Virus record (IMG/VR): IMGVR_UViG_2675903433_000005
Origin: a virus
Lineage: Duplodnaviria > Heunggongvirae > Uroviricota > Caudoviricetes
Strand: one strand, 5' to 3'
Length of the DNA stretch: 5,230 bases
Below, in pieces: positions 1 to 5,230 of the stretch. A program made the translations under genes and the position numbers. How positions within the stretch are numbered: the first letter of the stretch is position 1; each line of letters starts with the position of its first letter. The notes under the pieces are model-generated. The model saw nothing but the letters and a program-made list of their open reading frames with translations. It ran no database searches and had not been told where the DNA came from.

Positions 1-118
1 CCTGCTGACAGAGTCCGGGGTTGGCATCCAGCACCTTTTCGGTGACGCCCCGTGTCGTGCCGTAGTACCGGAAACAGAGCGAATCCACGGTGTCGCCTTC
101 CAGTGCCTTCACTTTCAT
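1..118 (-). CDS. X: Tail protein X (P2 gpX-like), N-terminal 39 codons only; gene continues beyond the window start
   Basis: Minus-strand ATG at 118-116 overlaps the L stop (TGATG). Translation MKVKALEGDTVDSLCFRYYGTTRGVTEKVLDANPGLCQQ resembles the start of P2 gpX as I recall it, and X follows L in P2 gene order. Too short for the ORF track. Confidence 0.6.
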   Translation of the reverse strand, partial: MKVKALEGDTVDSLCFRYYGTTRGVTEKVLDANPGLCQQ

Positions 119-612
119 CAGCACAGCTCCGCAAACATTCGCGGTCGTCCCAGAATGTCAGAGATGGCCCAGCTCACATCGCGCCACAAATCCGATGTCT
201 GTATATCCAGTGCGTCCGCCCGGCGGTCGCCCTTGTCCGTTGTGTCCGCATCGCGGTAACGCTCCAGAATCAGGGCGCGTGTGGCGGTATAAACAGCATT
301 GCGCCAGTGCCAGAGATTGACGCTTTCTCCGTTAATTACAGGGGCCGGAACATCGGCCAGCGTCTGATAGCCAGCCGCCTGTTGTTCCTGCTGCCATGCT
401 TCCAGCTCGCGGGTAACGTGTGCTATGGCCCCGGTGGCGGTATGCAGCAGGCGGGAGGTGGTCACGCGGCCCGGCAGTCGTACCGCCAGACGCAGCTCAC
501 GCAGCACAATATCCGGCCAGAATGCACCCGCTGAAATGCGAGTGTCGCCATCATCGGTATCGGTGATGTCGTCCTCTGCGGGGCCGGGGTTAGTTCTGGC
601 AACCATACTCAT
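118..612 (-). CDS. L: Head completion/stabilisation protein (P2 gpL-like)
   Basis: ORF-track ORF 118..621 resembles P2 gpL, including the motif LADVPA..GES...ERYR....KGD..AD..D....LWRD..WA. The track starts at GTG 621-619; I prefer ATG 612-610 because AGGAG lies 8 nt upstream on the minus strand (reverse complement of 620-624). Stop TGA at 120-118. Confidence 0.85.
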   Translation of the reverse strand: MSMVARTNPGPAEDDITDTDDGDTRISAGAFWPDIVLRELRLAVRLPGRVTTSRLLHTATGAIAHVTRELEAWQQEQQAAGYQTLADVPAPVINGESVNLWHWRNAVYTATRALILERYRDADTTDKGDRRADALDIQTSDLWRDVSWAISDILGRPRMFAELC

Positions 613-713
613 GGGGTTCACTCCTGAAAAAATCGGGCGGTGGGTGCGCGGTGTAAACGGTCACGGAGTCAAACCGGAACACCGCGCACGCCGCCCGCTG
701 ACGGGGTCAGTCG

Positions 714-1514
714 TTAACCGCGCTTTGCCTTCTGCGTCGCGGTGGTTTTTCGTGTTGCAGGCTTCCGCGTTGTCTTTTTATTTTTGCTGCTTTCGTCCTG
801 CGCCTGCTGTGCGCTGGCGTCTTCTGGTTCGGCTGCGGAATCGGCTTTTTTCAGGGCGCGGGAAAGGGTTGCAATCTCGCGTTTCACACCTGCGTTCGGG
901 TTCAGGTGCATCGCTTCGCGCAGCAGCTTCAGTGATGAGGCCATGTTGTCTGCATCGGTCAGGCCACGACGGGCAAAGGCACACGCCTTGCATAATTTGG
1001 CGCGCACTTCGTCCGGAATGTCCTGGTTGGCGACAATTTCCCAAAGTGTGTCCAGTGGTTCGATAAAGGCGGATAAATCCGCGTCGGCATCCGTCCCAGC
1101 CTGCGTCAGTACCGGGTTGCAGATTTCTTCGGTCAGTACCGTGGCAGCAGTACGGCCAAAGTTATCCGGCATGATGAGGTTGTGACGGACCACATATGCA
1201 CCAATACGCAGCGCCAGCGGAAGATCGCCGCAGTCAATCGCCCACACCATCAGCGTGGCAATTACTTCGTCCTGTTGCCCGCCGTCAGCCTCCAGCGTTC
1301 CCTCAATCCAGCCGGAAAAGTCCGGCAACAACTCTTTTTTGATGGCGGCTTTCGCGCTTCTGGCCTGTATGGCCTTTAGCCTGGCCTGTGCCAGACGCAG
1401 ACGATACAGCACTTCTTCATGCGCGGTACACGCGGCGTGGTCCACACCTTCATTCGCCCGGCCTGCGCGCTGTGCCATCACGTTCTGCCAGTGTTGTTGT
1501 GCAGGAGTAATCAT
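714..1514 (-). CDS. M: Terminase small/endonuclease subunit (P2 gpM-like), copy 1
   Basis: 266-aa ORF matching P2 gpM in my recollection (N-terminal PAQ.H motif, central LP.F..W..G.LE....QD....T.M.W..D.GD region, PDEVRAKL, basic C-terminal tail). GGAGAG RBS 7 nt upstream of ATG 1514-1512. Position after N and before L agrees with P2 synteny. Confidence 0.85.
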   Translation of the reverse strand: MITPAQQHWQNVMAQRAGRANEGVDHAACTAHEEVLYRLRLAQARLKAIQARSAKAAIKKELLPDFSGWIEGTLEADGGQQDEVIATLMVWAIDCGDLPLALRIGAYVVRHNLIMPDNFGRTAATVLTEEICNPVLTQAGTDADADLSAFIEPLDTLWEIVANQDIPDEVRAKLCKACAFARRGLTDADNMASSLKLLREAMHLNPNAGVKREIATLSRALKKADSAAEPEDASAQQAQDESSKNKKTTRKPATRKTTATQKAKRG

Positions 1515-1531
1515 TTTTTCTCTCCGTTACA

Positions 1532-1550
1532 GGCGGGCATGATGCCCGCC
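1532..1550 (-). promoter_or_regulatory. GC-rich stem-loop in the spacer between the N-derived stop and M copy 1 (GGCGGGC / 5-nt loop / GCCCGCC)
   Basis: Perfect 7-bp inverted repeat read directly; no U-tract follows on the transcribed strand, so not a canonical intrinsic terminator. Confidence 0.4.
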
Positions 1551-1559
1551 GTGAGTTGA

Positions 1560-1994
1560 TTAGCTGTCGGCGAACTTCAGGCCAGTGACCATCGCGCACT
1601 TGCCATAGTCTTCAACGACATAAGCGTCATTGATGGACTGGTAGGTGGCGATGCGGTTGTATTCCGGCTCGTCTTTCATCAGGCGACGCATTGAACCTTT
1701 CTGCCAGTAAATCGACAGGTTGTTGAACGAGGTGATAAGCATCGTTGCATCCGGGAAGAACGGCGCAAGGAACACGCCCAGCCCGCCAATGGTGCGCGAT
1801 GACAGGATGAGCTGCCCGGCAGTATGCAGCAGGCGGGAGGTGGTCACGCGGCCCGGCAGTCGTACCGCCAGACGCAGCTCGCGCAACACAATATCCGGCC
1901 AGAATGCACCTGCTGAAATGCGAGTGTCGCCATCATCGGTATCGGTGATGTCGTCCTCTGCGGGTCTGGGTTCAGTTCTGGCAACCATACTCAT
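1560..1994 (-). CDS. Chimeric ORF created by the duplication junction: N-terminal ~59 residues of gpL fused in frame to the C-terminal 85 residues of major capsid protein gpN; probably a by-product, function unknown
   Basis: ORF-track ORF 1560..2003: residues MNPMSMVART..RLLHTA match the L N-terminus (2 aa differences), and residues GQLILSSRTIGG..KFADS are identical to the N C-terminus. Same RBS/ATG context as L (ATG 1994-1992). Confidence 0.6.
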   Translation of the reverse strand: MSMVARTEPRPAEDDITDTDDGDTRISAGAFWPDIVLRELRLAVRLPGRVTTSRLLHTAGQLILSSRTIGGLGVFLAPFFPDATMLITSFNNLSIYWQKGSMRRLMKDEPEYNRIATYQSINDAYVVEDYGKCAMVTGLKFADS

Positions 1995-2096
1995 GGGGTT
2001 CACTCCTGAAAAAAATCGGGCGGTGGGTGCGCGGTGTAAACGGTCACGGAGTCAAACCGGAACACCGCGCACGCCGCCCGCTGACGGGGTCAGTCG

Positions 2097-2897
2097 TTAA
2101 CCGCGCTTCGCCTTCTGCGTCGCGGTGGTTTTTCGTGTTGCAGGCTTCCGCGTTGTCTTTTTACTTTTGCTGCTTTCGTCCTGCGCCTGCTGTGCGCTGG
2201 CGTCTTCTGGTGCGGCTGCGGAATCGGCTTTTTTCAGGGCGCGGGAAAGGGTTGCAATCTCGCGTTTCACACCTGCGTTCGGGTTCAGGTGCATTGCTTC
2301 GCGCAGCAGCTTCAGTGACAGGGCCATGCTGTCCGCATCACTCAGGCCACGGCGGGCAAAGGCGCACGCCTTGCATAATTTGGCGCGTACTTCGTCCGGC
2401 ATGTCCTGGTCGGTGACAATCTTCCGGAGGGTGTCCAGTGGTTCGATAAAGGCGGACAAATCCGCGTCGGCATCCGCCCCGGCCTGCGTCAGTACCGGGT
2501 TGCAGATTTCTTCGGTCAGCACTGTGGCAGCAGTACGGCCAAAGTTATCCGGCATAATGAGGTTATGACGGACCACATACGCACCAATACGCAACGCCAG
2601 CGGAAGATCGCCGCAGTCAATCGCCCACACCATCAGCGTGGCAATCACTTCATCCTGCTGCCCGCCGTCAGCCTCCAGCGTTCCCTCAATCCAGCCGGAA
2701 AAATCCGGCAACAACTCTTTTTTGATGGCGGCTTTCGCGCTTCTGGCCTGTACGCCCTTAAGCCGGGCCTGTGCCAGACGCAGACGATACAGCACCTCTT
2801 CATGCGCGGTACGCGCGGCGTGGTCCACGCCTTCATTCGCCCGGCCTGCGCGCTGTGCCATCACGTTCTGCCAGTGTTGCTGTGCAGGAGTAATCAT
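2097..2897 (-). CDS. M: Terminase small/endonuclease subunit (P2 gpM-like), copy 2 (adjacent to N, in the ancestral position)
   Basis: 266-aa ORF, 252/266 identical to copy 1 by manual comparison; GGAGAG RBS upstream of ATG 2897-2895; immediately downstream of N as in P2. Confidence 0.85.
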   Translation of the reverse strand: MITPAQQHWQNVMAQRAGRANEGVDHAARTAHEEVLYRLRLAQARLKGVQARSAKAAIKKELLPDFSGWIEGTLEADGGQQDEVIATLMVWAIDCGDLPLALRIGAYVVRHNLIMPDNFGRTAATVLTEEICNPVLTQAGADADADLSAFIEPLDTLRKIVTDQDMPDEVRAKLCKACAFARRGLSDADSMALSLKLLREAMHLNPNAGVKREIATLSRALKKADSAAAPEDASAQQAQDESSKSKKTTRKPATRKTTATQKAKRG

Positions 2898-2914
2898 TTG
2901 TTCTCTCCGTTACT

Positions 2915-2933
2915 GGCGGGCATGATGCCCGCC
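2915..2933 (-). promoter_or_regulatory. GC-rich stem-loop in the N-M intergenic spacer (duplicate of 1532-1550)
   Basis: Same GGCGGGC-atgat-GCCCGCC inverted repeat between the N stop (2945-2943) and the M start (2897); conserved in both copies although the flanking spacer has 2 substitutions. Confidence 0.4.
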
Positions 2934-2942
2934 GTGAGTTGA

Positions 2943-3995
2943 TTAGCTGTCGGCGAACTTCAGGCCAGTGACCATCGCGCACTTGCCATAGTCTTCAACG
3001 ACATAAGCGTCATTGATGGACTGGTAGGTGGCGATGCGGTTGTATTCCGGCTCGTCTTTCATCAGGCGACGCATTGAACCTTTCTGCCAGTAAATCGACA
3101 GGTTGTTGAACGAGGTGATCAGCATCGTTGCATCCGGGAAGAACGGCGCAAGGAACACGCCCAGCCCGCCAATGGTGCGCGATGACAGGATGAGCTGCCC
3201 GGCGAGTAATTCCGCATTGGGATTCTGGCCGCTGATGCTGTTCAGCACGGGCAGACGCAGCGAGTTAAACAGGTTGCGCCCCATAATCACCACGAGGTCG
3301 TCAGCTTCCTTGTGCCATTCATCCAGCAGGGATGAACGCGCGTCCTGTACCAGTGCATCAGCGTTCGCATACTTACCCGCGTGCGCCACGGTGTTGTCCA
3401 TGTTGCGGGAGGTCAGCGTCACGTCATTCATAACGCGTTCGCTGGCGTCGGTTCTGATGTGCTCCAGCCATCCCACGTTAACGTCCTGAAGCAGCTTGTT
3501 GGTGCTGAAGTTGGACTCATCCGCGTGAGACGTGCCGTTGAAACCGATCATGATGCGGTCAAGCGCCACCTGTCGGGCAATCTGTGCGCTGATGCGGGAC
3601 TGAAAATCAGGGTGTGCCGCCCAGGCATCAAGCTGCGGATATGAAATAAACGTGTCGTAGTTCACCTGTTCGCACTGGTATTTGCGGTTTTTCAGATCAA
3701 CCACGTTATTCGGGTTACGGCGTTTTGTGCCGTCATAACTGGTATTCGTGCGCGCAATCGGCCCGGTGGTATCCAGGAGGATTTTTTCGCCTTTCTGGTC
3801 GGTCACGCCGATCACGTTAATTCTTTTTGTAAATTCGGTGCTTTCCTTTGAGGCGTTTTCAAAACGCTGCTGTACCGAGGGTTCCACGGTAAATCGCGAT
3901 ACCAGTGCGGAAACCGGGATATTGTTAAGCGACGCCTGCTGCGCCATATAGCAACCCAGCTTGTTGCGGGTAATATCTGACATCACCAGATTCAT
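2943..3995 (-). CDS. N: Major capsid protein (P2 gpN-like)
   Basis: 350-aa ORF with recognisable similarity to P2 gpN from memory (FTVEPSV.Q, GEKI, NKY.C.Q.N.D, GFNG, LQDV.VGWL, DLVVI.GR, YFPAD.MLIT, ENLSIY, YVVEDY). AAGGAG lies 10 nt upstream of ATG 3995-3993. Confidence 0.9.
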   Translation of the reverse strand: MNLVMSDITRNKLGCYMAQQASLNNIPVSALVSRFTVEPSVQQRFENASKESTEFTKRINVIGVTDQKGEKILLDTTGPIARTNTSYDGTKRRNPNNVVDLKNRKYQCEQVNYDTFISYPQLDAWAAHPDFQSRISAQIARQVALDRIMIGFNGTSHADESNFSTNKLLQDVNVGWLEHIRTDASERVMNDVTLTSRNMDNTVAHAGKYANADALVQDARSSLLDEWHKEADDLVVIMGRNLFNSLRLPVLNSISGQNPNAELLAGQLILSSRTIGGLGVFLAPFFPDATMLITSFNNLSIYWQKGSMRRLMKDEPEYNRIATYQSINDAYVVEDYGKCAMVTGLKFADS

Positions 3996-4018
3996 AAAAA
4001 ATTTGCTCCTTTGTCTTA

Positions 4019-4855
4019 TCAGAAGTCAGCCAGCTGGTCGGAGGCTGCGCCCGTTGCGGTGAAGCGGTTCTGCGGATCGCCGTCCTGCGTGCGCAGTTTT
4101 TCCTTCAGTGCTGCCAGCTCTGTGGTCAGTGACGTAATTTTCTGGCGGTCCTGCTGATGGCGGGTTTCCAGCACATTAAAACGGTCGATAATGTCGGCCT
4201 GTGACGTTGCGACGCCTTCCACCGCTTCCTGAATACGGGAAAAACTGGCGTCATCCGCTTTGCGGCCACGGCCAATAATCCCCATTACGCGGTTAAACCA
4301 CTGGGTGCCTTCTTCCTGGCGTTGTTCTGCCATTTCGATGATTTCAGACTCGATGGCTTCGGAGATAAGCGGCGCTTCACCCTGGACACTGTTGAACGTC
4401 ATTACCGCCTGACGTTGCTGTGCCGTGAATTTCAGGCGCTCAGTGCCCAGGCTCGCCGGGGTGTCGGTCATCGCCAGCCCGACCAGATAGGCGCGCCCGT
4501 TAACGGAGAACTGCGGGTGCAGTTCGATACTGGAATAGATTTTCTTGCCGTCAGCGACAAGCTGCTTCATGCGCTCGGTCGGTTCGATTTCTGCATACAG
4601 CGCAGTACGTCCGGCCAGCGGGCCTTCCGTAATATCTTCCGTACTCAGCGCGGTGACATCGCCCATTGCGGAAAATTCGCTTGACGGGCATGGCGAGAGA
4701 TAGTGCTCAACGTTCACGCGGGCAGCGTAAACATCCGGGTTGAAGTTCTCGGCGGCTTCACGCAGATGTACCGGGCTGATTTCGCGGCCATCAACAGTTG
4801 ATCCGGAGACAGCCACGCGAAACTTTTTGCGGGATGTCTTTTTTTCATTAGCCAT
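4019..4855 (-). CDS. O: Capsid scaffolding protein / prohead protease (P2 gpO-like)
   Basis: ORF-track ORF 4019..4888; I place the start at the internal ATG 4855-4853 (MANEKKTSRKKFRVAVSGSTVDGR...). This aligns with the P2 gpO N-terminus (MAKKVSKFFRIGVEGDTCDGR...) and has a GAGGGG RBS 8 nt upstream. Also shares SIEL.P.F...G..YLVGLA.TD.PASLGTE with gpO. Confidence 0.85.
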   Translation of the reverse strand: MANEKKTSRKKFRVAVSGSTVDGREISPVHLREAAENFNPDVYAARVNVEHYLSPCPSSEFSAMGDVTALSTEDITEGPLAGRTALYAEIEPTERMKQLVADGKKIYSSIELHPQFSVNGRAYLVGLAMTDTPASLGTERLKFTAQQRQAVMTFNSVQGEAPLISEAIESEIIEMAEQRQEEGTQWFNRVMGIIGRGRKADDASFSRIQEAVEGVATSQADIIDRFNVLETRHQQDRQKITSLTTELAALKEKLRTQDGDPQNRFTATGAASDQLADF

Positions 4856-5009
4856 AGTTTTTGCCCCTCTGACTGGTTCTTCAGTCATGATGGCAAAGCG
4901 TAACAGGCTGATACAAAGGGCTTTTGTTGTAAGAAAACAGTCAGAACAGGGGGTTAAGGAGAACGGTTTCGCGCGCGGGTAATCTTCCTGTAATTACTCA
5001 GGGGGAGCA
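4856..5009. promoter_or_regulatory. Divergent intergenic control region between O (leftward) and P (rightward); expected to hold the two late promoters
   Basis: 154-bp non-coding gap between divergently oriented start codons, matching the P2 P<->O arrangement. Contains imperfect dyads ACAAAgggcTTTTGT (4913-4927) and TGTTGTaagAAAACA (4925-4939). No promoter was verified. Confidence 0.5.
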
Positions 5010-5230
5010 ATGATTCAGGACGCTTTTGTGCGCCAGCGTGCGCGGCAACTTTACTGGCAGGGTTATCCGCCCGCAGAAATATCACGTCTGATGGGAATAA
5101 ACCCGAACACGATTTATGCGTGGAAAAAACGCGACCAGTGGGATGAAACGCCACCCGTGCAGCGTGTCACGCAGTCCATCGATGCGCGCCTCATCCAGCT
5201 CACTGAAAAACAGAATAAAACAGGTGGTGA
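5010..5230 (+). CDS. P: Terminase ATPase (large) subunit (P2 gpP-like), N-terminal part; continues beyond the window end
   Basis: ATG at 5010 preceded by GGGGGAG (5001-5007). Translation MIQDAFVRQRARQLYWQGYPPAEISRLMGINPNTIYAWKKRDQWDE... has an HTH-like N-terminus typical of P2-family terminase ATPase subunits, and the gene is divergent from O as in P2. Confidence 0.7.
   Translation, partial: MIQDAFVRQRARQLYWQGYPPAEISRLMGINPNTIYAWKKRDQWDETPPVQRVTQSIDARLIQLTEKQNKTGG

What the first reader, a model, noticed from the sequence alone, without database searches (positions are those of the whole stretch)
440..3203. Tandem duplication of ~1.38 kb gives two intact, diverged terminase small-subunit (M) genes inside a P2-like head operon
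Region 440-1821 repeats directly at 1822-3203. The unit runs from inside N, through the N-M spacer, all of M and the M-L spacer, to inside L. The locus therefore reads N - M - (L'-'N fusion) - M - L with both N and L intact at the edges. Both M copies are full-length 266-codon ORFs with their own RBS and differ at 14 residues. Duplicated terminase genes are not part of the canonical P2 head operon as I know it. Either this is a real duplication with two packaging-subunit alleles, or an assembly chimera of two related prophages.
Basis: seen in the sequence. Interest (0 to 1): 0.75.

Follow-up and report, generated by a model that had tools for sequence, protein, structure and literature searches.

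The report
False duplication from a scaffold gap
The apparent tandem duplication of a phage terminase gene is almost certainly an assembly artefact: pieces of two related prophages from one E. coli strain were strung together across a one-base gap (an N in the public record), so it is not a biological novelty.

Summary
The repeat is in the text as described. Window 436-1824 matches 1818-3208 at 96% identity, and there are two intact 266-codon gpM (small terminase) ORFs that differ at 14 residues.

It is not a duplication that arose and then diverged in place. The window is the whole 5,230-bp contig CYGC01000097.1 of the draft E. coli assembly GCA_001283185.1. The public record matches the window at every base except 1821. 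That is the exact joint between the two copies, and there the record has N where the window has A. So the L'-'N joint is a scaffold gap, not sequenced DNA.

Bases 1-1820 match the P88-like prophage of O26:H11 strain 11368 (one mismatch). Bases 1822-5230 match the prophage of strain TK3046 at 99.8%. The two prophage types are about 96% alike, and each carries a single M.

Both inner contig ends stop one base before a SNP that separates the two types. No joint was found in 5,426 complete E. coli genomes or 16 related phage records, and no other protein among 5.8 billion clusters spans it.

Verdict: a false duplication from scaffolding allelic contigs of co-resident prophages, about 0.93 likely. 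Interest is very low.

The parts
1..118 (-). 5' part of the tail protein X gene (39 codons), cut by the contig end. Haplotype A (O26:H11 11368 type).
   Evidence: PF05489. Bases 1-435 are 100% identical to L002. A 591-bp contig of another assembly ends at the same base (L020 = window 1-591 at 100%).
118..621 (-). gpL, the head completion protein, intact. Haplotype A. Annotated start at 612 (164 aa).
   Evidence: The protein is identical to WP_000063100.1 of strain 11368.
714..1514 (-). gpM small terminase subunit, allele A (266 codons).
   Evidence: PF05944. The exact protein is on at least 1000 contigs. Bases 627-1821 are 99.9% identical to single-copy prophages in many genomes.
1560..1820 (-). 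3' end of a gpN capsid gene (last 85 codons plus stop). This is the right end of contig A and stops one base before an A/G SNP between the two prophage types.
   Evidence: Bases 1738-1820 (83 nt) are identical to 3121-3203.
1821..1821 (.). Scaffold gap. N in the public record, written as A in the window.
1822..2003 (-). 5' end of a second gpL gene (first 59-62 codons). This is the left end of contig B. It begins one base after a G/A SNP between the two prophage types. At nucleotide level the allele is closest to that of strain SCU-101.
   Evidence: Bases 1822-1880 (59 nt) are identical to 440-498.
2097..2897 (-). gpM small terminase subunit, allele B (266 codons).
   Evidence: Bases 2010-3204 are 100% identical to strains TK3046 and YC21-F17. 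In all 9 contexts shown the gene sits in a single-copy Q-P/O-N-M-L-X arrangement.
2943..3995 (-). gpN major capsid protein, intact (350 aa). Haplotype B.
   Evidence: PF05125.
4019..4888 (-). gpO capsid scaffold/protease. Annotated as 278 aa starting at 4855. Haplotype B.
   Evidence: PF05929.
5010..5230 (+). 5' part of gpP, the large terminase (73 codons), cut by the contig end one base before a common SNP.
   Evidence: The same 73-aa stump ends contigs in 27 blocks of the collection, all with contigs under 10 kb, including two allelic contigs of one assembly (L026, L027).
436..1820 (.). Repeat copy A (L 5' part, L-M spacer, M, M-N spacer, N 3' part).
   Evidence: It is 99.93% identical to L002.
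1822..3203 (.). Repeat copy B, the allelic segment of the other prophage.
   Evidence: It is 99.7% identical to L001.

Best explanation
The window is a scaffold, not a continuous piece of DNA. The sequenced E. coli strain carries at least two P88-like (P2-family) prophages that are about 96% identical.

The short-read assembler produced allele-specific contigs:
- Contig A (window 1-1820) holds X', L, M and the 3' end of N of an O26:H11-11368-type prophage.
- Contig B (window 1822-5230) holds the 5' end of L, then M, N, O and P' of a TK3046-type prophage.

The two contigs are allelic and overlap by 1.38 kb, but at 4% divergence they were not merged. A scaffolder placed them side by side. Gap filling then extended both inner ends through sequence shared by both prophages and halted at the first base where the two prophages disagree. 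A single N was left at 1821.

Reading that N as a base creates an apparent tandem duplication with two terminase small-subunit genes and an in-frame L'::'N fusion.

Shown: the N; the two haplotypes; the position of both inner ends against SNPs; the absence of the joint elsewhere.

Inferred: which programs did this (probably Velvet with SSPACE and GapFiller), and that both prophages are intact in the genome.
For: 1. The public record of this contig has N at 1821 and is otherwise identical to the window.

2. Bases 1-435 are 100% and 436-1821 are 99.93% identical to the 11368 prophage. Bases 1818-3203 are 99.71% and 3204-5230 are 99.90% identical to the TK3046 prophage. Each part is only about 96% identical to the other prophage. 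So the 4% divergence between the copies existed before any joining.

3. Both M alleles are ordinary single-copy alleles. Allele A is on at least 1000 contigs, and allele B is on 158 contigs and listed in 340 blocks of the collection. Allele B sits in a single-copy Q-P/O-N-M-L-X arrangement in every context shown.

4. Contig A ends at 1820 after 83 nt shared by both types, and the next base in N is A in one type and G in the other. Contig B starts at 1822 before 59 nt shared by both types, and the preceding base in L is G or A. GapFiller extends one base at a time by majority vote and stops where alternatives are balanced. It closes a gap only on an overlap of at least 10 nt (PMC3446322). Here only GGC is shared.
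   - SNP density is about 6% in both genes, so both ends abutting a SNP by chance has a probability of about 0.4%.

5. Co-resident P88-like prophages are common. There are 1228 matching places in 1091 genomes. Strain E2855 carries two intact copies 1.1 Mb apart with different M alleles.

6. Both outer ends of the window are recurrent contig ends in other fragmented assemblies.

7. The joint is found nowhere else. None of 1053 prophage-bearing complete genomes has it, out of 5426 searched. All 16 related phage records are single copy. The fusion protein is a one-member, one-contig cluster.

8. A gap between haplotype-specific copies is the published signature of false heterotype duplications (PMC9516828). 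The authors of the Velvet/SSPACE/GapFiller pipeline state that these greedy tools make false joins (PMC5320598).
Against: - A scaffold link implies that some read pairs connected the two contig ends, and I could not reconstruct which mis-mapped pairs did so.
- A real tandem duplication with 96%-identical copies would also make gap filling stall at these same forks. So the N alone does not exclude a real joint hidden in the gap.
- The assembly pipeline is inferred from the ENA-type accessions and Prokka-style product names. It is not documented, and no paper mentions the assembly.
- I could not read the other contigs of the assembly to show the missing halves (N 5' part of type A, L 3' part of type B).
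   - A full-length type-B L protein has an accession in the same series (CTZ98878.1, against CTZ98307.1 and CTZ98310.1 for this contig). That is only suggestive.
Confidence: 0.93

Rival explanations
1. There is a real out-of-register joint between two different prophage genomes. It could arise by illegitimate recombination in a tandem double lysogen, by template switching during break repair with the other prophage as donor, or in a phage cross. The product is one hybrid prophage carrying N-M-L'/'N-M-L. The true joint lies inside the unresolved gap.
For: - The scaffolder linked the two ends in the orientation a tandem duplication predicts.
- Illegitimate rearrangements do occur in these prophages. 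In-frame O'::'L deletion derivatives lacking N and M are seen in several independent assemblies, and another deleted remnant is seen too.
- An extra 1.4 kb would fit the size range of related phages, 31-40 kb.
- Gap filling would stall at the same forks if the duplication were real.
Against: - No sequence crosses the joint.
- Both halves run as pure haplotypes to the contig ends, as expected for two separate contigs.
- Nothing similar was found in 5426 complete genomes, 16 related phage records or 5.8 billion protein clusters.
- Junction-specific reads would normally let a k-mer assembler or gap filler bridge a unique joint.
- The contig ends show that another related prophage is present anyway. 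That already supplies the raw material for a false join.
Confidence: 0.05
2. An in-situ tandem duplication of one prophage, followed by divergence of the two copies.
For: Only the repeat itself supports it, together with the intactness of both M ORFs.
Against: - Copy A and copy B are each 99.7-100% identical to different circulating single-copy alleles and only 96% identical to each other.
- The unique flanks also belong to two different haplotypes. Divergence after duplication cannot recreate two pre-existing natural alleles or change the flanks.
- Differences are strongly uneven. The N 3' part has 1 in about 290 nt, while M has 43 in 801 nt.
- There is an N at the joint.
Confidence: 0.005

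Closest known systems
False heterotype duplication in genome assemblies (Ko et al. 2022, Genome Biol 23:205, PMC9516828)
   Same: Two diverged alleles of one region are placed next to each other in one scaffold. They are separated by an assembly gap, each carries haplotype-specific variants, and they create false extra and fused gene models.
   Different: The 'haplotypes' here are two co-resident prophages in a haploid bacterium, not the two chromosomes of a diploid. The gap is a single N. The read-depth and read-pair criteria could not be tested.
Escherichia phage P88 and relatives (Xuanwuvirus, P2-like Peduoviridae), head-gene cluster Q-P / O-N-M-L-X
   Same: There is 95-98% nucleotide identity over the whole window once the repeat is counted once. 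The gene order and Pfam families are the same.
   Different: All 16 phage records and every prophage context inspected carry one M between N and L.
Genuine tandem duplications in phage P2, selected in the laboratory and mapped by electron microscopy in the 1970s (recalled from memory, not checked with the tools)
   Same: They would give the same head-to-tail repeat of a genome segment with a novel joint.
   Different: Genuine duplications arise within one genome, so the copies start out identical and the joint is continuous DNA. Here the copies are two natural alleles and the joint is a gap.

Membership tests
P2-family (P88-like) head morphogenesis and packaging gene cluster | Divergent P | O-N-M-L-X gene order with the matching protein families (Terminase_5/6, GPO, Phage_cap_P2, Phage_term_smal, GPL, tail_X) | tested here: met
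   The same order is seen in annotated relatives.
P2-family (P88-like) head morphogenesis and packaging gene cluster | High nucleotide identity to named members | tested here: met
   95-98% identity to 16 records, including phage P88 and Xuanwuvirus P884B11.
Genuine tandem duplication | Uninterrupted sequence across the novel joint | tested here: not met
   Position 1821 is N in the source record. Only 3 nt (GGC) are shared by the two flanks.
Genuine tandem duplication | The two copies derive from one another, so they are each other's closest relatives, and both flanks belong to one genome | tested here: not met
   Each copy and its flank match a different natural prophage at 99.7-100%. The copies match each other at 96%.
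Genuine tandem duplication | Spanning reads, outward-facing read pairs, and single-copy depth on each copy | not testable with these tools
   No access to the reads of GCA_001283185.1.
False heterotype duplication (assembly artefact; criteria of PMC9516828) | An assembly gap between the duplicated copies | tested here: met
   A single N lies exactly between the copies. Criteria read.
False heterotype duplication (assembly artefact; criteria of PMC9516828) | The copies carry haplotype-specific sequence | tested here: met
   There are 54 differences, and each set matches a known natural allele.
False heterotype duplication (assembly artefact; criteria of PMC9516828) | Half-level read depth and discordant read pairs | not testable with these tools
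   No reads available.
Terminase small subunit gpM (PF05944) | A full-length match to the family for both M ORFs | tested here: met
   Precomputed Pfam hits for both 266-aa products. Both are identical to widely seen natural alleles.

The most novel reading that the evidence does not exclude
The gap hides a real joint. In that case this isolate carries a hybrid P88-like prophage made by out-of-register recombination between two co-resident prophages. It would have two different, intact terminase small-subunit alleles and an L-N fusion gene expressed from one late operon.
Probability: 0.05. Interest if true: 0.3.

Novelty: not a real feature. Interest (0 to 1): 0.03.

Why it matters
It matters mainly as a warning.
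- A one-base N, silently written as A in the window, turns a scaffold join into a clean-looking tandem duplication with an in-frame fusion ORF.
- The ACN codon lets the same artefact enter protein databases as a unique 'major capsid protein' (WP_053904695.1, UniRef100_UPI0006A48359).
- Gene-content and pangenome analyses that count two terminase small-subunit genes, or a novel capsid variant, in this strain would be wrong.
- If the duplication were real, it would be a one-off rearrangement of modest interest for how P2-like phages tolerate two terS alleles.

Tried and rejected
1. In-situ duplication followed by divergence. Rejected because each copy and its flank match a different natural haplotype.

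2. A real microhomology-mediated joint (GGCA). I weighed this at length, including template-switch repair and a deletion in a tandem double lysogen. My reasoning was that no k-mer assembler or gap filler can invent an N-free joint with only 4 shared bases. The premise was false. The fourth base is the N-to-A substitution, and only GGC is shared.

3. Exact-pattern scans for the joint in GTDB representative genomes, IMG/VR and JGI metagenomes found nothing. They contained the placeholder A, so they tested a string that may never have existed. The tolerant searches (BLAST, protein search) are the valid negatives.

4. An exact look-up of the 147-aa GTG-start version of the fusion ORF found nothing. 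The annotated version is 144 aa.

5. A k = 51 signature. The left end of the window lies exactly 50 nt from the first type-specific SNP. This fits a Velvet node end, but it rests on one observation with one free parameter. The right end instead stops directly before a SNP. I kept this only as a remark.

6. Accession-number reasoning to place a full-length type-B L protein (CTZ98878.1) in the same assembly. It is suggestive only. Accession numbers step by 3 between neighbouring genes, and the L' fragment is the SCU-101-type allele at nucleotide level.

8. A literature search for the assembly accession found nothing.
Full report
**What is in the window.**
- All genes lie on the minus strand. In transcription order they are O (4888..4019), N (3995..2943), M (2897..2097), a 147-codon ORF (2003..1560), M again (1514..714), L (621..118) and the start of X. 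The start of P runs the other way at 5010-5230.
- The 147-codon ORF starts like L and ends like N.
- A self-comparison gives one direct repeat, 436-1824 against 1818-3208, at 95.97% identity with 54 mismatches and two one-base gaps.
- The two M ORFs are both 266 codons, differ at 14 residues (43 nucleotides), and both have a GGAG ribosome-binding site.

**Where it comes from.**
- The window is 95-98% identical to 16 phage records of the P88 group (Xuanwuvirus, P2-like). All of them span about 3.85 kb for this region, so they hold one M.
- A protein search with the fusion ORF returned one full-length match: a 144-aa NCBI protein (CTZ98307.1 / WP_053904695.1) in a one-member cluster seen on one contig of 5,230 bp.
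- That contig is CYGC01000097.1 of the draft E. coli assembly GCA_001283185.1. The window is the whole contig.

**The two copies are two different prophages.**
- Copy A with its flank (1-1821) has a single mismatch to the prophage of O26:H11 strain 11368.
- Copy B with its flank (1818-5230) is 99.8% identical to the prophage of strain TK3046.
- Each half is only about 96% identical to the other prophage.
- In 5,426 complete E. coli genomes, copy A has 309 records at 99% or better. Copy B has exact matches. In every record listed the match lies under one gpM and one N gene.
- The exact allele-B M protein is on 158 contigs. In every context shown it sits in the ordinary Q-P/O-N-M-L-X order.
- So the 4% difference between the copies existed before they were joined. 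An in-situ duplication followed by divergence is excluded.

**The joint is a gap.**
- While checking whether the data store could hold ambiguous bases, I compared the window with the copy of the same contig fetched from the public collection. They agree at 5,229 of 5,230 positions.
- The only difference is 1821, which is N in the record and A in the window.
- Position 1821 is the junction base: ...GAGCTGCCCGGC N GTATGCAGCAGG...
- To its left the sequence is N. To its right it is L.
- The contig is therefore a scaffold of two contigs, 1-1820 and 1822-5230, with an unresolved gap.
- On the coding strand the gap falls in the third position of an ACN codon, which is threonine whatever the base. 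That is why the annotation pipelines produced a clean fusion protein.

**Why the contigs end where they do.**
- Contig A ends after 83 nt (1738-1820) that are identical in both prophage types. The next base in N is A in the 11368 type and G in the TK3046 type.
- Contig B begins before 59 nt (1822-1880) that are identical in both types. The preceding base in L is G in one type and A in the other.
- GapFiller, by its authors' description, extends gap edges one nucleotide at a time from 30-mers. It applies a majority vote at ambiguous positions and stops in repeats where alternatives have equal ratio. It declares a gap closed only on an overlap of at least 10 nt (PMC3446322).
- Both stops, and the failure to close (only GGC is shared), are what that procedure predicts when reads of two prophages are pooled.
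- With about 6% SNP density in L and N, two arbitrary breakpoints would both abut a SNP in about 0.4% of cases.
- The pipeline that combines Velvet, SSPACE and GapFiller reports 4-10 misassemblies per test genome. Its authors note that the greedy tools make false joins (PMC5320598).
- That this assembly came from that pipeline is my inference from the ENA-type accessions and Prokka-style product names. No paper mentions the assembly.

**The strain carries several related prophages.**
- Both outer ends of the window are typical repeat-induced contig ends.
- A 591-bp contig of another assembly is 100% identical to window 1-591 and ends at the same base.
- The 73-codon stump of P that ends the window also ends contigs in 27 blocks of the collection, all with contigs under 10 kb. 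They include two allelic M'-N-O-P' contigs of a single assembly.
- The window stops one base before a common A/C polymorphism.
- Complete genomes show that co-resident P88-like prophages are common. There are 1228 matching places in 1091 genomes. Strain E2855 has two intact copies 1.1 Mb apart with different M alleles.
- In such drafts the allelic pieces normally stand alone. Here two of them were chained.

**The joint is absent elsewhere.**
- A 241-nt query centred on the joint matched 1,053 genomes, but only as separate N and L halves. No place covered 80% of it.
- No other protein spans the joint among 5.8 billion clusters.
- My exact-pattern scans of three collections were also negative. 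They contained the placeholder A and carry little weight.

**What remains open.**
- A scaffold link means some read pairs tied the two ends together, and I could not reconstruct which mis-mapped pairs did this.
- A real tandem duplication with 96%-identical copies would stall gap filling at the same forks. A real joint hidden in the gap is therefore not formally excluded.
- Illegitimate rearrangements do occur in these prophages. In-frame O'::'L deletions lacking N and M recur in several assemblies, and another deleted remnant is seen.
- Against a real joint:
  - false joins are common in such pipelines;
  - both halves are pure, different haplotypes;
  - another related prophage is present anyway;
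  - there is no supporting sequence at all.
- I put the real-joint reading at about 5% and the scaffold artefact at about 93%.

**Comparison with what is known.**
- The structure meets the two testable criteria of a false heterotype duplication as defined for eukaryotic assemblies: a gap between the copies, and haplotype-specific sequence in each (PMC9516828). The depth and read-pair criteria need the reads.
- It fails two defining features of a genuine tandem duplication: a continuous joint, and copies derived from each other.
- The genes themselves are ordinary members of the P88-like head cluster.

**Verdict.** This is not a real feature, and its interest is very low. The useful by-products are a flagged artefactual RefSeq/UniRef protein and the observation that an N rendered as A can manufacture a convincing duplication.

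Noticed in passing
window 1821 (L023 1821, L003 3410): The window shows A where the public record of the same contig has N. This is the only difference in 5,230 bases, and it sits on the feature under study. Ambiguous bases seem to have been replaced by A when the window was prepared.
   Followed up: yes
window 1560-1994 (-): The RefSeq/UniRef protein WP_053904695.1 / UPI0006A48359 ('P2 family phage major capsid protein', 144 aa) is translated across the N gap (ACN = Thr). It is a database artefact: one member on one contig.
   Followed up: yes
L013 8001-8558, L014 8001-8558, L015 8001-8558: P88-like prophages in which O is fused in frame to L (185 aa, PF05929 + PF05926), with N and M deleted. 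They occur in NCBI and Logan assemblies of different samples, so this is a real inherited deletion that leaves a defective prophage. L013 also has a broken S/J region.
   Followed up: partly
L016 6579-10181, L017 390-2570: Another decayed P88-like prophage. It has a truncated large terminase (414 aa), a 145-aa N remnant, an intact M, and an L::I fusion (264 aa, PF05926 + PF09684) that skips the lysis and baseplate genes.
   Followed up: no
window 5010-5230; loci L021-L030: Contigs of many unrelated draft and Logan assemblies end at the same codon 73 of gpP, just before an A/C SNP. This may be a practical marker of E. coli strains carrying two or more P88-like prophages.
   Followed up: partly
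L002 2157-4034; L013 1260-4543; L001 12283-13195: The prophages carry variable cargo genes. The O26 11368 prophage has a 1.9-kb DUF6645 gene between the lysis genes and R. Others have an AAA ATPase plus an S8 peptidase pair, and ParM/StbA-like plus Plasmid_stab_B genes, beside the portal gene.
   Followed up: no
window 1886 and 1683: Two bases match none of the natural alleles I compared. The A at 1886 is G in all 16 compared loci. The G at 1683 is A in the 11368 prophage (L002), though the window's own copy B also has G at the equivalent position. They could be strain variants or consensus errors near the contig ends.
   Followed up: no
window 1822-1926 versus 1927-5230: Contig B is itself a mosaic relative to complete genomes. 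Its L 5' part is closest to the SCU-101 allele (1 mismatch in the 313 nt compared, 1818-2130). From about 1927 onward it is TK3046-type. This could be natural phage mosaicism or a phase switch within a shared stretch.
   Followed up: partly

What the first reader, a model, noticed from the sequence alone, without database searches (positions are those of the whole stretch)
1515..1821. Mosaic divergence between the two repeat copies: the N-derived segment is nearly identical, the L'/M segments are not
The N-derived segment 1560-1821 differs from 2943-3203 at a single, synonymous position (1737 a versus 3120 c) in about 260 bp. Divergence starts in the 45-bp N-M spacer (2 differences). The L 5' part has about 7 differences in 182 bp, and M has 14 amino-acid differences plus synonymous changes. 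A simple recent duplication would give uniformly identical copies and an old one uniformly diverged copies. The pattern implies later gene conversion or homogenisation of the N part, or that the two copies come from two related phages that recombined.
Basis: seen in the sequence. Interest (0 to 1): 0.55.

Follow-up and report, generated by a model that had tools for sequence, protein, structure and literature searches.

The report
Hybrid tandem duplication from two phages
The uneven divergence between the two repeat copies is real, but it was inherited: the repeat joins two different naturally occurring P2-like (P88-type) E. coli prophage lineages that already differ in this patchy way, so no later homogenisation is needed.

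Summary
The 1.38-kb copies (440-1820 and 1822-3203) differ at 53 substitutions and 1 indel. The spread is uneven: 1 in 289 bp over N' plus spacer, 41 in 605 bp over the M 5' two-thirds, 4 in 305 bp, and 7 in 182 bp. A uniform rate is rejected.

The cause is neither post-duplication decay nor homogenisation.
- Window 1-1821 (N' fragment, M_A, L) matches a common single-copy prophage (e.g. E. coli O26 RM8426) at all but 1 base.
- Window 1822-5230 (L' fragment, M_B, N, O, P') matches the single-copy prophage of E. coli TK3046 at all but 6 bases.
- 51 of the 53 inter-copy substitutions are also differences between two natural single-copy prophages, with near-identical per-segment counts (2/2/39/4/0/7 against 1/2/39/4/0/7).
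- Both M proteins are exact natural alleles.
- 28% of comparably diverged natural pairs also contain a run of at least 289 bp with at most 1 difference.

The junction is a clean, in-frame illegitimate join at a 3-nt microhomology (GCC). It was found in no other sequence searched.

Verdict: this is ordinary P2-like phage mosaicism captured in an unusual hybrid duplication. Gene conversion is unnecessary and could explain at most one site, 1683. Assembly artefact cannot be excluded without reads.

The parts
5009..5230 (+). 5' end of the terminase large subunit gene (P2 P equivalent). It lies in the B-lineage arm, outside the repeat.
   Evidence: Annotated as terminase large subunit in the collinear TK3046 prophage. 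Window 3204-5230 differs from TK3046 at 2 sites and from the A-type RM8426 prophage at 42.
4019..4855 (-). O, the capsid scaffold/protease gene, B-lineage arm.
   Evidence: Pfam PF05929, 1.5e-90. The exact protein is common in single-copy prophages.
2943..3995 (-). N, the complete major capsid gene. Its last 261 nt (2943-3203) begin repeat copy B.
   Evidence: Pfam PF05125, 8.6e-119. Nucleotide-identical to TK3046 over 1927-4063.
1822..3203 (-). Repeat copy B (N 3' end, spacer, M_B, spacer, L 5' fragment), of TK3046-like lineage.
2097..2897 (-). M_B, an intact terminase small subunit gene of the less common natural allele.
   Evidence: Pfam PF05944, 3.3e-37. The exact protein is indexed in 340 blocks of the assembly collection. 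All six single-copy O-N-M-L loci shown are single-copy.
1821..2003 (-). L', the 5' fragment of the head-completion gene. It is B-lineage up to the junction base 1821.
   Evidence: Junction alignment. Pfam PF05926 profile positions 1-34 only.
1818..1820 (-). Novel junction: a 3-nt microhomology (GCC on the gene strand) shared by L codon Ala and N Ala265.
   Evidence: The junction was found in none of about 1030 E. coli genomes carrying the genes, nor in GTDB genomes, IMG/VR or JGI metagenomes.
1560..1820 (-). N', the 3' fragment of the capsid gene (residues 265-350), carrying the A-lineage allele at 1737.
   Evidence: Pfam PF05125 profile positions 246-324.
1560..2003 (-). In-frame L'::N' fusion ORF (147 aa counted from the GTG).
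   Evidence: No identical protein is on record.
440..1820 (-). Repeat copy A (N' fragment, spacer, M_A, spacer, L 5' part), of O26/RM8426-like lineage.
714..1514 (-). M_A, an intact terminase small subunit gene of the very common natural allele.
   Evidence: Pfam PF05944, 7.4e-37. The exact protein is indexed in 10251 blocks of the assembly collection, and the loci shown are single-copy.
118..621 (-). L, the complete head completion/stabilisation gene (annotated start is the ATG at 612), A-lineage arm.
   Evidence: Pfam PF05926, 2.9e-47. Window 1-439 has 0 differences from RM8426-type loci and 24 from TK3046.

Best explanation
The window is the head-gene block (P <- | -> O N M L, genes on the minus strand) of a P88-type P2-like prophage (Peduoviridae, genus Xuanwuvirus) of E. 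coli. It carries a 1.38-kb tandem duplication whose two copies were never identical.

The upstream part (P', O, N, M_B, L') comes from a TK3046-like lineage, called B here. The downstream part (N', M_A, L) comes from the common O26/RM8426-like lineage, called A here. The two are joined out of register. L codon Thr-Ala of B joins N Ala265 of A at a 3-nt microhomology (GCC), and the join is in frame.

The mosaic divergence between the copies is therefore the pre-existing mosaic divergence between lineages A and B. In this heavily recombining phage population those two lineages happen to share an almost identical N 3' block and differ strongly in the M 5' two-thirds.

Shown: the lineage assignment of each half, the shared polymorphisms and the junction anatomy.

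Inferred: the order of events. I favour, about 2:1, a single illegitimate (microhomology-mediated) exchange or template switch between two co-resident, non-identical phage genomes. The alternative is a B-B duplication later overwritten from the right by homologous recombination with an A-type phage.

The confidence figure refers to the two-lineage, inherited-mosaic claim.
For: - Window 1-1821 differs from L001-L004, L006, L093, L094 and L096 at 1 site, 1683.
- Window 1822-5230 differs from TK3046 at 6 sites, with none between 1927 and 4063.
- The flanks outside the repeat have different lineages. Window 3204-5230 has 2 differences from TK3046 and 42 from RM8426. Window 1-439 has 0 differences from RM8426 and 24 from TK3046.
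- 51 of the 53 inter-copy substitutions are also differences between natural L006 and L012. Per-segment counts are 2/2/39/4/0/7 for the natural pair and 1/2/39/4/0/7 for the copies.
- Both M proteins are exact natural alleles, indexed in 10251 and 340 blocks, in single-copy loci.
- The natural population is highly recombinant. The minimum number of recombination events (Hudson-Kaplan Rm) is 50 in the 1381-bp unit among 117 distinct sequences.
- 28% of natural pairs with 43-63 differences contain a run of at least 289 bp with at most 1 difference. 9.5% of pairs with comparable M divergence have at most 1 difference in the N 3' segment.
- Junction base 1821 carries the B-type L allele, and 1737, 84 bp inside N', carries the A-type allele. 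This is what a direct B-to-A out-of-register join predicts.
- Recombination among close P2 relatives is established in the literature (PMC3448106, citing Nilsson & Haggard-Ljungquist 2001).
Against: - No sampled natural prophage matches either half perfectly.
- Copy A has the B-type base at 1683, which none of the near-identical A-type relatives has. No complete E. coli genome is 100% identical to window 1-1820.
- The L' fragment differs from TK3046 at four clustered sites (1886, 1911, 1923, 1926). Of these, 1886 is seen on this haplotype in no relative.
- These features require slightly different, unsampled parents, or small later events.
- The source genome and its reads are unavailable, so neither co-residence of two prophages nor the physical reality of the junction could be checked.
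Confidence: 0.82

Rival explanations
1. Two-step origin. This gives the same answer to the finding but a different order of events. An ordinary sister-strand tandem duplication arose within a B-type phage (B-B). Homologous recombination with an A-type phage then replaced the second copy and everything downstream.
For: - Homo-duplications should arise more often than inter-phage illegitimate joins.
- Homologous exchange is pervasive in this population: Rm is 50 and all four allele combinations occur at sites 1683 and 1737.
- The A-B-A allele pattern at 1737, 1683 and 1531 could be patchy heteroduplex repair.
Against: The left crossover would have to fall in the 84 bp between the junction and 1737. 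That is about 6% of the unit if crossovers are uniform. The mirror version (A-A, then B replacing the left) is effectively excluded, because the base next to the junction, 1821, is already B-type.
Confidence: 0.25
2. Post-duplication gene conversion (concerted evolution) homogenised the N-derived segment, while M and L' were left diverged.
For: At 1683/3066 both copies share a base that differs from all near-identical A-type relatives. Two L' sites (1923, 1926) carry the allele of copy A rather than that of TK3046.
Against: - The natural parental lineages differ at only 2 sites in this 261-bp segment, so conversion could at most change 2 differences to 1.
- The 'CT' haplotype of copy A occurs in 13 of 125 natural loci, including L099, an A-clade relative.
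- The CT-A allele string of L' occurs in 14 natural loci.
- Conversion cannot explain why M_A and M_B are each exact natural alleles.
Confidence: 0.04
3. Assembly or library artefact. The source strain or sample holds two P88-like prophages (A and B), and a chimeric read or misjoin produced an apparent tandem duplication.
For: - The junction is unique. It is absent from 5426 complete E. coli genomes, GTDB representatives, IMG/VR and JGI metagenomes.
- The fusion protein is not on record.
- About one in ten carrier genomes has two or more such prophages: 1281 places in 1136 genomes.
Against: - The join has only 3 nt of microhomology and lies between non-homologous positions. A repeat-induced or k-mer-graph misjoin between two homologous prophages would instead cross at a homologous position and give a single-copy chimera.
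- All flanking genes are left intact and the fusion is in frame. In-frame is expected by chance 1 time in 3.
Confidence: 0.1
4. An old duplication with uniform mutation, plus stronger purifying selection on the N-derived segment.
For: Population diversity is somewhat lower in the N 3' segment (pi 0.0215) than in the M 5' part (pi 0.036).
Against: - That ratio of about 1.7-fold cannot give the observed 17-fold contrast (0.4% against 6.6%).
- N' is a truncated fragment with no obvious constraint.
- 51 of the 53 differences are pre-existing polymorphisms, not private mutations.
Confidence: 0.01

Closest known systems
Mosaicism by homologous recombination among closely related P2-like phages (Nilsson & Haggard-Ljungquist 2001, as cited in PMC3448106; more generally De Paepe et al. 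2014, PMC3945230)
   Same: Blocks of near-identity alternate with blocks of 5-7% divergence between related prophages. The same patchy pattern is seen between any two natural P88-like prophages sampled here.
   Different: Here the two lineages sit side by side in one molecule as the two copies of a tandem repeat, rather than as alleles in different genomes.
Tandem duplications in phage genomes formed by illegitimate recombination. Examples recalled from my own knowledge and not retrieved from the paper library: classical P2 duplications mapped by electron microscopy, Chattoraj & Inman 1974, and lambda duplication mutants.
   Same: A head-to-tail direct repeat of about 1.4 kb with a novel junction at a very short microhomology. 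The essential genes remain intact: one full N, one full L and M present twice.
   Different: The classical cases are homo-duplications selected in the laboratory. This one is heteroallelic (copies 96% identical, from two lineages) and was found in a natural sequence.
Escherichia phage P88 and relatives (genus Xuanwuvirus, family Peduoviridae)
   Same: 95-98% nucleotide identity across the window, and the same gene order P, O, N, M, L.
   Different: All 16 phage records, all 142 related loci that were aligned to a single-copy version of the window (L001-L142), and about 1030 E. coli genomes carry the block in single copy.

Membership tests
P2-family (Peduoviridae, P88-type) head-gene module | Divergent P and O-N-M-L genes with the family-specific scaffold, capsid, small terminase and head-completion proteins | tested here: met
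   Pfam PF05929, PF05125, PF05944 (twice) and PF05926, all far above their cut-offs. RefSeq annotation of the collinear TK3046 prophage agrees. Identity to P88-like phages is 95-98%.
Tandem duplication by illegitimate (microhomology) recombination | Two head-to-tail copies and one novel junction between non-homologous positions that share only a few bases | tested here: met
   Copies at 440-1820 and 1822-3203. The junction is L ...CATACT GCC | GGGCAG... N, with a 3-nt GCC overlap.
Simple duplication followed by clock-like divergence | Differences spread uniformly and private to the duplicated genome | tested here: not met
   The uniform model is rejected. 51 of the 53 differences are shared with natural single-copy prophages.
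Concerted evolution / intragenomic gene conversion of the N segment | The converted segment departs from its own parental lineage towards the other copy at several sites | tested here: not met
   The parental lineages differ at only 2 sites in the segment. Copy A departs from its lineage at one of them (1683), and natural haplotypes with that combination exist.
Inter-lineage recombinant (hybrid of two phages) | Each side of the breakpoint, including the flanks outside the repeat, is closest to a different natural lineage | tested here: met
   Window 1-1821 has 1 difference from the RM8426 type and 78 from TK3046. Window 1822-5230 has 6 differences from TK3046 and 97 from RM8426.
Assembly artefact | The junction is unsupported by reads that span it | not testable with these tools
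   No reads or source genome are available. Indirectly, the 3-nt microhomology argues against a repeat-graph misjoin.

The most novel reading that the evidence does not exclude
The structure is a real, packageable phage genome caught as an intermediate of inter-phage illegitimate recombination. It would express two different terminase small-subunit alleles (14 amino-acid differences, clustered at residues 158-193) and an L'::N' fusion protein from the late operon. The heteroallelic repeat could then collapse by RecA-dependent recombination at any point, producing new mosaic M alleles. That would make it a 'duplicate, then resolve' route to mosaicism, or a way of broadening packaging specificity.
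Probability: 0.07. Interest if true: 0.5.

Novelty: new member of a known kind. Interest (0 to 1): 0.25.

Why it matters
The case shows how to read uneven divergence between repeat copies in phage DNA. The copies should first be compared with the natural population before gene conversion is invoked. Here the population data show that the pattern is inherited from two lineages.

The duplication itself is a minor curiosity. It is a unique, heteroallelic tandem duplication within the late head operon of a very common E. coli prophage type. It leaves all essential genes intact and creates one in-frame capsid/head-completion fusion.

If the junction is real, it is direct sequence evidence for an out-of-register exchange between two different co-resident P2-like phages. 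It does not open a new biological question.

Tried and rejected
- Searched for the junction elsewhere: a 200-nt junction query against 5426 complete E. coli genomes, and exact-pattern scans of GTDB genomes, IMG/VR and JGI metagenomes. No hit, so no second instance and no source genome.
- Exact look-ups of the fusion protein from two alternative starts: not on record.
- Look-up of the O protein, hoping to reach the source contig. It returned only ordinary single-copy prophages, and none was closer to the B arm than TK3046.
- Checked the 142 related loci held at that point (L001-L142) for any duplication: none. Two had deletions.
- Considered that the four clustered differences in L' (1886-1926) are junction-associated mutations. 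Rejected for three of them, because the allele string occurs in natural haplotypes such as FHI_NMBU_03. Only 1886 remains private.
- Considered purifying selection as the cause of N' identity. Rejected on population diversity.
- Terminator and promoter scan: nothing on the gene strand.
- Literature searches for P2 tandem duplications found no relevant paper in the library. The 1974 reference is from memory only.

Full report
**What is there.** On the minus strand the window carries the head-gene block of a P2-like prophage.
- P' (terminase large subunit 5' end) is on the plus strand from 5009.
- O (scaffold) is at 4019-4855.
- N (major capsid) is at 2943-3995.
- M (terminase small subunit) is at 2097-2897.
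- A 147-codon in-frame fusion, L'::N', joins the first 61 codons of L (head completion) to the last 86 codons of N. It lies at 1560-2003.
- A second M is at 714-1514 and a complete L is at 118-621.

These assignments rest on the ORF list and Pfam. Pfam places the fusion on Phage_GPL profile positions 1-34 and Phage_cap_P2 positions 246-324. The RefSeq annotation of a collinear prophage agrees. The closest named phages are P88 and its relatives, genus Xuanwuvirus, family Peduoviridae. The structure is a tandem duplication of a 1.38-kb unit, with copy A at 440-1820 and copy B at 1822-3203.

| Segment | Length | Differences between copies |
|---|---|---|
| N' 1560-1820 vs 2943-3203 | 261 bp | 1 (1737 A, 3120 C; synonymous) |
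| N-M spacer | 45 bp | 2 (1517, 1531) |
| M | 801 bp | 43 nucleotide, 14 amino-acid |
| M-L spacer | 92 bp | one 1-bp indel (626/2009) |
| L 5' part | 182 bp | 7 |

In total there are 53 substitutions in 1381 aligned sites. A uniform rate is rejected:
- 1 difference in 289 bp gives p = 3e-4.
- The best-interval permutation test gives p <= 0.003.
- A run of at least 289 bp with at most 1 difference occurs in only 0.16% of uniform simulations.

There are three refinements.
- The M 3' end plus the M-L spacer is also a low-divergence block, with 4 differences in 305 bp.
- The divergence peak is at 931-1050, with 18 differences in 120 bp.
- Base 1821 belongs to L', not to N'.

**What explains it.** Both M proteins are exact natural alleles found in ordinary single-copy O-N-M-L prophages. 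M_A is indexed in 10251 blocks of the assembly collection and M_B in 340. The nucleotide comparison is decisive.
- Window 1-1821 (N', M_A, L) differs from eight natural loci, including E. coli O26 RM8426, at one base, 1683.
- Window 1822-5230 (L', M_B, N, O, P') differs from the single-copy prophage of E. coli TK3046 at six bases. There are none between 1927 and 4063.
- The flanks outside the repeat also belong to different lineages. Window 3204-5230 has 2 differences from TK3046 and 42 from RM8426. Window 1-439 has 0 differences from RM8426 and 24 from TK3046.
- Of the 53 substitutions between the copies, 51 are also differences between two natural single-copy prophages, L006 and L012.
- The per-segment counts match almost exactly. 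For N3'/spacer/M5'/M3'/spacer/L5', the natural pair gives 2/2/39/4/0/7 and the copies give 1/2/39/4/0/7.

So the copies did not diverge after duplication, and the N part was not homogenised. The patchiness was inherited from two lineages that already share a nearly identical N 3' block.

**Is such patchiness unusual in this phage group?** It is not. I aligned 125 natural single-copy relatives (117 distinct sequences) drawn from NCBI assemblies and IMG/VR.
- The minimum number of recombination events (Hudson-Kaplan Rm) within the 1381-bp unit is 50. 27% of informative site pairs show all four allele combinations.
- Among natural pairs with 43-63 differences in the unit, 28% contain a run of at least 289 bp with at most 1 difference.
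- Among pairs with M divergence like that of A and B, 9.5% have at most 1 difference in the N 3' segment, and 35% have at most 2.
- The N 3' segment is not specially constrained. Its diversity (pi 0.0215) is only about 1.7-fold below that of the M 5' part (pi 0.036), so purifying selection does not explain the 17-fold contrast.
- Recombination among close P2 relatives is documented (PMC3448106).

**The junction.** On the gene strand:
- The B-type L reads ...CTGCATACT GCC ACCGGG...
- N reads ...GAATTACTC GCC GGGCAG...
- The window reads ...CTGCATACT GCC GGGCAG...

This is a clean join at a 3-nt microhomology (1818-1820), and it is in frame. Base 1821 carries the B-type L allele; A-type L has the other base. 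Site 1737, 84 bp into N', carries the A-type allele.

The junction is absent from every collection searched:
- About 1030 E. coli genomes that carry the genes. No place in them covers more than 55% of a 200-nt junction query.
- GTDB species representatives, IMG/VR and JGI metagenomes.
- All 16 phage records.
- All 142 related loci held at that point, L001-L142.

The fusion protein is not on record.

**Mechanism.** I commit to a hybrid tandem duplication formed from two different P88-like genomes in one cell. About one in ten carrier genomes has two or more such prophages.

I favour a single illegitimate, microhomology-mediated exchange or template switch, from L of a B-type genome into N of an A-type genome. 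That event places B-type sequence up to the junction and A-type sequence from it, as observed.

The alternative is a B-B duplication followed by homologous replacement of the right-hand part by an A-type phage. It is possible, but it needs a crossover within the 84 bp between the junction and 1737. An A-A origin is effectively excluded by the B-type base at 1821. The order of events is an inference. The two-lineage origin is shown.

**Residual details.**
- Copy A carries C (gene strand) at 1683, whereas all near-identical A-type relatives have T. No complete E. coli genome matches window 1-1820 perfectly.
- This could be an unsampled A-clade variant. The C-T combination at 1683 and 1737 occurs in 13 of 125 loci, and L099, four differences from copy A, has it.
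- It could also be a point mutation, or a conversion patch of at most 205 bp from the other copy. One site cannot decide between these.
- L' differs from TK3046 at 1886, 1911, 1923 and 1926. The alleles at the last three occur together in natural haplotypes, for example FHI_NMBU_03, which matches 1818-1966 except at 1886. Only 1886 is private.

**Caveat.** Without the source genome or its reads I cannot prove that the junction exists in a real molecule. A repeat-graph misassembly of two homologous prophages would cross at a homologous position, not at a 3-nt overlap between L and N. A chimeric template would therefore be needed. I give the artefact reading about 10%.

**Verdict.** The 'two related phages' reading is right, and the gene-conversion reading is unnecessary. 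The mosaic pattern itself is ordinary P2-like phage mosaicism. The only uncommon element is that the two lineages are held together in a unique heteroallelic tandem duplication, which makes this a new member of a known kind and of low to moderate interest.

Noticed in passing
window 1560-2003 (-): The duplication junction creates an in-frame 147-aa ORF. It fuses the N-terminal 61 residues of head-completion protein L to the C-terminal 86 residues of capsid protein N, inside the late O-N-M-L operon. If expressed it might interfere with capsid assembly. No identical protein is on record.
   Followed up: partly
window 1533-1551 and 2916-2934 (gene strand GGCGGGCAU-CAU-GCCCGCC): A GC-rich hairpin sits in the N-M spacer and is kept in both copies (MFE -17.6 kcal/mol; z-scores -2.65 and -3.14). 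No T-run follows it. It may be an mRNA-stabilising or attenuating structure after the abundant capsid gene. The two spacer differences lie outside the stem: 1531 is adjacent to it, and 1517 is between the M Shine-Dalgarno sequence and the start codon.
   Followed up: partly
window 931-1050 / 2314-2433 (M residues about 158-193): Nine of the 14 amino-acid differences between the M alleles cluster at residues 158-166 and 186-193, at the C-terminal edge of, and just beyond, the Pfam small-terminase domain (36-169). This stretch is also the diversity peak of the unit in the natural population (pi 0.069 per 100 bp).
   Followed up: no
window about 4330-4830 (O gene 5' half): Natural P88-like prophages have very high diversity here (pi 0.11-0.15 per 100-bp window). 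The adjacent P 5' end and the O-P promoter region are below 0.02. This indicates deeply diverged allele classes for the scaffold/protease N-terminal part.
   Followed up: no
L115 (IMG/VR 2721755712_000003) and L119 (IMG/VR 2571042390_000006): Two related viral contigs have internal deletions relative to the single-copy reference (reference positions 241-1260 and 168-1571). These remove most of O and part of N, so the prophages are probably defective.
   Followed up: no
L001-L005, locus coordinates 8855-10732: Five of the six A-type loci shown carry an extra 625-aa gene (Pfam SASA, DUF6645, weak DUF1737) between the lysis genes and tail gene R. It is absent from RM8426 (L006) and from the B-type loci. 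It is probably a cargo gene (moron).
   Followed up: no
window 1886 and 1683: Two single-base peculiarities. The allele at 1886 in the L' fragment is found on this haplotype in none of about 1000 E. coli prophage copies. The allele at 1683 in N' matches the other repeat copy rather than copy A's own lineage. Either may be a private mutation, an unsampled variant or a short conversion patch.
   Followed up: partly

What the first reader, a model, noticed from the sequence alone, without database searches (positions are those of the whole stretch)
1560..1994. In-frame L'-'N chimeric ORF at the duplication junction
The junction fuses codons 1-59 of head-completion gene L to the last 85 codons of major capsid gene N without a frame shift or stop (junction peptide ...SRLLHTA|GQLILSS...). 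It retains the L-type RBS and ATG. An in-frame join has an a priori chance of about 1 in 3. If expressed, the product would be a capsid-protein C-terminal fragment with an unrelated N-terminus, which could be inert, or in principle interfere with capsid assembly.
Basis: partly seen in the sequence, partly recalled or inferred. Interest (0 to 1): 0.55.

Follow-up and report, generated by a model that had tools for sequence, protein, structure and literature searches.

The report
Accidental fusion ORF at prophage join
The 144-codon L'-'N open reading frame is really in the sequence, but it is a one-off by-product of an out-of-register join between two different P2/P88-like E. coli prophage lineages in a short draft contig, seen nowhere else, so it is an ordinary rearrangement scar (or possibly an assembly error), not a gene with a role.

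Summary
On the minus strand, 1994..1560 encodes 144 aa: 59 residues of head-completion protein L fused in frame to the last 85 residues of capsid protein N, with the L ribosome-binding site and ATG kept.

The word "duplication" needs correcting. Window 1-1821 matches the O26:H11-type P88-like prophage ("A", one mismatch). Window 1818-5230 matches a rare lineage ("B", strain TK3046, 99.8%). The switch falls exactly on a 4-nt microhomology, GGCA (1818-1821). So this is one illegitimate, out-of-register join of two related phage genomes, leaving a 1383-bp overlap with two different M alleles.

The window is an entire 5230-bp contig of a draft E. coli assembly (CYGC01000097.1). The junction is absent from 5,426 complete E. 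coli genomes, GTDB representatives, IMG/VR and JGI metagenomes. The protein is a singleton among about 15 billion, and no other protein covers both halves.

An in-frame join has a 1-in-3 chance, and nothing indicates selection or function. Related degraded prophages carry similar accidental fusions. A real rearrangement is my best reading (about 0.6); an assembly artefact remains a serious rival (about 0.3). Interest is low.

The parts
1560..1994 (-). Chimeric L'-'N ORF, 144 aa plus stop (protein CTZ98307.1 / WP_053904695.1, which the databases call 'P2 family phage major capsid protein')
1818..1821 (.). Junction microhomology GGCA, shared by N of lineage A (CCCGGCA|AGTAATT) and L of lineage B (GGTGGCA|GTATGCAG)
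   Evidence: three-way comparison of the window, NC_013361.1 and NZ_AP044762.1.
1822..1994 (-). L' part: codons 1-58 of the lineage-B head-completion gene (codon 59 lies in the microhomology)
   Evidence: identical to the first 59 aa of TK3046 L. It differs from the intact L copy in the window at residues 8 and 10.
1560..1817 (-). 'N part: last 85 codons plus stop of the lineage-A capsid gene. It aligns to residues 260-344 of P2 gpN (PDB 7jw1).
1995..2096 (-). M-L intergenic leader of the chimera: a strong hairpin, then U7, then the RBS CAGGAG. It looks like a terminator or attenuator.
   Evidence: -49.1 kcal/mol, z -4.98.
436..1821 (-). Copy A of the 1383-bp overlap: 3' part of L(A), M(A) and the 'N tail, all lineage A
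1818..3204 (-). Copy B of the overlap: L'(B), M(B) and the 3' end of the intact N, all lineage B
714..1514 (-). M(A), terminase small subunit, 266 aa. This allele is seen on at least 1000 contigs.
2097..2897 (-). M(B), terminase small subunit, 266 aa. This allele is seen on 158 contigs.
118..612 (-). Intact L(A), head completion protein, 164 aa. It is the only complete L in the contig.
2943..3995 (-). Intact N, major capsid protein, 350 aa
4019..4855 (-). O, capsid scaffold/protease, 278 aa as called in public records

Best explanation
The ORF is an accidental product of one illegitimate recombination event between two related but distinct P88-like (P2-family, Xuanwuvirus-type) prophage genomes in an E. 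coli isolate.

The left arm of a lineage-B genome (P, O, N, M and the first 58-59 codons of L) was joined to the right arm of a lineage-A genome (the last 85 codons of N, then M, L, X...). The join sits at a 4-nt microhomology, GGCA, 1383 bp out of register. The simplest route is a deletion between two tandem or neighbouring prophages. Unequal exchange between two co-resident genomes is the other route.

The result is a hybrid head operon, O-N-M(B)-[L'-'N]-M(A)-L(A)-X, with two different M alleles. The join happens to be in frame (chance 1 in 3).

Inferred, not shown: if the late operon is transcribed, the fusion would be translated from the L RBS at L-like, low levels, because it lies behind the terminator-like hairpin that follows M. 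It would end at the natural N stop. The product contains only the last quarter of the HK97-fold capsid protein and about a third of L, so it is most likely unstable and inert.

Shown here: the anatomy, the two parental lineages, the microhomology, and the uniqueness of the junction and protein.
For: - Lineage A: window 1-1820 is 99.9% identical to the O26:H11-type prophage, and 306 records match at >=99%.
- Lineage B: window 1821-5230 is 99.8% identical to the TK3046/YC21-F17 prophage, and only 2 records match at >=99%.
- Base-by-base, the match to A ends at 1821 and the match to B begins at 1818. Position 1821 (A) is the lineage-specific base in both parents.
- Both M proteins are natural alleles, seen on >=1000 and 158 contigs. 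The 4% divergence is therefore inherited, not drift after a duplication.
- All related prophages and phages have a single O-N-M-L-X layout: the full-length matches listed span about 3847 bp, and the ten loci read all show that gene order.
- A 4-nt microhomology at non-homologous positions is what illegitimate recombination leaves. A k-mer graph assembler could not invent such a join without reads across it (inference).
- Other P2-like prophages show comparable accidental fusions: O'-'L of 185 aa on 4 contigs, and an L-I fusion next to a truncated N.
- No terminator-like site was found on the minus strand by the scan. The chimera keeps the L leader.
Against: - The only source is one 5230-bp contig of a short-read-style draft assembly. 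Both contig ends lie inside phage genes, as expected when several related prophages tangle an assembly graph.
- The right end stops one base before a site that differs between lineages A and B.
- A full-length lineage-B L protein carries accessions close to those of the chimera (CTZ98878.1 / WP_053904731.1 against CTZ98307.1 / WP_053904695.1). An intact L(B) may therefore sit on another contig of the same assembly, which would not fit a simple single hybrid prophage.
- The junction is found nowhere else, so there is no independent confirmation.
- No reads, coverage or expression data were available.
Confidence: 0.6

Rival explanations
1. Assembly or scaffolding artefact. The isolate carries two ordinary P88-like prophages (A and B), and the draft pipeline (assembly, scaffolding, gap closing) wrongly spliced an A-derived piece to a B-derived piece. 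On this reading the junction and the ORF do not exist in the genome.
For: - The window is a complete 5.2-kb contig ending inside phage genes at both ends.
- The two halves are two different lineages.
- The right end abuts an A/B polymorphic site.
- Accession numbering suggests an intact L(B) may exist in the same assembly.
- The junction and the protein are unique in every collection searched.
- The two copies share identical stretches of up to 205 bp, which short reads cannot span.
Against: - The join is between non-homologous positions with only 4 nt in common. Graph assemblers and gap closers need overlaps of tens of bases supported by reads, and PCR chimeras form in register between homologous templates (inference from how these tools work).
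- The breakpoint does not sit a k-mer's distance from the nearest lineage-specific sites on both sides. It is 84 nt from site 1737 on the A side and 60 nt from site 1881 on the B side, so it does not look like two graph unitigs glued end to end.
Confidence: 0.3
2. A true in-situ tandem duplication of 1383 bp within one prophage, followed later by replacement of one copy through homologous recombination with a second prophage lineage.
For: Tandem duplications at microhomologies are common, and P2-like prophages exchange alleles readily. The N tail differs between the copies at only 2 sites (1737 and 1821). The window carries the B-type base at 1683 on the A side, and two A-like bases (1923, 1926) on the B side.
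Against: This needs two events. It also needs the conversion tract to end within 4 nt of the duplication junction, because lineage-specific bases sit at 1821 in both parental readings and at 1737 and 1881 on either side. One event between two parents explains the same data.
Confidence: 0.05
3. The fusion is a functional protein. For example, it could be a dominant-negative capsid fragment that interferes with assembly of the resident or superinfecting P2-like phages or P4-like satellites, and it has been retained for that reason.
For: It is in frame, has a good RBS (GGAG 8 nt before the ATG), and lies inside the late head operon with no terminator-like site found on that strand by the scan. 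The N piece starts just after the loop that is disordered in the P2 gpN model, so it is a contiguous modelled segment (residues 261-346, PMC7552001).
Against: - It is a singleton among about 15 billion proteins, and no homologue covers both halves.
- An in-frame join has a 1-in-3 prior.
- It lacks the N-arm, E-loop, spine helix and most of the A-domain, which make the capsomer contacts (PMC7552001).
- The AF2 model has pLDDT 38.
- It lies behind a terminator-like hairpin, which implies low expression.
Confidence: 0.03

Closest known systems
Illegitimate (non-homologous, microhomology-mediated) recombination joints proposed to underlie phage genome mosaicism
   Same: A join between non-homologous positions of two related temperate-phage genomes at a few shared bases. 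It leaves an out-of-register scar (a partial duplication) of the kind the model predicts as a raw product. The debate over illegitimate versus homeologous exchange is set out in PMC2327257.
   Different: This is a single unconfirmed instance in a draft contig. The parents are 96-97% identical, so homologous exchange would have been far easier. There is no evidence that the product is a viable phage.
Deletion-fusion ORFs in decaying P2-like prophages of E. coli (for example the O'-'L fusion P0121 and the L-I fusion in L007)
   Same: Chimeric head-gene ORFs made by rearrangement inside the same late operon. The databases annotate them after whichever domain scores best.
   Different: Those are net deletions that remove essential genes, and some occur on several contigs. 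Here nothing is lost: a full set O, N, M, L remains, and 1383 bp are gained.
P2 gpN major capsid protein (PDB 7jw1) and P2 gpL head completion protein
   Same: Residues 60-144 align to gpN 260-344 (E 1e-15) and are 100% identical to the resident N. Residues 1-59 are 100% identical to a natural L allele.
   Different: It contains about a quarter of N and about a third of L. Neither fragment comprises a complete domain of its parent (PMC7552001).
Misassembled repeats in short-read draft genomes with several related prophages
   Same: A short contig ending inside phage genes and composed of two prophage lineages.
   Different: Typical misassemblies switch between copies in register within long identical stretches. 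This join is out of register, with only 4 shared bases.

Membership tests
P2-family major capsid protein (Pfam PF05125; the name the databases give this ORF) | A full-length HK97-like fold covering the whole profile (N-arm, E-loop, P-domain with spine helix, A-domain) | tested here: not met
   Only profile positions 246-324 of 327 are matched. The ORF aligns to gpN residues 260-344 of 357 in 7jw1. The fold elements are described in PMC7552001.
P2-family major capsid protein (Pfam PF05125) | Sequence score above the curated cut-off | tested here: met
   100.9 bits against a cut-off of 27. It scores as a fragment, which explains the database name.
Head completion protein GPL (Pfam PF05926) | Score above the gathering threshold and coverage of the 139-position profile | tested here: not met
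   24.2 bits against a cut-off of 27; only positions 1-34 of 139 are matched.
Simple in-situ tandem duplication | Both copies derive from the same parental sequence, so they are near-identical or differ only by private mutations | tested here: not met
   The copies are 96% identical. Each matches a different natural lineage at 99.8-99.9%, and both M alleles are widespread.
Illegitimate-recombination junction | The joined positions are non-homologous and share only a few bases | tested here: met
   N codon 265/266 is joined to L codon 58/59. The shared bases are GGCA only.
Illegitimate-recombination junction | The junction is physically present in the genome (reads, PCR or long reads across it) | not testable with these tools
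   Only the deposited contig is available.
Conserved (selected) phage gene | Present in related genomes | tested here: not met
   - 0 of 1028 E. coli genomes that match the flanks span the junction.
- 0 hits in GTDB representatives, IMG/VR and JGI metagenomes.
- The protein cluster has 1 member.
- No other protein covers both halves.
Expressed gene of the P2-type late head operon | RBS and start codon present, same strand as the operon, no terminator in between | tested here: inconclusive
   The RBS and ATG are intact, and the ORF is on the same strand as O-N-M-L. However, a strong hairpin plus U7 precedes it, as it does every L gene of this phage group. No expression data are available.

The most novel reading that the evidence does not exclude
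The junction is real and the hybrid is a viable phage caught just after an out-of-register illegitimate exchange. Its in-frame L'-'N product is made during late gene expression and acts on capsid assembly, for example as a poison subunit against related P2-like helpers or P4-like satellites. The in-frame state would also have been favoured because it avoids polarity on the only intact L and the downstream lysis and tail genes.
Probability: 0.03. Interest if true: 0.5.

Novelty: new member of a known kind. Interest (0 to 1): 0.12.

Why it matters
If the junction is real, it is a clean snapshot of the raw product of illegitimate recombination between two related temperate phages. Both parents can be identified, the breakpoint is base-exact, and the duplicated scar has not yet been trimmed. 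That has modest illustrative value for models of phage mosaicism.

It also flags an annotation problem. The fragment is named "P2 family phage major capsid protein" in RefSeq, UniRef and ENA, although it holds only a quarter of that protein.

It does not open a new question about capsid assembly, and nothing suggests the ORF has a role.

Tried and rejected
- **Tandem Repeats Finder:** found nothing, because its longest period is 500. The repeat was defined with the repeat finder and a MAFFT alignment instead.
- **Junction searches:** searches in complete E. coli genomes, GTDB representatives, IMG/VR and JGI metagenomes all came back empty.
- **Exact look-up of the 147-aa GTG-start version:** not on record. 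The 144-aa ATG version is on record.
- **Fetching the contig that carries full-length L(B) (P0018 / CTZ98878.1):** The accession-number proximity therefore stays a lead only. The step between the two adjacent genes is 3 and the gap of 571 is not a multiple of 3, so the numbering may interleave several assemblies.
- **Inferring an assembler k-mer size:** I compared the distances from the contig ends and the junction to lineage-specific sites. No consistent k emerged (84 against 60 at the junction). Only the right contig end abuts a polymorphic site.
- **Look-up of the O protein:** I hoped to find close relatives of this particular prophage, but the allele is too common (4044 blocks). The ten places shown all have the ordinary single-copy layout.
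- **AlphaFold2 on the single sequence:** pLDDT 38, uninformative. No fold search was run on such a model.
- **PDB search with L:** no solved relative.
- **Literature search for the assembly accession:** nothing found.
- **Programmed or conserved fusion gene:** rejected, because no other instance exists.

Full report
**What is in the window**

All head genes lie on the minus strand, in the order of a P2-type late operon.
- O (scaffold/protease): 4855..4019.
- N (major capsid protein): 3995..2943, 350 aa.
- M (small terminase): 2897..2097, 266 aa.
- The ORF in question: 1994..1560.
- A second M: 1514..714.
- An intact L (head completion): 612..118, 164 aa.
- The start of X runs off the left end. 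The start of the large terminase gene P (plus strand, from 5010) runs off the right end.

These assignments rest. Pfam assigns every one of them to the P2 families.

**Checking the observation**

The ORF is exactly as described. It is 144 codons from ATG 1994 to TAA 1560. The first 59 residues equal a natural L N-terminus and the last 85 residues equal the N C-terminus. The junction peptide is SRLLHTA|GQLILSS. The leader, with GGAG 8 nt before the ATG, matches that of the intact L copy apart from one extra T.

The repeat behind it is a 1383-bp unit. Copy A is 436-1821 and copy B is 1818-3204, with about 56 differences (96% identity). Most differences lie in M, and only two lie in the N tail.

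An in-frame join has a prior of one third. The other two frames would stop after 46 or 63 codons. The frame alone therefore says nothing about selection.

**What the "duplication" really is**

The two copies are not drifted copies of one parent.
- Window 1-1820 is 99.9% identical (one mismatch, at 1683) to the P88-like prophage of O26:H11 strains such as 11368. In total 306 complete-genome records match at >=99%.
- Window 1821-5230 is 99.8% identical to a prophage in strains TK3046 and YC21-F17. These are the only two records at >=99%.
- Both M proteins are natural alleles, seen on >=1000 and on 158 contigs.

Base by base, lineage A reads N as ...CCCGGCA|AGTAATT and lineage B reads L as ...GGTGGCA|GTATGCAG. 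The window reads CCCGGCAGTATGCAG. The match to A therefore ends at 1821 and the match to B begins at 1818, sharing GGCA.

The lineage switch coincides with the junction to within 4 nt. A single out-of-register illegitimate join of two related genomes explains everything. A duplication followed by allele replacement would need a second event whose tract happens to end at the junction.

**Where it comes from, and whether it exists elsewhere**

The exact protein look-up shows that the window is the complete 5230-bp contig CYGC01000097.1 of the draft E. coli assembly GCA_001283185.1. The protein (CTZ98307.1 / WP_053904695.1) is named "P2 family phage major capsid protein" there.

It forms a cluster of one among about 15 billion proteins. 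A homology search found no other protein that covers both halves. All other hits cover at most 78% (N fragments) or about 41% (L fragments).

A 161-nt probe across the junction matched 1028 complete E. coli genomes on one side or the other, but none across it. A 24-nt junction pattern is absent from GTDB species representatives, IMG/VR and JGI metagenomes.

Related prophages and phages (P88, Xuanwuvirus and others) carry the plain single-copy order O-N-M-L-X. The full-length matches listed span about 3847 bp, and the ten loci read all show that order.

**Real or artefact?**

For a real junction:
- The join is between non-homologous positions with 4 shared bases.
- This is the signature of illegitimate recombination. 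It is not something a k-mer graph, a scaffolder or a gap closer produces without reads across it.
- PCR chimeras between two homologous prophages would be in register. These points are inferences from how the methods work.
- The breakpoint is not a constant k-mer distance from the nearest lineage-specific sites (84 nt on one side, 60 nt on the other).

For an artefact:
- The only evidence is a short draft contig that ends inside phage genes on both sides.
- Its right end stops one base before a site that is polymorphic between A and B.
- The copies share identical runs of up to 205 bp.
- A full-length lineage-B L protein carries accessions suspiciously close to those of the chimera and M(B): CTZ98878.1 and WP_053904731.1 against CTZ98307.1/98310.1 and WP_053904695.1/696.1.
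- That hints that the same assembly may also hold an intact L(B). I could not fetch that contig, and the numbering may interleave assemblies.

I put a real junction at about 0.65 in total. That is 0.6 for the single-event hybrid and 0.05 for duplication plus conversion. I put an artefact at about 0.3.

**How it would work if real**

The hybrid operon keeps a full set of head genes: O, N, two M alleles and L(A). Nothing essential is lost, and the genome gains 1383 bp.

The simplest origin is a microhomology-mediated deletion between two tandem or neighbouring prophages, with B to the left and A to the right in gene order. The alternative is an unequal exchange between two co-resident genomes.

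The fusion ORF sits in the late transcript behind the M-L intergenic element. On the mRNA this element is a long GC-rich hairpin (-49.1 kcal/mol, z -4.98) followed directly by U7 and then the RBS. It is 98-100% conserved in all 16 P88-like phage records. It looks like an attenuating terminator that keeps L low relative to O, N and M; that is an inference.

Two consequences follow, both inferred.
- The fusion would be made at L-like low levels, far below N.
- The intact L(A) and everything downstream now lie behind two such elements in series, which could lower their expression and make the hybrid less fit.

The N piece aligns to residues 260-344 of P2 gpN (7jw1). That is the segment modelled after the disordered 254-260 loop. 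It lacks the N-arm, the E-loop, the spine helix and the sir-loop part of the A-domain (PMC7552001). It cannot be a capsomer subunit.

A single-sequence AlphaFold2 model is uninformative (pLDDT 38). I therefore regard the product as most likely unstable and inert.

**Comparison with what is known**

The event belongs to a known kind. It is an illegitimate-recombination joint of the sort invoked for phage mosaicism, discussed against homeologous exchange in PMC2327257.

The ORF belongs with the accidental fusion ORFs seen in other rearranged P2-like prophages. Examples are an O'-'L fusion of 185 aa on four contigs, and an L-I fusion next to an N-terminally truncated N.

It is not a member of the capsid-protein family in any functional sense. 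It matches only the last quarter of the profile. It also fails the L-family threshold.

**Verdict**

- This is an ordinary one-off rearrangement scar, or possibly a misassembly.
- Interest is low (0.12).
- The decisive test is simple: map the isolate's reads across 1818-1821.

Noticed in passing
window 1995-2096 (minus strand) and its copy 613-713: The M-L intergenic RNA folds into a long GC-rich hairpin (7+11 bp stem, -49.1 kcal/mol, z -4.98). It is followed at once by U7 (U6 in copy A) and then the L RBS, so it looks like an intrinsic terminator or attenuator that would set L expression below O/N/M. The consensus terminator scan missed it because the loop is too long. It is 98-100% conserved in all 16 P88-like phage records, and no distant matches exist, so covariation could not be tested. 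In this contig it occurs twice in series ahead of the only intact L.
   Followed up: partly
window 1532-1550 and 2915-2933: A perfect 9-bp inverted repeat (GGCGGGCAT/ATGCCCGCC) lies between the N stop and the M start, in both copies. The RNA hairpin is -17.6 kcal/mol (z -3.35) with no U-run, so it could be an mRNA-stabilising or processing element after the highly expressed capsid gene.
   Followed up: partly
window 1 and 5230 (the contig ends): The window is an entire draft contig (CYGC01000097.1) whose two ends fall inside phage genes X and P. The right end stops exactly one base before a site (5231) that differs between lineages A and B. This suggests the assembly graph branched there, and hence that the isolate's reads contain more than one P88-like sequence.
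   Followed up: partly
L003:3680-4174 (TK3046 L gene), compared with the window: The full-length lineage-B L protein has accessions (CTZ98878.1, WP_053904731.1) numerically close to those of the chimera and M(B). It may therefore have been first recorded from the same assembly or batch. If it is the same assembly, an intact L(B) coexists with the junction.
   Followed up: partly
L004-L006 8001-8558; L007 8001-8438 and 9387-10181: Other E. coli P2-like prophages carry accidental fusion or truncated head-gene ORFs. These are an O'-'L fusion of 185 aa (N and M deleted) on four contigs including a 421-kb one, and an N-terminally truncated N (145 aa) next to an L-I (head completion-baseplate) fusion of 264 aa. 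Deletion scars of this kind seem common in this prophage family.
   Followed up: partly
window 912-1047 versus 2295-2430: The differences between the two M alleles cluster in the 3' third of the gene (about 20 of 56 differences within 135 nt), while long stretches elsewhere are identical. This mosaic pattern is typical of allele exchange among P2-like prophages.
   Followed up: no
window 1683, 1886, 1911, 1923, 1926: There are a few departures from the closest reference lineages near the junction. Position 1683 carries the B-type base on the A side. Positions 1923 and 1926 carry A-like bases on the B side. Positions 1886 and 1911 are private. These may be natural variation, small conversion patches, or consensus mixing of reads from two prophages.
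   Followed up: no
window 1560-1994 (database record): RefSeq, UniRef and ENA name the 144-aa chimera 'P2 family phage major capsid protein' or 'Major capsid protein precursor (GpN)', although it holds only the last 85 residues of N fused to an L fragment. This is an annotation error that can propagate.
   Followed up: yes

What the first reader, a model, noticed from the sequence alone, without database searches (positions are those of the whole stretch)
2400..2426. Short hyper-divergent patch in gpM (residues ~158-166) that separates the two terminase small-subunit alleles
Nine of the 14 amino-acid differences between the M copies fall in residues 141-193, and five of them in residues 158-166 (LWEIVANQDI versus LRKIVTDQDM). 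The corresponding DNA (1017-1043 versus 2400-2426) has roughly 9 substitutions in about 30 bp, far above the background of a few percent. Such a patch suggests either import of a segment from a more distant allele or diversifying change in one surface region. Terminase small subunits determine packaging specificity, so two alleles could differ in DNA or partner recognition; this functional link is speculative.
Basis: partly seen in the sequence, partly recalled or inferred. Interest (0 to 1): 0.45.

Follow-up and report, generated by a model that had tools for sequence, protein, structure and literature searches.

The report
Common two-state polymorphism in gpM terminase
The divergent patch between the two small-terminase (gpM) copies is real, but it is a common two-state polymorphism of P88/P2-like phages that lies at variable positions of the protein, and both states are here only because the contig joins two different phage lineages.

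Summary
The two gpM copies differ at 14 residues, 9 of them in 141-193 and 5 in 158-166. The DNA has 6 substitutions in 1017-1043 and 8 in 1017-1047, not about 9. Clustering is only modestly significant (p about 0.02-0.05).

The patch did not arise after a duplication. The window is a whole 5,230-bp contig of an E. coli draft genome. Its left part is 99.9% identical to one natural P88-like prophage lineage and its right part 99.8% identical to another. They are joined out of register at a 4-nt microhomology (GGCA, 1818-1821), and this junction was found in no other public sequence searched.

Among 98 distinct gpM alleles, six SNPs within 20 bp (three of them synonymous) form two haplotypes, R158/T162/D163 and W158/A162/N163. 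They are almost perfectly linked, and linkage disappears just outside the block. pN/pS is below 1. Residues 158 and 163 co-vary across the family, and the same dimorphism occurs in a Salmonella lineage. The positions lie at a predicted helix end and loop, just before the family's most conserved motif (DMPD).

The haplotype is not linked to variants in the large terminase, the portal gene or the DNA beyond it. This is ordinary standing variation; a role in packaging specificity is not supported.

The parts
2097..2897 (-). gpM copy A (terminase small subunit, 266 aa). Patch state is R158 K159 T162 D163 M166.
   Evidence: ORF. PF05944 at E = 3e-37. The exact protein is seen on >=1000 public contigs. 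The DNA is identical to the E. coli TK3046 prophage gpM.
714..1514 (-). gpM copy B (266 aa). Patch state is W158 E159 A162 N163 I166.
   Evidence: ORF. PF05944 at E = 7e-37. The exact protein is on 158 public contigs. It is 100% identical to loci L081-L087.
2400..2430 (-). The patch in copy A (codons 156-166). It comprises the 20-bp linked block 2411-2430, the K159 first base at 2423 and the M166 codon at 2400-2402.
1017..1047 (-). The patch in copy B (codons 156-166). It comprises the 20-bp linked block 1028-1047 and the I166 codon at 1017-1019.
2319..2341 (-). Second divergent cluster in copy A (codons 186-193: S186, S190, L193). The counterpart in copy B is 936-958 (T186, N190, S193).
   Evidence: 7 substitutions in 23 bp. 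Residue 193 is in partial linkage with the patch (r2 about 0.5), whereas 186 and 190 are not.
436..1820 (.). Repeat unit 1 (lineage B): 5' 186 nt of L, gpM copy B, and 3' 261 nt of N.
   Evidence: Direct repeat with period 1383 and a 1-bp indel at 626. Window 1-1820 has one mismatch to L081/82/84/85, and 1-1817 is 99.9% identical to O26-type prophages.
1818..3203 (.). Repeat unit 2 (lineage A): 5' 186 nt of L, gpM copy A, and 3' 261 nt of the full N gene.
   Evidence: Window 1822-5230 is 99.8% identical to the single-copy prophage of E. coli TK3046.
1818..1821 (.). Out-of-register junction. GGCA is shared by lineage-B N (..CCCGGCAAGTAA) and lineage-A L (..GGTGGCAGTATG).
   Evidence: The junction is absent from 5,426 complete E. 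coli genomes, GTDB representative genomes, IMG/VR and JGI metagenomes.
1560..1994 (-). In-frame hybrid ORF (144 aa from the ATG; 147 aa from the GTG at 2003): gpL residues 1-59 fused to the last 85 residues of capsid protein gpN.
   Evidence: Pfam hits to Phage_GPL and Phage_cap_P2. It is a singleton among about 15 billion proteins, known only from this contig (WP_053904695.1).
118..612 (-). gpL head completion protein, lineage B, full length.
   Evidence: PF05926 at E = 3e-47. Gene call. The exact protein is on >=1000 contigs.
2943..3995 (-). gpN major capsid protein, lineage A, full length.
   Evidence: PF05125 at E = 9e-119
4019..4888 (-). gpO capsid scaffold/protease. The public gene call starts at 4855.
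   Evidence: PF05929 at E = 2e-90
5010..5230 (+). 5' end of gpP (terminase large subunit), cut by the contig end.
   Evidence: Gene call with a Terminase_5/HTH hit. The annotated homologue in TK3046 is 'terminase large subunit domain-containing protein'.

Best explanation
The patch is a pre-existing two-state polymorphism of the gpM small terminase subunit in P88/P2-like phages. It is not divergence that arose between duplicated genes.

Its core is a 20-bp block (codons 156-163) carrying six almost completely linked SNPs. These give two haplotypes, R158/T162/D163 and W158/A162/N163. K159 (copy A, linked to A141) and I166 (copy B) are extra, rarer lineage variants.

The block lies at the C-terminal end of predicted helix 148-160 and the following loop of a predicted all-helical, TPR-like protein. 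These positions are variable across the whole family and sit immediately before its most conserved motif (D165-M-P-D168..VRAKLxK). I infer that residues 158 and 163 (with 162, and partly 193) are structurally coupled alternatives, R with D or W with N, that are functionally near-equivalent. The block probably moves between lineages by short-patch recombination.

The window shows both states because it joins two natural phage lineages out of register at a GGCA microhomology. Lineage A contributes P', O, N, M and L'. Lineage B contributes N', M, L and X'. If the join is real, a plausible route is a microhomology-mediated deletion within a tandem double lysogen (B then A), or illegitimate recombination between co-replicating phages.

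Shown: the haplotype structure, the family variability, the covariation, the lineage origin of each half and the absence of linkage to gpP, gpQ and the DNA beyond Q. Inferred: the structural coupling, the near-neutrality and the route that made the junction.
For: - Both copies are exact, common natural alleles, on >=1000 and 158 contigs. Each half of the window matches a different single-copy prophage lineage at 99.8-99.9%.
- In 98 distinct alleles from 127 IMG/VR loci, the two block sequences ACCCTCCGGGAGATTGTCACCGAC and ACACTTTGGGAAATTGTCGCCAAC dominate. M nt 468, 471, 472, 477, 484 and 487 are linked at r2 0.96-1.0, while nt 465 and 495 assort freely.
- pN/pS is 0.45 for the pair and 0.24 in the population. 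Synonymous diversity is raised in the patch (piS 0.26 against 0.10 in codons 1-140).
- Among 112 homologues, residues 158 and 163 pair as W-N 39, R-D 18, A-D 39, W-D 1 and R-N 0.
- The same RK..TD / WE..TN dimorphism occurs in a Salmonella lineage that is only about 72% identical in DNA. Closer relatives at 76-87% identity are all W..N.
- Across 143 family representatives, columns 155-159 and 162-164 have 2.5-3.75 bits of entropy. D165 is 99% conserved, M166 90% and D168 96%.
- The AlphaFold2 model has pLDDT above 90 over most of residues 31-225. It predicts a helix at 148-160 and a loop at 161-167.
- The haplotype has r2 <= 0.12 with every common variant in O, P, Q and about 1.1 kb beyond Q, and <= 0.29 within N.
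Against: - Near-complete linkage of six sites within 20 bp in a freely recombining background, skip-linkage to residue 193 (r2 about 0.5) across unlinked 186 and 190, and recurrence in a distant lineage could all reflect selection keeping two functional types. They do not require neutrality.
- No donor lineage carrying an identical block in a divergent background was found, so import is not demonstrated.
- The population sample was chosen by similarity to the two copies, so haplotype frequencies are biased.
- I166 in copy B replaces a residue that is M in 90% of the family, and it might have an effect.
- Whether the junction is real is unresolved.
Confidence: 0.75

Rival explanations
1. The two-state block is a functional specificity or escape determinant held by balancing selection. 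It would be a surface patch of the TPR-like gpM next to the invariant DMPD motif that contacts a partner: gpP, cos DNA, or a hijacking satellite or host defence protein that binds the small terminase. A prophage with both alleles would then have broadened or buffered recognition.
For: - There is a sharp 20-bp peak of linkage and diversity in a recombining background.
- Residue 193 is in skip-linkage with the patch.
- The same dimorphism segregates in a Salmonella lineage with 72% DNA identity.
- Residues 158 and 163 co-vary strongly across the family.
- The patch adjoins the most conserved motif of the family.
Against: - pN/pS is below 1 and there are only two states.
- There is no linkage to any common variant in gpP, gpQ or the DNA beyond Q (r2 <= 0.12).
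- Both haplotypes occur in otherwise near-identical phages of the same host species.
- Rare intermediates (RETN, READ) exist.
- The cos site itself was not located. A remembered P2 cos 19-mer gave no match.
Confidence: 0.12
2. The apparent pair of alleles in one prophage is an assembly artefact. The isolate would carry two separate P88-like prophages (A and B), and the 5.2-kb contig wrongly links an A-specific piece to a B-specific piece. The patch is then simply a difference between two co-resident prophages.
For: - The window is a whole short contig of a draft assembly, and both its ends lie inside phage genes.
- The junction and the hybrid protein are unique in all public data searched.
- The two halves belong to different natural lineages.
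- About one in ten prophage-positive E. coli genomes has more than one such prophage, with up to 4 places per genome.
- A full-length lineage-A gpL carries accession CTZ98878.1, in the same series as this contig's CTZ98307 and CTZ98310.
- On the N side, the junction falls exactly at the end of an 83-nt stretch identical in A and B.
Against: - By general knowledge of de Bruijn graph assemblers and gap closers, none should create a join that shares only 4 nt.
- The lineage-A L sequence next to the junction differs from lineage B (24 of 439 nt, including sites 424-439), so there is no repeat boundary there.
- The contig ends do not abut long A/B-identical stretches either.
- The contig has no N run, and all flanking genes are intact and in frame.
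- It is not established that CTZ98878.1 comes from the same assembly.
Confidence: 0.35
3. The patch arose by accelerated or diversifying change after an in-situ tandem duplication freed one gpM copy from constraint.
For: There are two tandem copies with clustered amino-acid changes.
Against: - Neither copy has a private amino-acid change. Each is an exact allele common in single-copy phages.
- The whole left half, including the non-duplicated L 3' part, belongs to another lineage.
- Every patch state is a standing population variant.
- pN/pS is below 1.
Confidence: 0.02

Closest known systems
Terminase small subunit gpM of P2-like phages (Pfam PF05944 Phage_term_smal), specifically the P88-like group (Xuanwuvirus, Peduoviridae): Escherichia phages P88, 520873, 503458 and Citrobacter phage Shae_phiSM
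   Same: - Both copies match the full Pfam model (1-130 of 130, E about 1e-37).
- The gene order P | O N M L X is kept.
- The window is 95-98% identical in DNA to these phages and to prophages in more than 1,000 E. coli genomes.
- Both protein sequences already exist in public databases.
   Different: All of those phages and prophages have one M gene; the matches span 3,847 bp rather than 5,230 bp. Only this contig has M twice, with an L'-N' fusion ORF between the copies.
Mosaic short-patch recombination among temperate phage genomes (general phenomenon; own knowledge)
   Same: A sharply bounded 20-bp block holds six linked substitutions, three of them synonymous, and flanking sites assort freely. 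Linkage across the head-gene cluster decays within a few hundred bp.
   Different: The block is unusually short. Its amino-acid states recur in a lineage only 72% identical. No donor carrying the identical block was found.
Packaging-specificity determinants of lambda-like small terminases (gpNu1 with cosB in lambda, 21 and N15; PMC4669245 seen by title and abstract only; details from own knowledge)
   Different: In the lambda-like phages, specificity lies in an N-terminal DNA-binding domain that co-varies with cosB. Here the patch is in the C-terminal half of a predicted TPR-like protein, and it shows no linkage to the DNA beyond Q or to gpP. gpM has no sequence relative among solved structures.

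Membership tests
P2-type terminase small subunit gpM (PF05944) | Match to the Pfam model above the gathering score | tested here: met
   127.8 and 126.7 bits against a cut-off of 29.4, over the full model length
P2-type terminase small subunit gpM (PF05944) | Position between capsid gene N and head-completion gene L in the late operon | tested here: met
   Copy A follows N. Copy B precedes L. Between the copies lies an L'-N' fusion ORF.
P2-type terminase small subunit gpM (PF05944) | Family-wide conserved motif D165-M166-P167-D168 .. V170 R171 A172 K173 L174 | tested here: met
   Present in both copies. Copy B has I at 166, where 90% of 143 representatives have M.
P2-type terminase small subunit gpM (PF05944) | Terminase activity together with gpP (cos cleavage, packaging) | not testable with these tools
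   This needs genetics or biochemistry.
Patch under diversifying (positive) selection | Excess of non-synonymous over synonymous change (dN/dS > 1) and many alternative states | tested here: not met
   pN/pS is 0.45 (pair) and 0.24 (population) for codons 156-166. Two haplotypes make up 87 of 98 alleles.
Short-patch mosaic import (gene conversion from a divergent allele) | Linked synonymous and non-synonymous differences in a block with sharp boundaries | tested here: met
   Six SNPs in 20 bp have r2 of 0.96-1.0. Neighbouring sites nt 465 and 495 are unlinked.
Short-patch mosaic import (gene conversion from a divergent allele) | An identifiable donor lineage carrying the same block in a divergent background | tested here: inconclusive
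   Salmonella locus L131 shares 18 of 18 nt over codons 158-163 with copy A but differs at the synonymous sites of codons 156-157. No exact donor was found for either block.
Co-adapted specificity module (small terminase allele matched to a gpP or cos variant) | Linkage between the patch haplotype and variants in the partner gene or site | tested here: not met
   r2 <= 0.12 across P, Q and about 1.1 kb beyond Q in 59 distinct loci. r2 <= 0.11 across the P 5' end in 105 loci. The cos site itself was not mapped.
In-situ tandem gene duplication followed by divergence | The two copies share a most recent common ancestor with each other rather than with alleles elsewhere | tested here: not met
   Unit B has 1 mismatch in 1,385 bp to L081-L086. 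The right part (1822-5230), which contains unit A, has 6 mismatches in 3,409 bp to TK3046. The two units differ from each other at more than 50 sites.

The most novel reading that the evidence does not exclude
The linked states W158/A162/N163(+S193) and R158/T162/D163(+L193) are a long-lived balanced polymorphism. It would lie on an interaction surface of a TPR-like small terminase, next to the invariant DMPD motif, and be kept across E. coli and Salmonella phage lineages by frequency-dependent pressure, for example from a satellite or defence protein that binds the small terminase. The hybrid prophage, if real, would be a natural carrier of both types.
Probability: 0.07. Interest if true: 0.6.

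Novelty: already known. Interest (0 to 1): 0.15.

Why it matters
It matters little as it stands. Both gpM sequences are already in public databases, and the patch is ordinary allelic variation at variable positions of a known phage protein.

Three points may be useful:
- The result warns against reading divergence between apparent paralogues as post-duplication evolution when the copies come from different lineages, possibly through an assembly join.
- It identifies a coupled residue set (158/162/163, partly 193) that could guide mutagenesis of gpM, a small terminase with no solved structure.
- If the out-of-register junction is real, it is a rare natural example of a P2-like prophage carrying two small-terminase alleles and a gpL-gpN fusion ORF.

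Tried and rejected
- Post-duplication divergence was rejected. Each copy is an exact common allele, and each half of the window matches a different lineage.
- Positive selection was rejected because pN/pS is below 1.
- The junction was sought in complete E. coli genomes, GTDB representative genomes, IMG/VR and JGI metagenomes, with no hit. None of 130 related viral loci has a second M copy.
- The hybrid protein starting at the GTG is not on record. The form starting at the ATG led to the source contig.
- I tested whether the contig ends and the junction coincide with boundaries of A/B-identical repeats, as an assembly-graph artefact would predict. This held only on the N side of the junction, so it is inconclusive.
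- I tried to show that a full-length lineage-A gpL (CTZ98878.1) sits in the same assembly. The look-up listed only other samples, so this is unresolved.
- I looked for a donor of either block in lineages 70-87% identical. None was exact.
- I tried to locate cos with a remembered P2 19-mer and found no match. The linkage scan therefore covers 'DNA beyond Q', not a mapped cos site.
- There is no Rfam family in the window and no excess of promoter-like or terminator-like sites.
- Literature searches found no domain mapping of gpM and no paper on this assembly.

Full report
**What the window is**

The window is the head-gene cluster of a P2-like temperate phage, read on the minus strand:

| Feature | Coordinates | Strand |
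|---|---|---|
| gpP 5' end | 5010-5230 | + |
| gpO | 4019-4888 | - |
| gpN | 2943-3995 | - |
| gpM copy A | 2097-2897 | - |
| ORF fusing the first ~59 residues of gpL to the last ~85 of gpN | 1560-1994 | - |
| gpM copy B | 714-1514 | - |
| gpL | 118-612 | - |
| start of gpX | 1-118 | - |

- A direct repeat with period 1383 (436-1820 and 1818-3203, with one 1-bp indel) produces the second M copy.
- The DNA is 95-98% identical to the P88-like phages P88, 520873, 503458 and Shae_phiSM (P88 group, Xuanwuvirus) and to prophages in more than 1,000 of 5,426 complete E. coli genomes. Every one of those matches spans 3,847 bp, which is a single-copy arrangement.

**Checking the observation**

- The two M genes differ at 43 of 801 nt and at 14 residues.
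- The nucleotide count was overstated. There are 6 substitutions in 1017-1043, and 8 in 1017-1047 once two adjacent synonymous changes are included.
- A permutation scan gives p = 0.045 for a 27-bp window, 0.016 for 31 bp and 0.001 for the wider 136-bp region. The clustering is real but modest.
- A second cluster of equal density lies at residues 186-193 (936-958 / 2319-2341).

**Where the two copies come from**

- The window is the whole of contig CYGC01000097.1 (5,230 bp) of the E. coli draft assembly GCA_001283185.1.
- Positions 1-1820 have a single mismatch to several IMG/VR prophages (L081/82/84/85), and 1-1817 is 99.9% identical to O26-type prophages.
- Positions 1822-5230 are 99.8% identical (6 mismatches) to the ordinary single-copy prophage of strain TK3046.
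- The exact copy-A protein is on at least 1,000 public contigs and the exact copy-B protein on 158.
- The two copies are therefore alleles from two natural lineages. They are not paralogues that diverged in place.
- The lineages meet at GGCA (1818-1821). This 4-mer is shared by lineage-B N (..CCCGGCAAGTAA) and a common L allele (..GGTGGCAGTATG).
- This junction, and the fusion protein it creates, occur nowhere else in the collections searched.

**Is the junction real?**

I could not settle this.

Evidence for an artefact:
- The contig is short and both its ends lie inside phage genes.
- The junction is unique.
- Many E. coli genomes carry several such prophages.
- A full-length lineage-A gpL has an accession in the same series as this contig's proteins.

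Evidence for a real junction:
- By general knowledge of assemblers, none should join sequences on a 4-nt overlap.
- Neither the L side of the junction nor the contig ends coincide with stretches identical between A and B.

I put roughly 60-65% on a real junction. If it is real, a microhomology-mediated deletion inside a tandem B-A double lysogen would give exactly this structure. That route is an inference.

**What the patch is in the population**

- I collected 130 related loci from IMG/VR. They gave 98 distinct 801-nt M alleles.
- Amino-acid polymorphism is almost absent from residues 1-140. It is concentrated in 141-166, 186-193 and 229-238.
- In the patch, two 24-nt block sequences dominate: ACCCTCCGGGAGATTGTCACCGAC (TLREIVTD; 50 alleles, plus 9 with K159) and ACACTTTGGGAAATTGTCGCCAAC (TLWEIVAN; 28 alleles).
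- Six SNPs within 20 bp (M nt 468, 471, 472, 477, 484, 487) are linked at r2 0.96-1.0. Three are synonymous and three give R/W158, T/A162 and D/N163. Sites at nt 465 and 495 assort freely.
- K159 in copy A is a minor variant on the R background, linked to A141. I166 in copy B is a minor variant seen in 8 loci.
- Residue 193 (L/S) keeps r2 of about 0.5 with the patch, although 186 and 190 between them are unlinked.

**Selection and origin**

- pN/pS in codons 156-166 is 0.45 for the pair and 0.24 in the population. Synonymous diversity there (0.26) is well above that of codons 1-140 (0.10).
- This does not fit diversifying selection. It fits either an old allele pair or a short imported tract.
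- Among 112 homologues, residues 158 and 163 pair as W-N 39, R-D 18, A-D 39, W-D 1 and R-N 0.
- A Salmonella lineage only about 72% identical in DNA carries the same dimorphism: RKIVTD in L131 and WEIVTN in L132. L131 matches copy A at 18 of 18 nt over codons 158-163 but differs at the synonymous sites of codons 156-157.
- Relatives at 76-87% identity all carry W..N.
- No exact donor of either block was found.

**Structure and family context**

- gpM has no sequence relative among solved structures.
- An AlphaFold2 model built from a 41-sequence alignment is confident: mean pLDDT 83, and above 90 over most of residues 31-225. It is all-helical, with the tail from residue 230 disordered.
- The patch spans the end of helix 148-160 and the loop 161-167. 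The second cluster spans the loop 182-187 and the start of helix 188-204.
- In 143 family representatives clustered at 50% identity or less, columns 155-159 and 162-164 are among the most variable (2.5-3.75 bits). They immediately precede the most conserved stretch of the family: D165 99%, M166 90%, D168 96%, then VRAKLxK.
- The patch therefore sits at variable positions of this family.

**Test of the specificity idea**

- I measured linkage between the haplotype and every common variant upstream of M.
- In 105 distinct loci with 3-kb flanks, r2 is at most 0.11 over the gpP 5' end and O, and at most 0.29 within N.
- In 59 distinct loci reaching 6 kb upstream, r2 is at most 0.12 across all of gpP, gpQ and about 1.1 kb beyond Q, where cos lies in P2 by synteny (own knowledge).
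- I could not map cos itself.
- There is thus no sign that the two gpM states travel with matched partner alleles.

**Conclusion**

- The patch is ordinary standing variation: a two-state, internally coupled mini-block at a helix end and loop of gpM.
- Both states appear here because two phage lineages are joined in one contig.
- The most likely mechanism is two structurally compensated, functionally near-equivalent solutions (R with D, W with N), shuffled by short-patch recombination.
- A balanced functional polymorphism remains possible at low probability.
- The feature of the window that deserves follow-up is the out-of-register junction. The isolate's reads would settle whether it is real.

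Noticed in passing
window 436-3203; junction at 1818-1821; hybrid ORF 1560-1994 (-): The 1.38-kb 'tandem duplication' is a join of two different P88-like lineages at a GGCA microhomology. It creates an in-frame gpL(1-59)-gpN(C-terminal 85) fusion ORF that is a singleton among about 15 billion proteins. The window is an entire 5,230-bp draft contig (CYGC01000097.1, GCA_001283185.1). Whether the join is real or an assembly artefact is unresolved.
   Followed up: partly
[not shown]
   Followed up: partly
protein P0001 (313 aa, one NCBI contig); loci L107 and L113; P0006: Other odd gpM forms exist in public data. P0001 has an internal 47-residue tandem duplication (VQARSAK..AIDC twice). L107, L113 and P0006 have lost the stop codon and read through to 313 aa.
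   Followed up: no
window 1533-1551 and 2916-2934: A perfect GC-rich hairpin (GGCGGGCAT-g-ATGCCCGCC) lies in the N-M intergenic spacer just upstream of the M ribosome-binding site, in both copies. There is no T-run, and its function was not examined.
   Followed up: no
gpM residues 158/162/163 versus 193 (window 2319-2321 / 936-938): Residue 193 (L/S) stays associated with the patch haplotype (r2 about 0.5) although the polymorphic residues 186 and 190 between them are unlinked. This may indicate epistasis or contact between helix 148-160 and helix 188-204.
   Followed up: partly
protein P0284 (full-length gpL of the TK3046/A lineage): Its first listed accession is CTZ98878.1, in the same ENA series as this contig's CTZ98307 and CTZ98310. 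Its first 58 residues equal the L' part of the hybrid ORF. If it comes from the same assembly, the isolate also holds an intact lineage-A L gene, which would favour the mis-assembly reading.
   Followed up: partly
window 1017-1019 (copy B codon 166): Copy B has I166 where 90% of family representatives, and most P88-like alleles, have M, inside the conserved DMPD motif. It is a minor lineage variant seen in 8 of 130 loci.
   Followed up: no
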